From Candidatus Aminicenantes bacterium (GTDB lineage Bacteria; Acidobacteriota; Aminicenantia; Aminicenantales; Saccharicenantaceae), in the NCBI GenBank assembly GCA_963784525.1, contig CAWART010000014.1, forward strand, positions 23,884 to 87,883: a stretch of DNA of 64,000 nt, written 5' to 3'. The notes below the pieces were generated by a model. The model saw nothing but the letters and a program-made list of their open reading frames with translations, searched no databases and was not told the DNA's origin. Shown here piece after piece: positions 1 to 64,000 of the stretch. The stretch's first letter is position 1. Every line of letters begins with the position of its first letter. Both the position numbers and the translations under genes were made by a program.

Positions 1-1104
1 GAGCTTCGCCCTGTACTTGAGGGCGGGAGGGACGGGGATGTAGAGCAGTTCCCGCACGGACTGGCTGAGGGTGTTCTCGAAGCCTTTGTCGGCGCCCCGG
101 ACGGAGACCGCCCAAAATATGAGGGCGCCCGTCGGGACGAAAAAGACCGCGGCGGAGCCGAGGGCGAGGAGGACGGGAGCCCCGAGGAGGGCGGCGCGCA
201 CGCCGAACCGGCGGAGGACGCGGCCGGTCCCGAGAAGCTGGACGAAATACGAGACGACCAGGAGGCCGGCGTTGAAGGTCGCCAGGAAGGCCGTCCGCGG
301 GTCCTTGTTGATGTAATTCCAGCTGAGGATCGTGCTGAACTGGAAGTCGATGAGGTTGCCGACGACGGCCGCGGTCGCGCAGAGTCCTGCCAGGAGGAGG
401 AGGTACCTGTCCCGGCGGACGAGGCCGAAGCCCTCGAGGAAGCCCAGCTTGCCCCGGTCCTCGAGCCCGGCCCGGGCCTCCTCGGGGGCCGCCCCCTTGA
501 TAAGGCGGCCGGACACGACGAGGGTCAGGACGAGGAGCACCGGGCAGACGAGGAGGAGGTTCTCCGTGCCGATCGTCCGCGCCAGGCGCATGGCCAGAAG
601 GGAGCCCCCGATCCCGCCGAGCAGGCCGCCGCTCACAAAGAAGCCGACGAGCCTCTTGGCCTGGTACGGGTGGAGGACGTCGTTCACACAGATCCAGAAC
701 TGGGTGACGGTGGTGGCGATGAACACGTCCGACCAGAACCAGTAGAGAAGGGAGGTCCCCCGCCAGTTGAGCCTGAATAGGGCCCAGAACAGGACGAGAC
801 TCGCGACGAAGAACAGGGTGGTCATGGCCAGGTAGCGGGGCCTGGGAAGTCGTCTCATGAACCGGAGGTTCAGCGCGACGGCGAAACCGATGAGCGCCGC
901 CGTGAGGAGATAGGCGAACGGCAGGGCGCGCGCCGAGAACGCGATGAAGAACAGGGAGACCTTGACCGGCTTGACGATATAGGCGGGAAAGGTGACGAGG
1001 AAAAAATACAGGAAGAGGAGGAGGGCCGTCCGGGACTCTCCCGGGCGCAGATCGGCGAAACGCGAAAGGAGACGGTGGAGACGATCGCCGGACAAGGGGT
1101 TCAA
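1..1104 (-). CDS. Multi-pass membrane transporter, ATP:ADP antiporter (TLC/Npt1)-like MFS family; C-terminal part lies outside the window
   Basis: Absent from the ORF track because it has no stop in the window. I read minus-strand triplets 1-1104 and found no stop. Translation from TTG(1104) is LNPLSGDRLHRLLSRFADLRPGESRTALLLFLYFFLVTFPAYIVKPVKVSLF...LYWFWSDVFIATTVTQFWICVNDV, with repeated hydrophobic helices. TTGA overlap with the stop of the STAS gene. Family from motif memory; start uncertain (next ATG at 858). Confidence 0.55.
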   Translation of the reverse strand, partial: MNPLSGDRLHRLLSRFADLRPGESRTALLLFLYFFLVTFPAYIVKPVKVSLFFIAFSARALPFAYLLTAALIGFAVALNLRFMRRLPRPRYLAMTTLFFVASLVLFWALFRLNWRGTSLLYWFWSDVFIATTVTQFWICVNDVLHPYQAKRLVGFFVSGGLLGGIGGSLLAMRLARTIGTENLLLVCPVLLVLTLVVSGRLIKGAAPEEARAGLEDRGKLGFLEGFGLVRRDRYLLLLAGLCATAAVVGNLIDFQFSTILSWNYINKDPRTAFLATFNAGLLVVSYFVQLLGTGRVLRRFGVRAALLGAPVLLALGSAAVFFVPTGALIFWAVSVRGADKGFENTLSQSVRELLYIPVPPALKYRAKL

Positions 1105-1448
1105 GACCTGCCGAAGCTCTCGAGAGCGGCCTGTTCGGAGCCGAAGATCTCGAGAACCCTGGTCAGCATGGTCACCTGGAAGATGAGGAGGAGCTTCTTG
1201 GAAACCATGGAGAGCTTGAGCTTCCCGCCCAGGTTCTGGGTCGAGATATAGCTGGCCAGGATCTCTCCGACCCCGAAGCTGTCGATGAAGTCGACCTTTT
1301 CACAGTTCAGGAGGATGTCGGTCCGGCCCGCTTCGAGCCGGGACTTGACGAGCTGGTGCAGCGTCGTCTCCATGGGATCCGAACGCCGGATCTCCCCTTC
1401 GATATCGAAGACGGCGACGTTGCCGATCTCGCGCGTGCCGATGACCAT
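1101..1448 (-). CDS. STAS-domain anti-sigma-factor antagonist (SpoIIAA-like)
   Basis: 115 aa. NCEKVDFIDSFGVGEILASY with the DSxG Ser loop, and size typical of SpoIIAA/RsbV-type STAS proteins. Confidence 0.8.
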   Translation of the reverse strand: MVIGTREIGNVAVFDIEGEIRRSDPMETTLHQLVKSRLEAGRTDILLNCEKVDFIDSFGVGEILASYISTQNLGGKLKLSMVSKKLLLIFQVTMLTRVLEIFGSEQAALESFGRS

Positions 1449-1543
1449 GATCTCCTGCCTTCGCCTTAGTTCTTATCAAAAGCGGCCTCCAAAGTCAATT
1501 TGGACGCGTTCTGAGGTACAATAGCGGCCGAAAGGAGGCACCC

Positions 1544-1735
1544 ATGCCGCTCATCGAGATCCATCTCATCGAAGGCCGTACGGACGAGCAGAAGAAAGCC
1601 CTGCTCACGGCCGTCACCGAAGCCGTCCACACGTCCATCGGGGCCCCGGTCGAGACCATCCGGGTCTGGCTCCAGGAATTCTCGCCGAAGGAGTACATGT
1701 CCGCCGGCATCCTGCACGCCGACCGGAAGAAATAG
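1544..1735 (+). CDS. 4-oxalocrotonate tautomerase family protein
   Basis: 63 aa starting MPLIEIHLIEGRT (catalytic Pro after Met). aggagg RBS just upstream. Length typical of the 4-OT family. Confidence 0.85.
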   Translation: MPLIEIHLIEGRTDEQKKALLTAVTEAVHTSIGAPVETIRVWLQEFSPKEYMSAGILHADRKK

Positions 1736-1806
1736 GGGCCGGCCGGAAATTTACTCCGCCGGCCTTTTGTGTTAGATTTTCGGATATCCCGTTCGGAGGA
1801 GGCCCC

Positions 1807-3057
1807 ATGGCGACAGAAGTCCGTCCGGCGAAACCGGCCCGTCTCGCCTGCCTGGACGCGTTCCGCGGCCTGGATATCCTGGTGATGATCTTCGTGAACT
1901 ACGTCGCGGGGATGCGTCTCTCCCCCGCCTGGCTCCAGCACGTCGGCAGCGACGTCGACGGCTATACCATCACGGACGTCGTCTTCCCCGGGTTCCTGTT
2001 CATCGTCGGCGTTGCCATCCCCCTCGCACTCCACAGGAGGATGATGGCCGGGGAGAGCCCGTGGAAGCTGGCCAAACACATCCTGTCGCGAACGTTCGCC
2101 CTGCTCTTCCTCGGCGTGCTTACGGTCAATGAACACGCCTTCGACGCGGCCGCGACCGGCATGTCCCGGGCGCTGTGGTACTTCCTCGCCTTCGCCGCGG
2201 TCATCGTCTTCTGGAACATCTACCCGAAGACGGAAGACGCCCGGAAGAAGCGCATCTATACGGGCCTGCGGCTCGCAGCCGCGGCGCTCCTCGTCGTCCT
2301 CGTCGTCCTCTTCCGGGCGAGCGCGGAGGGCGGCGGGATCACCCACATCCAGACCTCATGGTGGGGGATCCTCGGCCTCATCGGCTGGTCCTACATGGGC
2401 TGTTCGTTCGTCTACCTCGTCACACGGGGCGACCGGACGGCCCTGATGGGCGCGATGGGCTTCATGATCGCCCTCTATATCGGCGCAAGGCACGGAGCGT
2501 TGGACTTCCTGGGGCCCGCCGTCAACGGCTTCATCAATATCGGCTCCAACTTCGGCACCCACGCGGCCATCGTCACGGCCGGGATGCTTGCGGGAACGCT
2601 GTTCGTTCCGGGCCGCGATATCCCCGAACCCGGGAGGCGCATGAAGTTCATGGCGTATCTCGGGCTGGGCACTCTGATCGCCGGCTACGTCCTGCGACCG
2701 CTCCACGGCATCAACAAGAACCATGCGACGGACGCCTATGCCCTCGTAACCTCGGGCCTGTGCTGTCTCGTCCTTCTGGGAAGCTATTTCCTGATGGACG
2801 TCAAGGGCGTTCGCAAGTGGGCCAACTTCCTCCTGCCGATCGGCGTCAATCCCCTCCTGGCCTATATCATGCCGGACATCGTTCGTTCCCTTTCGGACCT
2901 GATCTCCTCGATCGTTCCCTTCGACGTCGGGAAACTGCTCTGGCCTTTCCGCGAGACCGGCGCGTGGCCGGGGCACATCAATGCGATCGTCATGACGCTG
3001 GTCATCCTCCTTATCGTCAGGGTCCTGACGAAGGCCAAAGTGATCATCAAGCTCTGA
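1807..3057 (+). CDS. DUF5009 / heparan-alpha-glucosaminide N-acetyltransferase-like integral membrane protein
   Basis: 416 aa. N-terminal RLACLDAFRGLDILVMIFVNY motif and roughly ten hydrophobic helices. Confidence 0.7.
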   Translation: MATEVRPAKPARLACLDAFRGLDILVMIFVNYVAGMRLSPAWLQHVGSDVDGYTITDVVFPGFLFIVGVAIPLALHRRMMAGESPWKLAKHILSRTFALLFLGVLTVNEHAFDAAATGMSRALWYFLAFAAVIVFWNIYPKTEDARKKRIYTGLRLAAAALLVVLVVLFRASAEGGGITHIQTSWWGILGLIGWSYMGCSFVYLVTRGDRTALMGAMGFMIALYIGARHGALDFLGPAVNGFINIGSNFGTHAAIVTAGMLAGTLFVPGRDIPEPGRRMKFMAYLGLGTLIAGYVLRPLHGINKNHATDAYALVTSGLCCLVLLGSYFLMDVKGVRKWANFLLPIGVNPLLAYIMPDIVRSLSDLISSIVPFDVGKLLWPFRETGAWPGHINAIVMTLVILLIVRVLTKAKVIIKL

Positions 3058-3062
3058 CCGGA

Positions 3063-4013
3063 ATGCGCCGCGCGCTTCCTCTCGTCTTTCTCGCCGCCGT
3101 CGCCCTGGCGACGTCGGCTTCCTGTCGCAGCGACTCCCCCGCCCCGGCCGGGGACCCGTCCTGGGGACAGAGCCGGGACCTCACGCCGGAACATGTCTTT
3201 ACGGCGGGGATCGAAGGGCCGGCCTTCGACGGCGAGGGCTTCCTTTACGCGGTCAACTTTCGCAGCCAGGGGACCATCGGCCGGATGGCCCCCGACGGAA
3301 CCGCGTCCCTGTTCCTCGTCCTGCCGGAGGGAAGCGTCGGGAACGGGATCCGCTTCGGCCCCTCCGGGGAGATGTACGTCGCCGATCACACCGGGCACAA
3401 CGTGCTCCGGGTGGGGCGCGGATCCTCCGAAGCGGAGGTCTTCGCGCACGTGCCCGGGATGAACCAGCCCAATGACCTGGCCATCGACGACGCCGGCAAC
3501 CTCTATGCCAGCGACCCGGACTGGAAGACCTCGACCGGGAGGCTCTGGAGGATCGACCGGACCGGGACGGCGGTGCTCCTCGAGGACGGGATGGGAACGA
3601 CCAACGGGATCGAGGTGGCGCCGGGCTCGGCGTTCCTTTATGTCAACGAATCCGTCCAGCGAAGGATCTGGCGCTATGATCTCTCCCGGACGGGTGAGGT
3701 GACGAACAAACGGCTTTTCCATACGTTCCCCGACTTCGGGCTCGACGGAATGCGCTGCGACGAACGGGGCAACCTCCACGTCGCCCGGCACGGGAAAGGA
3801 ACTATCGCCATCATCGCGCCGGACGGGACCCTGGCCGCCGAGGTCCGTCTCAAGGGAACGCTCCCGACGAATCTGGCGTTCGGAGGTCCGGACGGCCGGA
3901 CCGTCGCGGTCACCCTGGCCGACCGCGGGGCCCTGGAAAGCTACCGGGCCCCCTATCCGGGCCGGGAATTCCGCTTGTGGCGGGATCCGGCAACGAGGAG
4001 GGACGTCGAATGA
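3063..4013 (+). CDS. SMP-30/gluconolactonase/LRE-family lipoprotein
   Basis: In-frame ATG at 3063 gives MRRALPLVFLAAVALATSASC (lipobox). The body has beta-propeller lactonase patterns (GPAFDGEGFLY, NGIRFGPSGEMYVAD, PNDLAIDDAGNLYASD, GLDGMRCDERGNLHVA, PTNLAFGGPDGRT). The 5' part of track ORF 2175..4013 overlaps the previous gene and is Arg/Pro junk. Confidence 0.85.
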   Translation: MRRALPLVFLAAVALATSASCRSDSPAPAGDPSWGQSRDLTPEHVFTAGIEGPAFDGEGFLYAVNFRSQGTIGRMAPDGTASLFLVLPEGSVGNGIRFGPSGEMYVADHTGHNVLRVGRGSSEAEVFAHVPGMNQPNDLAIDDAGNLYASDPDWKTSTGRLWRIDRTGTAVLLEDGMGTTNGIEVAPGSAFLYVNESVQRRIWRYDLSRTGEVTNKRLFHTFPDFGLDGMRCDERGNLHVARHGKGTIAIIAPDGTLAAEVRLKGTLPTNLAFGGPDGRTVAVTLADRGALESYRAPYPGREFRLWRDPATRRDVE

Positions 4014-5218
4014 GGAAGCGTCGCGCGTTGGGAATGGGCATGCTGCTGACGATGGGGCTCGCGGCCGCGGTGACCGGCTCGGCCCAGTTCCGCGACGATT
4101 TCGACGGGCCGTCCCTGAGGATCGACCCCGAGGGCGCGTCCGGCTGGGGATTCGCGACCGGAGAGGGCCAGGCCGTCATGGACCTGAAGCAGGGGGACGG
4201 CTGCGCCGTCATTGCCGTGGACGCGACCCGGGATCGCCGGAACGTCTGGTGGGCCTACATCGTCCGCCGGGTATCCGACGGCATGGACCTCGGCCTGCTG
4301 CGGAAGCCCGGCCGCGCGCTTCGCATCGAGGCCCGGATCCGTGTCAGCCACGCACCCCGCCGGGTGAACCTCCACCTCAACACTCAGAGGACCACGGATT
4401 TCCACAGCCACCTGATGGAGTTCGATATCCCCGATACGGATAACTGGCACGTCATCAGCATGACCACCCGGGACTTCGACGCCTGTCCTGGGGACGTCGT
4501 CAACGGCCAGATGGCCCTCATGGACTGGGGCCCCGGAAAGTACCGGGTGGACGTGGACTATTTCCGGGTCGATATCGTCGACACGGCGGTCTCCGGCCCC
4601 GACCTGGGGAACGCGGTCCCCTATCACCCGCCGGTCCCGGACCCAGCCTCGTTCGCCCACGCCGTCCCCGCCGCCCAGGACGCCGTGATCGATCGGGACG
4701 ACCCGGACTCGAACCTGAACGACTGGGTCGTCCGCGATGGAAAGGGCGAGGCCCGCATCCTATCGGTTTCCGGGACCCGCTTCGTCATCCTTCGCTGGGA
4801 CCTGTCGGCGTTCGCCGGGAGGAAGGTCGCGCGTCACGGCCTCCTCGAGCTGACCACGCGTTCGGTCGCCCGGACCGCCGATAAGCGGCCCGATTTCGGA
4901 GAGGTGCGGGTCGTCGAGATCCCGGGCGGCGATCCCCGATGGGACCAAAGGACCGTCACTCTGACGAGCTTTCTCCGGGGGGCGCCTCTCACGGAGGCCC
5001 TGAACCCGCAGATGATCATCGATCACCCGCCGGCCGACGGCGACGGCGGCAGGACCTATCTCACGATCTCCAAGTATGTCCTTCAGCGGCTCATCGACGG
5101 GAGGACCCTGGGCATCGCCGTCCGGGCCCTGGGCGCCCTGGACGCCTCCTTTTACGCGTCGGAAGAGGAGGACGGGCGCTATGCCCCGCGCCTGCGCTTC
5201 GATCTCGAGGGACGGTAG
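4010..5218 (+). CDS. Secreted hypothetical protein (possible DNRLRE/carbohydrate-binding-like C-terminal domain)
   Basis: ATGA overlap with the upstream stop. MRKRRALGMGMLLTMGLAAAVTGSAQ signal peptide. The C-terminal segment AQDAVIDRDDPDSNLNDW...LRWDLSAF resembles DNRLRE-type domains, a weak recollection. Confidence 0.6.
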   Translation: MRKRRALGMGMLLTMGLAAAVTGSAQFRDDFDGPSLRIDPEGASGWGFATGEGQAVMDLKQGDGCAVIAVDATRDRRNVWWAYIVRRVSDGMDLGLLRKPGRALRIEARIRVSHAPRRVNLHLNTQRTTDFHSHLMEFDIPDTDNWHVISMTTRDFDACPGDVVNGQMALMDWGPGKYRVDVDYFRVDIVDTAVSGPDLGNAVPYHPPVPDPASFAHAVPAAQDAVIDRDDPDSNLNDWVVRDGKGEARILSVSGTRFVILRWDLSAFAGRKVARHGLLELTTRSVARTADKRPDFGEVRVVEIPGGDPRWDQRTVTLTSFLRGAPLTEALNPQMIIDHPPADGDGGRTYLTISKYVLQRLIDGRTLGIAVRALGALDASFYASEEEDGRYAPRLRFDLEGR

Positions 5219-5251
5219 CGGCCGGATCCGCGGCGTCCCGCCCGGGCGCCG

Positions 5252-6319
5252 TCATCGCGAAAAGACGTAATAGGCCTTTCGTGCCGGCGAAATGCCGTTC
5301 ATGGCCGCGTCGTATTTCCGATGGAGATCACGCTCGATCCCGGGCTCCCTCCGAAAACCGGCCTTCTCGAACCGGCCGGCCCACCACCCCGTTCCCGCGC
5401 AGATGATGTGGCCGTTCTTCGGGTATCCGTATTCGTCCACCGGAACGGACCGGAACCTCCGCCCGGCGGAGGCGTCGTCGTCCCAACTCTCGAGATCGAT
5501 GCCGAAGATCTCGCCGAAGACCGGGTCCGCCCCGAAGGCCGGGACGTTGGCAAAGAGGAAGCCCCCCTCGCGGACGGCCCCGAAGAGCCGCTCCATGTAG
5601 GCATCCAGCCTGTTGGGATTGAGATGTTCAAAAATATCCAGGCCCAGGGCGAGGTCGTATCGGCGCGGAAGGTCCAGGCTCAGCAGGTCGCCGAGCCGGA
5701 TGGCGTCGCGGACTTCGGCCGGGGCTTTGTCCAGCGCCATGCGGCTGATCTCCACCCCCTCCCCGTCGATGCCCAGGTCTCGGAGGCACTTCAGGACGCC
5801 GCCGTTCGAACAGCCGAAATCCAGCACGCTCCGCGCCCCGAGATCCCTCGCGATGTCGGCCATCATCCGCTTGTCCTCGTCGATGAGGAAGCTCCAGACG
5901 CCCGGCCTCTCATAATATCCGTTATCCAGGATCCGGCGTTCGAGCCAGTCGTCGTCGGCCCCCTCGCCCGCCCTGAAGACACGGACCCGGTCCGTTCCTC
6001 CCTTCCGGAGTTCGATATGGTACAGGTCGGGGCGCTCGTCCCTTATGGGCAGGGGATCCAGATAGGCGGCCAGGTTGTCCTTGACGGTCTTATGGATGAA
6101 TTCGGGGGAACCGGCGAAATCGAGGACGAGGTCGGCCCGCGGCCTTCCCTCGCGGAGGGCCCGGAGGTGGCTGGCCGCGCCCTCGGCGTCGGGCTCCCGG
6201 CCCAACATCCTCCGATAAACGGTTTCGAGGAATTCCCGGTCGGAGGTGGCGTCTTCGTCCGGTCCCGGTCCGGGCTCGGTGCCGGACGATCTAGCCCCCC
6301 TCCCCCAATGGATTCCCAT
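5252..6319 (-). CDS. DUF4214-domain protein fused to a class I SAM-dependent methyltransferase
   Basis: N-terminal FLETVYRRMLGREPDAEGAASHLRAL (DUF4214-like). Then VLDFGCSNGGVLKCL (SAM motif I) and GLDIFEHL. Confidence 0.75.
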   Translation of the reverse strand: MGIHWGRGARSSGTEPGPGPDEDATSDREFLETVYRRMLGREPDAEGAASHLRALREGRPRADLVLDFAGSPEFIHKTVKDNLAAYLDPLPIRDERPDLYHIELRKGGTDRVRVFRAGEGADDDWLERRILDNGYYERPGVWSFLIDEDKRMMADIARDLGARSVLDFGCSNGGVLKCLRDLGIDGEGVEISRMALDKAPAEVRDAIRLGDLLSLDLPRRYDLALGLDIFEHLNPNRLDAYMERLFGAVREGGFLFANVPAFGADPVFGEIFGIDLESWDDDASAGRRFRSVPVDEYGYPKNGHIICAGTGWWAGRFEKAGFRREPGIERDLHRKYDAAMNGISPARKAYYVFSR

Positions 6320-6410
6320 GGCCGCTCTTGCTTATTGTCCTTCCGGAGGCCGGCCCTGTCAACAGGGGACGTCCGAAGCGTCGAGGGGGCGGCCCACCCC
6401 TCGGGGACGC

Positions 6411-8366
6411 CTAAAGATAGCCCAGGGTCTTGAGCTCCTTGACGAGGTCGTCTCCCATATCGACCTTCGTGGCCCCCGGTTTCTTCCGCGGCTTGTATCG
6501 GGCACGGAACAGGTTTTGGAACTCGCGGACGAGCTCCGGCTGGCCCGGGGCGATATTCCGGGTCTCCCCGGGGTCGCGGGAGAGGTCGAAGAGCTCGATC
6601 TCGGACAAAGGAGGCGGCGGGCTCGAGAAATGGGTGAGGTCTTCGGGAGAGAAGGGCTCGTTGAGGATGAACTTGAGCGGCGGGCGGATGAGGGCCACCT
6701 TCCTCGGGATATGCGTGCCCAGGACGCCGGCGGACAGATCGCTGATGCCCAGGCGGGGCGTTCCGCCGTCCGAGCCGCCGTCGGCAAGGCGCACCAGGCT
6801 CTTTCCGTCAAGGGCCGCCGGCGGGAGCTTGAACCCGAGCTCCTCGACGATGGTGGGCATCACGTCCACGATGAAGGCCGGGCTCCGGACGGTCCTCCCG
6901 GCGTTCCGGGAACCGAAGAACTTCACGATGAGCGGGACGCGCACGACCTCCTCGTACACGCTGTGGGTATGGAGCCAGGACCTGTGCTCGAAGAATTCCT
7001 CCCCGTGATCGGAGGCGAGGATGATCATGGTCCGGTCGTAGATGCCGAGGGCCTTGAGCTTCGCGACCAGGCGCCCGATCAGGACCTCGTCGGTATAGCG
7101 GATCTCGCCGTCGTAAAGCCCGATGACGTCCTCCCTCATCTCGTCGGATACGGGCTTGAACCGTTCCTGGCGATTGAAAAGGAGCGGCATCATGTCGAGA
7201 TCTCTCACAGGGGCTCCCTCGCGGAGGTAGCGCCGGTTCCCCGGCTCCTCGGATCTGTAGGGATTGTGGATCTGGTAGGTATGGAGGAAGAGGAAGGTAT
7301 CCCGGTCCATGTTCTCTTCGATCCAACGGGAGGCCTTCTCGCCGAGCCGGGCGGCGGCGTCCGGGCTCGCGACCTCGCCCAGGACGCGGAAGCTGTCGAA
7401 GCCCTTGTTGAATCCGTAAAAGCCGCTGACGAAACCCCCTCCGGTGAAGGCCGCGTTGTAGAATCCTTTCGCCTTCAGGAGCTCGGCCAGGGTCGGCGTC
7501 CGAGGGTCGAGGCGGAGCTCGGGAACGAACACGCCGTGGTTGATCGTATCGAGGGCGGTCATCATGGACAGGTGGGACGGCAGGGTCCAGGGGGACGGAG
7601 CGCGGGTCTCCGCGAACAGGACGCCGTCCCGGGCCAGGAGGTCGATGTTCGGACTCGTATCCCTGCCGTATCCGTAACAGCTCAGATGGTCGGACCTCAG
7701 CGTGTCCAGCGAGATGAGGATGACGTGCCGGGCCTCCCGCCGGACCCCATAGACGATCGGGTTGAACCAGAAGGCCAGGGCGCGGTCGTCCCCCTCGGTA
7801 ACCAGGCGGAAGGCGACCTCGCGGCCCGCGAAGCGGGAGAGGTCGATCGTCCTCGCGTTGAACGCGAGCGCCTTGCCGTGCTCGAGGCGGATCGTCTTGC
7901 GGAACAGGATCTCGTCGGTTCCCCCCGCGGAGGCGACCACCGAGAATTCGGCCGTCCGGCCCCCTTCCTTCGCCTTCAGGACCTCCTCGTCGGTGCGGAT
8001 CCCGTAATTGAATTCCATGCGGGCGTCGGGCGGGACCTTCAGGTCGAAGGCGATCGTCGTCGGCGGCGCCGCGGCCAGGGCGTTGACGTCGGAGGGCCCG
8101 AGGTGGAGCTTCATCTTCAGGCCGAACGGATTCTCCCCCGTTCCAAGCTCGTTCAGGCGGAACTTCGTCGCGATCTCGGCCAGGGAGGGATTCTTCGGAT
8201 CGGGATTCTTGAAGGGCGACGCGACGACGTTCTTTTCGCCGATCCGGTCGATGATCCTGAAGACGCCGGCTTCCTCCTTTGCCCGGGAACAGGCGCCGGA
8301 CAGGATCGTCGCCATCAGCACGAGCAGGAGCGGAAGAGCCTTCGATCGCGGTCGCAGAATCATCAT
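6411..8366 (-). CDS. Sulfatase-like (alkaline-phosphatase superfamily) lipoprotein with an N-terminal beta-rich domain
   Basis: 651 aa. Lipobox LSGAC. VILISLDTLRSDHLSCYGYGRDTSPNIDLL metal-binding start of the sulfatase fold. The nucleophile region is TLPSH rather than CxPxR. DHGEEF, HTHSVYEE. Confidence 0.8.
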   Translation of the reverse strand: MMILRPRSKALPLLLVLMATILSGACSRAKEEAGVFRIIDRIGEKNVVASPFKNPDPKNPSLAEIATKFRLNELGTGENPFGLKMKLHLGPSDVNALAAAPPTTIAFDLKVPPDARMEFNYGIRTDEEVLKAKEGGRTAEFSVVASAGGTDEILFRKTIRLEHGKALAFNARTIDLSRFAGREVAFRLVTEGDDRALAFWFNPIVYGVRREARHVILISLDTLRSDHLSCYGYGRDTSPNIDLLARDGVLFAETRAPSPWTLPSHLSMMTALDTINHGVFVPELRLDPRTPTLAELLKAKGFYNAAFTGGGFVSGFYGFNKGFDSFRVLGEVASPDAAARLGEKASRWIEENMDRDTFLFLHTYQIHNPYRSEEPGNRRYLREGAPVRDLDMMPLLFNRQERFKPVSDEMREDVIGLYDGEIRYTDEVLIGRLVAKLKALGIYDRTMIILASDHGEEFFEHRSWLHTHSVYEEVVRVPLIVKFFGSRNAGRTVRSPAFIVDVMPTIVEELGFKLPPAALDGKSLVRLADGGSDGGTPRLGISDLSAGVLGTHIPRKVALIRPPLKFILNEPFSPEDLTHFSSPPPPLSEIELFDLSRDPGETRNIAPGQPELVREFQNLFRARYKPRKKPGATKVDMGDDLVKELKTLGYL

Positions 8367-8436
8367 AAGCCCTTGGAGGCGATAATTTTAAACGAGGCCC
8401 CCGCCGATGTCAAAGCCCGGGGGAAGTCCCGTGCGG

Positions 8437-8898
8437 TCAGAACGTGAGGACCCGCCTTCCCTCCTTGATGTACGCGGTCAGGGGCTTGCCCATGCCCTTG
8501 ACGTCGACGCCCAGCTCCCGGAGCTTCTCCGTGACCCCGTAGCGTTCCGAACAGGCGATACAGGCTTCGAGGACGATCCCCGCCTTCTTCATTTTTTCGA
8601 GCTCGGCCTGGAGCTCCGCGTCCCCGCTCAGGAGCCTGGCCGAAGGCCCCCAGACGATGAACGTGACATCCTCCCACCACCCGGCGAGCTTGGCGTTGAG
8701 GGCGTACATGAAGACCATGTTCATCGCCACGTCCCGGTCTCCGCTCGTCCAGAGCACGACCAGCCTGTCGGCGGGGGCGACGGCGGGCGACGTGCCCGGA
8801 GCGGGCCGGGCGATCTCGCAGGGGACGGAACCGGACGCGACGAGCGCGAAGCCGATCATCAAACATCCGACGATCGCGGGCTTCATAGTTCGAGTCAT
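8437..8898 (-). CDS. DsrE/DsrF-like family protein (secreted)
   Basis: Start moved to the ATG 9 nt after an aaggagg RBS (MTRTMKPAIVGCLMIGFALVA signal). LVVLWTSGDRDVAMNMVFMYALNA and ACIACSERYGV fit the DsrE-like fold pattern. Confidence 0.65.
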   Translation of the reverse strand: MTRTMKPAIVGCLMIGFALVASGSVPCEIARPAPGTSPAVAPADRLVVLWTSGDRDVAMNMVFMYALNAKLAGWWEDVTFIVWGPSARLLSGDAELQAELEKMKKAGIVLEACIACSERYGVTEKLRELGVDVKGMGKPLTAYIKEGRRVLTF

Positions 8899-8990
8899 GG
8901 ATATCATCCTCCTTCATCTCGATCGTATCACAATTCACCTCCTCGGAGGCCATTGCGGCGCTCCGCCGCAACGAAAATATTCCGGGGGAC

Positions 8991-9019
8991 TTGATTTTCC
9001 TTCGGAATCCGCCTATATT
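8991..9019 (+). promoter_or_regulatory. Sigma70-like promoter for the HU gene
   Basis: TTGATT (8991-8996), 17-nt spacer, TATATT (9014-9019), about 65 nt upstream of the HU start. Confidence 0.5.
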
Positions 9020-9082
9020 TCATCGACTGACGGGGGCCCGATGGGGCAACGCCCGTGAAATCCACATTGAGGAGTTAGAACA

Positions 9083-9364
9083 ATGGCAAAAGCGATGACG
9101 AAGAGCGCGATCGTGGCGGGCGTTGCCGAAGCCGCCGAGATCACCAAGAAGCAGGCCGACGCGGCGATCCAGGCCCTCGTGAAGATGGCCTACAAGAACG
9201 CCAAGGTCGGTTTCACCGTCCCCGGGCTCGGCAAGCTCGTCCTGGTCAACCGCAAGGCCCGCATGGGACGCAACCCGGCCACCGGCGCGACCATCAAGAT
9301 CGCCGCCAAGCGCGTCGTGAAGTTCCGCGTCGGCAAGGCCGCCAAGGACGCCATCCTCGGCTGA
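9083..9364 (+). CDS. hup: HU-family nucleoid DNA-binding protein
   Basis: 93 aa. MTKSAIVAGVAEAAEITKKQADAAIQALV...RKARMGRNPATGATIKIAAKRVVKFRVGKAAKDA is the canonical HU/IHF arm. Confidence 0.95.
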   Translation: MAKAMTKSAIVAGVAEAAEITKKQADAAIQALVKMAYKNAKVGFTVPGLGKLVLVNRKARMGRNPATGATIKIAAKRVVKFRVGKAAKDAILG

Positions 9365-9388
9365 TCCAAGCCTTTTCAAAGAGCGCAT

Positions 9389-9421
9389 GGGCCGCGGCCT
9401 TCGGGTCGCGGCCTTTTTTTT
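9389..9421 (+). terminator. Rho-independent terminator after the HU gene
   Basis: GGCCGCGGCC-TTCG-GGTCGCGGCC hairpin followed by a T8 run. Confidence 0.85.
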
Positions 9422-9521
9422 GCCCGACGATCGCTGTCCGGGCCGGGCCCGGATCCTTAACGGCGTCACGAGACTCTGATATACTCGGTTCGCCCTCGAC
9501 GAACGGGACCGCGAAGGAAGG

Positions 9522-10598
9522 ATGATCGATTCAAGAAGCGAAGTCGCGTCGATGTTGAAGGTCGGCCTCCACAGAGAGAGGCTCGCGAGCTATTTGGCGG
9601 GCCATGACGTTTTCCCGGTGACGCTCGAGCTCGACCTGACGAGCGAGTGCACCCGGATCTGCCCGGAATGCCCGAGCGTCAATGCCGCCAAACATCATCA
9701 CCTGACCGTCGCTTTTCTGGAGAGGCTTTTCGCCGGTCTCGACGGGCAGACCCCCGGCCTGCTTTTGACCGGCGGCGAGCCGACGATGTCGCCGCTGTTC
9801 CCGAAGGTCCTCGAGAACGCCCGCCGGTTCGGCTTCCGGGAGATCGCGGTCGTCACCAACGGGAGCCGCTTGAACAGGTCCGACGTCGCCGACGCATTGC
9901 TGGGATACGCGACGACCCTCCGGGTTTCCATGTACGATTGGGAGGATGATTCCCGAGAAGGGGTCGGAAGCACCCTGAAGCGGATCGAATCCCTTCGACG
10001 GCGGATCGACCGGGAAGGGAGCGCGCTCAAGATCGGAGCGAGCGCGCTCACGTCGACAGGCCGGGTGGGGCGGCTTGACGGCCTGATCGAAAGGCTGAGG
10101 ACCGCCGGCGCGCATTGGATCTATTTCCACCCGCTCTGCTCAAAATGGGGATTGGGTTCCCCCGAACTTGCCGATCAGGACGGGGTCCTGGCAAAGATCG
10201 AACAGGTCAGGGCGGAGAACGACGGCGGCAACGACGTCTTCTTCTTTCGGGAAAGGTACCGGGATTCCGATCTCCGATTCAGCGGCTATCATGCCGCTCA
10301 CTTTCTTCTGGTCGTCGGGGCCGACGGACTGAATTATCTCGCTCCGGAGGTCAAGTACCAACCGGATTTCGTCATCGCGGACCTCCGTGAAGGCGGCCGT
10401 TCGGACATTCTTCGGGATGCCGGGCGGTCGGGCCGCATCGCCTCGATCCGGAGCCAAGGCTATTCCGCTCTTCATAGCCGGCATCGAAGCATTCTCTACA
10501 ATCATTTTATCGAAGGGCTCCTCCGCCGTGAAAAGGACGCGCTGGAGGATCTCGAGGTCGCGGCAAAGACGCGGTTCCTGTTCCCGGACATTCTCTGA
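9522..10598 (+). CDS. Radical SAM protein, function unknown
   Basis: CxxxCxxC cluster motif (SECTRICPEC). GGEPTM SAM-binding motif. VVTNGSRL. No second Cys cluster (not SPASM). Confidence 0.8.
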   Translation: MIDSRSEVASMLKVGLHRERLASYLAGHDVFPVTLELDLTSECTRICPECPSVNAAKHHHLTVAFLERLFAGLDGQTPGLLLTGGEPTMSPLFPKVLENARRFGFREIAVVTNGSRLNRSDVADALLGYATTLRVSMYDWEDDSREGVGSTLKRIESLRRRIDREGSALKIGASALTSTGRVGRLDGLIERLRTAGAHWIYFHPLCSKWGLGSPELADQDGVLAKIEQVRAENDGGNDVFFFRERYRDSDLRFSGYHAAHFLLVVGADGLNYLAPEVKYQPDFVIADLREGGRSDILRDAGRSGRIASIRSQGYSALHSRHRSILYNHFIEGLLRREKDALEDLEVAAKTRFLFPDIL

Positions 10599-10624
10599 AC
10601 GGATAACGGCATGGGATCGGTCCG

Positions 10625-11497
10625 ATGACATCTTCGCCGCTCGTCACGGTCATCATCCCGACCTATAACAGCAGCGGCACATTGCGGCTGACCCTGGAGA
10701 CCGTTCTGCGCCAGACCTTCGAGGATTTCGAGGTCTGGATCATCGGGGACGGGTGCACGGACGAAAGCAGGCAGGCCGTGGCGTCCTTCGGCGACAGTCG
10801 ATTCCATTGGCTGAACCTCCCCGAGAATTCCGGGGGCCCGAGCAGGCCCCGCAACGAGGGCCTGAAGAACGCGAAAGGGCGGTACATCGCTTATCTGGGT
10901 CATGACGATCTCTGGTTCCCCTGGCATCTCGACGGACTCGTGGGCTATATCCGACAGGAAGAGTGCGACCTTGCCTATTCCCTCGGGGCGGTCATCGGAC
11001 CGGCAGGCGTTGTCGGATCCCTGGGTTTTCCCGAAGGGCCGAAGTCCCAGCACGGCGGGCTCTCCCCAAGCAACTGGCTGCATACGCGCTCCCTGATCGA
11101 GGCCATCGGTCCATGGTCGTTGAAGCTCAAGTTCGGCGATGATCAGGAATTCCTGGGGCGCCTTTGGGCTCATAAGGCCGGGACCGGATATCACCGCGAG
11201 CTCAGCCTGCTGAAATTCCCCTCGGGTTCCTGGAAAATGTATTCGCTTACATCCCATTTCCCGCAGAGCGAATACGTCGATGCGATGCGTCGCGACGCGG
11301 CGGCCCTCCGCCAGGAAATACTGCTGGATCTTGCGACAAGGCTGTCGAGGAAGGACGGCGGTTCAAGAGGGCGGGGCCGCGTCACGGAATCCTTGTTTCG
11401 TCTCGTGCGCTCCCTCTTGAGGCGATACGGATACGATCGTTGGCCCCTCAATCATTGGATATACCGCCGGTACCGCAGGAGAGCGGGATTACCCTGA
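10625..11497 (+). CDS. Family 2 glycosyltransferase
   Basis: VTVIIPTYNSSGTLRLTLETVLRQTFEDFEVWIIGDGCTDES and GHDDLW (DxD region). Confidence 0.9.
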   Translation: MTSSPLVTVIIPTYNSSGTLRLTLETVLRQTFEDFEVWIIGDGCTDESRQAVASFGDSRFHWLNLPENSGGPSRPRNEGLKNAKGRYIAYLGHDDLWFPWHLDGLVGYIRQEECDLAYSLGAVIGPAGVVGSLGFPEGPKSQHGGLSPSNWLHTRSLIEAIGPWSLKLKFGDDQEFLGRLWAHKAGTGYHRELSLLKFPSGSWKMYSLTSHFPQSEYVDAMRRDAAALRQEILLDLATRLSRKDGGSRGRGRVTESLFRLVRSLLRRYGYDRWPLNHWIYRRYRRRAGLP

Positions 11498-11623
11498 AAC
11501 GATCGAGGCCGACGCGGCCAACAGGGGTCCGCCAAACGGCGCCGACGCCGCATCCGATGATCCCCCCTTGACTGGGCCCCGGGAGAACGATCGGAGATCG
11601 ACAGGATCGTTTGAAGACAACCA

Positions 11624-11678
11624 ATGCCGGAGGAGGGGATCGAACCCACACCCGAGTTGCCCCGGACGGGATTTTGAG
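11624..11678 (-). repeat. att repeat, distal copy (displaced 3' portion of tRNA-Leu)
   Basis: Identical to 20521-20575 over 55 nt. Identity stops exactly where the anticodon stem would begin (aacggg here versus tcccgc in the intact gene). Confidence 0.9.
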
Positions 11679-11704
11679 AACGGGCCGGAATTTCAATCAC
11701 GCTT

Positions 11705-12814
11705 CTAACTGACTCTCGATGCAGGATTTACAGGGACCGGAAGATTGCCCGTCACCTTTTTGTGACCGTTTTGTGACACAAAATCGATCACGGCCGCTTT
11801 CTCGCCGGATCCGGAGACCAGGAATTCAACGGCCTCGATACTGAGCTCATCGTTCGGATGAAGGTATCGCTGAGTGACCAGGACCGATGAATGGCCATAG
11901 AGCTTCGAAATCGTCACGATATCAACGCCGTGCTCCAGAAGCCGCGTCCCGAAGGTCCGTCTTAGGTCGTGGAAATTGAAATCGGCTAGGCCGGCGCGTT
12001 CACATGCGGCCTCGAATCCGGACCTTACGCTCTTGTAGGGAAAGACGCGAGGGCCTTTGGACTCGGCCCTTAGATCCTCGAGCATTTCAAGGAGCGTTGA
12101 ATTAATCGGGATGATCCGAGCTCGCTTGCTCTTCGTCCTTTCAACTTTGATCCGGCGCCGCTCCAGGTCAACATTGTCCCAGGTTAGATTCAGCCCTTCC
12201 CTGTACCGGAGACCCGTATGCAGCAATAAAATCATCACCGGACGAATCCGCGGGGCGAGCTCCTTGAATAGCCGCTCTTCCTCGTCTTGCCGGAGGATCC
12301 TATCCCGGACCCGATCGGTCTCCGAGAACATCTTAATCCCCTTCACCGGATTCGAGCTGAGGAGTCCGCGGGCGATAGCCCAATTGAACATCTTCCGCAA
12401 AAGGGCCAGGTGTCGGTTTGCCGTTGTCTTGGCGATCCCTTCCCGCAGCCTGGCCTCCCGGAATTCGCGGACCATGACTTCCGTGATTGATCCGGCCCTA
12501 GCGCTCCCGAAATACTGACGGATTGAGCGGAGCTTGTATTCGTCCGTCTTCCAGCTCGTTTTCTCACTCTTCGCGTATTCGTTCAGATACTTCTCCGCGA
12601 ATTCTCCGAAGGGTATCAGCTCCGCTGTCGGCTGGCGGCTGAATCGGCCGCTCATGGTCCCGGCGACTTTCGCTTGGAGCTCGATCGAACGCTTCTTCCC
12701 TCGTCCTGGCACCCTTGACGACCTCCCGGATCCGCTTCCCTTCATGTCGATATTCAATGTGCCAATGATCCGGGCCGCCTTCCGTCTTCCGAATAAGAAC
12801 CGTCCCAAAGCCAT
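11705..12814 (-). CDS. int: Tyrosine-type site-specific integrase (core-binding + catalytic domains); N-terminal part appears to be in another frame
   Basis: HTGLRYREGL (Arg), HDLRRTFGTRLL (His-x-x-Arg), YGHSSVLVTQRYLH (His...Tyr). The first ~45 codons of the track ORF are Gly/Arg/Ser junk, and real sequence starts around IELQAKVAG. See the frameshift finding. Confidence 0.85.
   Translation of the reverse strand: MALGRFLFGRRKAARIIGTLNIDMKGSGSGRSSRVPGRGKKRSIELQAKVAGTMSGRFSRQPTAELIPFGEFAEKYLNEYAKSEKTSWKTDEYKLRSIRQYFGSARAGSITEVMVREFREARLREGIAKTTANRHLALLRKMFNWAIARGLLSSNPVKGIKMFSETDRVRDRILRQDEEERLFKELAPRIRPVMILLLHTGLRYREGLNLTWDNVDLERRRIKVERTKSKRARIIPINSTLLEMLEDLRAESKGPRVFPYKSVRSGFEAACERAGLADFNFHDLRRTFGTRLLEHGVDIVTISKLYGHSSVLVTQRYLHPNDELSIEAVEFLVSGSGEKAAVIDFVSQNGHKKVTGNLPVPVNPASRVS
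11755..11778 (+). repeat. 24-bp repeat copy 1 (candidate arm-type integrase site), inside the int 3' end
   Basis: CCTTTTTGTGACCGTTTTGTGACA, identical to 20388-20411. Contains two TTTTGTGAC direct 9-mers. Confidence 0.6.
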
Positions 12815-13100
12815 AATTCCAGCGCCTTGTGCTTTTACTCAAGGCGCTTCTCCCTCCTTTCAGCCGGAGTCTATCATAGCTGTCAAGAGAGAGGCTAACG
12901 TCCGGCAAGAGCGCCGCGGGATCCACAAACCGGGCCCGCCGGCGTTCCAGGAATTCGTCAATCTGCTTTTGCTCGAACCTGACCCGGCCATTGACGGAAA
13001 CAGACGGGATCCTTCCCGTTCTTTTCCATTGGTAAAGAGTCTTCGGATGGACAGAGAGAAGCCCGCTGACTTCTTTAACGTCAAGCAGCGCTTCTCTCAA
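12564..13100 (-). CDS. Excisionase-family HTH domain followed by an integrase arm-binding-like segment
   Basis: LLDVKEVSGLLSVHPKTLYQWKRTGRIPSVSVNGRVRFEQKQIDEFL is the HTH_17/Xis pattern. WNYGFGTVLIRKTEGGPDHWHIEYRHEGKRIREVVKGARTREEA looks like an integrase N-terminal arm domain. The last ~35 aa are junk and overlap int by 251 nt. Confidence 0.7.
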   Translation of the reverse strand: MREALLDVKEVSGLLSVHPKTLYQWKRTGRIPSVSVNGRVRFEQKQIDEFLERRRARFVDPAALLPDVSLSLDSYDRLRLKGGRSALSKSTRRWNYGFGTVLIRKTEGGPDHWHIEYRHEGKRIREVVKGARTREEAFDRAPSESRRDHERPIQPPADSGADTLRRIRGEVSERIREE

Positions 13101-13117
13101 ATCGCTTCCCTCACCGT

Positions 13118-14572
13118 TTAGGCCAGGCTTATCCTTCCATTCCTGAAAGCGGGCTTCAAACGCTCCCCGGGCCCACAGAGCCGGCGGATATTGGGCTCAC
13201 AGCGCGGAGCTTGTGCAAGGACGCAGACGCCGGCCGCGGCGTTCGCAAGGTCATCATGGCCGCCGGGATAATGCGTGATCTGATCCTTTCCCCCGCTCCG
13301 GACCCGCCGCTCGAGCCCCGTAAGCTGCCCCGCAAGTCTCTTGACGTCCAAGAGCTCAACTGTCCCGTTCGATATCAGCGGGAGAAAATTCAGATAGAGC
13401 TCCGAAGCCGAAAGCTCCGATGGTCTGACCGTGACCCCGTTTTCCTGGAAGGCCGACGCGACCCAATCTCCGGCATACCTGTCGGCCGTGACTTCGAAGA
13501 GGCCAAAGGATTTCATCAGGTCCGAATATTCAGAGACAACCGCCTTCGGCTGGAAGGGCGGCCGCCGCTCCCGGAGAACGTCCAAGATGATCTTCCCGGA
13601 TATCTCACGGTGAGAAATCCCAAGAGTGAACGAGTCCTGGCGCCCGCCGCTAGGATCCGCAAAGGCATGGTATTGGACGCCCTCGAGCCTCGGCAGCTCG
13701 AACCGGCCCGGCGCCGTCACAGCTTCGACGAGCTCTTGTGTGATGAACGCCTCGATGTCCTGACGCCATTCGGCTTCCCATTCAGCGGCCGCGGCCTGAG
13801 GATCCTCTTTCAGGGCGTTGTCTATGAGCCGCTTGTCGATCGTCGGATTCATCGTCTTCGTCGGCGCCTTCCAGATCAACGGCCCCCCAGGCTTCCCATA
13901 GTGGGCCCGGAACATATCGAACAGCACGCCGCCGCGGCTGTAAGGCGTCGATATCCCCAACAGTAAACTCTCCGGGATCGTCGCCAGCGCCGGCCGGATC
14001 GCCGACAAGATTTCCTTGTCCGGGTTCGCGCTGTCTTCGCTCCGCCAGAACGCAATCTCTTCCAGGATCGCCGCCAGGACCGTATATCCCCGGATCGCCC
14101 GAAAGCTCGCCGTCTTCACCGCGATATTGATCCCGTTCCGGAGCTCGAGCGTTTCTACCGTCTCTTTCTCTACCAGGAGCTTGAGAGACCTCACCCGCTG
14201 GAAGATCCCGGAGATATAAGCCTTGATGATCCCCGCCTGGGCCTTGTCGTTCGCGATAATGAAGATCCAACCTTTCTCCCCAGGGCTCATGTAAGGCTTC
14301 CAATCCCGGAAGCTGGCCAGGTAGGCCGCGATCACAGCGCTCATATAGCTTTTCCCGGACCGCCGGCCGCAAATCACAAAGCTTTCCCGGATCCGCTCGG
14401 CCGCTGGTTTCGACAAGCCCGTACATGCTTTGAATAGCTTCCGGTCCTTTTCGTCCTCAATCGGAAGCCCGAAGAGGCCCTTAAGATAGACCTCCCAGGC
14501 ATGCCAGGTCTGAGCCTCCTTGAAGAGGGGTCCGAAGACCGCCTTATTATGCAGCGCGTCTATGATGTCCAT
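13118..14572 (-). CDS. terL: Phage terminase large subunit
   Basis: 484 aa. Walker A-like CGRRSGKSY. Acidic LAAILEEIAFW. C-terminal nuclease region FADPSGG...ADRYAG...HYPGGHDDLANAAAG. Confidence 0.85.
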   Translation of the reverse strand: MDIIDALHNKAVFGPLFKEAQTWHAWEVYLKGLFGLPIEDEKDRKLFKACTGLSKPAAERIRESFVICGRRSGKSYMSAVIAAYLASFRDWKPYMSPGEKGWIFIIANDKAQAGIIKAYISGIFQRVRSLKLLVEKETVETLELRNGINIAVKTASFRAIRGYTVLAAILEEIAFWRSEDSANPDKEILSAIRPALATIPESLLLGISTPYSRGGVLFDMFRAHYGKPGGPLIWKAPTKTMNPTIDKRLIDNALKEDPQAAAAEWEAEWRQDIEAFITQELVEAVTAPGRFELPRLEGVQYHAFADPSGGRQDSFTLGISHREISGKIILDVLRERRPPFQPKAVVSEYSDLMKSFGLFEVTADRYAGDWVASAFQENGVTVRPSELSASELYLNFLPLISNGTVELLDVKRLAGQLTGLERRVRSGGKDQITHYPGGHDDLANAAAGVCVLAQAPRCEPNIRRLCGPGERLKPAFRNGRISLA

Positions 14573-14575
14573 GGA

Positions 14576-15079
14576 TCATTCCTCTCCGTCGATTTCGCCC
14601 TGAGAAGCCCTAGGATCAACAATCTTCTTTTCTCCCTGGTCCGTTGCTGCCTTCTCCGCGTCGATCGCAGCCGCAAGAGCCAGGGGGTCCAGGACGCCTT
14701 CCTCTATCCTCTTCGAGATCCCGAGCTCCCTCAGGTTCAAGCGGATCGTGTTCACATATGCCAGATAGTTCTGCCCGAGGACGGGATCGAGCTTCTTTCC
14801 CCTAAAGGCGCCCTCCCGCCTCACGTATGCTTCGAGGCAGAGAGTGACCTGGTACAGGTTCACCGTCTTGTCTATCAAGATCGCCTGTGCTGCTGTCAAA
14901 GCCGGCTCAGTACCCCCTATGTCCTTGATGAGCTGTTCCCTTATGCCCTGCACTTGACGCCGGACGGCGAGCGGGATATCCTTACTGACGGAGCTATAGC
15001 CGCCATGACGGACCGCTACGGTATGCCCGGGCAAGAAGCGTCCCGTCACTTTATCCCTGTCTTTCCTCAGTTTAGGCAT
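14576..15079 (-). CDS. Terminase small-subunit-like protein
   Basis: 167 aa immediately upstream of terL (4-nt gap). The N-terminus KDRDKVTGRFLPGHTVAVRHGGYS resembles small terminase N-termini. Assignment rests on position plus this weak motif. Confidence 0.5.
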   Translation of the reverse strand: MPKLRKDRDKVTGRFLPGHTVAVRHGGYSSVSKDIPLAVRRQVQGIREQLIKDIGGTEPALTAAQAILIDKTVNLYQVTLCLEAYVRREGAFRGKKLDPVLGQNYLAYVNTIRLNLRELGISKRIEEGVLDPLALAAAIDAEKAATDQGEKKIVDPRASQGEIDGEE

Positions 15080-15270
15080 GATTCTTGTCCCGTTTTACCC
15101 TTGAAATCGGCCCCTTTCGCCCATTGGCCCATTGATTCGATGGTAAATAAGCCCTTTCTGTCCCCATTGGGGCCAAATAACGACGGGATGAAAAAGCATA
15201 ATTTGTGTACGTCTCTCATATGATTTATTATCTGCACGTTACGTCTCTATCGTAGTTTACCGAAGAGCAC

Positions 15271-16104
15271 TTATCCGACACAGTTATTTCCCTCTATCAA
15301 AACGCACTTGCCCTCGATTTCAGAGGCACCCAGGGGCCCGGGGAGCGGATTTGTCTCGCGAAAGTTTCTCGAGTCCTCGCGATTCTCTCGCGAGTCAGTC
15401 GCGAGTCCTTCCGTAATCTGTCTCTCTTCGTCTGAGCTCATCCCGGGACCGGGCGCCGGCTGAGGATCCTTGGGCTCGACTTCCCCGCTGACGACTTCCC
15501 CACCCTCCCCTAGGAGAAATTCAGGGATAAGCTGATCAGGCCGAAGGCTACGGAGATAGGCTAGAGTCTTGGCCTTCCCGAGCTCTTTTGCCATTTGACG
15601 AAGAAGCTCAGTTGAAACAGGCGACGGTTCGGGCCGATTGAGGACCGAACCGCTCCCCCGGGAGGGGGCGGGGGGGGCGACTTCTTTCTGGTCTGATTCT
15701 CTTTCATTCTCTTTAAGAGTCTTTACTAGCCGTGTTTTCCGGCTAGTAGAGATTGCACGGTTTTCCGGCTGGTAGGGATCAGTCGGGTTTTCCGGCTTAA
15801 CCCCGAATTTACCGGTATTCTCGTCTCTTTTGCGCTCCCTACTAGCCGTATTTTCCGGCTTGTAGGGGAGGCTGATTTCGGGGGTGTCAAGGACCGTAAA
15901 GACGTTCTTGAATTTCCGGCCCTGGTGGAACCGATGCTTACGGATCAGGCCGACTGACACAAGGCGCTTGATTGCTGCCTGGACGGCGTCTCTCTGGAGC
16001 CCGGCTTCCTTGCAGAGACAGGCTAATGAGGGGAAGGCTTGCCTGGAATTGTATTGCGAGTGCCGGAGGATCACGGCGTAGGTCTTGAGCTCTGAGCCCT
16101 TCAT
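15271..16104 (-). CDS. Winged-helix (HTH_36-like) replication-initiator-like protein containing internal iterons
   Basis: N-terminal YAVILRHSQYNSRQAFPSLACLCKEAGLQRDAVQAAIKRLVSVGLIRK is a wHTH pattern of phage/plasmid initiators. The central low-complexity region is encoded by four DNA repeats. Confidence 0.6.
   Translation of the reverse strand: MKGSELKTYAVILRHSQYNSRQAFPSLACLCKEAGLQRDAVQAAIKRLVSVGLIRKHRFHQGRKFKNVFTVLDTPEISLPYKPENTASRERKRDENTGKFGVKPENPTDPYQPENRAISTSRKTRLVKTLKENERESDQKEVAPPAPSRGSGSVLNRPEPSPVSTELLRQMAKELGKAKTLAYLRSLRPDQLIPEFLLGEGGEVVSGEVEPKDPQPAPGPGMSSDEERQITEGLATDSRENREDSRNFRETNPLPGPLGASEIEGKCVLIEGNNCVG
15726..15866. repeat. Four iteron-like repeats (core TTTTCCGGCT), candidate replication origin
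   Basis: Cores at 15735, 15761, 15788 and 15851. Minus-strand consensus is CTACnAGCCGGAAAAyaCGG. One copy is read in a different codon phase from the others. Confidence 0.6.
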
Positions 16105-16200
16105 AAAGGCGAGAAGTCCGGAATCAATTAAGGCGTGCGGGTCTTCGAGTAGCCGGCCGCTGCTTTTTCTTCATCTGTCGCGGTCATGGGGTTGTCCCTT

Positions 16201-16241
16201 GCTTGAGCTTTGCTATAGCTTGGCTTAAGCCTGGCTATAGC
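16201..16241. promoter_or_regulatory. Four helically phased GCTnnAGC boxes (candidate operator array) upstream of the initiator-like gene
   Basis: GCTTGAGC, GCTATAGC, GCTTAAGC and GCTATAGC start at 16201, 16212, 16223 and 16234 (exact 11-bp phasing). The last three form a 30-bp near-palindrome (13/15 arm matches). Confidence 0.45.
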
Positions 16242-16374
16242 CCCCCTTCCAAAGGAGGGGCGGGGGCCCCTGGATCCCGAAGTGAGGCCCCCGCTGAAAG
16301 ACAGGAGACCAATATGGACAGGGCGGGCGCCCGGCTCCCAAGTTCATAGAGTGAACGCCCGCTCACCGAAGCCC

Positions 16375-17079
16375 TCAGCTGGCGGCGATTTCGTACTTGC
16401 AGAACGCCTCGGGGATGATCACCTGGCCGCCGACACGGCGCCTTGCGAGGAACCCGACCTCCCCGGTCTCCGCGTACTTTTCTGCAAGCCGCTGGACCAT
16501 GAACTGAACCCGGTCCACGATGAGGTAGCCCTGGGAAAAGTCGCCGAAGACGATCGGGAAGAGGCCCGCTGTTGCGGCCGGCATATCCACACACTCGAGC
16601 ACCGGATAACCGCACAGACGGTCCGGCTGGCCGTTCAAAAGGCCCGGCTGCCAAAGATAATTGCCCGAGACCGCGTCCTTGAGCCCGCGGATCAGCGCCT
16701 GGGTCTGGCGGGTCATAATCCATACGGCGTTCTTTCTGTATCCGGCCTTGATCTGGTAGGTAAGAGAGATGAGGGAGTCGGCCTTGATGAGAGAGGCGTC
16801 GCCGCTCGGGATGTGCGGGACCGAGGCGTTGGTGAGAATTCCTTCCGGCTGGCCGACGGCGTTTCCGCTGATGAACGCCGTCCCTTCGAGCGCGGCAAAC
16901 GCGCGGCTGAACTCCTCGACGAGCTCTTGTTCCAGGTTGAACGCGGAGTCCTCGATCATAGCCAGGGACGCTTTGGCGAGATAGGTCATTTCCGAGGGAG
17001 TGATCCGCTCCTTCCCGTAGGTGAGCCCGGTGACTTCGTTCCGCGTGCCGGTTTCCGTCACCCAGGTAGCCGTGCCCAC
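16375..17079 (-). CDS. HK97-family major capsid protein, C-terminal two-thirds (frame-disrupted gene)
   Basis: TATWVTETGTRNEVTG...AFNLEQELVEEFSRAFAALEGTAFISGNAVGQPEGIL...YPVLECVDMP...FGDFSQGYLIVDR fits the HK97 MCP pattern. The real reading continues upstream in another frame. Confidence 0.85.
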   Translation of the reverse strand: MGTATWVTETGTRNEVTGLTYGKERITPSEMTYLAKASLAMIEDSAFNLEQELVEEFSRAFAALEGTAFISGNAVGQPEGILTNASVPHIPSGDASLIKADSLISLTYQIKAGYRKNAVWIMTRQTQALIRGLKDAVSGNYLWQPGLLNGQPDRLCGYPVLECVDMPAATAGLFPIVFGDFSQGYLIVDRVQFMVQRLAEKYAETGEVGFLARRRVGGQVIIPEAFCKYEIAAS

Positions 17080-17513
17080 GGCCGTTCTCTTGGGACTCCG
17101 AGGGATTCCCGATTGGTGGTCCGGATCTTGGCGACGGTCCGGATCGGCGAGAACTCGGAGACGCCCTTGATGATCTCGTTTGCGAATTCGGGCGGGGCCA
17201 GGTATCCGGCCTGAGGATTGTTCGAGATTACCAGGGTCTTGAATTCATAGGGCTCCATACCTTCCTTGCCCTTACGCAGGAACTTGCCGAACGCCCGGAA
17301 CCCTTCGGATTTCAAGGCGCCACCGAAAGGCTTACCCTTCTCGGAACCCGGAAGGCCGCTCTCCGAAAGATCGTACCCTGGAGCCTTTAGCCTCACGACC
17401 TCCGTTTCCAGGGTGTCAATCCTTTGGGAGAACTTCTCGACGTAGTTCCTTCGGATGTCCGTCATTAATTCCTGGGTCTCTTGGACCAGTTGCCTTGTGG
17501 TTTCGTTGCTCAT
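17058..17513 (-). CDS. HK97-family major capsid protein, N-terminal part (coiled-coil delta-like region + start of the fold)
   Basis: Coiled-coil N-terminus, then NNPQAGYLAPPEFANEIIKGVSEFSPIRTVAKIRTTNRESLGVP. The frame then breaks, and the last 10 aa are junk. Confidence 0.8.
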   Translation of the reverse strand: MSNETTRQLVQETQELMTDIRRNYVEKFSQRIDTLETEVVRLKAPGYDLSESGLPGSEKGKPFGGALKSEGFRAFGKFLRKGKEGMEPYEFKTLVISNNPQAGYLAPPEFANEIIKGVSEFSPIRTVAKIRTTNRESLGVPRERPWARLPG

Positions 17514-17678
17514 TGGCGTAGTTTTACCTCCATGAATTTTTCGTTGGTGGGAAGTGGTGACTCCGGCTCCGCCGGGCTCCGGCTTGTCCGCCGCGCGTTT
17601 TAAGGGTAATTCGGAGTGGACGCTACCGGCTCCGCCCTATCTCGAATCCGAGTGCCTATAAGCGGCTCGGATGAAAGA

Positions 17679-18083
17679 TCAGACCTTCGGGAGCTTGACC
17701 TTGAGCCTCTTTGCCATGAAAAGGATCTCCTGCAACGTGAGGAAAAAGTTGTCTTTTTTACAGGATTCCAGGAGGAACTTGGCTCCGGAGTCTTCGGCCT
17801 TTTCTGCGGAAGATAAGAGTTCGTTTGCGAAAGTCCGGACAGGATTCCTGAGGATCGGATTCGACTCGCTGAAAAGCTCGGACCCCCAATAGGCCCGGCG
17901 CAGCTGGAATTCCTTCGGGACAGACTCTAGAACTTTCACGATCTTGCCCTGGATGTCTTCTGAGATAGTCCCGGCACCGCCCTGCTCGATAACCCGAATC
18001 CAACTGAGGCTCACGCCGGAGCTTTTCGCCAGACCGGCCTGAGTGAATCCCTTCAATTCCCTGAGTTCCTTAAGTGTTTTCAT
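17679..18083 (-). CDS. XRE-family HTH regulator (repressor-like)
   Basis: LKELRELKGFTQAGLAKSSGVSLSWIRVIEQG is an HTH_3 pattern. ggagg RBS. Driven by a near-consensus promoter. Confidence 0.85.
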   Translation of the reverse strand: MKTLKELRELKGFTQAGLAKSSGVSLSWIRVIEQGGAGTISEDIQGKIVKVLESVPKEFQLRRAYWGSELFSESNPILRNPVRTFANELLSSAEKAEDSGAKFLLESCKKDNFFLTLQEILFMAKRLKVKLPKV

Positions 18084-18105
18084 TTTGTCCTCCTACCTCA
18101 ATAAC

Positions 18106-18134
18106 AATATACTACTACCACTACCACTTGTCAA
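18106..18134 (-). promoter_or_regulatory. Near-consensus sigma70 promoter of the XRE gene
   Basis: Minus strand: TTGACA (18134-18129), 17-nt spacer AGTGGTAGTGGTAGTAG (tandem GTGGTA repeats), TATATT (18111-18106). Confidence 0.65.
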
Positions 18135-18140
18135 GTAGAA

Positions 18141-18172
18141 AAATAAAAAGGCCGGGACCGAAGCCCCGGCCT
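18141..18172 (-). terminator. Rho-independent terminator (minus strand)
   Basis: Minus strand: GGCCGGG-gcttcggt-CCCGGCC hairpin followed by TTTTTATTTTT. Confidence 0.75.
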
Positions 18173-18194
18173 GAGAGACGCGAAGATTATCCCG

Positions 18195-18326
18195 CTAAAT
18201 CCCGGGAACCTCTTGCTTATAGAGCTCGACGATCGGTAGGGTCTTCAAGAGCTCTCCCGCCGTCCCGGATTTCGCGGGAGGATTCTCTAGCCGCTCGACG
18301 ATGAGCGCCAGGACCAGGCTGGCCAT
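18195..18326 (-). CDS. Small hydrophobic protein (43 aa), or C-terminal part of a frame-disrupted gene
   Basis: Below the ORF-track cutoff; read by hand: MASLVLALIVERLENPPAKSGTAGELLKTLPIVELYKQEVPGI. The same frame stays protein-like upstream without an ATG (FGIQFWPGGKPIGSTYTTGII). The terminator follows. Confidence 0.3.
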   Translation of the reverse strand: MASLVLALIVERLENPPAKSGTAGELLKTLPIVELYKQEVPGI

Positions 18327-18352
18327 GATGATCCCCGTCGTGTACGTGGATC

Positions 18353-18577
18353 CTATCGGCTTTCCTCCCGGCCAGAATTGGATCCCGAATTGCTGAGGCG
18401 CGATATTTCAAAAATCTTGCAGAGCTGAAATATGATCGCCATTTCCTCAGCCTGATTACGGTTCCTCCCCTCTTGGACTTCGGCCTCGATCCACTCCCGC
18501 CATGCAGCACGGAGCGCGGCCTTCATTTCTGATTCTTTTTTCAATCCCTTCAACGTTCTAATCAAGTGTGTCTCCAT
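18353..18577 (-). CDS. Hypothetical phage protein
   Basis: The 74-aa ORF has a plausible helical sequence (KAALRAAWREWIEAEVQEGRNRNQAEEMAIIFQLCKIFEI). The tail (SNSGSNSGREESR) looks out of frame. Confidence 0.4.
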   Translation of the reverse strand: METHLIRTLKGLKKESEMKAALRAAWREWIEAEVQEGRNRNQAEEMAIIFQLCKIFEISRLSNSGSNSGREESR

Positions 18578-18605
18578 TGACTCGCAGCATGCCTTGCGGT
18601 ATGCT
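18577..18605 (+). promoter_or_regulatory. Orphan sigma70-like promoter pointing against the surrounding genes
   Basis: TTGACT (18577-18582), 17-nt spacer, TATGCT (18600-18605). The spacer and -10 carry the inverted repeat CAGCAT...ATGCTG. Confidence 0.5.
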
Positions 18606-18611
18606 GAAACC

Positions 18612-18691
18612 GGGTTGGTAACGACCCCAGGGCAAAGCTAACCACAGAGCCCTGACGGGCGGGTTTCTTCGGGAGCCCGCCCCCTTTTTTT
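18612..18691 (+). ncRNA. Candidate ~80-nt small RNA (promoter + intrinsic terminator, no ORF)
   Basis: Starts just after the 18577-18605 promoter. Internal stem CAGGGC-15 nt-GCCCTG. Ends in GGGCGGG-12 nt-CCCGCCC (18657-18682) followed by T7 (18685-18691). Ends are predicted, not measured. Confidence 0.4.
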
Positions 18692-18700
18692 ACAGTCAAA

Positions 18701-18889
18701 TCAGACTCCTTTCTGCCTTTTTAAGAATTCGCGTAATAGGTTCCGGGCAAGGTTTCCCGGCTTGTATTTCCCAGCGAACCAGCCGACGACCGTTTGACTG
18801 TGGATGCCTAGTTCCTTTGAAATACGATCGTAAGACCAACCAGACCTCTTCTTAAACTTCTTCAATTCCTCGAGCTCTTTATCTTCCAT
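18701..18889 (-). CDS. Small HTH DNA-binding protein (Cro/excisionase-like size)
   Basis: 62 aa. SGWSYDRISKELGIHSQTVVGWFAGKYKP is a helix-turn-helix pattern. ggaggg RBS. Confidence 0.65.
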   Translation of the reverse strand: MEDKELEELKKFKKRSGWSYDRISKELGIHSQTVVGWFAGKYKPGNLARNLLREFLKRQKGV

Positions 18890-18909
18890 TATTCCCTCCG
18901 TTATTCATA

Positions 18910-18975
18910 TAAATAATCCTATTAATATCTCTTGTCAAGAAATATTTTGACTTCCTTTTTGAGATTTATTAGACT
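18910..18975. promoter_or_regulatory. Back-to-back divergent promoters (switch-like region)
   Basis: Minus: TTGACA (18938-18933), 17 nt, TATTTA (18915-18910). Plus: TTGACT (18947-18952), 17 nt, TAGACT (18970-18975). The two -35 boxes form the inverted repeat TGTCAAgaaatattTTGACt. Confidence 0.55.
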
Positions 18976-19006
18976 GAGCAAGAATTTAAGCAAAGGGGTA
19001 GTTGGC

Positions 19007-19321
19007 ATGTCTCTATTGGGTCTGGTGTGGCTAATATTTACTTTTCTTTTTACGTTATTGGCGTTCTTAAGCTTTCGACAGGCGGAAAGAAAGATGAGCG
19101 GGATTACCCCCGTATCAAGACCGGAGGCCTATCTTGGCGAAGTGGAAATCTTAGGTATGGATCTCGATCAGCCGCTTAAAGAGTTCATTAAGGAATTCAA
19201 CAATTATCTTAAGAGTTACAACCATTCGACAAAACTTCAATACTTGTTGGCCGCCTGGGGATATGTTGCAGCTGGCCTTGTGTCCCTTGTTTCATTGGCG
19301 CTTTCTGAAGGATGGATTTAA
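19007..19321 (+). CDS. Small two-helix membrane protein, unknown function
   Basis: ATG at 19007 follows aaagggg. MSLLGLVWLIFTFLFTLLAFLSF and YLLAAWGYVAAGLVSLVSLAL are hydrophobic helices. The track start at 18932 lies inside the promoter. Confidence 0.6.
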   Translation: MSLLGLVWLIFTFLFTLLAFLSFRQAERKMSGITPVSRPEAYLGEVEILGMDLDQPLKEFIKEFNNYLKSYNHSTKLQYLLAAWGYVAAGLVSLVSLALSEGWI

Positions 19322-19350
19322 TAAAATATCGGTCGATTAAGGAGGTTGCT

Positions 19351-19536
19351 ATGCCACAATTTAAGCAGGGTGATGTAGTCGAATTAAAATCTGGAGGGCC
19401 TGATATGACCGTCTCCTCCACAGCGGGAAACGAACGTGTTGAGTGTATTTGGTTCTCAGGGAATGAGCCCAAGGTTCACACATTTGCCGAGCCGGTGCTC
19501 AAGCTCGTAAAAAAGAGTGCGGAGACATCTAGCTGA
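19351..19536 (+). CDS. DUF2158 (YodC-like) small protein
   Basis: aggagg RBS, then MPQFKQGDVVELKSGGPDMTVSS...VECIWFSGNE. The FKxGDxVxLKSGGPxMTV...CxWF pattern is as I recall for DUF2158. Confidence 0.65.
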   Translation: MPQFKQGDVVELKSGGPDMTVSSTAGNERVECIWFSGNEPKVHTFAEPVLKLVKKSAETSS

Positions 19537-19556
19537 ATCTAGGTATTTATAGGGAT

Positions 19557-20057
19557 TTATTTTTTTAGCTTTGAATTTAGTGCGTTGCTTTTATCCAGCA
19601 AATCGACGGGGTTCTTGAAGGGAGGCATTGCAAAAGTAAATACGGTTTTGCCCGGGCCATTAGATATAGAAAAATCGCCCAGCTGAATAATATTCATTCC
19701 TATCAATAGATCAATCCCGGGCGTGTTAATATCACATTCGGTCACTTGCACGTCTCGAATTGCGAACCTATTAGGCAATCCGATGTCCACGATATAAGTA
19801 TCGACTATTTTTTCGCTATTGACCCCTCGTACAATTGCTTTCCCCGTAGGGCTCAAACTCAGCGTTTTGACCACGTTTGAAGTAATAACCGTATTGGTGG
19901 CCCCGGTATCCCAGATACAGCGGACTTCCATCCAATCCGTAGCTGTCCCCCCGGAGATAGCGGTTGGCAACCTGATTGCTCCCTCTGTGACTAAAGTAGG
20001 GACAACGCGCTTATATGTGACCCTAAATGCGCGATGAAACGAGGACGGCCTTATCAT
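19557..20057 (-). CDS. Retropepsin-like (clan AA) aspartic protease
   Basis: 166 aa. Active-site IWDTGATNTVIT (D-T-G-A) and GIDLLIGMNIIQLG (the retropepsin G-x-D-x-LLG-x-D/N motif). About 40% G+C by spot count. Confidence 0.75.
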   Translation of the reverse strand: MIRPSSFHRAFRVTYKRVVPTLVTEGAIRLPTAISGGTATDWMEVRCIWDTGATNTVITSNVVKTLSLSPTGKAIVRGVNSEKIVDTYIVDIGLPNRFAIRDVQVTECDINTPGIDLLIGMNIIQLGDFSISNGPGKTVFTFAMPPFKNPVDLLDKSNALNSKLKK

Positions 20058-20064
20058 GCAGGGC

Positions 20065-20298
20065 TTATATACAGACCCTAGAATGAAATCGTTGGGTATA
20101 ATCTTCTTCTTTATCTGAGATCTGCTGTATAAGGAATGTGCCTAAGGGATACGCTTTCGCCGAAGTTCCTAAAGCGTCCTGGAGTGTCTCATAGACCCCT
20201 ACAACCTCCTCGTCCTTAATAACTATAAACTTCCCCGGGTACTTCTTTATTAACTCTTCCTTATTCGCAAGAAAGAACTGGTACTCTTTTTCTAACAT
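20065..20298 (-). CDS. Small partner protein, DUF5678-like (antitoxin-sized)
   Basis: 77 aa, 7 nt upstream of the protease gene. FLANKEELIKKYPGKFIVIKDEEVVGVYETLQDAL matches my memory of the DUF5678 pattern (KY-GK-hVAI-D--VV); needs HMM confirmation. Confidence 0.55.
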   Translation of the reverse strand: MLEKEYQFFLANKEELIKKYPGKFIVIKDEEVVGVYETLQDALGTSAKAYPLGTFLIQQISDKEEDYTQRFHSRVCI

Positions 20299-20387
20299 TT
20301 TATCCCTCTGTTATTTTATCAATGCGTAGCGATTTTTGTCAATTCTTTTCTCGCTCGAACGTCAGTTTTCACTAGGGGAAGCGACCC

Positions 20388-20411
20388 CCTTTTTGTGACC
20401 GTTTTGTGACA
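20388..20411 (+). repeat. 24-bp repeat copy 2 (candidate arm-type integrase site)
   Basis: Identical to 11755-11778. Lies 110 nt inside the tRNA-proximal att copy. Confidence 0.6.
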
Positions 20412-20520
20412 GATTAGATTGAAAAGCGCTGAAATCTAGGCTTTAGGACGGAAAGACGGACGGCCCGGACCTTGCATGGTAGGTCCATCGTAAGTATCTG
20501 ATTTCCAATAGAGATAAGGT

Positions 20521-20575
20521 ATGCCGGAGGAGGGGATCGAACCCACACCCGAGTTGCCCCGGACGGGATTTTGAG
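20521..20575 (-). repeat. att repeat, tRNA-proximal copy
   Basis: Covers tRNA-Leu from the first anticodon-loop nucleotide to the discriminator, plus 1 nt. Confidence 0.9.
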
Positions 20576-20607
20576 TCCCGCGCGTCTGCCAGTTCCGCCA
20601 CTCCGGC
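20522..20607 (-). tRNA. tRNA-Leu (anticodon CAA), type II with long variable arm
   Basis: Hand-folded. Acceptor GCCGGAG/CTCCGGC. Anticodon arm CGGGA-CTCAAAA-TCCCG. Variable stem CCGG/TCGG. T arm GTGGG-TTCGATC-CCCTC with one U-U mismatch. No encoded CCA. Confidence 0.85.
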
Positions 20608-20700
20608 GCGCCGGACTGAATATAGACGAAATCTCCCCCCTTTTCAATCCTCCGTTTGACCTTCCGGTCCCTTTTAATTACAATCCATGCGGCAAGGCAC

Positions 20701-21711
20701 ATGAATACGAGCAGAGCGGAGAGAGAGAAGCTTCTCGGTTATATTGACCGGTTCGAGGGGTTGCGCGTCGCCGTCTGGGGCGACCTCATCCTCGACGAGC
20801 ACCTCTACGGGACGACCCACCGCATCTCCCGCGAGGCCCCGGTCCTCATCCTGACCTACAAAGGGCAGGAGTATTCCCTGGGCGGAGCGGGCAACGCCAT
20901 CCAGAACCTGAAGTCCCTGGGAGCCTACCCGGTTCCCGTCGGCGTCGTCGGCAGGGACGCGGAGGGACGCCGGGTGCTGAGCCTCCTGAGGTCCAGAGGC
21001 ATCCCCACCGGGCACATCATTCAGGAACGGGGCTATCGGACGCCCCTGAAGACGCGGATCATGGCCGGCGAGGAGAACACGCGCAAACAGCAGATCCTGC
21101 GCATCGACCGCGAAGGCCGTGTCCCCGACTCCCCCGCCCTGACCAAGCGGGTCCGCAGGTCCGTCGACGCCGTCATCCGGGAATGCGCCGCCCTCCTCGT
21201 CTCCGACTATCACTATGACACCGTCAAGGAGGGCATCTACGCGGAGGTCCTCCCCGCGGCGGTCGCCGCCCGCGTCCCCGTCGCCGTCGATTCGCGGTTC
21301 CGGCTGATGCGCTTCGCCGGGGCGACGGTCGCGACCCCGAACGAGTCCGAGATCGAATCCGCCCTCGGCGTCGCGACCGGAGGGAGTGACGCGGCCCTGC
21401 GCGAGGCCTCGACGAAGGTCCTGAGAAAGCTCCGGTCCCCCGCCCTGCTCGTGACCCGCGGCTCGCGCGGCATGGTCCTCTTCGAAAAGGGCCGGCCGCC
21501 CTTCCCCATCCCCGTCCGCGGAACGACCGACATCGTCGACGTGACCGGGGCCGGCGACACCGTCATCAGCATCTTCACCCTCGCCCTGGCCGCCGGGGCC
21601 TCGTTCCGCGAGGCCGCCGAGCTGGCCAACTTCGGCGGAGGCGTCGTCGTCATGAAGAAGGGCGCCGCCGCGCTCAGCCCGCGGGAGCTCAGACAGGCGA
21701 TCCGATCTTGA
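20701..21711 (+). CDS. hldA: D-glycero-beta-D-manno-heptose-7-phosphate kinase (RfaE domain I, PfkB family)
   Basis: ATG at 20701. [15 protein letters not shown] and [12 protein letters not shown] (PfkB motif). Adjacent to the adenylyltransferase gene. Confidence 0.85.
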
Positions 21712-22199
21712 GACCCAGGAAGCTCCGGACCCTCTCCGCGCTCGCGAGGATCGCCGCCGCCGAAAGGCGGAGGGGACGCCGCGTCGTCCTGGCCAACGGC
21801 TGTTTCGACCTCATCCACGTCGGGCACGTCCGATACCTCCGGGGCGCCGCGGCGGAGGGCGACGTCCTCATCGTGGCCTTGAACGGAGACGCGTCGGTCC
21901 GGGCGCTCAAGGGCCCCGGGAGGCCGCTCATGCCGGAAGCCGAGAGGGCCGAGATGCTCGCGGCCCTCTCCTGTGTCGACTACGTCACCATCTTCCGCGA
22001 ACTTAACGTCGAAAAGGTCCTCAAGGCCCTTCGCCCGGACGTCCATGCCAAAGGCTCGGATTATACGGTCGACACGGTCCCGGAACGGGAGACCGTCAGG
22101 GCGCTGGGCGGCAAGGTCCGGATCGCCGGCGGGCCCAAGGTCCGCTCGACGCGGGACATCATAGGGTTCGTTGCCGGACGGAAGGAGACGTGTGGATAA
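21708..22199 (+). CDS. hldC: D-glycero-beta-D-manno-heptose-1-phosphate adenylyltransferase (RfaE domain II)
   Basis: [19 protein letters not shown] cytidylyltransferase HxGH motif. TTGA overlap with hldA. Confidence 0.85.
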
Positions 22200-23184
22200 T
22201 TTCCTCATCATCCGGCTGAGCTCGCTCGGGGACATCATCCACGCCATCCCCGCCTTCGCGGTCCTGCGCCGCGGGTTCCCCGACGCCCGCATCTCCTGGA
22301 TCGTCGATAAGGCCGGGAGCGAGATATTGGACCTGGTGCCGGGGCTGGATGAGATCATCATCCGCCGCGACATCGGCTGGTTCCGGCGCCTCAGGCTCAG
22401 GGACCGGACGGCCATCGATGTCCAGGGCCTCTTGAAATCCGCCCTCCTCGGCCGGCTTTCGGGAGCGCGACGCCGCATCGGATTCTCCGGGAGGAATCTC
22501 AAGGAGCCCGCGGCGGCGGTCTTCTATAACGAAAGGCTCGCCGCGTTCGAGGAGACGGGCCACGTCATCGGCAAGAACATCCGTCTGCTCGAAAAGCTGG
22601 GCCTGGAACCGGGCGCGGACGGGTACGAGTTCCCCCTCGTCGTCCCCGAGACCCCCCGTTGCCGCGTGGCCAGCGCTCTCGAGCGGCTGGGCCGGACGCC
22701 GGAGCAGAAGGTCGTTCTCTGCAACGTCGGGGCGGCGTGGGAAAGCAAGCGGTGGCCGGCCGAGCGGTGGATGGAGCTCGTCCCTTCGCTCACAAGAATG
22801 GACCTCTTCCCGCTCCTTCTTTGGGGGAACGCCGCCGAGAAACAGACCGCCCAGGCGATCGCGGATCGAACGGGCGTCCCCGCGGCCCCGTTCTTCACGA
22901 TCCCGGAGGTTCTGGCCCTCATCGCGGCCTCCAGGCTTCTCATCAGCGGGGACACCTTCGCCCTGCAGGCGGCCTGCGCCCTTGACGTCCCGGTCGTCGG
23001 CCTGTTCGGTCCGACCAACGCGAAGCGCAACGGGCCCTTCCGGGAGCGGGACAGGACGGCTCAGGCCTCGATGGAATGCCGTCCCTGCTGGAAGAGGGAA
23101 TGCCCGACGATGGCCTGCTTGAGCGCCATCACCGCCGCGGAAGTCGCCGGACTCGTCAGGGAGGTCCTGGGCCGGAATGACTGA
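22192..23184 (+). CDS. Family 9 glycosyltransferase (LPS heptosyltransferase-like)
   Basis: [37 protein letters not shown] and [14 protein letters not shown]. Start set at the GTG after ggaaggaga. Confidence 0.85.
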
Positions 23185-23740
23185 ACGAAAGCTCCGCGAG
23201 TGCCTTTACCGCTGGCGCGTCCGCGCGGGAACGCCGGCGCTCGTCGGGGCCCTCCTCCTCGCACGCCCGTCCCCGGAGAGCCTCGCCGCCGGGATCGCCC
23301 TGAGCCTTTTCGGGCTTGGCCTGCGGGCCTGGGCGGCGGGCCATCTCCGGAAGGAACGGGAGCTCGCGGTCTCCGGGCCCTACCGGTTCACCCGCAATCC
23401 CCTCTACCTCGGCACCCTCCTCATCGCGGCGGGCATGGCCGCGGCGGCGCGGTCGTGGTGGGCCGTCGCGCTTCTGGGCGCCTACTTCGCCGTTTTTTAC
23501 CCGGTCATCGTATGGGAAGAGAGGGACCGGATGCGGGCGCTTTTCCCCGGGGTTTACGGGCCCTTCGAAAAGGCCGTGCCCCTCTTCTTCCCGATCCCGG
23601 GCCGAACGGGCGAAGGCAACGGCGCCCGCTTCGACGGCGGGCTCTTCCGGAAGAACAAGGAGCTCCGGGCCGTCATCGGGACCGTCGCGTTCTGGGGCCT
23701 GATGGTCCTGAAGATGCTCGTCATCCGCTGGCCCCGCTAG
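23177..23740 (+). CDS. Isoprenylcysteine carboxyl / phospholipid methyltransferase-family membrane protein
   Basis: SGPYRFTRNPLYLGTLLIAAG motif and several TM helices. Confidence 0.8.
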   Translation: MTERKLRECLYRWRVRAGTPALVGALLLARPSPESLAAGIALSLFGLGLRAWAAGHLRKERELAVSGPYRFTRNPLYLGTLLIAAGMAAAARSWWAVALLGAYFAVFYPVIVWEERDRMRALFPGVYGPFEKAVPLFFPIPGRTGEGNGARFDGGLFRKNKELRAVIGTVAFWGLMVLKMLVIRWPR

Positions 23741-23780
23741 CGCCCCCGCGGTTGCATCCCCCATCCCGGTCTGCTATAAC

Positions 23781-24377
23781 GTGCCCATGGCGACGGACAA
23801 AAGGATCGCGAGGATCGAAGGGGTATTATCGAGGCGCCAGCCGGACCTCCGGGTGGTCCTCGAGGGGGTGACCATCGCCCACAACGCCTGCGCCGTCATC
23901 CGGACATGCGACGCCGCGGGCATCCTCTACCTCGACCTCATTGCGCCGAACCCCGAACTGCTCCGGTTCAACGAGGCCATTACGACACGGACGGAGAAGT
24001 GGCTCGAGATCGGTGTCCACGCGTCGGCGCAGGAGTGTCTCTCCGGCCTGAAGGCGCGGGGATTTACGATCGTCGCGACGCGGCTTGCCGACGACGCGGT
24101 CCCCTACACCGAGGTCGACTACGGGGGGCCGACGGCACTCGTCTTCGGGAGCGAGTCGGACGGAATCTCCGACGAGGCCCTCGCCTTCGCCGATCGCGTC
24201 ATCCGCATCCCGATGGTGGGCATGGTTCAGAGCCTCAATCTTTCCGTCTCCGTCGCCGTCGTCCTTTATGAAGCGTTCCGCCAGAGACAGGCCCTGGGCC
24301 GTTTCGAGACCTCCCGCCTTTCCCCGGCCGACTTCGAGGCGCTCAAGGACAAATGGCTCAGGAACTCGAAGCCCTGA
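23781..24377 (+). CDS. trmH: SpoU/TrmH-family RNA 2'-O-methyltransferase
   Basis: HNACAVIRTCDAAGI, LVFGSESDGISDEAL and IPMVGMVQSLNLSVSVAVVLYE are SpoU motifs 1-3. An ATG at 23787 is an alternative start. Confidence 0.8.
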   Translation: MPMATDKRIARIEGVLSRRQPDLRVVLEGVTIAHNACAVIRTCDAAGILYLDLIAPNPELLRFNEAITTRTEKWLEIGVHASAQECLSGLKARGFTIVATRLADDAVPYTEVDYGGPTALVFGSESDGISDEALAFADRVIRIPMVGMVQSLNLSVSVAVVLYEAFRQRQALGRFETSRLSPADFEALKDKWLRNSKP

Positions 24378-24449
24378 AAAAAGAAGGGGACGGGAACCCA
24401 CGGTCCCCGTCCCCTTATAGAGAGATGGATACAGGAGCAGGCGTCTTTG

Positions 24450-26108
24450 TCAGATCCTCCGCACGGCCCTGGTGAAGAACGATCGGAGCTTCCGGACGGC
24501 CGACCCGGTCTGTCCCGCCAGCGCCGAGAGCTCGCCGTCGAGCCGGTGCAAGCCCCGGTCCGCGTTCCCGGCCATGGCCTGGCCTAACTTATCTGTATAG
24601 GCCCTCGCCGATTCGCGATAGGCCATGAAACGGTCCCTGGAATCGCCTGGCGGGGCCCAGCCGAAGTCCCCTCCGGTTTCCTCTTCGTCGATCTCGACCT
24701 CGATGGACAGGGATCTCTTTTCCCGAAGCACCTCGAGCTTGATCCGCTCGCCTTTCTTCTTGCCCTGGACGGCCTGGCTCAGCCCGTCGACCGTCTCCAC
24801 GCGCCGGCCCTCGGCCTTGACGATGACGTCGCCGACCCTGAGGCCGGCCTTATCCGCCGGGCCCTTCGCGGTCAGCCGGTTGACGAGAAGCCCGGTCCCG
24901 TCCTTGACCCCGAAGAAGGCGGACATCTCCCTGTTCAGCTCGTCCAGATAAACGCCGATGAACTTCCGCTGTTCCCAGGAAAGATCCCTGCCCTTGGGCG
25001 CCAGGAGGGCCCGGGGCGGCTTCGCGCCTCTGCGCGGGGCAGCAAAAGGCTCGGGCGCGCCGGGGGGGAAGAGCCCCGGGAACTTGAGCTCCATCTCGCG
25101 ACGGGCCTCGTTCTCCGGGTACTCGCCCAATTTGACCTTGATCTCCATCGGCTTGCCGTCCCGCTCGATCTTCACGACGACGTCCTCTCCGGGCCTCCGC
25201 TTGCGGATCTCCGAAGCCAGCCTCGCCGTGCTCTGGATCTCCCGGCCGTCGAGCGCGATGACGACGTCCCCTTCCTTGAGCTTGGCCAGCTCGGCCGGGC
25301 TGTCGTCGTCGATGCCGACGATCTCTATCCTCTCATCCTCGTTCTGTCCGATGGACAGGCCGATCCAGCCCCTCTGGACCTTCCCCGTGTCCCGGATCTC
25401 CGAGGAGACCTTCCTGACGATATCCATGGGAATGGCCGCGGCCATGCCCGAGGACGGGGCCTCGGCCTGGCTGAATACGAAACCGGAACCCACCTGTTCC
25501 TTGTCGCGGAACTCGAAAACGACGGGCCTGTCCTCGGTATAGATCCCGCGGAGCAGACCGACCATCCGGCCGTTCTCGTCCACGACCGGCCCCCCGCTCG
25601 ATCCGGGGGTGACCCAGATGTTCAGCCTCAGCCTCTCCTCGGAGACCGAGCTGACGATGCCCTGGGTGACCGCCGGCGTCATCTCCGGGGAGACGCTGAC
25701 GACCGAGATCCAGGCCCCGGGAACGACGTCCCCGGCCTCCCCCATGGCCAGCGGCGTAAGCCCCTTGTCCTTGGCCCGGACGAGGGCCAGATGCGTTTCG
25801 GGATCGAACCCCAGAAACTCCGCCTCGATCTTCCGCCCCTCTCCCGTGATGACGGTGATCTTCTCGTCGCGCGGGGAAATGAGGGCCGTGGTCAGGATGA
25901 GGCCGTCCCGGTCGATGACGACGCCGGTGGCGATCCTGCGGGTCCCGTTTCGGGCCTCGACCCGGACGACGGACGGATAGACTTTCTTGGCGAGGGCGGC
26001 GATGTCCCTCTCCGCGGCGGGGCCGCCGGCGGCCTCCGCCCCCAGGTTCATCACCAGGGCGACGGCGGCGGCCGCGATAAGCCCGACGGGTTTCATTCTC
26101 AAGCTCAT
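24450..26108 (-). CDS. HtrA/DegP-family serine protease with two PDZ domains
   Basis: TPGSSGGPVVDENGRMVGL (catalytic Ser). Two PDZ-like GDVV(I/V)...DG segments. Signal peptide. Start is the ATG 9 nt after GGAGG. Confidence 0.9.
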   Translation of the reverse strand: MSLRMKPVGLIAAAAVALVMNLGAEAAGGPAAERDIAALAKKVYPSVVRVEARNGTRRIATGVVIDRDGLILTTALISPRDEKITVITGEGRKIEAEFLGFDPETHLALVRAKDKGLTPLAMGEAGDVVPGAWISVVSVSPEMTPAVTQGIVSSVSEERLRLNIWVTPGSSGGPVVDENGRMVGLLRGIYTEDRPVVFEFRDKEQVGSGFVFSQAEAPSSGMAAAIPMDIVRKVSSEIRDTGKVQRGWIGLSIGQNEDERIEIVGIDDDSPAELAKLKEGDVVIALDGREIQSTARLASEIRKRRPGEDVVVKIERDGKPMEIKVKLGEYPENEARREMELKFPGLFPPGAPEPFAAPRRGAKPPRALLAPKGRDLSWEQRKFIGVYLDELNREMSAFFGVKDGTGLLVNRLTAKGPADKAGLRVGDVIVKAEGRRVETVDGLSQAVQGKKKGERIKLEVLREKRSLSIEVEIDEEETGGDFGWAPPGDSRDRFMAYRESARAYTDKLGQAMAGNADRGLHRLDGELSALAGQTGSAVRKLRSFFTRAVRRI

Positions 26109-26122
26109 GGCCTTAAACCTCC

Positions 26123-26497
26123 TCAATAGGTGATCTCCCGAGGCGAGGCCTCGGAGACCTGCTCCAGTATGTATATCGTTCGCGGCTCGGAGGACGCGTT
26201 GCTGTATTCGGACGAATAATCCAGGGTATCCATGACCTGAATGGCCTCGGACGGCCTCCCCGCGGAGCGAACAGCCGCGGCCGGGACCTTCTCCCCTTTC
26301 CGGTCGAGGACGAAGACCCCCCCGAGAACGACGGCGGCCAGGAGCACCGCGGACGCGCCGGCATAGGCGAATTGCCAGGTCCGCCGGGAGCTCCGCCGCA
26401 GGTCCTTCCGGCGGGCAAGCTCGACCATGACCCGGCGCTCGAAGCCGGGCGGCGCCGCGACCCTGTTCACCGATCCGAGGAAATTACGCTCTTCCAT
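26123..26497 (-). CDS. Single-pass membrane protein, anti-sigma-factor-like by position
   Basis: 124 aa, one TM helix (FAYAGASAVLLAAVVLGGVFVL). Overlaps the stop of the ECF sigma gene by 14 nt. Confidence 0.55.
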   Translation of the reverse strand: MEERNFLGSVNRVAAPPGFERRVMVELARRKDLRRSSRRTWQFAYAGASAVLLAAVVLGGVFVLDRKGEKVPAAAVRSAGRPSEAIQVMDTLDYSSEYSNASSEPRTIYILEQVSEASPREITY

Positions 26498-27068
26498 GTT
26501 GTCTCACCTCTTTCTCCGCGGGGACGGGGTCCCCGCCGCGGGCACTCTCGAGCATCCGCCTCAGATGTTCCCGCCCCCGGCTGATCCGGGCCTTGACGGT
26601 CCCCACCGGCCGCTTGATGATCCGGGCGATCTCCTCCTGGGAGAAGCCCTCCATGTCCTTGAGGACGACGGGGATGCGGTACCTCGGGTGCAGGGCTTCG
26701 AGGGCGTCCCTGAGGTTCCGGACGAGTCCCGGGTCCGGAGGGTCCTCGGAATAGGTCCCGGCGTCGTAGCTGTTCGGGAGCTCGTCGAGCGGGACCGTGG
26801 CCGTCCTCCGGCGCTTCCGGGCATCCGTCTTGGCCAGATTGGAGGCAATGGCGTAGATCCAGGAGGACAGGGGGGCGATGGGCTTGTACTTGTCGGCCTT
26901 GAAATAGACCCGGAGGAACGTCTCCTGGGAGAGATCGACCGCCCTCTGGTAGTCGCGCGTGAACTGGTACAGATAGTTCACGATCCTGTCCTTGTAGATC
27001 TCCATGATCCTGGCGAAAGCCTCCTCGTCTCCTTCCCGCACCCGCAGGATCAGCTCTTGTTCATCCAT
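26484..27068 (-). CDS. ECF-type RNA polymerase sigma factor
   Basis: MDEQELILRVREGDEEAFARIMEIYKDRIVNYLYQFTRDYQRAVDLSQETFLRVY (region 2) and EEIARIIKRPVGTVKARISRGREHL (region 4). Confidence 0.9.
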   Translation of the reverse strand: MDEQELILRVREGDEEAFARIMEIYKDRIVNYLYQFTRDYQRAVDLSQETFLRVYFKADKYKPIAPLSSWIYAIASNLAKTDARKRRRTATVPLDELPNSYDAGTYSEDPPDPGLVRNLRDALEALHPRYRIPVVLKDMEGFSQEEIARIIKRPVGTVKARISRGREHLRRMLESARGGDPVPAEKEVRQHGRA

Positions 27069-27272
27069 TCTCGTTCCCTTAAACTCCCGCCCCAGGGGAA
27101 TCGTTGCAGGCGCCCGGGGCGCCCGCACCAATGAATTCTAGGCCGTTTGGCCCCCCCTGGCAAACCCCGCCGAGGGGTCAGGCCTCAACTTTTCAGCTTT
27201 TCCGCCCGTCCCAGGGGAAAGTTGAATAGTTGAGACCGGCCCCCTCCCTGGGATAGAATAAGGGCACCTCAA

Positions 27273-27298
27273 GGAACTTTTTCCCCGGCGAATCCGTC
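27273..27298 (+). promoter_or_regulatory. ECF-type promoter candidate (GGAAC-N17-CGTC)
   Basis: GGAAC at 27273-27277 and CGTC at 27295-27298, 17 nt before the GTG of the plus-strand ECF sigma gene. Fits the AAC/CGT ECF autoregulation pattern. Confidence 0.45.
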
Positions 27299-27314
27299 AA
27301 CCAAGGTGAATTGA

Positions 27315-27869
27315 GTGAACTTGAACGCGGTCATAAGGGAATGCTTGAACGGCGACAGGAGCGCCTGGGAAATGTTGGTTAACGCCTATTCGAAGAAGGT
27401 CTTCAGCCTGGCCTACCAGTTCTCCGGGAGCCGCCAGGAAGCCGAGGACCTGACCCAGGATATCTTCCTCAAGCTGTACGGGTCCCTGAAGAAATACGAT
27501 TTCGAGCGGAATTTCACCGCCTGGCTCCTGACGCTGGCCAAGAATCACCTCATCGACGAGTACCGGCGGACCCGCCTGGAAAAGACCCAGAGGGACGAGT
27601 TCGACGAGCGGACGATGACCCAGGCGGCGTTCGACGGCCCCGAGAAGAGCCTCGCCCGCGAGGAGGACCGGAAGACCGTCTGGAAAGCCCTCGACGGCCT
27701 GTCGCCCGAGATCCGGGCGACCGTCATCCTCCGGGATATCCAGGGCCTGACCTACGAGGAGATCGCGGACAACCTGGGCCTTCCCCTGGGGACGATAAAA
27801 TCCAGGGTGAACCGCGGCCGGCTCCAACTGGCCGCGATCCTGAGGCCGGGCGCAGGAGGTGGAGCATGA
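27315..27869 (+). CDS. ECF-type RNA polymerase sigma factor (second copy)
   Basis: AWEMLVNAYSKKVFSLAYQFSGSRQEAEDLTQDIFLKLY and YEEIADNLGLPLGTIKSRVNRGR. Confidence 0.9.
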   Translation: MNLNAVIRECLNGDRSAWEMLVNAYSKKVFSLAYQFSGSRQEAEDLTQDIFLKLYGSLKKYDFERNFTAWLLTLAKNHLIDEYRRTRLEKTQRDEFDERTMTQAAFDGPEKSLAREEDRKTVWKALDGLSPEIRATVILRDIQGLTYEEIADNLGLPLGTIKSRVNRGRLQLAAILRPGAGGGA

Positions 27870-28369
27870 ACGCGACGCACGTGGAAGAGCTGCTCTCGGA
27901 CTATATCGAGGGCGAGCTCGACGGCCCGCGGAAGACGGGGGTCGAGGACCACCTCGCCGGCTGTCCGGACTGCGCCTCCCTGCTCGAGGCCATGAGGGAC
28001 GCCCGGGAAGCCCTGGCGTCCCTGCCCGAGTTCGAGCCGTCGCCCGACCTCCTCCGAAGGCTCTATACCATCCCGGAGCGCAAGAAGAGATTCCGCCTGG
28101 TGCGGGATTTCCTGCTCCGCCCCTCGCTCCAGCCGGTCTTCGCCGGGGCGACGGGCCTGATGGTATTCCTTTCGTTCCTGGCCTTCAGCCCGGCCGGCCA
28201 CGCCCTCCAGAAGGGGGCCAGCAGGCAATTCCACGCCGGCTTCGGACGGATCGAGCGGCTTTACGTCAAGGCGGGCGCCATCCCGGACCGGATCGGCGCC
28301 GGCAAGGAAAACCTTCTCGGCTCCCTCAGGAGCGTCGACATCCTGGGGATGAGCGGGGAAACGGAATAA
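27866..28369 (+). CDS. Zinc-finger (zf-HC2) anti-sigma factor
   Basis: ATGA overlap with the sigma gene. LLSDYIEGELDGPRKTGVEDHLAGCPDCASLLEAM is the H-x3-C-x2-C motif. One TM helix. Confidence 0.85.
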   Translation: MNATHVEELLSDYIEGELDGPRKTGVEDHLAGCPDCASLLEAMRDAREALASLPEFEPSPDLLRRLYTIPERKKRFRLVRDFLLRPSLQPVFAGATGLMVFLSFLAFSPAGHALQKGASRQFHAGFGRIERLYVKAGAIPDRIGAGKENLLGSLRSVDILGMSGETE

Positions 28370-28397
28370 AGAATACGGAACCACATGGAGGAATGAC

Positions 28398-28895
28398 ATG
28401 GAAGAAAAGATCATCATCCAGAAGAGACCCCCGAAGTCTCCGGCTCTGGCCGGCATCCTGGCCGGCTTCTTCCCGTTCGGGATCGGGGCCATGTACAACG
28501 GCCTGTACGTCAAGGGGCTCGTTTACCTCTTCATCTTCGCCGGTCTGGTGACCGTCCAGGGCCACGGCCACGGACAGCCGTTCTTCGGCCTGATCCTGGC
28601 CGGATTCTACTTCTACCAGATCATCGAGTCCGTTCAGACGGCCTCGGCCATCAACCGCCGCGCTCTGACCGGCAAGGAGGATGAGACGGCCGCGATCGAG
28701 GACCAGATCCTCGAGCCCGCCAAGGCCGGGTCCATTTTCTGGGGGACCGTCCTCGTCGCCCTCGGCGCTCTCCTTCTCCTGGCCAATTTCGACGTCATCG
28801 ATTACGATACGCTGTTCGACTTCTGGCCGCTCGCCGTCATCGGGCTCGGCGTCAAGCTCGTTTTCGACCACTTCGCCCGGGCGAAGAAGGCCTGA
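28398..28895 (+). CDS. Membrane protein with LiaF-TM/DUF5668-like C-terminal half
   Basis: Four hydrophobic helices. C-terminal GTVLVALGALLLLANFDVIDYDTLFDFWPLAVIGLGVKL resembles the next gene. Confidence 0.6.
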   Translation: MEEKIIIQKRPPKSPALAGILAGFFPFGIGAMYNGLYVKGLVYLFIFAGLVTVQGHGHGQPFFGLILAGFYFYQIIESVQTASAINRRALTGKEDETAAIEDQILEPAKAGSIFWGTVLVALGALLLLANFDVIDYDTLFDFWPLAVIGLGVKLVFDHFARAKKA

Positions 28896-28909
28896 TCCAG
28901 GAGGATACC

Positions 28910-29125
28910 ATGACACGACAAGCGCGCAGAGATACTCTCGTCTGGGGCTTCATCCTCATCGTCATCGGCGTCGTCTTCCTGCTCGACACGCTGGACGTCG
29001 AGGTTTGGGACTCGGTGGCCCGGTTCTGGCCGCTCATCCTCATCTTCTGGGGCGGTTGGAAGCTCTACTTCGGCATCAAGGAAAAGAACGAGGCCGCGAA
29101 GCCCCGAAAATCCGACGAGGCTTGA
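28910..29125 (+). CDS. DUF5668/LiaF-N-terminal-like small membrane protein
   Basis: 71 aa. VWGFILIVIGVVFLLDTLDVEVWDSVARFWPLILIFWGGWKL. Confidence 0.6.
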   Translation: MTRQARRDTLVWGFILIVIGVVFLLDTLDVEVWDSVARFWPLILIFWGGWKLYFGIKEKNEAAKPRKSDEA

Positions 29126-29129
29126 GGTC

Positions 29130-30461
29130 ATGAAAGCCAAAGAGGTCCTGCTCCTCGTCCTCATCGTGGTCGTCGGGGTCGGCCTCTATCAGGCCCGGAC
29201 AGGGGGGCTCCGGTTAGGCTGGGATGGGGAGGGGCCTTTCGGCGTGGGCCGGACGTTCGGCTTCGAGGAATCCCTGACCCTCGAGGCCCCCATCCCCGCC
29301 CGGATCGAGGTCCGCAACGCCCACGGGACCGTCGAGGTTCGGGGCACGGACCAGGAGACCGTCACGATGACGTTCCTGAAAGAGATCCGGAGGAAGACCG
29401 AGGCTGAAGCCCGGGACGTCGCGGTCGCCCTGAAGCCGATCATCAGGCGGGACGCCGGCCGGCTGGAGATCGGGACGAACCGTGAGGCGTTCCAAAAGAA
29501 GTCCTTTGAAACGAGCTTCCGGCTCGTCGTGCCCGCGGGGACGGACGTCGTCGTCGTCAACGCCTACGGGACGGTCACGGCGTCGGGCGTCCGGAAGGCC
29601 ACGATCGACGATCGCCATGGAAAGGTGGACGCGTCGGACATCGCGGAGGACCTCTCGGTCACGAACAGCTACGAGGACGTCGCGGTCGCCCGCGTCGGGG
29701 CCTCCTGCCGGATCTCGTCCCGGCACGCCGACGTCCGCGTCCGACAGGCCGGAGGCGATGTCCGGATCGATCACGGGTACGGAAGCGTCGAGGTAAGCGA
29801 CGTCGCGGCCGGCGCGACGGTCGCCGGCGAGCATTCGGAGGTCTCCCTTCTGAGGGTGAAGGGCGCCGTGGACGTCGGGACGACCTACGAGGATGTCTCG
29901 CTCGTGGATGTCGGGCCGGCGACGGTCGTCGGCCACCATTCGGCCGTGGAGGCCGACGGAGTGAACGGCGCCCTGAAGGTCGCGACGACCTATGGGAAGG
30001 TCCGCGCGAACGGCGTCAGGGGCGATCTGAACGTCGAGGGGAAGAGCGTCGGCGTCGTCGGTCGCTCCATCGCGGCCGATACGATCCGCATCGCGACCTC
30101 CTACGCGGACCTCGACCTCGCCGACTTCACCGGCCGGGCGGACATCGGCCTGTCCCACGCGGACGCCGTCCTGGCGCCCGCCGCGATCGCTTCGGCCATC
30201 GACGTGAAGAACGTCTACGGCACGGTCAGGTTCGTCTGGCCGAAGGGGACCCGGGTTCCCTTTGAAGGCCGTTCCAAGGGCGGGAACGTCAAGTGGGGCC
30301 TTGCTGAACGCCCTGACCTCGAGACGACGAACGGCGAGGCGTTGGTCAAGGCGTTCGCCGGGGCCGCCGGCGCGGCCTCGGTCACGCTGTCGACAAGCTA
30401 CGGCGACATCGTGGTCGAGGAGTCCGGGCGCCCCGTGACCGGGAAGGCCCCGGCCCGCTAA
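29130..30461 (+). CDS. DUF4097-family beta-repeat protein (putative adhesin fold)
   Basis: N-terminal TM helix, then many repeats of the type (N/T)xYG(T/S/D)V..., typical of DUF4097 proteins in ECF/LiaF-like operons. Confidence 0.7.
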   Translation: MKAKEVLLLVLIVVVGVGLYQARTGGLRLGWDGEGPFGVGRTFGFEESLTLEAPIPARIEVRNAHGTVEVRGTDQETVTMTFLKEIRRKTEAEARDVAVALKPIIRRDAGRLEIGTNREAFQKKSFETSFRLVVPAGTDVVVVNAYGTVTASGVRKATIDDRHGKVDASDIAEDLSVTNSYEDVAVARVGASCRISSRHADVRVRQAGGDVRIDHGYGSVEVSDVAAGATVAGEHSEVSLLRVKGAVDVGTTYEDVSLVDVGPATVVGHHSAVEADGVNGALKVATTYGKVRANGVRGDLNVEGKSVGVVGRSIAADTIRIATSYADLDLADFTGRADIGLSHADAVLAPAAIASAIDVKNVYGTVRFVWPKGTRVPFEGRSKGGNVKWGLAERPDLETTNGEALVKAFAGAAGAASVTLSTSYGDIVVEESGRPVTGKAPAR

Positions 30462-30572
30462 GCCCCCAAGGGCGCGACAGGGTCCGGAAGGCCCGTTTCC
30501 CCGATTCCCGCTGGCGAAAGGGCACGCTCCCGCGTTATATTAGGGACGGCCGAGATCTGGAGGTGCCCCGCT

Positions 30573-31472
30573 ATGAAACCAAAAATCGTTAGCGTCGTTT
30601 CTCTGGTCGTCTGTCTTGCCTTCGGGCTCCGGGGGCGGTCGATCCCCCAACTCCCCATCACGGTCGTCCATGTGGCCGGACCTGTCTACATGCTCGAGTC
30701 CGGCGGCAACGGCAACGTGGGCGTCATCGCCGATCCCGCCGGCATTTTCATGATCGACGCCATGGAGGCGGAGATGGCCGGGAGCCTGCGCTCGGCCCTC
30801 AAGGCCCTGCCCGGCGGCGAGAGGGTGCGGGTGCTCGTCAATACCCATTGGCATTGGGATCACGTGAACGGCAACAAGGTCTTCGGCCCTGCCGCCGTCA
30901 TCGTCGCCCACGAGAACACGCGGGCGCTGAACGCCGCCGACCAGCCCAGGTTCGGCGGGACCATCAAGGCCCTCCCCCCGGACGCCCTTCCCGTGCTCAC
31001 GTACTCGGACAGGATGGCCGCGCACGCCGGCGGGCTCGAACTGCGGCTCGTCCATTATCCCCACGCTCACACCGGCGGCGACACCGTCGTCTTCATCGAC
31101 GCGCTGAAGATCGTCCACACCGGCGACATGTTCTTCAACGGCATGTTCCCCTACCTGGACGTTCCGGGCGGGGGCGACGTCGTCAATTGGGCCCGCCAGC
31201 TGGATGCGATCCTCGACGGCCTGCCCGAAGACGTCAGGATCATCCCCGGCCACGGCCCCCTGGCCGGAAAAGGCGAGCTCAAGGCTTTCCGGGACATGCT
31301 CCACGATTCCGCGGAGCTGGTCCGCGGGCGGATGCGCCAGGGGATGAGCCTGAAGGAGATCCAGGCCGCCGGGATGCCGGACCGGTTCACCCCCTGGACC
31401 AAGGGTTTCATGCCCGTCGCCGGATGGCTCGAGCTCGTCTACCGGAGCCTGGAGAAGAACGAGGCGCCCTGA
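30573..31472 (+). CDS. Secreted MBL-fold metallo-hydrolase
   Basis: Signal peptide. VNTHWHWDHVNGN (HxHxDH), HAHTGGD, GHGP. Confidence 0.9.
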   Translation: MKPKIVSVVSLVVCLAFGLRGRSIPQLPITVVHVAGPVYMLESGGNGNVGVIADPAGIFMIDAMEAEMAGSLRSALKALPGGERVRVLVNTHWHWDHVNGNKVFGPAAVIVAHENTRALNAADQPRFGGTIKALPPDALPVLTYSDRMAAHAGGLELRLVHYPHAHTGGDTVVFIDALKIVHTGDMFFNGMFPYLDVPGGGDVVNWARQLDAILDGLPEDVRIIPGHGPLAGKGELKAFRDMLHDSAELVRGRMRQGMSLKEIQAAGMPDRFTPWTKGFMPVAGWLELVYRSLEKNEAP

Positions 31473-31476
31473 TCCC

Positions 31477-32373
31477 TCAGTGCTTGCCGCGGCAGTTATA
31501 GATGCGCTGGGTCAGCGCGCCGTTGATCTTGATGTTGAAATAGTTGATGAGGTTGGTCAGGTCCTTCTTGTATTTCGTCACGTAGCGGACGAAATCGGAC
31601 TCCTTCTTCTGCCGCAGGAGGTTCTCGAACTCGGCGATCTCGTCGTGGAGCTCGATGAGATAATGGTTGATCGTCCGGTACTGTGAGTTGATCTCGATAA
31701 GGTCCTTCCCCGAGAGCTTGGCGAAGTCGAGATAGGGCGGCATGGGCTGGAGAAGCAGGAGGCTCTCCGTGTGGAGCTCGTTGACGGACTCCTGGATCTC
31801 CTGGAAGAAGGACTTGTGCTCCTGGGGGGCCTTCAGCTTGGTCTTGCCCTTCTCGAGGAGCAATTCGCATTGGCTCTTGAGGGAGATGATGTTCTCCTTG
31901 ACCCCCAGGTATTTCCGGTTGAAGTTGTACAGGTCGACGAAATCCCGGCCGATGTAGATCTTGTCCTCGTAATGGGTCAACAGCTCCTTGGGCGAATGCG
32001 TGTAGAACTTGATCTCGTAGCGCCGCCCCTCGGAGTCCCGCTCCCGGAGCCGGGCCAGGACCAGGAAGCCGTTCTGCTCGACGAAGTAGCTACTCGTGTC
32101 GAGGAGCACGGAGTAGATGGCCAGGTTCTGGATGATGTATTCCCTGAGGTGGTCGAGGAGCGCTTCCTTGCGGGTGATGAGCTCGGTCACCGCGTCGTCG
32201 GGCGTGGGCGCCATGACGGAATAGGACGGTGACAGCATGAAGAGGACCGGGCCGGTCCCCAGCTCCAAATGGAGGTTCTTGAGGGTGTTCTGGTAGAGGT
32301 CGTCGAGGAGCATGGGCCGCAGGGGCGGCAGGTCCCCGGTATCCAGCTTGAGGAGTTCGTCGATCTCATTCAT
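31477..32373 (-). CDS. Hypothetical protein, no recognisable family
   Basis: 298-aa clean ORF, K/E/L/N/Y-rich, predicted helical. Spot G+C counts are 50-62% versus about 65% in neighbours. Confidence 0.6.
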   Translation of the reverse strand: MNEIDELLKLDTGDLPPLRPMLLDDLYQNTLKNLHLELGTGPVLFMLSPSYSVMAPTPDDAVTELITRKEALLDHLREYIIQNLAIYSVLLDTSSYFVEQNGFLVLARLRERDSEGRRYEIKFYTHSPKELLTHYEDKIYIGRDFVDLYNFNRKYLGVKENIISLKSQCELLLEKGKTKLKAPQEHKSFFQEIQESVNELHTESLLLLQPMPPYLDFAKLSGKDLIEINSQYRTINHYLIELHDEIAEFENLLRQKKESDFVRYVTKYKKDLTNLINYFNIKINGALTQRIYNCRGKH

Positions 32374-32554
32374 GGGATTCCCTCGTTCGGTGGGGATGGT
32401 AACACGGCGGGATTCAAAAAGTCAAAGCAAGCCCCGCCGCGGCGGCCTTCGGGCAGGTGCGGGCTTTCATGCAGCCGCAAGCTTCAGCTTGCGCGGCGAT
32501 CGAGGCGCGCGCCCCCAAGGGTGCGGAAGAAAGAGCTTCGGTCCACGCCTGGGG

Positions 32555-33346
32555 CTACGATTTGCCGAAGGTCCAGGACTCGTTGCCGTAGCGCTCGGCT
32601 TCGATGCGGGCGATCTCCTCGTTGGCCGGCCCGTCCAGGGACAAGGGTTCCAGGACGATGCCGAAGAATCCGGAAAGTCCGAGAGAGAACTGCCCGGCGG
32701 CCCATTCGAAGGCCACGGGCCGCCCCAGGGCTTCGGCGAGCGAGGTCATGCGGATGCCGTTGTCGGCGGCTTCGGACCGGGCGGCACCCCTGAGGAGATC
32801 CTCGTCCTTCTCCAGGGGCACGGACCCGTGCTGGAGGAAAGCCGCCCCCGTCCTCTTCTGGGCACTGCCGACGATCTTCAGCCCGCCGATCTCGACCTCG
32901 TCCCGGGCGGGAAAGGCGAAGCACGGCATCGTCCCCCGGACATAAGCGGGCGGCGAGGCCGGCGCCAGCCTGGCGTCCAGCCCCATGAGCTCCAGCCCGC
33001 GGACCAGACCGAGCGAGATGCGCCGGTACGACTCCCTGAGCGTGTCCGTGAAGGTGTCCGTGTCGGACGAGGCCAGGGAATACGTCAGCTCCCGGTGATG
33101 GAGGACGAGCTTCCCTCCCGTCATCCGCCGGACGATGTCGATCCCGTTGGCCCGGCAGAAATCGAGGTCCGCGGCGCGGGCGGCGGTCTGGGAATATCCC
33201 AGGGACGCCGTGGGCCTCTCCCATCGGTAGAACCGCAGGAACGTCGCGCCCTCCCTCTGGGCCGCGGCGAAGAGGTACTCGTCCACGGCCATGTTCCATG
33301 AGCCCCGCCGGGGAGCCTCCTCGATGATCAAATGCCAGGTTTTCAT
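32555..33346 (-). CDS. Lipoate-protein ligase A / octanoyltransferase-family protein
   Basis: NMAVDEYLF, LRFYRWERPTASLGYSQ, RRMTGGKLVLHHRELTYS, KIVGSAQKR (catalytic Lys). Confidence 0.85.
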   Translation of the reverse strand: MKTWHLIIEEAPRRGSWNMAVDEYLFAAAQREGATFLRFYRWERPTASLGYSQTAARAADLDFCRANGIDIVRRMTGGKLVLHHRELTYSLASSDTDTFTDTLRESYRRISLGLVRGLELMGLDARLAPASPPAYVRGTMPCFAFPARDEVEIGGLKIVGSAQKRTGAAFLQHGSVPLEKDEDLLRGAARSEAADNGIRMTSLAEALGRPVAFEWAAGQFSLGLSGFFGIVLEPLSLDGPANEEIARIEAERYGNESWTFGKS

Positions 33347-33374
33347 TGAAAGGACTTTCTGCGGGCGGAGGTGA

Positions 33375-33449
33375 TGGAGCGGGCAATGGGACTCGAACCC
33401 ACAACACCCGGCATGGGAAGCCGGTACTCTACCATTGAGCTATGCCCGC
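33375..33449 (-). tRNA. tRNA-Gly (anticodon CCC), CCA encoded
   Basis: Hand-folded. GCGGGCA/TGCCCGC acceptor. CCGGC-TTCCCAT-GCCGG anticodon arm. GTGGG-TTCGAGT-CCCAT T arm. Terminal CCA. Confidence 0.93.
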
Positions 33450-33521
33450 TCACGGGCGCCGTTCAAGCAGAGGAATTCTAGCACAATCCCTATCGATGTC
33501 AACACGGGCCGGCGGGGGTCT

Positions 33522-35000
33522 TCATCCCTTCGCGGTCCCCCGGCCCACGCCCGTCCGGGGGTAATAATTGCTGTGCCACTTGAGGCGCGTCACGCGCCCG
33601 TCGGCCCCGGATTCGAAGACGACCTCTTCGCCGAGCTCCCCGTCCTCCCGGATACGGCGGAACGTGCCGTCGCCCGTCTTGCGCAGTTTCGTGAGCCCCC
33701 TGACGGGGTCCATCGTCGGCAGCCACAGGGAAGCGAGGCTGTCCTCCCAGACGACGATCGCGATCTCCCCCCCGAAGGACGAGGCATAGGACCCGGTAAA
33801 TCTCTTCAGCTCCGGATCGGGGGCCTTCGCTCCCTTGGGGTCCTTGACGGCCGCGGCGATGGCCGGCGCTACGATGTCATACATGCGCTGGGCGAAGAGT
33901 CCGGAATCGACGCCCAGGGCGTTCGACAGGAAAATGGCCGCAACGGCCTCATCGGGCTTGAGCAGGACCTCCGTCCGGTAGCCCGGGCAGGATCCCCCAT
34001 GCCCGACGAAGGTCTTGCCGCCGCTCCGGCTGACCGAGAAGCCCAGCCCCCAGGTGGTCTCGAAATCCGGGTCCACCCAGTGGACGCGGTACATCTCGCG
34101 CAGGGTATTGGCCTTGAGCACCTCCGTCGCGCCTCCGCGGAGCAGGCGGAACTGCCATTGGGCGAAGCGGGCGAGGTCCTCGGCCGTGGACGCGAATCCG
34201 GCCGCGGGAGCGACCCCGCGGGCCTGGAAGAAGGGCATGGCCTCCCGGACTCCGTCGCGCGTCATCGCGCTATAGCCCGTGGCGAGCCGTCCCCCGCGCT
34301 CGGCGGCGGGGACCTCGGGGGTCGTGCTCGAGAGCCCCAGCGGATCGAGGATGTTCCGGCGGACATACTCGGCATAGGGCATTCCCGAAGCGGCCGCAAC
34401 GACCTCGCCGGCCAGCGTCAGTCCGAGATTCGAATACTGGAAATAGGTCTCCGCCGGGTAGAGCGTCCGCTGTTTCGAGATCCGCTCGATGATCTGTTCC
34501 CGCGTCGGGAACGGGAATTCCGGCCCCGTCCAGTAGGGATAGTCGGACTCCCGGGGGAGGCCCGAGGCGTGGGTGAGCAGGCCCTCGATCGTGATCTCGG
34601 CGCCATCCGGAGCGGACCGCTCGATCGTGAACCAGGGGAGATGCTTGCTCACAGGATCGTCGAGCCGCAGTTTTCCCGCGTCCCGCAGCTGCATCACGGA
34701 GATGCTGGTGAACAGCTTCGAGATGGAACAGATGCTGTAGATGGTCTTCGGTGTCGCCGCCGCGGTGCGGGCGAGGTCCGCGGAGCCGAAAGCTCCGCTC
34801 CAGAGGAGCTGCTGGTCGTGGACGAGGGCGGCAGAGACCCCAGGGATCTGTTCATAGGCCCTCTGGGCGTCCAGCCAGACCCTCATGACCTCCAGGGCGG
34901 AGGCCACGCGCGGGTCCTCGGCGAGGCATTGAGGCCGGGCCGGGCCCGCGAGCACGAAAGCTGAGAACAGGACGATCGGAAGGAAGCGCGTCGGCTTCAT
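33522..35000 (-). CDS. Beta-lactamase-family serine hydrolase (class C/PBP4*-like) with C-terminal extension
   Basis: Signal peptide. SICSISKLFTSISVMQL (SxxK), YSNLG, HGGSCPGY. Confidence 0.85.
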   Translation of the reverse strand: MKPTRFLPIVLFSAFVLAGPARPQCLAEDPRVASALEVMRVWLDAQRAYEQIPGVSAALVHDQQLLWSGAFGSADLARTAAATPKTIYSICSISKLFTSISVMQLRDAGKLRLDDPVSKHLPWFTIERSAPDGAEITIEGLLTHASGLPRESDYPYWTGPEFPFPTREQIIERISKQRTLYPAETYFQYSNLGLTLAGEVVAAASGMPYAEYVRRNILDPLGLSSTTPEVPAAERGGRLATGYSAMTRDGVREAMPFFQARGVAPAAGFASTAEDLARFAQWQFRLLRGGATEVLKANTLREMYRVHWVDPDFETTWGLGFSVSRSGGKTFVGHGGSCPGYRTEVLLKPDEAVAAIFLSNALGVDSGLFAQRMYDIVAPAIAAAVKDPKGAKAPDPELKRFTGSYASSFGGEIAIVVWEDSLASLWLPTMDPVRGLTKLRKTGDGTFRRIREDGELGEEVVFESGADGRVTRLKWHSNYYPRTGVGRGTAKG

Positions 35001-35093
35001 GACGTTTCACCTCCAACAAGATACGCCGGCCGCATTGACAGCCGCGCCCGGCGGCACATATAATCTCCCAATCCAACGGGAAAGGCGGACATC

Positions 35094-35453
35094 ATGGCCC
35101 AAGAAGAGATCCAGGTCAAGCAGCCGGCGGCCGGAGCCTCGCGCATCGGGAGCGGGCTGTCCTTCCGCGGGGACATCGCCGGCGGCGAGGATCTCGTCGT
35201 CGACGGCCATGTGACCGGGACCATCGACCTGGGCGCCCATGACCTCACCGTCCGCCAGGGGGGACGCGTCGAGGCCGACGTCCGGGCCCGTAACGTCACG
35301 ATCCACGGCGAGCTCATCGGGAACGTCGTCGCGACCGAACGGACCTTCATCTCCGAAACCGGCCGAATGAAGGGCGACGTCGCCGCCGCCACGGTCTCCG
35401 TCCTGGCCGGGGCCCAGTTCAGGGGCGCCATCCGGATGGAGCGCCGCGCCTAG
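35094..35453 (+). CDS. Bactofilin
   Basis: 119 aa. G(D/T)I..G.DL.V.G.V.G.I repeats (FRGDIAGGEDLVVDGHVTGTI...NVTIHGELIGNVVA) give the beta-helix pattern. Confidence 0.85.
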   Translation: MAQEEIQVKQPAAGASRIGSGLSFRGDIAGGEDLVVDGHVTGTIDLGAHDLTVRQGGRVEADVRARNVTIHGELIGNVVATERTFISETGRMKGDVAAATVSVLAGAQFRGAIRMERRA

Positions 35454-36172
35454 TCGATATCGATCGTGCCCTTGTCCTTCTCCCGCCGCTTCCGGTCCAT
35501 GTCGTCCCATTTCTTCATGCAATCGGCGTCCGTGCCCCGGACCAGGGAGCATTCGAGGTACTCGGATATGTAGATGACGCAGGCCCGGATGGCCTTCCCG
35601 GCGGGCGTCCTCTTGTAATCGTCGCCGTTGATACTGAAATTCCTCAGGCTCAGGCCGGCGGCCAGTCCCTGGCCCTTCGCCTCGGCCTCGATCGTCCGGG
35701 TGTCAACGATCTCGCCGGTCTCGGAGTCGACGACCTTGAGGTCGACGGCGATATAGGCCTTGTCCTTCCTCCCGGCCACGCTGAGCCCCTTGAAGCGGAC
35801 GCCGGCGCCCGTGCCCTTGACATCCTCTTCGAAGGAGGAGACGGTGGCCGCGACGAGATACTTGGCCCCTTTGAGCTTGCCCATCTTGACCTTGGTCGCT
35901 TGATCGACCCGGTCGGTATCGCTCAGGTCCTGCTCCCCGAGGACGGCCTCGATGTCCTTCCGGTCAAGGACCTGGAAGGACCGGGTGGAAACCAGCTCGG
36001 CGGCCAGCATGTCGGACAGCTCGCGGCCGACCGAGGCGCTCCACCAGCCGGCGCTGGTCTGATTGGTGAATCGCAATACGCCGATCCGCGGCTTCTCGGC
36101 CGACTGTCCGGCCGCGAGGAACGCGGCGACGGCGAGGAGCGCGATCACGGTCAACAGGACGATCTTCTTCAT
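35450..36172 (-). CDS. CsgG/HfaB-family lipoprotein-like protein
   Basis: Start at the ATG after ggagg ([18 protein letters not shown]). [12 protein letters not shown]...[21 protein letters not shown]...[13 protein letters not shown] fits the CsgG-like pattern. Confidence 0.65.
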
Positions 36173-36237
36173 GGGCCCTCCTTGATGCACTTTATGTCGG
36201 ATCATCGTGGGACCTATATAGCACAAATTTTGTTATA

Positions 36238-38241
36238 ATGCCATCGATGCGCGCCTTCGACCTCCGCTCCGATTTCGAGCCCCGCGGGGACCAGGTCCGG
36301 GCCATCGAGCGCCTCTCCGAAGGGCTCGATGCCGGGGAGAAGAACCAGGTCCTGATGGGGGTCACCGGCTCGGGCAAGACCTTCACGATGGCCAACGTCA
36401 TCGCACGGGCACGCCGCCCGGTCCTGGTCATCTCCCACAATAAGACCCTGGCCGCCCAGCTCTACCAGGAATTCCGGCGCTTCTTCCCGGGGAACGCCGT
36501 CGAATACTTCGTCAGCTATTACGACTATTATCAGCCCGAAGCGTACATCGCCTCGTCGAACACCTATATCGCCAAGGAGGCGACCATCAACGACGAGATC
36601 GACCGCCTCCGCCTCCGGGCGTCGAATTCCCTCTTCGAGCGCCGGGACGTGATCGTCGTCGCCTCGGTCTCCTGCATCTACGGCATCGGCGCCCCGGCCA
36701 CCTACCACGAAATGAGCTTCGGTCTCGAGGTCGGCCAGGCCCTGAGCCGGAAGAAACTCCTGGACAGCTTCACGGAGATCCAGTACGAGCGGCGGGAGGA
36801 CGACTTCAAGCGGGGCGCCTTCCGCGTCCGCGGCGACATCGTCGAGATCTTCCCCTCCTACGAGGACTTTGCGTACCGGATCGAGTTCGACGACGGACGC
36901 ATCAAGGCCCTGTCCGCCGTCGACCCCCTTCTCGGGAGGACGCTGGAGGCCTTTGACCGGATCATGGTCCATCCGAGGACGTTCTTCTCGACCCCCCGCG
37001 CCGTCCTCAAGGCCGCCGCGGACGGCATCGAGAGAGAGCTTGTCGGGCGGGTGGCCGCGTTCCGGGCCGAGGGCAAGTTCGTCGAGGCCGAACGGATCGA
37101 GGAGAGAACCCTCTACGACCTGGACATGCTCCGGGAGTTCGGCTATTGCCCCGGCATCGAGAACTACTCGCTCTACCTTTCCGACCGGAAGCCCGGCGAG
37201 CCCCCGTTCACCCTCCTCGATTACTTCCCCGAAGATTTCCTGACCATCGTCGACGAATCCCACGTCACCGTCCCCCAGATCGGGGGGATGTACCACGGCG
37301 ACCGGTCGCGGAAGACGACCCTCATCGAACACGGCTTTCGCCTGCCCTCGGCGCTGGACAATCGTCCCCTGAACTTCGGGGAATACGAGGAGAAGATCGG
37401 CCCCGTCATCTATGTCTCGGCGACGCCGGCGTCGTACGAGATCGGGAAGTCCGGGAGCCGGATCATCGAGCAGGTCATCCGGCCCACGGGCCTCACCGAT
37501 CCCGAGATCGAGATCCGCCCGGTCCGGGGGCAGGTCGACGACCTGCTGTCCGAGATCGCGGCGCGGGCGGAGCGGCAGGAGAGGACGCTCGTGACGACCC
37601 TGACCAAGAAGATGGCCGAGGACCTGACGCGCCACTACCACGAGCGGGGCCTCCGCGTCCGCTACCTGCATTCGGAGATCGAGACGCTCGACCGGGTCCG
37701 GATCCTGAGGGACCTCAGGAAGGGCGCGTTCGACGCCCTTGTCGGCATCAACCTGCTTCGGGAGGGGCTCGACCTCCCCGAGGTGTCCCTGGTGGCCATC
37801 CTGGACGCCGACAAGGAGGGCTTCCTGCGGTCCGCGAGCGCGCTCATCCAGACGTTCGGCCGGGCGGCCCGCCACGTGGCCGGACGGGCCATCCTCTACG
37901 CGGACACGATGACGGATTCGATGAAGGCGGCCATCGGCGAAACGAACCGGCGCCGTGCGATCCAGAAGGAATATAACGTGCGCCACGGCATCACGCCGCA
38001 GTCCGTCGTCAAGGGCATCGACGAGGTCATGAGCAGCGTCTACGAACGCGATTACGTCGATCTGACGCGCATCCCCGAGGACAGGGAGTTCGCCCTGTCC
38101 CCGGAAAAGAGGAAGAAGCGGATGGAGGAGCTCGAGAAGCTCATGGCGCGGGCGTCGCAGGACCTCGAATTCGAAAAGGCCGCCGCCTACAGGGACGAGC
38201 TCAGCCGCCTGAAGAAGCGCGAGCTCGAGCTCGCCCTCTGA
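36238..38241 (+). CDS. uvrB: Excinuclease ABC subunit B
   Basis: [32 protein letters not shown]-terminal UVR motif [11 protein letters not shown]. Confidence 0.98.
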
Positions 38242-38268
38242 CGGGGGCCGCGGAGAACGGGAACGAAG

Positions 38269-40050
38269 ATGACGGACTCGCTGAGGGAAAAGGTCGCCGG
38301 GTTTCCCGCCAAACCCGGGATCTATTTCTTCAGGGACGCCGAAGGCAGGGTCCTCTATATAGGAAAGGCCCGGTCGCTCCGGGACCGGGTGCGCTCCTAT
38401 TTCCTCCCCGGCCCGGACATCAAGGTCCGGAACATCCTGGGGGAAACCGCCGACGTCGACTACATCCTGACCGCCTCGGAGAAGGAAGCCGCCTTCCTCG
38501 AAAACAACTACATCCAGGAGCACCGGCCGAAGTTCAATCTCAGGCTCAAGGACGACAAGAGCTTCCCCTATCTCAAGCTGACCGTCCGCGAGAAGTTCCC
38601 CGGGATATCCATGAGCCGCAAGGTCGAGAGCGACGGCTCCCGGTATTTCGGTCCCTTCTCCCCGGCCGGCCGTGCGCGCAAGACCATCCATCTCGTCAAC
38701 AGGCACTTCGGGGTTCGCGGCTGTGAAGAAGCCGTGTTCAGGGGCCGCAAGCGCCCCTGCCTGGAACACGATCTCGGGCTTTGCTCCGCGCCCTGTGTCG
38801 GGCGGATCTCCCCCGACGATTACAGGAAGGACGTGGACGCGGCCCGGCTCTTCCTCGAAGGCCGGACGGAGGAACTGGCCCGGAGCGTGAAGGCCCGCAT
38901 GGGCGAAGCGGCCGCGGCGCAAAGATTCGAGGAGGCCGCCCGCCTGAGGGACCTCGTGCGCACGCTCGAGGACCTCCGACAAAGACCGCAGGCCATCGAT
39001 GTCGGCCTCGAAGACCTGGACGCGGTCGGCTACGCGCGGGCCGGGGACGCGGCCGCTCTTCACGTCTTCTTCATGAGGCGGGGCAAGGTCCGGGATTCCG
39101 GGGGAACGCTCGCCGAAGGGACGGAGGGGCGTTCCGACGGCGATGTCCTGGCCGAGCTCGTCGGGAGGTTCTACGCCCGGGCCGAGAAGCCCCCGAAGAT
39201 CCTCCTCCCCTTCGAGCCGGCCGGCGCCCGGCGCCTGCAGGAGGAGCTGGGCGGGGGGCCCGGAAAGAAGGCCCGGCTCGTCGTTCCCAAGGCCGGAAAG
39301 TACGCCAGGCTGACCGAAATGGCCGGACAAAATGCGGTCCTCGCCCTGGGCGATACGAAGAGAGCGGCCTCTCCCCTGTTGGCGTTGGCGCAGGTCCTCG
39401 GGCTCGCGGACGCCCCATGGCGGATCGAAGGCTTCGACATCTCCAATACAGGCGGGGACGAATCCGTCGGCTCTCTCGTGGTCTTTGACGGCGGCAGGCC
39501 GAACAGATCGGAATATCGGAAGTTCAAGGTCAGGACGGTCGAAGGATCGAACGATGCGGCGAGTCTCCGCGAGGTCGTCGGCCGGAGGTACGCGCGCCTC
39601 AAGGAGGAGGGCTCCCGGATGCCGGGACTCATCCTGGTCGACGGCGGCAAGCCCCAGCTCGCGGCCGCTCTCGCGGCGCTCGACGACGCCGGCGTGACCG
39701 GGATCCCTCTGATCTCACTCGCCAAGCGCGAGGAGATCATCTTCACGCCGGAGAACAGGAAGGGCATCCGGCTCGACGCGACGTCCCCGGCCTTGAAGCT
39801 CGTCGAGCACGTCCGGGACGAGGCCCATCGTTTCGCAGTCGCCTTCCACCGCGGACGCCGCTCCAAGAAGAGCTTTGCCTCGGCCCTCGACGGCATCCCG
39901 GGCCTCGGCCCGAAGCGAAAGGCCGCTCTCCTGGCCCGCTATGGAAACATCGAGTCGATCCGCGTCGCGCCCTTGGATGACCTTGCCGCCCTCGTCGGCC
40001 GCGCGGCCGCCTCCGCCCTGGAATCCCGCCTGGGCCAAGCCGCGGGCTGA
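38269..40050 (+). CDS. uvrC: Excinuclease ABC subunit C
   Basis: GIY-YIG (PGIYFFRDAEGRVLYIGKARSLRDRV), UVR motif FEEAARLRD, C-terminal HhH. Confidence 0.97.
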   Translation: MTDSLREKVAGFPAKPGIYFFRDAEGRVLYIGKARSLRDRVRSYFLPGPDIKVRNILGETADVDYILTASEKEAAFLENNYIQEHRPKFNLRLKDDKSFPYLKLTVREKFPGISMSRKVESDGSRYFGPFSPAGRARKTIHLVNRHFGVRGCEEAVFRGRKRPCLEHDLGLCSAPCVGRISPDDYRKDVDAARLFLEGRTEELARSVKARMGEAAAAQRFEEAARLRDLVRTLEDLRQRPQAIDVGLEDLDAVGYARAGDAAALHVFFMRRGKVRDSGGTLAEGTEGRSDGDVLAELVGRFYARAEKPPKILLPFEPAGARRLQEELGGGPGKKARLVVPKAGKYARLTEMAGQNAVLALGDTKRAASPLLALAQVLGLADAPWRIEGFDISNTGGDESVGSLVVFDGGRPNRSEYRKFKVRTVEGSNDAASLREVVGRRYARLKEEGSRMPGLILVDGGKPQLAAALAALDDAGVTGIPLISLAKREEIIFTPENRKGIRLDATSPALKLVEHVRDEAHRFAVAFHRGRRSKKSFASALDGIPGLGPKRKAALLARYGNIESIRVAPLDDLAALVGRAAASALESRLGQAAG

Positions 40051-40154
40051 AGCCTGCGGCTACAAGCAGAGGCCTTAAATTCGGGGACACGATACCCGTT
40101 TCCCTGCGGCTCGGGACGGCCGAAGAAATTGGGAAACAGGTATTGTGTCCCCGA

Positions 40155-42086
40155 TCAGACGATGATCCGGATGAGCCAGGAGAGAAGGATCGCCACGCCG
40201 ATGCTGAGACCCGCGGACAGGAAGGCGACCTTCTTTCCGATCTCCTTCCAGAGGATGGCGAAGGTGGACAGGCAGGGAATGAAGAAGCTGACGAACACGG
40301 TGAAGACGAGAAGCTGTTGCTTGGTGATGACGGCGAGGAGGTCCCCGTAGCCGGTCCCGAGGGCCTGGAGCATCATGATGAGAGAGAGCTCTTTGCGCAG
40401 AAAGCCGAAGATGAGAGTCACGCCGAGCTCCCGGGGCAGGCCGAGGGCGCCCGACACGAGCGGGGCCAGGACCGCGTTGATCGTCCGGTCTGCGTGGACG
40501 GACTGGAGAAGCCCCAGAAAGACGCTGCCCGCGATGAGGAGGGGCCAGGCGAACCCGACGAACGACCGCAACTGGAAATAGGTCTTCTGGAGGATGTTCC
40601 CGAGGCGGGGGCGCTTCAAGGTCGGGATCTCCAGGATGAGGCCCGGAGACGGCGCCTTGGTGAACGAGGACAGGATCTTGCCGAGGACGGCGACGAGCAG
40701 GAGATTGCCTGCGTAGAAGGCCAGCGCCGCCCAGGGCCCCAGAGCGAAGGCGACGAGGGCCAGGATGATCGTCGTCCGGGCCGAGCACGGGATGAACGGT
40801 ATGAGGAGGGAGGTAATGACGCGGTCCCGGCGCGATTCCAGGATGCGCGTCGAGACGATGGCCGGCACGTTGCAGCCGAAACCGAGGATGAACGGCGAAA
40901 CGGACTTCCCGTGAAGGCCGATGTGGTGCATGAAGGCATCGAGCAGGAATCCCGCCCGGGCAAGGTATCCGAGGTCCTCGAGGAAGGCCATCAGGACGAG
41001 CAGGGGGAGGAAATACGGCAGGACGATGGCGATCCCTCCGCCGATGCCCTGGACGAGCCCGTCGGCCAGGTGGAACAGGACGTTCGAACCGAGCTGCCGC
41101 TTGAGTTCGAGGCTGATCGCGGCGAAGGGCTTGAGAAGGAGCCCCTCGAGCGGATTCCCGATCTTGAAGATGAGGAGGAAAAAGGCCATGAAGACGGCGA
41201 CGAGGATGACGTACCCATAGAACGGGTGCATGACCACGGCGTCGATCCGCTTGTCCCAAGAGATCCCCTTCCCCCGCGTGACCCGGCTGGCCTCCTCCGC
41301 GATCTTCAGGGCCAGGTGGTGGCGTTCCGCGGCGACGACCTCGTAGGCGGGCATGTCCCGGCCGGATTCGATCTCCGCCCGGACGCGCTCGACCTCGCCC
41401 TTGAGCCCCGGTTCGAGCTCCCCGAGCATCCGGTCGCAGAAGAGGCGGTCGGCTTCGATCATCTTGACCGCGGTGAATCTCCGGCCGGCCACCAGCGGGA
41501 AATCGTCCGGAAGGAGGCGGGCCATCTCCTCGACCCGGCTCTCGACGTCCCGCGACCAAGAAGGGGGCGGCGGCATGACGGGGTGATCGAGGACGCGGAA
41601 CACCTCGTCCAGGAGCTCCTTGACGCCGCGGCCGCGCGAGGCGATGACGGGGATGACCGGGACGCCGAGCCGCGCCGACAGCTTCGCCGCGTCGATCTTG
41701 ATCCCTTTCTTCTCGGCCAGGTCGAGCATGTTGAGCGCGACGACCATCGGGCGGCCGAACTCGATGAGCTCCAGCGTGAACTCCAGGCTTCGGCCCAGGA
41801 TGGAGGCGTCGACCACGTTGACGACAAGGTCCGGCCTTTCCGAAAAGAGGTGTCTCAAAGCCGTCCGTTCCGCCGGATCGGCCGGGCAGAGCGAATAGGT
41901 GCCGGGAAGATCGACGATATCCAGAAGGCGCCCCTCGATGGCGACACGGCTGTGGGTATGCTTGACCGTCGTCCCGGGGAAGTTCGATGTTTCGGCTTTC
42001 AGCCCGGCGATGGAGTTGAACAGCGTGCTCTTGCCGCAGTTGGGTTGGCCGACGAAGATGACCGAAGGAGCGTCAGGGACGGCCAT
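40155..42086 (-). CDS. feoB: Ferrous iron transporter B
   Basis: Start at MAVPDAPSVIFVGQPNCGKSTLFNSIAG (G1), DLPGTYSL, NMLD, then a polytopic membrane domain. Confidence 0.95.
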   Translation of the reverse strand: MAVPDAPSVIFVGQPNCGKSTLFNSIAGLKAETSNFPGTTVKHTHSRVAIEGRLLDIVDLPGTYSLCPADPAERTALRHLFSERPDLVVNVVDASILGRSLEFTLELIEFGRPMVVALNMLDLAEKKGIKIDAAKLSARLGVPVIPVIASRGRGVKELLDEVFRVLDHPVMPPPPSWSRDVESRVEEMARLLPDDFPLVAGRRFTAVKMIEADRLFCDRMLGELEPGLKGEVERVRAEIESGRDMPAYEVVAAERHHLALKIAEEASRVTRGKGISWDKRIDAVVMHPFYGYVILVAVFMAFFLLIFKIGNPLEGLLLKPFAAISLELKRQLGSNVLFHLADGLVQGIGGGIAIVLPYFLPLLVLMAFLEDLGYLARAGFLLDAFMHHIGLHGKSVSPFILGFGCNVPAIVSTRILESRRDRVITSLLIPFIPCSARTTIILALVAFALGPWAALAFYAGNLLLVAVLGKILSSFTKAPSPGLILEIPTLKRPRLGNILQKTYFQLRSFVGFAWPLLIAGSVFLGLLQSVHADRTINAVLAPLVSGALGLPRELGVTLIFGFLRKELSLIMMLQALGTGYGDLLAVITKQQLLVFTVFVSFFIPCLSTFAILWKEIGKKVAFLSAGLSIGVAILLSWLIRIIV

Positions 42087-42315
42087 CCGTGACCTCGACC
42101 CTGATCTTCCGGGCGACGCCCCGGCCGAGAGCGACACGGCTGTCCGAGGCGGTGTTCCGGACGAGGATCGGACCTCTCAGGATGGCCGCCGAATCCAGCT
42201 CCACGATGTCGCCCGGGTGGAACCCCATGGACATCAGCCTCCGGCGAACGCCCTCGCCCCCGGCGATCCCCAGGATCCGCAGGGGCTTGGATAGAGGCGC
42301 TTCACAAAGATTCAT
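42073..42315 (-). CDS. feoA: FeoA-family iron transport protein
   Basis: 80 aa. RRLMSMGFHPGDIVEL...GPILVR SH3-like FeoA pattern. Overlaps the feoB start. Confidence 0.9.
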   Translation of the reverse strand: MNLCEAPLSKPLRILGIAGGEGVRRRLMSMGFHPGDIVELDSAAILRGPILVRNTASDSRVALGRGVARKIRVEVTDGRP

Positions 42316-42483
42316 GTATTCGATCTCTTTTCTTAATTCGGTATTCGATTTCCGCCCTCGCCCCGGGACCGGTGACCGGTTTCCCGAGCCTTGCAGGATA
42401 TTATAGCCTATCGGGTCCGGGAACTGAAACGGCGGATCCCTGCCCGCTTGCCGCGTTCGGCCGCGTCCGATATAATCGCTGGC

Positions 42484-44493
42484 ATGAAGAGAACCTCAGC
42501 CGTCCTCCTGGCCGCCGCGGTCCTCCTCGGCACCATCGCCTGCGGAAGCCGGACGCCTTCACGGGACCTCCCGGCGACGTTCATCTGGGGGAAGGACCAA
42601 TCCTCGATCGAGCCCGCGTCGGGGCGGATGAACGTCTGGGGGGGCTTCGAGGTCCGGGACGGCGTCTTTTCCGCGGAAAAGAACATGGCGCGCTTCATCC
42701 TGTGGCGGACGGCCGGGTCGGACGCCCGCTTCGACGTAACCTACGTCCTCCGGGGAAAGCCGTGCCGTTTCCTTGTCAACGGCGCGCCCATCGGCAAGCT
42801 CGAGCCATCGACGAGGCCGGCGTCGGCGTCCTTCGGCGCCCGGCTGAACGCCGGTTTCAATTTCCTGGAGTTCGACAAGGCGACCAACGACATCCTGCAG
42901 GTCCATTCCGTCCGGATGGGTCCGAACGGGGACCGCCCGCGGCGCCATCTCGCGACCGGCGAATCCCTGACCGCGGGGACCGGGCGGACCGGAGGGCGCC
43001 TGGTCTTCGCGGGAAGCGGCGCTCTGAGGATCACCGAGGTCTCTTTTCCCGACGGACGGGAGACCATCCGAACGTTCGAACGGAAGCCGGGGCTGTTGTC
43101 CCGGAGGATCGTCTACGAATACGACAACCCCGCCCAGGGATATACCGCCTTTTCGGCGGTCAAGGGGAGTTTCGACGTCGTCGAGCGCTCCGTCGCCCCG
43201 GTACGGAACACCCCTCCGGCCGGCGGGACGCCGAAGGTCCAGGGCCGGCCGGACATCTTCATCTTCCTCATCGACGCCTGCCGGCCCGACCACCTGGGCC
43301 TCTACGGCTACATGCGGCCGACGTCGCCGAACCTTGATCGCTTCGCCGGGGAGGCGGTCGTCTTCGAGAACGCCTACGCCAACGCGTCGTTCACCCGGTC
43401 CAGCGTGGCCACGCTGTTCACGGGCCTGTACCCCGAAAGCCACAAGGTCCGCATCCTGATGAACAAGCTCTCAGAGCGCCTGCTGACCATCCCCGTCTAT
43501 CTCAAGGCCAAGGGCTACCGGACGTCCCTCTTCACGGCCACGGGGAACGTCTCGGAAAACATGGGGTTCGCACGCGGCGTGGACGACTATTTCCCCCACA
43601 TCGGGGAGTGGCGCCGGGGAGACGAGAGGACCCTGCCCTCCAATTTCGAGGGCTGGCTGTCCCACGAGGGCCCGCTCTTCAGCTATGTGCACTTCATGGA
43701 ACCTCACCTGCCCGTCGTGCCGCCGCCGCCCTTCCTGGACATGTTCTCGGCTCCCGAGGACCGGGCCTTCGTCCACGGCGTCCTCGGGGAGTTCCAGAAG
43801 AAGATCAACGCGGATCTCCCGTTCGGCCCCGACGAGGTCCGGGCGGTCGTCGACAACTACGACGCCGCCATCGGCTACATCGACGGCGAGCTCGGGAAGC
43901 TGATGACGAGCCTGAAGGCCCGGGGTTCCTACGACGAGAGCCTGATCATCGTCCTCTCGGACCACGGCGAATCTCTCTACGAGAGGGAATTCTGGGGGCA
44001 CGGGTCCAAGGTCTACGAGGAGACGGCCCGCGTGCCCCTCATCGTCAAGTTCCCCGCCTCGATGGGACTGAAGGGGCGGGTCGAGCGCGTCGTCGACCTG
44101 GCCGGGGCCTTCCCGACGCTGATGGACCTCTTCGGTCCGTCGGTCGGGCTCGACGGGACGAGCTGGCTTCCGGCCGTCGCCTCCAGAGCGATGGACGACG
44201 GCCTTGCGGTGACCCGCTCGTTCTCCAACATCGGAGACTTCGGGCTCCGTTGGCGCGACTGGTACGCCATCATCAACATGGCGTCGGCCGGGCAAACCCT
44301 CTTCCGCCGCGCGTCGCCCGTTTTCGTCGAGGCCGGGGCCGGATCGGAGAACGTCCGGCTCCTGTTCAAGGTCCGCTTCCTCGAATGGCTCGCCCGGTTC
44401 TCCGAGCTCGACGACCGGCCCGTTCCCATGGACCTCCGGACCCTTCCGCAGAACGAGCTGGAGAACCTCCGTTCCCTGGGATATATCAAGTGA
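42484..44493 (+). CDS. Sulfatase-like (alkaline-phosphatase superfamily) lipoprotein, paralog of 6411..8366
   Basis: ATG 42484 gives MKRTSAVLLAAAVLLGTIAC (lipobox). IFIFLIDACRPDHLGLYGYMRPTSPNLDRF. The nucleophile region is FTRSS rather than CxPxR. SDHGESLYE. Confidence 0.8.
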   Translation: MKRTSAVLLAAAVLLGTIACGSRTPSRDLPATFIWGKDQSSIEPASGRMNVWGGFEVRDGVFSAEKNMARFILWRTAGSDARFDVTYVLRGKPCRFLVNGAPIGKLEPSTRPASASFGARLNAGFNFLEFDKATNDILQVHSVRMGPNGDRPRRHLATGESLTAGTGRTGGRLVFAGSGALRITEVSFPDGRETIRTFERKPGLLSRRIVYEYDNPAQGYTAFSAVKGSFDVVERSVAPVRNTPPAGGTPKVQGRPDIFIFLIDACRPDHLGLYGYMRPTSPNLDRFAGEAVVFENAYANASFTRSSVATLFTGLYPESHKVRILMNKLSERLLTIPVYLKAKGYRTSLFTATGNVSENMGFARGVDDYFPHIGEWRRGDERTLPSNFEGWLSHEGPLFSYVHFMEPHLPVVPPPPFLDMFSAPEDRAFVHGVLGEFQKKINADLPFGPDEVRAVVDNYDAAIGYIDGELGKLMTSLKARGSYDESLIIVLSDHGESLYEREFWGHGSKVYEETARVPLIVKFPASMGLKGRVERVVDLAGAFPTLMDLFGPSVGLDGTSWLPAVASRAMDDGLAVTRSFSNIGDFGLRWRDWYAIINMASAGQTLFRRASPVFVEAGAGSENVRLLFKVRFLEWLARFSELDDRPVPMDLRTLPQNELENLRSLGYIK

Positions 44494-44521
44494 CAATTCA
44501 TCGCACCGGGAGAAAGACACC

Positions 44522-46600
44522 ATGAGAAGAACGCGTTTCGCGACGGCGCTGCTGCCGGCCCTGCTCCTCGCCCTGATCGTCCCCCTGACCGCCGACGAAG
44601 GCATGTGGCTTTACGACAAGGCCCCCAAAGAACTGGTCCTCAAGGATCACGGCTTCACGATGACCCCGGAGTGGCTGGACCATCTCCGGCTTTCCTCGGT
44701 GCGGTTCGGCGGGGCCTCGGCCTCGTTCGTTTCCCCGGACGGGCTCGTCCTGACCAACCATCACGTCGGCCGGGGCCTCGTCCAGAACCTTTCCACGGCC
44801 GAGCGCGACCTCATGAAAACGGGCTTCTACGCCCGGACGCGGGCCGACGAGCCCAAGTGCCCCGGCGTCGAGCTGAGGGTCCTCGAAGAGATCGTCGACG
44901 TCACCGAGCGGGTGCTCGGCGCCGAAACGGCGGATATGACCGCGTCCCAGGCGGCCGCGGCCAGGGACAAGGCCATCGCCGCCATCGAACGGGAAGCTCC
45001 GGCCGCGGCCGGGCTGAAATACCAGGTGGTCAATCTCTATTCCGGGAGCATGTACCACCTCTACAAGTACCGGGTTCATGACGACGTCCGCCTCGTCTTC
45101 GCTCCCGAGCATCTCCTCGCCTTCTTCGGCGGCGACCCGGACAATTTCACCTACCCCAGATTCGACCTCGATATCTGCATCTTCCGCGCCTATGAGAACG
45201 GACAGCCCCTGAAGACGCCGCATTACCTCAAATGGGCGACGCGGGGCGTGCGCGAGGGCGACCTCGTCTTCTGCTCGGGCAATCCGGGCTCGACCGGAAG
45301 GCTTCTGACCCTGGCCCAGCTCGAATTCCTCAGGGACATGGCCTATCCGTTCTCCATCGCCAATCTCAAGAGGCGACAGTCCCTGGTCCGCGAGTACGGG
45401 AACAAGGGGCCCGAGGAGGCGCGCGTCGCCCTCAGGAGCCTCTTCGGCATCGAGAACAGCCTCAAGGCCACGATCGGATACCAGTCCGGCCTGCTCGACG
45501 CCGGGCTCGTCGCCAAGAAAGCCGAGGCCGAGCGACAGCTGAGGGAATTGGTGGCAAAGGACCCGGGCCTGGAAAAGGAGTTCGGCCGGGCGTGGGACGA
45601 CGTCGCGGCCGCCCAGAAGGCCCACGCGTCCCTCTTCAAGGGCTACATGTTCTTCGAGCGGGCGAACGGCTTCAACACGCCCTATTTCGACCTGGCCAGG
45701 AACCTGGTCCGCCGGGCCATGGAAAAGGAACGGCCCGACGACGCCCGCCTGAGGGAGTTCCGGGAATCCAACCTTCCCTCGATGGACCGGAGGATCCTCT
45801 CCCCGTCCCCGATCTACGACGAATTCGAGGTCGTGAAGCTCGCCGATTCACTGATCCAACTCCACGAGGAGCTGGGCGACGCCGCGGAGGTCCGGTGGAT
45901 CCTCGGCGGGCGCGAGCCGGGCGAGGTCGCCCGGGAGCTCGTCGCCGGGACGAAGCTCAAGGAGCCCGCCGTCCGCAAGGCCCTCCTGGAAGGCGGGGCC
46001 GACGCGGTCTACGCCTCGGAGGACCCGATGATCAAGCTCGCCCTCCTCGTGGACCCGGTTTCGCGGGGCTTCCGGGCGCGCTTTGAGAAGGAGGTCGACG
46101 CGGTCGAATCGCGGAGCGGCGCCCTGATCGCCCGGGTCCTGTTCCGCCTCAAGGGGACGGCCATCGCCCCCGACGCGACCTCCACCCTGAGGCTGAGCTA
46201 CGGCGTCGTCAAGGGCTATGTCGAGAACGGCATGAAGGTCCCCTATCGGACGACGTTCGCCGGGCTCTATGAACAGTCGCGCCGGGCGGGGAACAAAACC
46301 CCCTACGAACTGCCGCAGGCCGTCCTCATGAAGAGATCGGCCGTGGACCCCGGCACGCCCCTCAATTACGTGGCCACCTGCGATTCCATCGGCGGGAATT
46401 CCGGCTCGCCCGTCGTCAACCGCAGAGGGGAATTCACGGGAGTCCTTTTCGACGGGAACATCCAATCCCTCCCGACCCGGTTCGTTTACGAGGATACGAT
46501 CGCCCGTTCGGTCATGGTCCACGCCTCGGGCATCATCGAAGCGCTGGTCAAGGTCTACGACGCCAAGCCCCTGGCCGACGAGATCCTCGGAAGGAAGTGA
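44522..46600 (+). CDS. S46-family dipeptidyl-peptidase (DPP7/DPP11-like)
   Basis: ADEGMWLYD, GASASFVSPDGLVLTNHHV (His), GGNSGSPVVNRRGEFTGVLFDGN (Ser). Confidence 0.9.
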   Translation: MRRTRFATALLPALLLALIVPLTADEGMWLYDKAPKELVLKDHGFTMTPEWLDHLRLSSVRFGGASASFVSPDGLVLTNHHVGRGLVQNLSTAERDLMKTGFYARTRADEPKCPGVELRVLEEIVDVTERVLGAETADMTASQAAAARDKAIAAIEREAPAAAGLKYQVVNLYSGSMYHLYKYRVHDDVRLVFAPEHLLAFFGGDPDNFTYPRFDLDICIFRAYENGQPLKTPHYLKWATRGVREGDLVFCSGNPGSTGRLLTLAQLEFLRDMAYPFSIANLKRRQSLVREYGNKGPEEARVALRSLFGIENSLKATIGYQSGLLDAGLVAKKAEAERQLRELVAKDPGLEKEFGRAWDDVAAAQKAHASLFKGYMFFERANGFNTPYFDLARNLVRRAMEKERPDDARLREFRESNLPSMDRRILSPSPIYDEFEVVKLADSLIQLHEELGDAAEVRWILGGREPGEVARELVAGTKLKEPAVRKALLEGGADAVYASEDPMIKLALLVDPVSRGFRARFEKEVDAVESRSGALIARVLFRLKGTAIAPDATSTLRLSYGVVKGYVENGMKVPYRTTFAGLYEQSRRAGNKTPYELPQAVLMKRSAVDPGTPLNYVATCDSIGGNSGSPVVNRRGEFTGVLFDGNIQSLPTRFVYEDTIARSVMVHASGIIEALVKVYDAKPLADEILGRK

Positions 46601-46643
46601 GCCCGGAATGGACTTCGGAGGCCGCCCGGCCTAAGATGAAGGC

Positions 46644-47792
46644 ATGAGCGTCGCGGCGTCCGAGAGGAGCGGCCTCAGGACATGGATCGAGATCAGCCGG
46701 TCGGCGTTGGCCCATAACCTGCGGGCCTTCCGGCGCGTTCTGGCGCCCGGGTGCCGCATCATGGCCGTGGCCAAATCGAACGCTTACGGCCACGGCCTCT
46801 ACGACCTCGTCCCCCTCCTCGAGGAGCTCGGCATCGACGCCATCGGCGTGGATTCCATCGTCGAAGCGGTCACCCTGCGGCGGAAGGGCGTGAGCAAGCC
46901 CATCCTCGTCATGGGCTTCACGCTCCCCAGCCGCTTCGGCGACGCCGCCCGGAACGGCGTCGCCCTCACCGTGGCGAGCTTCGAAAGCCTCCGGGCCCTG
47001 GCCTCGGCCGAGGACGGGCGGAAGATCCGGGTCCACATCAAGGTCGATACGGGGATGCACCGGCAGGGATTCCTCCCGGCCCAGTTGCCCGAAGTTCTGG
47101 GATTCCTCAAGTCCCGGCCCGGGCGATTCGCGGTCGAGGGGCTTTACACGCATTTCGCGGCGGCCAAGGACCCCGCCCGGCCCGCCGTCACCCGGGGACA
47201 GATCGCCGAATTCGAGGCCGCGGCGACGGCCTTCGCCCGCGAGGGATTCAGGCCCGTCCGTCACGCCTGCGCCACCGCCGGCGTCCTCAACTACCCCGGG
47301 GCGCATTACGACATGGCCAGGATCGGCATCGGGCTCATGGGGCACTGGCCTTCCCCGGAGACGCGGCGCGCCCGGGAGGACCGGGTCTCCCTCCGGCCGG
47401 TCCTGTCCTGGCGGACGCTCGTCGCCGAGACCAAGCTCCTCCCGGCAGGCGCCTCGCTGGGTTACGACCTCACCGAACGCCTGACCCGCGATTCGAAGAT
47501 CGGGATCTGCCCCGTCGGGTACTGGCACGGCTATCCGTGGGCCCTGTCGGGGAAAGGCCAGGCGCTCGTCCGCGGGCGAAGGGTCCGGGTCCTCGGCCGC
47601 GTCTCGATGGATATGCTGGTCATCGACCTCACCGACGCGCGGGGGGCGAAGCCCGGCGACGTGGTCACGCTGATCGGCCGCGAGCGGGGCGAATCCGTCG
47701 ACGCCGACGCGACGGCCCGCCTGGCGGGAACGACCGTCTACGAGCTCCTCACCCGCCTGAATCCGCTCCTCCGGAAGATCCCCGTCCGCTGA
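46644..47792 (+). CDS. alr: Alanine racemase
   Basis: AVAKSNAYGHG (PLP Lys), VKVDTGMHRQG-type HIKVDTGMHRQGF, GYWHGYP. Confidence 0.93.
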   Translation: MSVAASERSGLRTWIEISRSALAHNLRAFRRVLAPGCRIMAVAKSNAYGHGLYDLVPLLEELGIDAIGVDSIVEAVTLRRKGVSKPILVMGFTLPSRFGDAARNGVALTVASFESLRALASAEDGRKIRVHIKVDTGMHRQGFLPAQLPEVLGFLKSRPGRFAVEGLYTHFAAAKDPARPAVTRGQIAEFEAAATAFAREGFRPVRHACATAGVLNYPGAHYDMARIGIGLMGHWPSPETRRAREDRVSLRPVLSWRTLVAETKLLPAGASLGYDLTERLTRDSKIGICPVGYWHGYPWALSGKGQALVRGRRVRVLGRVSMDMLVIDLTDARGAKPGDVVTLIGRERGESVDADATARLAGTTVYELLTRLNPLLRKIPVR

Positions 47793-47837
47793 CCCGCCAA
47801 ATTGACTTTCGGGGGCCGTTCTGTTAATAAATAGTAA

Positions 47838-51934
<4,097 letters not shown>

Positions 51935-51950
51935 CCGGAGGGAGGCGCCC

Positions 51951-52367
51951 ATGTCGCCATATTTGGTCAAATCGTTAATCGCCGTCGCGCTGGTCTCGGC
52001 CGGGATCGCGGCGTTCGCGAGCCAGATGATCCGCATGGGGCGGCCCGATGCGAAGCGGGACCCGGAGAAGCTCCTGAGAGTTCACAGATGGGCGGGACGG
52101 ATCTTCATCGTCCTGCTCGTCCCGCTCGCCGTCCTCGGCGCGAAATTCTGGGCTGCCGCGGGAGACTCCCTCTCGGTGCGGGCGGGATCCCACGTCGTCC
52201 TCGCCCTGACCCTCCTGGTCCTCGTCCTGATCAAGTATTCGATCGTCCGCTTCTACAGGGGTTTCCTGAGGATGGCCCCGACGCTGGGTATGGCGATCTT
52301 CGCCCTGATGCTGCTCGTCTTCGCCCTGTCGGCCGGTTTCGCCGGCCTGATGCGCGTCTCAGGTTGA
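51951..52367 (+). CDS. Small polytopic membrane protein, unknown function
   Basis: ATG 51951 after ggaggg. Four hydrophobic helices (LIAVALVSAGIAAF, IFIVLLVPLAVLGA, VVLALTLLVLVLI, IFALMLLVFALSAGFAGL). Confidence 0.6.
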   Translation: MSPYLVKSLIAVALVSAGIAAFASQMIRMGRPDAKRDPEKLLRVHRWAGRIFIVLLVPLAVLGAKFWAAAGDSLSVRAGSHVVLALTLLVLVLIKYSIVRFYRGFLRMAPTLGMAIFALMLLVFALSAGFAGLMRVSG

Positions 52368-52730
52368 GGGCTTCGCGTCCCTGATCCGGTTGTTCGCGTC
52401 GACGAGCACGACCTTGGGCATGAAGAACTCGAGCTCGTCGTCGTCGAGGAGGGCGTAGGCGGCGATGATGATCTTGTCCCCTTTTTTGGCCTTATGGGCC
52501 GCCGCTCCGTAGATCGCCACGGTGCCCGAGCCCTTTTCGGCCTTGATCAGATAGGTCGCGAACCGCTCCCCCGTCGTGACGTTGTAAACGTCCACCTTCT
52601 GGTAGGGATGGAGGTCCGCCGCTTTCATCAGGTGCTCGTCAAGGCCCAGGCTTCCCTCGTAGTTCAGGTCGGCTTCCGTTACGGTGGCCCGATGGACCTT
52701 CCCTGTCATAAACTCACGTTTCATGGTCAA
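52359..52730 (-). CDS. panD: Aspartate 1-decarboxylase
   Basis: GKVHRATVTEADLNYEGSLGLD (self-cleavage Gly-Ser), NGAAAH-type YGAAAHKAKKGD. Confidence 0.95.
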   Translation of the reverse strand: MTMKREFMTGKVHRATVTEADLNYEGSLGLDEHLMKAADLHPYQKVDVYNVTTGERFATYLIKAEKGSGTVAIYGAAAHKAKKGDKIIIAAYALLDDDELEFFMPKVVLVDANNRIRDAKPST

Positions 52731-53581
52731 TCTTCCTTAAAGGCTGTTCGGAAATTATCGATGAGCCGCGTCCGGCCGATGAAAACGGCCATGGCGACGA
52801 GGGCCTCCCCGTCGACGCGGTCCAGCGGCCGGAGGTTGACGGGGTCCACGACCTCGACGTAATCGAGGCGGGCCAGGCGTTCGGCAGCGACGGCTTCTTC
52901 GATCCCCCGCATGATCGTCCCCGCGTCCTTCTCCCCTCCCTCGATCCTCCGGCGGGCCTCCGACAGGCTCCGGGACAGGACCAGGGCGGCCTTCCGTTCT
53001 TCCGGCGAGAGATAACTGTTCCTTGAGCTCAGCGCCAGGCCATCCGCGTCCCGGACCAGGGGCAGGGCCTCGACGCGCACATCCAGGTCGAGGTCGGCGG
53101 CCATCTTCCTCAGGACGATGACCTGTTGGGCGTCTTTCCAGCCGAAGTAGGCCGCGTCGGGCCGGACGATGTTGAAGAGCTTGAGGACGACCGTGCAGAC
53201 GCCCCGGAAGTGCCCCGGACGGGAGCGGCCGCAGAGCCTGTCCTCGAGGTCCTCCACTTCGACGTACGTCCGATAGCCGTCCGGATACATATCGGAGGGC
53301 TCGGGATGGAAGACATGATCGACCCCTTCTTTCTCGAGCGATGCGACATCCCGCTCGAGGTCCCTCGGGTAGGCCCCGAGATCCTCCTTGGGGCCGAACT
53401 GGGCGGGATTGAGGAAGATGGAAACGACGGTGGCGTCGGACTTCGCCCGGCACGCCCGGACCAGGCTGAGGTGCCCTTCATGAAGATAGCCCATGGTCGG
53501 GACGAGCCCGATCCGCGCTCCCCGCGCCCGGAGCTCCCGGGAGACGGCCTTCATTTCCCCGACCGACCGGACGATCCTCAT
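52727..53581 (-). CDS. panC: Pantoate-beta-alanine ligase
   Basis: GLVPTMGYLHEGHLSLV, SIFLNPAQFGP, FGWKDAQQ. Confidence 0.95.
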   Translation of the reverse strand: MRIVRSVGEMKAVSRELRARGARIGLVPTMGYLHEGHLSLVRACRAKSDATVVSIFLNPAQFGPKEDLGAYPRDLERDVASLEKEGVDHVFHPEPSDMYPDGYRTYVEVEDLEDRLCGRSRPGHFRGVCTVVLKLFNIVRPDAAYFGWKDAQQVIVLRKMAADLDLDVRVEALPLVRDADGLALSSRNSYLSPEERKAALVLSRSLSEARRRIEGGEKDAGTIMRGIEEAVAAERLARLDYVEVVDPVNLRPLDRVDGEALVAMAVFIGRTRLIDNFRTAFKED

Positions 53582-54474
53582 CGCGCGGCCCTCTTCGCTT
53601 TTCCGGCGTTCCCGCGGCCGAGCCCCGCGGCGAACCGGCGGGCCTCGGCGGGCTTGAGGTGGTAGGACGTCGCGTCGTCGGGGAACGTGCCCTTCCGGAC
53701 GTCATCCGCGTACCGGTGGACGGCATCCCCGATGACCGAATCGAGGTCGGCGTATTTTCGGACGAATTTCGGGAGGTATCCGGTCGCGTAGCCCGCCATG
53801 TCGTGAAAGACCAGGACCTGACCGTCGCAGTGCGGCCCGGCGCCGATGCCGATGGTCGGGATCCCGAGTCGCGAGGTGACCTCGCGGGCGATCTCCAGCG
53901 GCACCGACTCCATGACGACGGCGAACGCGCCGGCCCGTTCGAGGTCCCGGGCGCCCGCGAGGATCTTACGGGCCTCCTCGAGGGTCGTTCCCCGGACCTT
54001 GTAGGAACCCAGGCCGCAGATGGATTGGGGGGTCAGCCCGACATGTCCCATGACGGGGATCTCGGCCTCGACGAGCGCCTCGACGGTCTTCAGCCGCCCC
54101 GCCGAGGCTCCCTCGATCTTGACCCCGCCCGCCCCGGCTTCCTTGAGGAAGCGGGCCGCGTTCCGGATGGACGCCTCGACCGACAGGTGGAAGGAGAGGT
54201 AGGGCATATCCGCGACGACCAGGGCGCGACGGGCCGCCCGGGCCACGGCCTTCGTGTGGTGAAGCATGTCGTCCATGGTTACGGGCACGGTGCTCCCGTG
54301 GCCGAGGACGACCATGCCCAGGGAATCGCCGACGAGGAGGACGTCGATGCCGCCGTCGTCAAGGATGCGGGCCGTGGGGAAATCGTAGGCGGTCAGGACC
54401 GCGATCTTCACGCCGGCCGCCTTCATGGCGCGCAGCGACGGAGCCGTGACCCTGGGGGAATCTTGTCCGGACAT
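53578..54474 (-). CDS. panB: 3-methyl-2-oxobutanoate hydroxymethyltransferase
   Basis: ATG 54474 after aaaggaag. LTAYDFPTARILDDGGIDVLLVGDSLGMVVLGH, GGVKIEG, GHVGLTPQS. Confidence 0.95.
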   Translation of the reverse strand: MSGQDSPRVTAPSLRAMKAAGVKIAVLTAYDFPTARILDDGGIDVLLVGDSLGMVVLGHGSTVPVTMDDMLHHTKAVARAARRALVVADMPYLSFHLSVEASIRNAARFLKEAGAGGVKIEGASAGRLKTVEALVEAEIPVMGHVGLTPQSICGLGSYKVRGTTLEEARKILAGARDLERAGAFAVVMESVPLEIAREVTSRLGIPTIGIGAGPHCDGQVLVFHDMAGYATGYLPKFVRKYADLDSVIGDAVHRYADDVRKGTFPDDATSYHLKPAEARRFAAGLGRGNAGKAKRAAR

Positions 54475-54585
54475 GGCGTCTTCCTTTCTCCCCACCCCGC
54501 CTTGCGGGGTTGAGGTAAAGCGTATTCCCGACGTTCCTCGGAAGTCGCGGCACCCGAAAGGGTGTCCACGCTCCGCCCTATTGTA

Positions 54586-55254
54586 TCACTTTTTCGGCAG
54601 TTTGGCCCCGAAGCTCTGCGGGACGTAATAGAGGTTGCCCTTCTTCATCTGACGGACCTGATCGAGGAGGTCGTCGACGTCGTCCTCGCGGTCGAGGTCC
54701 AGGTCGTCGGCCTTGACGACGAGGAGCGGGGCCGCCTGGTAATTGAAGAAGAAGTAATCGAAGGCCTCGACGATGTCCTCGAGGTACTTCTCGGAGATGT
54801 TCTTCTCCTGCGGATCCCCTTCCCGGGCGATCCGGCGGAGGAGCGTCGGCAGGGAGATCTGGAGGTAGATGACGAGGTCGGGCTTCGGCACGCGTTCGGC
54901 GAGGATGCCGTAGATCTTGTCGTAAACGAGGAGCTCATCGTCCGAGAGCGTCTGGTAGGCGTAGATCTTGTCCTTCTCGAACAGGTAGTCGCAGACGAGG
55001 CGGTCGACGAAAAGGTCCCGCTGGAAAAGGCGCACCTGCTGATGATAGCGGTTGGCCAGGAAGACGAGCTGGGCCAGGAAGGCCGCCCCCTCCTTCTCCC
55101 CGTAGAAATCCTTCAGGTAGGGGTTGCCGACGTGGTCAAGGACGAGCTTCCCTCCCGCGCGCTGGGCCAGGAGGTTGGCCAGGCGTCCCTTGCGGGACTT
55201 GAAGACGCCCTCGACAGCGATGTGCTTGAAGGGCAGATCGACGGTATTCTTCAT
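54586..55254 (-). CDS. Deoxynucleoside-kinase-family protein with degenerate P-loop
   Basis: Overall dNK layout (IAVEG..., FVDR..., PDLVIYLQISLPTLLRRI). The Walker A reads GVFKSRKG instead of GxxxxGK(S/T). Confidence 0.6.
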   Translation of the reverse strand: MKNTVDLPFKHIAVEGVFKSRKGRLANLLAQRAGGKLVLDHVGNPYLKDFYGEKEGAAFLAQLVFLANRYHQQVRLFQRDLFVDRLVCDYLFEKDKIYAYQTLSDDELLVYDKIYGILAERVPKPDLVIYLQISLPTLLRRIAREGDPQEKNISEKYLEDIVEAFDYFFFNYQAAPLLVVKADDLDLDREDDVDDLLDQVRQMKKGNLYYVPQSFGAKLPKK

Positions 55255-55310
55255 GTGCGGTCCCGCAAACTGACTTGTTTATATCCGATAAACCGGGTCA
55301 AGTCAACGCG

Positions 55311-55511
55311 CTATTTCTGGATCGCCTCGAGGGGAACGACGATCCAGGCGATGACATAGAAGATGAGCATCGGCAGGACGGCCGTGACCAGGGCGAGCCC
55401 GGCGAAGACCAGCCGGACGAGGGACGGGTCGATGTCGAAATAGTCGGCGAACCCGCCGCAGACCCCCCCGAGCATCTTCCGATTCAAGGACCTGGTTAAC
55501 TTCTTGGCCAT
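55311..55511 (-). CDS. PspC-domain membrane protein
   Basis: 66 aa. LTRSLNRKMLGGVCGGFADYFDIDPSLVRLVF plus one TM helix. Confidence 0.85.
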   Translation of the reverse strand: MAKKLTRSLNRKMLGGVCGGFADYFDIDPSLVRLVFAGLALVTAVLPMLIFYVIAWIVVPLEAIQK

Positions 55512-55527
55512 AAGCGCCTCCTTGGAC

Positions 55528-57517
55528 CTAGATATTGATACGGATGGGAAGGATGACGGTCGTGATACCCCGCCACCGGAGTTCCTGCTGGATGGCGAAC
55601 GCCGTCTCGTTGTGCAGGAGCCGGTGAAGGAGGTTGGGCTGGCGGAAGACGGACTGCCCGGCGAAAACGGTCGAGCGCGGGAATTCCCTGGCCGTCCTCT
55701 CGCACAGCTCGACGGCCGTATGGACGATGTCGGTCCCGATGTCGAACCGCGACGTCGCCGTGAAACCCAGCTTCCGGGCCAGATCGACGTACTTGTCGAG
55801 GTCGCCGCTCGTATGGGCCGTCAGCGACGGAACCGAGTCCGTATCCTTGAACGCGCTGACGTCCACCTCGGAGACCGAACAGGAAGACGAAGTTCTTGTA
55901 GAGGCCTGGGAAGCTGCGGATGACCGAGAGGAACGTGTGGACCCCGAATCCGTTGTAGCTGTTGACCAGCTGGATGGCGGTCATGTTCCTGGGATCGGCC
56001 GGGTCCATGTTGACCGGGCCCTTGACGGGCAGGCTGGTCAACAGTTCGTCCAGCTCCCGGACGCCGCCCCGCACCTTGGAGTAATGGGCCCGGGTCATGT
56101 AACAGAGGGCGATGACGACCGAGGTGATGCACAGGGTCAGCCAGCCGCCGACGAGGAACTTCTCGATGGCCATGACGATGAGGATCGTCGCGCAGACGAC
56201 CAGGGCCACGAGGTGCACGGGAAGGTGTTTTTTCCACGCCTTGTCCTTGTTCCGGTTCCTGATGAAGAACCGGGACATGCCCAGCTTGGAGAGGGAGAAG
56301 GTCAGGAAGACGTTGATGGAATACATGATGACCAGGGTCCGGAGACTGCCCCGGGCATAGAGTAGAAGGAGGACGGACGCCCCGCCCATGAGCAGGACGC
56401 CGTTCTGAATGGTGAACCGGTCCGAGAGCGAGGCGAATCGGCGCGGGAACCAGTAATCCAGCGCCATGTTGGCCATGACCCGCGGCCCGTCCATGAACCC
56501 GGCCTGGGCGGCGACGAGGAGGAGCGCCCCCTCCGAGAATATGGTGATGAGGGCCAGGAGCGGTCCGAATCCCCAACCTTGGTAAAGGGTCGAAGCGAGG
56601 ACGGCGTTGAACGTCTTGCCGGCGACCGGCGCGACGCCGAGGAGAAGGTAGCAGACAAGGATGCCGCCCGCCGTGAAGGCCAGGGACGTCGAGAGATAGA
56701 CCATGGTCTTCTTGCCGTTATGGACCCGCGGCTCCCGGAGTATCTGGAGACCGTTGGAGACGGCCTCGATCCCGGTGAACGTCCCGCCGCCCATGGAGAA
56801 CGCCTTCACGAACAGGAGCGCCAGCCCGCCCATCCCCAGGGTCGCGACCCCCTGTTTGAAGTCGCCCCGGATGCCATGGGCCACGGGCCCGATCTGAGGG
56901 ATATGGGAGAGGATGCCGTAGCCGATCATGAAAATGTGGGTCGCGACGAAAACCAGGAAGATGGGGGCCAAAAAGGTCACCGACTCCTTGATCCCGCGCA
57001 GATTCAGGACGACCAGCAGGCAGATGGCCAGGATCTCGAACGGGAACTTGTATTCCTGGACCCCGACCGGGAAGAAGCTGAAGACGGCGTCTCCGCAGGC
57101 GACGATGGAAACGGTGATGGTCAGCATGTAGTCGACGAGAAGAGCACAGCCCGAGACGACGCCCGCTTTTTCGCCGAGCGTCTGCGTCGCGACGATGTAG
57201 CCCCCGCCTCCGGAAGGAAAGTATTCGATGATCCGCGAATAGGCATAAGAGATGATGAAAACGGTCAGCGCCGTCGCCAGGGCCAGGAAAACGGCAAGGT
57301 AGGAATGACGGCCCAGGGTGCGGAACGCCTCCTCCGGCCCGTAGGAAGCCGAGGAAAGCCCGTCGGCGCCGAGGCCGATCCAGGCCAGGATGGGGATGAG
57401 GGCCAGCTTGTGGAAAAGCGACGGGTCCTTGATGTTTCTGGGCGCGCCGATCAGGGTCCGGCGAACCTTATTCAGAAGGGAGGGATCTTCCCCGGACGCC
57501 TGGGATTGCTGGTTCAT
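55528..57517 (-). pseudogene. APC-superfamily permease with a conserved cytoplasmic C-terminal domain, interrupted by a 1-nt frame shift near 55878
   Basis: From MNQQSQASGEDPSLLNKVRRTLIGAPRNIKDPSLFHKLALIPILAWIGLGADGLSSASYGPEEAF, through about 12 TM helices, to ...FPGLYKNFVFL. The protein-like sequence continues in track ORF 55528..55866 (SVSEVDVSAFKDTDS...HNETAFAIQQELRWRGITTVILPIRINI). The original frame becomes Arg/Pro/Gly junk. Confidence 0.75.
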
Positions 57518-57786
57518 TTTCGGTTCACCCGTATCTTTCTCTCTCGGAGCCCCCGCGAACGGCGTTCGCGGACGGCCCCTATTGTATGGAAAATCCCCCT
57601 TCCGGGCAAGTCGACCTGCCCCTCGCAGAGCCATGCCCTCGCCTATCACAAGGCGAGGGCGAGATGTGCGGCTCAGGGTAACCCCATTAAGGTCTAAGGC
57701 CCTTATGGGGTTGACTCCCGGCAAGCCGTATGTTATCCGATAGGGGAACGTCGAAGGCGACGGATCTGAACATATCGGAGGAAAGC

Positions 57787-59625
57787 ATGTTCGGTTGGAC
57801 GGGTCACATTCTCAGGGTCAACCTGACCGATAGAACTTTCAAGAAAGAGAGCTTCAGCGAGGAATTCGCGAAAAAATGGGTCGGTGGGCGAGGATTCGCC
57901 GTAAAGATCCTTTACGACGAGCTCAAGCCCGGGATCGACCCCCTCGGCCCCGAGAATAAGCTTGTCGTGGCCCTGGGCCCCATTGCCGGGATTCCGGCTC
58001 CCAATACCGGGAAGGCGGTCGTCGCCGCCAAATCCCCCCTGACGGGCTTCTACGGCGACGGGAACCTGGGGACCCGGGTCTCGGAGCACCTCCGCAAGGC
58101 GGGCTACGACGCCCTCATCGTCGAGGGGAAGGCCGACCGCCCGACGCTCCTGGCCATCGAGGACGACAAGGTCGAGTTCCTTCCGGCCGGAGACATCTGG
58201 GGCAAGGGGACCTACGCGACGAACGATTGGATCTATGCCAAGTACGGCAAGGGCGTCGGCGTCCTGAACATCGGCCAGGCGGGCGAGAACATGGCCCGTT
58301 ACGCCGTCGTCCGCAGTCTGGAAGGCCGGGCGGGCGGACGGCCGGGCATCGGAGCGGTCATGGGCTCCAAGCTTCTCAAGGCCATCGTCGTCAAAGGGAC
58401 CAAGCCCATTCCGCAGGCCGACGCCGCCGGCATGAAGGCCCTCGGCTCGGGCGACCTCAAGAAGGTCGGCCAGATCGACAAGCAGACCGGATGGTCCATC
58501 CAGAGCACCAACGGCGTCCTCGCCTGGTGCAACGAAGTGGCCGGCCTCCCCGTGCGGAACTTCCGGAAGACCCACCACCCCGATGCCTGGAAGGTCGACG
58601 GCGAGCGCTTGAACGATTCCCGGATCGCCACCTACGGCTGTCCGAACTGTACGATGCGCTGCGGCATCACCATCCACGACCGCGAGGGCCGCGAGTCCGA
58701 GCTCGACTACGAGAACGTCGGGCTCCTCGGCCCGAACCTCGAGATCTTCGACCTCGACCAGGTCGGTTCGCTGAACTGGCTCTGCGACGAGTACGGACTG
58801 GACACGATGTCGGCCGGATGCACCCTCAGCTTCTACGCCGACGCCATCGACCACGGCGCCGTTGCCGGCGACTTCAGGTTCGGCGACGCCGAAGCGGCCA
58901 AGAAGCTCCTGGGCCTCGCCGCCCGCCGCGAGGGCGCCCTGGGGAACCTCCTCGCCGACGGCTCCCTGCGGATGGCCCGCGCCTTCGGCCACGGCTCGGA
59001 GGCCTACGCCATGCAGGTCAAGGGGCTCGACGTCGCGGCCTACAACTGCAAGTTCATCCCCGGCCAGGCCCTGGCCTTCGGCGTCGCGCCGATGGGCGCC
59101 CACCACAAGGAGGCCTGGATCATCACCTTCGAGCTCAAGAACACGACGCGCGAATCATACGGCCCCGAAAAGGCGGCCAAGGTCATCGAGCTCCAGCGGA
59201 TCCGGGGCGGCATGTTCGAGTTCATCGTCTCCTGCCGCTTCCCCTGGATCGAGCTCGGCTGGGGCCTCGACAACTACCCCAAGTACTTCAACGCCGTCAC
59301 CGGCCTCGACTGGAACCTGGACGACATGTGGCGGACCGCTGACCGCCTTTACGCCATGATCAAGCTCCACTACCTCCGGGAGTTCCCGAACGCGACGCGC
59401 GAAGGCGACTATCCCCCCGGAGTCTGGTTCGACCCCGCCAACGCCGACACCGAGGGGCCCATCGCCGGCAAGGTCCTGGAGCGCGACAAGTACGACGGCC
59501 TCCTCCAGCATTATTACGACCAGCGCGGCTACGACCGCCGGGGGATCCCGACGAAGGCGACCCTCGAACGGCTCGGCCTCTCCCGCGAGGCGGCCGAGGC
59601 TGAAAAATACGGGAAGCTCGAATGA
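57787..59625 (+). CDS. Aldehyde:ferredoxin oxidoreductase-family (tungsto/molybdopterin) enzyme
   Basis: ATG 57787 after ggagga. MFGWTGHILRVNLT...GGRGFAVKILYDE...GPENKLVVALGPIAG...AKSPLTG is the AOR N-terminal domain. CPNCTMRCG cluster region. Confidence 0.9.
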   Translation: MFGWTGHILRVNLTDRTFKKESFSEEFAKKWVGGRGFAVKILYDELKPGIDPLGPENKLVVALGPIAGIPAPNTGKAVVAAKSPLTGFYGDGNLGTRVSEHLRKAGYDALIVEGKADRPTLLAIEDDKVEFLPAGDIWGKGTYATNDWIYAKYGKGVGVLNIGQAGENMARYAVVRSLEGRAGGRPGIGAVMGSKLLKAIVVKGTKPIPQADAAGMKALGSGDLKKVGQIDKQTGWSIQSTNGVLAWCNEVAGLPVRNFRKTHHPDAWKVDGERLNDSRIATYGCPNCTMRCGITIHDREGRESELDYENVGLLGPNLEIFDLDQVGSLNWLCDEYGLDTMSAGCTLSFYADAIDHGAVAGDFRFGDAEAAKKLLGLAARREGALGNLLADGSLRMARAFGHGSEAYAMQVKGLDVAAYNCKFIPGQALAFGVAPMGAHHKEAWIITFELKNTTRESYGPEKAAKVIELQRIRGGMFEFIVSCRFPWIELGWGLDNYPKYFNAVTGLDWNLDDMWRTADRLYAMIKLHYLREFPNATREGDYPPGVWFDPANADTEGPIAGKVLERDKYDGLLQHYYDQRGYDRRGIPTKATLERLGLSREAAEAEKYGKLE

Positions 59626-59849
59626 AGGTGACGGTCAAGCTGATCGGGCCGCTCATCTACGCGGCCGGGTTCAGCGAGAAGGAGATGGAGGTGCCGGATG
59701 CCGTCACCTCCGGGAAGCTTCTCGAGCTCGTCGGGATCGCCCCGGACCGCCCCCGGATCGTCACCCGGAACGGCAAGGCCGTGGGTCCGGCGGAAGCGTT
59801 CGCCGAGGGCGACCGGATCGTCATTTCGCCCCTCTATTCCGGAGGATGA
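59622..59849 (+). CDS. MoaD/ThiS-family ubiquitin-like sulfur-carrier protein
   Basis: 75 aa ending in GG followed by the stop. ATGA overlap with the AOR gene. Confidence 0.8.
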   Translation: MKVTVKLIGPLIYAAGFSEKEMEVPDAVTSGKLLELVGIAPDRPRIVTRNGKAVGPAEAFAEGDRIVISPLYSGG

Positions 59850-59883
59850 GTCCTTTCCCCGGGATCGCGACGGAAGGCCGGGC

Positions 59884-61470
59884 ATGAGGCCGGTCCTTAT
59901 CGGCGGCGAATGGCGTCCCGCCGGGTCCGACGGCTCGTTCAGGGCCGTGGACCCGGCCACGGGAGCTCCGCTCTCCGACGAATATCCGATCTCCCGCTTC
60001 GCAGACATCGAGGCCGCTCTGGATGCGGCCGCGCATGTCGTCGACGAATGCCCCGCCCCGGAGCCGGAACGGCTCGCCGGATTCCTCGAAGGATTCGCCG
60101 CGAAGCTCGAGGAGAGGCGCGATGAGGCCGTGGCCCTGGCCCATTCCGAAACGGCACTCCCCGAAGAGCCCCGTCTCCGTTCCGTGGAGTTTCCCAGGCT
60201 GACCGACCAGCTGCGACAGGCGGCCGCCTCCTGCCGCCGGCGGGACTGGTGCCTCGCGACGATCGATACGAAACGCGAACTCCGGTCGATGTACGGGCCG
60301 CTCGGCGGGCCCGTCGTCGTCCTCGGCCCGAACAACTTTCCCTTCGCCTACAATTCCGTCGCCGGGGGGGACTTCGCCGGGGCCGTCGCCGCCGGCAATC
60401 CGGTCATCGCCAAGGCCCATCCCTGGCATCCCGGGACGACGAGGGTCCTTGCCGAAGCCGCTTCTGACGCACTCCGCGCGAGCGGCCTGCCGCCGGCCCT
60501 GGTCCAGATGTTCTACCATTGCCGGCCCGAGGACGGGCTGAAGCTCGCCGCCCATCCCTTGACGGCGGCCCTGGCGTTCACCGGAAGCCGCGCCTCGGGC
60601 CTCGCCTTGAAAGAGGCGGCCGACCGGGCGGGCAAGCCCGCTTACCTGGAGATGTCGAGCGTGAACCCGGTCCTTGTTCTTCCGGGCGCTCTAGAGGAAA
60701 GGCTCGATCGGCTCGCCGCGGATCTTTTCGGTTCATGCACGTCCGGGGCGGGCCAGTTCTGCACAAAACCCGGGCTCGTCGTCCTCATGCGCGGGGCCCG
60801 GAGCGATGAGTTCTGCGATATGGTCCAGCGGCTGTTCGGGGGGGAGCCGGGCGGTTTCCTCCTTGGCGAGGGGATCCTTCAGAGGCTGTCCGGCGCGGTC
60901 GTCGCCCTCGAGAGGGCCGGCGCCCTTCTCCTCGCCGGGGGACGCGCCCTTCCCGGACCCGGATTCCGGTTCGCGAACACGCTGTTCCGCATAACGGGAC
61001 GTCAATTCCTCGGAAACCCCGCCGCCTTCCAGACCGAGGCCTTTGGGAGCCTCGCGGTGCTCGTCGTCGCGGAGGACGCGGACGAGCTCGCGGCGATCGT
61101 CCACGCGTTCGAAGGGAACCTGACCGGGGCCATCTTCAGCGGGCCCGGCGACATGGACAAGGATATCCACGACCTGATCGAGCCCGTTCTCCGCAGAAAG
61201 GTCGGACGCCTTCTCGATGACAAGATGCCCACAGGCGTCGCCGTCTCCCCCGCCATGAATCACGGCGGCCCCTTCCCCGCCACAGGGCATCCCGGCTTCA
61301 CGGCCGTCGGCTTCCCCGCGTCGATAAGGCGCTTCGCGGCCCTGCGTTGCTACGATCATGTTCGTCCCGACCGTCTCCCCCCGGAGCTCGGGGACAAGAA
61401 TCCCACCGGCGCCATGTGGCGCTGCATCGACGGGAATTGGACGAAGGTCGATATTCCGGCCCGACGGTAA
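59884..61470 (+). CDS. NAD(P)-dependent aldehyde dehydrogenase (ketoglutarate-semialdehyde dehydrogenase-like subfamily)
   Basis: ATG 59884. LGPNNFPFAYNSVAGGDFAGAVAAGNPVIAKAHPWHPGTT, EMSSVNPV, GAGQFCTKPGLVV (catalytic Cys). Confidence 0.85.
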   Translation: MRPVLIGGEWRPAGSDGSFRAVDPATGAPLSDEYPISRFADIEAALDAAAHVVDECPAPEPERLAGFLEGFAAKLEERRDEAVALAHSETALPEEPRLRSVEFPRLTDQLRQAAASCRRRDWCLATIDTKRELRSMYGPLGGPVVVLGPNNFPFAYNSVAGGDFAGAVAAGNPVIAKAHPWHPGTTRVLAEAASDALRASGLPPALVQMFYHCRPEDGLKLAAHPLTAALAFTGSRASGLALKEAADRAGKPAYLEMSSVNPVLVLPGALEERLDRLAADLFGSCTSGAGQFCTKPGLVVLMRGARSDEFCDMVQRLFGGEPGGFLLGEGILQRLSGAVVALERAGALLLAGGRALPGPGFRFANTLFRITGRQFLGNPAAFQTEAFGSLAVLVVAEDADELAAIVHAFEGNLTGAIFSGPGDMDKDIHDLIEPVLRRKVGRLLDDKMPTGVAVSPAMNHGGPFPATGHPGFTAVGFPASIRRFAALRCYDHVRPDRLPPELGDKNPTGAMWRCIDGNWTKVDIPARR

Positions 61471-61594
61471 CCGAGGGTTTTACGATTGCCGGGCAGGCGA
61501 CAAAGATCGCCTCTGTCGCGATGAGACGGCCCATTCAGGCAAGGACGCAGGCTAAAGCCTGCGGTCAAAGGCGAATTTCCGCCCTTCCCGATGA

Positions 61595-61876
61595 TCAGCG
61601 ATAGAGGCAGAGATACGCCGAATCCTCTGTGACCTTGAGCTGGAACCTGAGGTTCGGGCCGACCGTGAAGGATTCGCCCTTGCGGAAGACCTTCCATTTG
61701 TCCGAGCCCGGGAGCTTCACGGTGAGCGCCCCGCTGACGACCGTCATGATCTCCTTGGTCGACGTCCCGAACTCATATTCCCCCGGGGCCATGACGCCGA
61801 CCGTCGCCGGTCCGTCCGCCGCGGCGAACGCGAGGGACTTCACCTTGCCGTCGAAATACTCATTGACCTTGAACAT
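61595..61876 (-). CDS. ppnP: Pyrimidine/purine nucleoside phosphorylase PpnP (YaiE/DUF1255)
   Basis: ATG 61876. [17 protein letters not shown]...[25 protein letters not shown]...YLCLY closely follows the E. coli YaiE pattern. Confidence 0.9.
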
Positions 61877-62993
61877 GCTTCGCCTTTCTTCCGAGCTTCC
61901 TGACCAGGAGCGCCACGACCAGGTTGGCCTGGAGGCTGGCGACGATGGCGACACGCGGGGCCATCGGGCTCACGCCCTCCGGACATTGGCTTTCCTCGTC
62001 GCCGCAGACGTACAGGTCGCCCATCTTCCGGCTGTGGAGCTTTCGGTTGGCCCCGTATCCGGCCAGCCCCGAGGCCGCGACGATGGGCCTCCCCGGGCGT
62101 TTCGACAGCCAAGTATCGATGAGCAGCCGTTTGGCCTCGGCCCGGTCGAACGCCTCGACCATGATATCGGCGTCCCCGAAGATGGGAACGATATTGGCGG
62201 CCGTGATCTCGATATCATGAACGACATATTCCGAGAACGGGTTGATGGCCTCCAGGTTCTCTTTAAGGGCAGCGACCTTCCGCCGGCCGATCTGGCTCAT
62301 GAAATATTGTTGGCGATTGAGGTTGGAGGCCTCGATGGCGTCGCGGTCGGCGATGACGAGCCGGCCCACACCGGCCCGGGCGAGCGAGACCGCGATGTTC
62401 GAGCCAAGCCCCCCGGCCCCGGCGATGCCGACGGTCCCTTTGCGCAGGGCGGCCAGAACGCGCGGATCGTGCTTCCCGAAGAGCTCATCGGCGGCGGCCC
62501 CGCACGGTGGCAGGGGCGTCGCGACCAACAGGTCGGCAAGCTCCTTCGTCTGCGCCGTTCGCAAAATGGGCACATCTCCCCCGGCCGGCCCATCGGAAAT
62601 AACGGCCAGAAGCTCATCGGGCGGGACAAAGATGCGTTCGGCGCCTTCCCCGACCACGCTGATCTTCTTCAGGCCTCCGATGGCCTTCCCTCCCTCCACG
62701 ATAACGATGTCGGCATCGGCGAAAAAGCGGCGGGCGAGGTCTTCGACGTCAGGAGCGCCCTTAAGGAAGACCGCCGCCCGGGTAGGCGTGACGATACCGA
62801 CAGTCCCGGCCCCGGCCTCTGTGAACGTCCAGGTATCCTTACCTTCGGTGTCGAGGGCAACATCCTTGTGGGTGTGCTTGATGACCCCGACTTCAAGGCC
62901 CCTCGATTTGAGCTCGGGGACAAGGCGGGCGAGAAGGGTGGTCTTGCCGCTCCCGGAGGGACCGACGACGGCGACGATCTTCATCTCGGGCAA
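61860..62993 (-). CDS. Fusion protein: MobB (MGD-biosynthesis adaptor, P-loop) + ThiF/MoeB-like E1 adenylyltransferase
   Basis: N-terminal [36 protein letters not shown] (MobB). C-terminal [41 protein letters not shown] (ThiF Rossmann). An ATG at 62984 is the likelier start. Confidence 0.8.
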
Positions 62994-63026
62994 TTTATAA
63001 CATAGGGACCGGGGGCTGTCAAAAAT

Positions 63027-63200
63027 CCCCCCTCACCCCCCTTTTACAAAGGGGGGTATCTATTTCCCCTCACCCCCCTTTTACAAAGGGGGGAATCTTT
63101 TTCCCCCGACACCCCTTTACAAAGGGGGGAATCTATTTCCCCCAACGCCCCTTTCAAAGGGGGGTATCACATTTCCCCCTCGCCCCCCTTTGAAAAATTC
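63027..63200. repeat. Tandem array of 4.5 units (period 35-39 nt), each carrying a C6-TTT(T)ACAAA-G6 hairpin
   Basis: Hairpins at 63036-63056, 63073-63093, 63112-63129 and 63148-63164, plus a half unit at 63183-63195. The inter-hairpin segments are also similar (tatctatttcccctca / aatctttttcccccgaca / aatctatttcccccaacg). Confidence 0.85.
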
Positions 63201-63211
63201 GTAGCCGGGAC

Positions 63212-63712
63212 TCAGGGCTTGCCGCAGTCGCCGACGCGGCCCCTCAGCAGCTCGACGGCGTGGGCCAGCGCGGGAAGGATGACTTCGAAATTCTCGCGGG
63301 CGGCTTTCGGACTGCCGGGAAGATTGACGATCAGGGTCGTCTTGCGGATACCGGCGACGGCCCGGGAGAGCATGGCGGTCCCTGTCTTCTTCAGGCTTTC
63401 GGCCCTCATGGCCTCGGCCAGGCCGGGAGCGTCCTTGTCCAGCACATCGCGGGTCGCCTCAGGTGTCACGTCCCGCGGCGCGAACCCGGTCCCGCCGGTC
63501 GTCAGGATGATGTCGACGGACCCAGAATCAGCGACGGCTTCCAGCTCCGTCCGGATGATCTCCCTTTCGTCGGGAAGGACGGCTATATGGGCCACGGCGC
63601 CGCCATTCTCGCGGATGATCGACGCGAGGAGCGGGCCGCTCGCGTCTTCCCGCTCACCCCTCGAAGAACGGTCCGATATCGTCAGAACGGCGACGCGAAT
63701 GCCCTTAAGCAT
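63212..63712 (-). CDS. moaB: Molybdenum cofactor biosynthesis protein B / MogA-family
   Basis: ATG 63712. VAVLTISDRSSRGEREDASGP, IILTTGGTGFAPRDVTPEAT, NLPGSPKA. Confidence 0.9.
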   Translation of the reverse strand: MLKGIRVAVLTISDRSSRGEREDASGPLLASIIRENGGAVAHIAVLPDEREIIRTELEAVADSGSVDIILTTGGTGFAPRDVTPEATRDVLDKDAPGLAEAMRAESLKKTGTAMLSRAVAGIRKTTLIVNLPGSPKAARENFEVILPALAHAVELLRGRVGDCGKP

Positions 63713-64000
63713 GGCCCTTCTCCTTGTCGTCCGGGAACGATTCGACCTCGATGCGGTCTCCCGGCCCGACCGTTCCGCCGTCGAGGACGCGGGCGAAGAT
63801 CCCTTCCCTCGGCATGACGCAGTCCCCCGCCTGCTCGAAGATGGCACAGCGATCATGGCAGACCTTGCCGATCTGGCTGACCTCGAGACGCGCCCCGACG
63901 CCCAGGCGCAACACGGTCCCGACGGGAAGCGACACGAGCTCGATCCCGGTCGTCGTGATATTCTCGGCGAAGTCGCCGGGCCCGACGTCGAGGCCGACGT
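63705..64000 (-). CDS. MOSC-domain protein (N-terminus outside the window)
   Basis: Reading from the window edge: ...GDFAENITTTGIELVSLPVGTVLRLGVGARLEVSQIGKVCHDRCAIF. Overlaps the moaB start by 8 nt. Confidence 0.8.
   Translation of the reverse strand, partial: VGLDVGPGDFAENITTTGIELVSLPVGTVLRLGVGARLEVSQIGKVCHDRCAIFEQAGDCVMPREGIFARVLDGGTVGPGDRIEVESFPDDKEKGHA

Follow-up and report, generated by a model that had tools for sequence, protein, structure and literature searches.

A mobile two-gene cassette pairing a DUF5678 protein with a retropepsin-fold protease, a candidate conflict module built like type II toxin-antitoxin systems

The window analysed here is the whole of a 64,000-nucleotide stretch from a Candidatus Aminicenantes bacterium (Acidobacteriota; assembly GCA_963784525.1, contig CAWART010000014.1, positions 23,884 to 87,883), and all coordinates given below refer to it. 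It contains an 8.9-kb integrative element bounded by att direct repeats of 64 nt that are 94% identical, their last 54 nt being exact. One repeat (20512..20575) overlaps the 3' part of a tRNA-Leu(CAA) gene (20522-20607, minus strand) and marks the element boundary next to which the two genes considered here are found. The distal repeat (11615..11678), a partial copy of the tRNA-Leu gene, adjoins an integrase gene (11705-12814, minus strand) at the far end of the element from the pair. The element also carries a large terminase gene, genes for three HTH regulators and an HK97-type major capsid gene (16375-17513) that is split by a frameshift. As the GC content is 0.45 at 19-20 kb and 0.65-0.70 in the flanks, the pair can indeed be described, as it was from the sequence of this locus, as low-GC cargo adjoining an att site.

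Both genes lie on the minus strand. The upstream gene (20298..20065) encodes a 77-aa protein of the DUF5678 family, which contains KKYPGKFIVIKDEEVVGVYETLQDAL and is the proposed inhibitor or antitoxin. After a spacer of 7 nt between its stop codon and the next ATG (20064..20058, minus strand), it is followed by a gene (20057..19557) encoding a 166-aa protease of retropepsin fold, which contains IWDTGATNTVIT and GIDLLIGMNII and is the proposed effector. The two ORFs and the gap are thus exactly those given in the preliminary description of this locus, and the ATG at 20057 is supported because protease homologues of 165-167 aa span 96-98% of the long ORF. A putative, strong sigma-70-type promoter of the operon (20313..20342, minus strand) combines TTGACA, an 18-nt spacer and TAAAAT with a TG extended -10; it is called from its match to the consensus alone (11 of 12 positions), and both genes would be transcribed from it. 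A search for inverted repeats at this promoter found none, the sole repeat seen being an 8-nt direct repeat, GATAAAAT, present in two copies. The small gene is preceded by a GAGGG Shine-Dalgarno sequence about 6 nt ahead of its ATG; the spacer before the protease has no clear Shine-Dalgarno sequence, which makes it likely that translation of the protease is coupled to that of the small gene. The tight coupling proposed earlier is also what is found across the family, since the intergenic gap of 150 pairs has a median of 4 nt, with modes at -1, -4 and -8, and falls between -20 and +20 nt in 78% of them. The cassette is compact, about 740 bp including its own promoter.

The family assignments of both proteins, first proposed from the sequence, were upheld by HMM searches, each protein scoring above curated Pfam cut-offs. 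The protease matches Asp_protease_2 (PF13650) with 33.0 bits for a cut-off of 24.3 (E=9.9e-8), and gag-asp_proteas with 28.3 bits for a cut-off of 28.2. Its catalytic motif, D50-T51-G52-A53 (19899..19910, minus strand), is read directly as GAT ACC GGG GCC. The segment W49-D50-T51-G52-A53 shows no variation in the protease alignment and D[TS]GA is kept in 141 of 141 intact homologues, so that the retropepsin signature is intact, as claimed, and the enzyme is predicted to be catalytically competent and maintained by selection. The segment GIDLLIGMNII (G114-I124; 19686..19718, minus strand) is a second conserved retropepsin motif, which comprises the 80s-loop and helix and in which G120 and M121 are invariant. 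Its presence had been correctly noted; its designation as a dimer-interface motif is too specific, as the LIGM(N/D) segment is the helix motif that retropepsins conserve after the 80s loop, equivalent to IIGRN in HIV protease.

The fold of the protease is also supported by Foldseek. Its AF2 model (pLDDT 91.4) has as top matches Rickettsia APRc (5c9f, E=6e-7), retroviral proteases and Ddi1, the probability being 1.00 for APRc, the SIV, FIV and EIAV proteases and Ddi1; RloA (9g58) is among the weaker matches. The model thus indicates with high confidence that the protein adopts the retropepsin beta-barrel fold. Relative to the minimal version of this fold, it adds an N-terminal beta extension (a hairpin) and a C-terminal helix. 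The protein is soluble and basic (pI 9.43), has neither a transmembrane segment nor a signal peptide, and is presumably a homodimer. A SEC-C zinc motif, of the kind through which SecA contacts SecB and ribosomes, is present in a third of its homologues. Sequence searches of the PDB with both proteins returned nothing significant. Membership of the protease in the NCBIfam family TIGR03698 (clan_AA_DTGF) was rejected (15.4 bits for a cut-off of 57.35). A resemblance of its N-terminus, FHRAFRV, to the partner tail FHSRV was also dropped, as distant homologues do not keep it.

The partner matches the full 49-position profile of DUF5678 (PF18929) over residues 15-63, with 41.4 bits for a cut-off of 23.2 (E=1.3e-10). 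It is acidic (pI 5.07), unlike the protease, and its predicted core (residues 3-59) has the order helix-helix-strand-strand-helix-strand. Outside the Pfam model lies a C-terminal motif, F71-H72-S73-R74-V75 (20074..20088, minus strand), which is invariant in 34 of 34 aligned homologues and is proposed to be the protease-binding tail. This is the most conserved segment of the partner, yet residues 68-77 are predicted to be disordered in the monomer (pLDDT <50). Across loci the motif lies 2-5 residues from the C-terminus, and variants of the tail exist. A Foldseek search against the PDB gave no fold assignment (best E=0.68), no DNA-binding Pfam domain was detected in the partner, and searches of NCBIfam, PHROGs and PADLOC gave no matches. 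A DUF5678 profile search retrieved 3040 clusters at 50% identity (E<=1e-3). Among the best 150 of these 3040 matches there is no natural fusion of the partner with the protease; a few are tandem-duplicated small proteins.

The relationship between the two families was addressed in loci seeded on one gene or the other. When loci were seeded on the protease, the small gene was found immediately upstream on the same strand in 152 of 153 assessable viral and metagenome loci (79/80 and 73/73, respectively), the sole locus devoid of a partner encoding a truncated protease. When loci from different species were seeded on the small gene, in a set drawn from a different collection, the protease was found directly downstream in 71 of 80. 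An intact protease was present at only about 62 of the 79 assessable loci of this second set, which come from 185,579 species genomes. The approximately 17 others display a frameshifted (7), truncated (1) or remnant (1) protease or none at all (8), though some of the frameshifts seen in metagenome-assembled genomes may be errors of assembly. Hence, the protease decays and the partner never does: no intact protease was found without its partner. The co-occurrence supposed from a single locus is therefore near-obligate, and it is also asymmetric. Such one-sided decay is what would be expected if the protease were harmful when alone.

The same linkage pattern would also be expected if the two proteins were obligately associated as enzyme and substrate or as two subunits. 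The protease could be dedicated to its neighbour, trimming or cleaving the DUF5678 tail to activate, inactivate or release the small protein, which would then carry the function. Cutting partner polypeptides at defined sites is a classical task of retropepsins; an invariant tail that is both exposed and disordered resembles a protease cleavage site, the linkage is obligate and the neighbourhood has no other conserved substrate gene. However, if processing were needed, it would be odd that about 20% of the intact small-gene loci have lost the protease, the reverse never being seen. Cleavage at a motif located 2-5 residues from the C-terminus would free just a tiny peptide, and the cassette is accompanied by neither a transporter nor further maturation genes. 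On balance, we consider such an enzyme-substrate pair unlikely.

The distribution of the cassette is extremely patchy. With the patterns used, derived from a 12-sequence subset of the alignment, 232 relatives were found among the 185,579 species genomes, spread over many phyla, which include Bacteroidota, Patescibacteria, Chloroflexota, Planctomycetota, Acidobacteriota and others. IMG/VR yielded 192 relatives. The plasmid collection gave no match, and only five records were retrieved from cultured phages (Leptospira LE1-like phages and two faecal contigs). Absence from the plasmid collection and rarity among cultured phages, together with the poorly studied phyla concerned, probably explains why the cassette has escaped study; no literature was found on the DUF5678/retropepsin pair, including in connection with toxin-antitoxin or anti-phage systems.

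The genomic contexts are equally varied. In 70 species, the 131 proteins flanking the pair belong to 106 Pfam families, none of which occurs in more than two loci, and most are encoded by ordinary genes. Neither in these species nor in about 38 viral loci was a conserved third gene or substrate gene found beside the pair, in agreement with the absence of a nearby substrate gene noted at this locus. In prophages, the pair occupies accessory slots next to endolysin, integrase, Cro/CI-type HTH, Bro/ANT, HicA or Ltp genes. Several homologous pairs are carried by integrative elements and one by a Mu-like prophage. One locus adjoins Type ISP restriction-modification, Schlafen and AAA_15 genes, and another a NACHT NTPase gene. 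Among nine annotated contexts, six are integrative elements or prophages and two have defence-type neighbours. Given the mostly ordinary neighbours in the 70 species, the enrichment in defence islands that had been envisaged is not evident.

These contexts bear on three further explanations. The first is that the protease matures the prohead of the element. Indeed, a major capsid gene and a large terminase gene are present in the element, which has no recognisable prohead protease. However, the capsid gene, itself frameshifted, is located 2.5 kb from the pair, with three regulator genes between them. Known prohead proteases belong to other families, and the best PHROG match of the protease, a tail fibre family, is not significant (E=0.09). 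As capsid and portal genes are not conserved neighbours of the pair in the 70 species and about 38 viral loci, the protease does not appear to be a maturation enzyme for a neighbouring structural gene, and we regard this role as rejected, its probability being close to nil.

The second explanation is an element regulatory switch following the logic of ImmA/ImmR, in which the protease would cleave a repressor or another regulator to control induction and the small protein would modulate this activity. Against it stand the lack of any HTH or repressor gene consistently adjacent to the pair and a position that varies from one phage genome to another (close to lysis or to tail genes, or between Mu Gam and morphogenesis genes). 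Furthermore, many chromosomal loci, such as one from Patescibacteria (CPR), have no element genes within 6 kb. The presence of three HTH regulators in the same element of the window, the Cro/CI-type HTH proteins, integrases and antirepressors encoded by neighbouring genes in viral contigs and the location of several homologues in integrative elements nevertheless speak in its favour; we judge it improbable.

The third is a housekeeping or stress function unrelated to conflict, the pair forming a two-subunit or regulated cytoplasmic protease comparable to RimB that travels as a cassette. Many loci lie in ordinary chromosomal regions and are flanked by metabolic genes. The SEC-C motif of some homologues would fit such a function, and so would the roles of RimB, Rlo and APRc, which are physiological rather than linked to conflict. 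By contrast, the patchy distribution, the GC content of the pair, foreign to the host genome, its frequency in viral contigs and integrative elements, its frequent pseudogenisation and the lack of a conserved genomic neighbourhood are not those of a housekeeping function, for which we see little chance.

We put at about even the probability that the pair is an autonomous conflict cassette, capable of horizontal transfer and organised in the manner of type II toxin-antitoxin modules. Two hallmarks of such modules are found here: a mobile bicistronic unit combining a small partner and an enzyme, and an effector that never occurs without its partner while orphan partners and decayed effectors do occur. 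Such a cassette may act as an abortive-infection or addiction module borne by prophages or other elements. Autoregulation by the partner, typical of type II antitoxins, is unsupported because no DNA-binding fold is recognisable in the partner, which matches no solved structure.

If the pair is such a conflict cassette, the downstream gene would provide the effector, a soluble aspartic protease of retropepsin type acting as a presumed homodimer. The acidic DUF5678 protein, produced by coupled translation of the mRNA shared by the two genes, would bind and restrain it. The most likely contact would be the invariant, disordered C-terminal tail of the partner (YTQxFHSRVxF), through which inhibition would occur. 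This tail could contribute an additional beta-strand, docked either at the dimer interface or, in the manner of a pseudo-substrate, in the substrate cleft. Were the partner lost or titrated away, the protease would be freed and would cleave cellular or phage proteins. The more specific proposal of a new toxin-antitoxin or abortive-infection class, in which the FHSRV tail of DUF5678 occupies the cleft or the dimer interface and keeps the protease inactive until the partner is removed, through phage infection or because the element is lost, and essential host or phage proteins are then cleaved, is put forward tentatively, as a possible but somewhat doubtful reading.

Coevolution analyses did not place the partner tail on the protease. 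By MI-APC, 34 of the top 100 inter-protein couplings fall on tail residues 67-77, with T106, C108, V57 (the position equivalent to V32 of HIV protease) and P150 on the protease side, a signal that is confounded by subfamily structure. In a mean-field DCA on 193 pairs (effective number 160), the leading couplings came mainly from gap and indel columns.

If true, this proposal would extend the toxin-antitoxin and anti-phage repertoire to a new enzymatic class, the aspartic retropepsins, and would provide the first conflict system based on the protease fold used by retroviruses. It would also assign a first functional role to DUF5678, a family of more than 3000 sequence clusters, and would reveal a naturally occurring protein that inhibits a retropepsin or serves it as a pseudo-substrate.

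Among the known and candidate defence systems of PADLOC, the pair is unmatched beyond weak protease matches to component B of the candidate PDC-M08. This component is a retropepsin-like protein of about 127 aa belonging to a candidate multi-gene defence system. PDC-M08 models are matched by 17 of 32 members of the protease family (E=3e-4 for the protease of the window, 3.6e-6 for the best member). However, this similarity is at superfamily level only and none of the 34 DUF5678 partners matches any PDC-M08 model; judged by these sequence matches, the pair is not PDC-M08. PDC-M08 is itself unvalidated as a defence system, and no paper on it was found in the literature. The preliminary description, which knew of no defence or toxin-antitoxin system built on a retropepsin, must therefore be qualified by the distant, retropepsin-like component of this candidate, while standing in so far as the pair is a different system. 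Matches to PADLOC E2 and PDC-S12 models in 11 protease family members probably stem from their SEC-C tails.

Free-standing bacterial retropepsins had also been presented as common and functionally uncharacterised. The second point should be qualified, since published studies exist on several of them, namely APRc, RimB and the Rlo proteins. The TIGR03698 (AF_0612) family resembles the protease of the window in grouping small, free-standing prokaryotic clan AA enzymes. APRc (5c9f/5c9b), the retroviral proteases and the RVP domain of Ddi1 share the fold and the D-T-G-A signature of the window protease, and all work as homodimers. They differ from it by their low identity (10-22%) and by the obligate pairing of the window protease with DUF5678. 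APRc is embedded in the membrane (PMC4140852), unlike the window protease, which is soluble and is extended by a beta hairpin at its N-terminus and by a helix at its C-terminus (a SEC-C tail in some homologues). According to two reports, RimB of Pseudomonas (rimABK operon) and the secreted RloA-C are free-standing retropepsin-like proteins encoded by small operons, with roles in the control of ribosomal protein S6 glutamylation and in periplasmic or secreted osmotic-stress tolerance, respectively (PMC11957791, PMC11957051). Their partners are thus other than that of the cassette, and they are described neither with a DUF5678 partner nor in association with mobile elements.

Other element-borne proteases act in conflict or in the control of their element, such as Lit from the defective prophage e14 and ImmA from the ImmA/ImmR system of ICEBs1, both of which are zinc metalloproteases. 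The cassette may work like one or the other by analogy. However, they are unrelated in sequence to the window protease; Lit has no inhibitor partner, and ImmA is paired with an HTH repressor, which the cassette lacks.

Type II toxin-antitoxin systems such as Phd/Doc, RelBE and ParDE offer the closest organisation, with two differences. The effector here is an aspartic protease of retropepsin fold, and no toxin of this class was found described in the literature; the partner has none of the RHH, HTH, AbrB or Phd-type DNA-binding folds. As in these systems, a small gene encoding an acidic protein precedes that of a basic enzyme, the two genes being close or overlapping, and the distribution is patchy and mobile, with orphan partners and decayed effectors and no orphan effectors. 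In type II antitoxins, the toxin-binding regions are conserved yet disordered in the monomer, and the DUF5678 partner likewise associates a folded N-terminal part with a conserved, disordered C-terminal tail.

The two genes claimed in the preliminary description are both present on the minus strand of the window, and their assignment to DUF5678-like and retropepsin-like families is borne out by Pfam matches above the cut-offs. The small gene (20298..20065) encodes a 77-aa partner protein matching DUF5678 (E=1.3e-10) and is separated by a 7-nt spacer from the protease gene (20057..19557), which encodes a 166-aa protein matching Asp_protease_2 (E=1e-7) and gag-asp_proteas (E=3e-6). Reading of the sequence places the catalytic codons GAT ACC GGG GCC, corresponding to D50-T51-G52-A53 of the protease, at 19910..19899 on the minus strand. 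Homologues of 165–167 aa cover 96–98% of the long ORF, which supports the start of the protease. A strong predicted sigma-70-like promoter (20342..20313; TTGACA, 18 nt, TAAAAT, with a TG extension; 11/12 matches) lies directly upstream of the small gene and is followed by a GAGGG ribosome-binding site. Since no clear ribosome-binding site can be read ahead of the protease ATG, translation of the protease is likely coupled to that of the small gene.

The co-occurrence of the two genes holds across genomes, whichever gene is used as the seed. The small protein alone, searched against one genome per species (185,579 species), retrieves 232 relatives from Acidobacteriota, Bacteroidota, Patescibacteria, Chloroflexota, Planctomycetota, Verrucomicrobiota, Nitrospira, Fibrobacterota and others; among the best 80 of these 232, a protease homologue is found directly downstream on the same strand in 71 loci. 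The protease alone retrieves 192 relatives from IMG/VR, and the small gene lies directly upstream in 79 of the best 80, the sole exception being a truncated protease. In metagenomes, it retrieves at least 568 relatives, and the partner is present in all 73 loci that have enough upstream sequence among the best 80. Over 150 pairs, the median intergenic distance is 4 nt, with modes at -1, -4 and -8. This pairing is among the tightest that can be demonstrated by comparative genomics. The small-protein profile matches 3040 clusters at 50% identity (1056 at E<=1e-10), nearly all of them stand-alone proteins of 75–125 aa, and none of the top 150 of these matches is fused to the protease.

Some variants of this organization were also observed. 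A few DUF5678-family proteins of 160–190 aa (P0224, P0246 and P0355) carry two copies of the domain arising from tandem duplication. On one viral contig (L152, 4710-6423), a second protease homologue (4710-5156) lies just upstream of a complete pair, which may correspond to a tandem duplication of the cassette. In a cultured Leptospira phage related to LE1 (KF114879.1, 72921-73648), an 80-aa hypothetical gene precedes a protease-homologous stretch where no gene is annotated, only a 150-nt glimmer ORF.

The loss of the protease is asymmetric. Eight of the small-gene-seeded loci lack it and carry unrelated genes next to the small gene (Schlafen/AlbA-type ATPase, dehydrogenase, tRNA synthetase, ParE toxin and others), one retains only a C-terminal remnant, one has a truncated protease and seven have it in two frames, some of these frameshifts in metagenome-assembled genomes being possible errors. 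An intact protease is kept in about 62 of the 79 assessable loci. Conversely, none of about 150 protease-seeded loci carries an intact protease without the partner, the two sets of loci being drawn from different collections. Such an asymmetry would be expected if the downstream product were harmful alone. The best-supported reading is that the cassette is type II toxin-antitoxin-like: a dimeric retropepsin would be the effector and the DUF5678 protein its cognate inhibitor, and the cassette may serve the element that carries it for addiction or abortive infection. To interpret the pair as a toxin-antitoxin or defence system is reasonable, though unproven.

Motif, profile and fold all place the protease in the retropepsin-like clan; its membership of TIGR03698 was rejected. 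Its confidently predicted structure (pLDDT 91.4) best matches Rickettsia APRc (E=6e-7), retroviral proteases and the RVP domains of Ddi1. The alignment reveals 13 invariant residues (W49, D50, T51, G52, A53, L94, G120, M121, G127, D128, N133, T138 and P145), and D[TS]GA is found in 141/141 homologues. The protein has a pI of 9.43 and no hydrophobic segment. In 47 of the 141 homologues (for example P0055, P0056 and P0076, and those of loci L172 and L173 in alignment A2), a SEC-C-like zinc motif (CPCGSGKKYKxCCG) takes the place of the C-terminal helix seen in the window protein. As the SEC-C motif of SecA binds SecB and ribosomes, this end may hint, by analogy, at where the protease acts.

The partner is acidic (pI 5.07). 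Its core is predicted, with moderate confidence, to fold as helix-helix-strand-strand-helix-strand and has no significant match among PDB structures. Its C-terminal stretch (residues 68–77, pLDDT <50) holds the invariant F71-H72-S73-R74, and even divergent partners keep an alternating hydrophobic, strand-like pattern there, such as YTNYISSICF. As this tail is the most conserved part and yet is predicted to be disordered in isolation, the simplest explanation is that it serves to bind the partner; it could dock, as a beta-strand, into the substrate cleft of the protease or at its dimer interface. The tail is also accounted for by the main rival explanation, in which the small protein is the substrate of the protease, but this leaves the asymmetric decay of the protease unexplained.

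The pair is carried by an 8.9-kb element bounded by att repeats (11615-11678 and 20512-20575) that correspond to the 3' part of tRNA-Leu(CAA) (20522-20607). GC content falls from 0.65–0.70 to 0.45–0.49 at 18–20 kb, so that the location in low-GC cargo adjoining an att site proved correct; the pair is the final cargo ahead of the intact tRNA, whereas the integrase occupies the other end of the element. The element encodes a tyrosine integrase (11705-12814), a large terminase (13118-14572), an O-like replication initiator (15271-16104), three HTH regulators, a DUF2158 protein and an HK97-type major capsid protein, whose minus-strand gene is broken up by an apparent frameshift near 17058-17079 into two ORFs that overlap (17513..17058 and 17079..16375), which makes it either a pseudogene or a case of programmed frameshifting. 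Genes for portal, tail or lysis functions are absent from 11615-20575, and the element resembles a decayed prophage or a phage satellite.

An exact 24-nt repeat, CCTTTTTGTGACCGTTTTGTGACA, occurs just inside both ends (11755-11778 and 20388-20411), each copy consisting of two 11-mers in tandem, CCTTTTTGTGA and CCGTTTTGTGA; these repeats are candidate arm-type binding sites for integrase or excisionase. Within the O-like initiator gene, three iteron-like 17-mers (AGCCGTGTTTTCCGGCT and variants, spaced by 53 and 63 nt) and a 26-nt tandem pair (15728-15860) likely form a replication origin, the same arrangement as in lambda. Two small plus-strand genes (18932-19536), convergent to the pair, encode a 129-aa protein that contains hydrophobic stretches and matches no family, and the 74-aa DUF2158 protein (PHROG 3261, function unknown). 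The pair and DUF2158 show the same arrangement on a 1.7-kb contig (L081) from another sequencing run. Beyond the tRNA, the high-GC host flank (20656-23184) carries putative lipopolysaccharide core genes, as judged by reading their translations: an RfaE-like heptose kinase (PfkB-type), a cytidylyltransferase-like protein and a probable heptosyltransferase.

In 70 species, the 131 genes directly flanking the pair are mostly ordinary metabolic genes and belong to 106 Pfam families, none found in more than two loci; these neighbours do not establish the enrichment in defence islands that the preliminary description proposed to test. Recurring viral-contig neighbours include endolysin amidase (5), HTH_3 (5), integrase (4), HTH_26 (4), tail proteins (3), Bro/ANT antirepressors (2), HicA (2), D12 methyltransferase (2) and Ltp (1), and these are the slots in which temperate phages carry accessory or "moron" genes. 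In addition to the integrative element of the window itself, annotated contexts comprise a group of Type ISP restriction enzyme, Schlafen and AAA_15 genes, integrative elements with integrase, primase or helicase, a Mu-like prophage with the pair between Gam and morphogenesis genes, a NACHT NTPase and a nondescript Patescibacteria chromosome. The cassette is thus autonomous and often located on mobile DNA. As the preliminary description had noted for the window, no substrate gene lies nearby: neither the 70 species nor the viral contigs have a conserved third or substrate gene beside the pair, which rules out capsid maturation as a general function. A switch of the ImmA/ImmR type is disfavoured since a repressor is not a conserved neighbour, and a housekeeping role is hard to reconcile with a distribution that is patchy, mobile and of foreign GC.

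No literature was found on DUF5678 function, nor any that describes a retropepsin-based toxin-antitoxin or defence module. The B component of the PADLOC candidate PDC-M08 is distantly similar to the protease (E=3e-4 for the window protein; 3.6e-6 at best in the family), but 0/34 DUF5678 partners match any PDC-M08 model, which makes the pair a different system. The characterised bacterial retropepsin-like enzymes, APRc, RimB and RloA-C, differ from it in their partners, locations and roles. In the pair, a toxin-antitoxin-like architecture would be combined with an effector class and a partner family that are both new.
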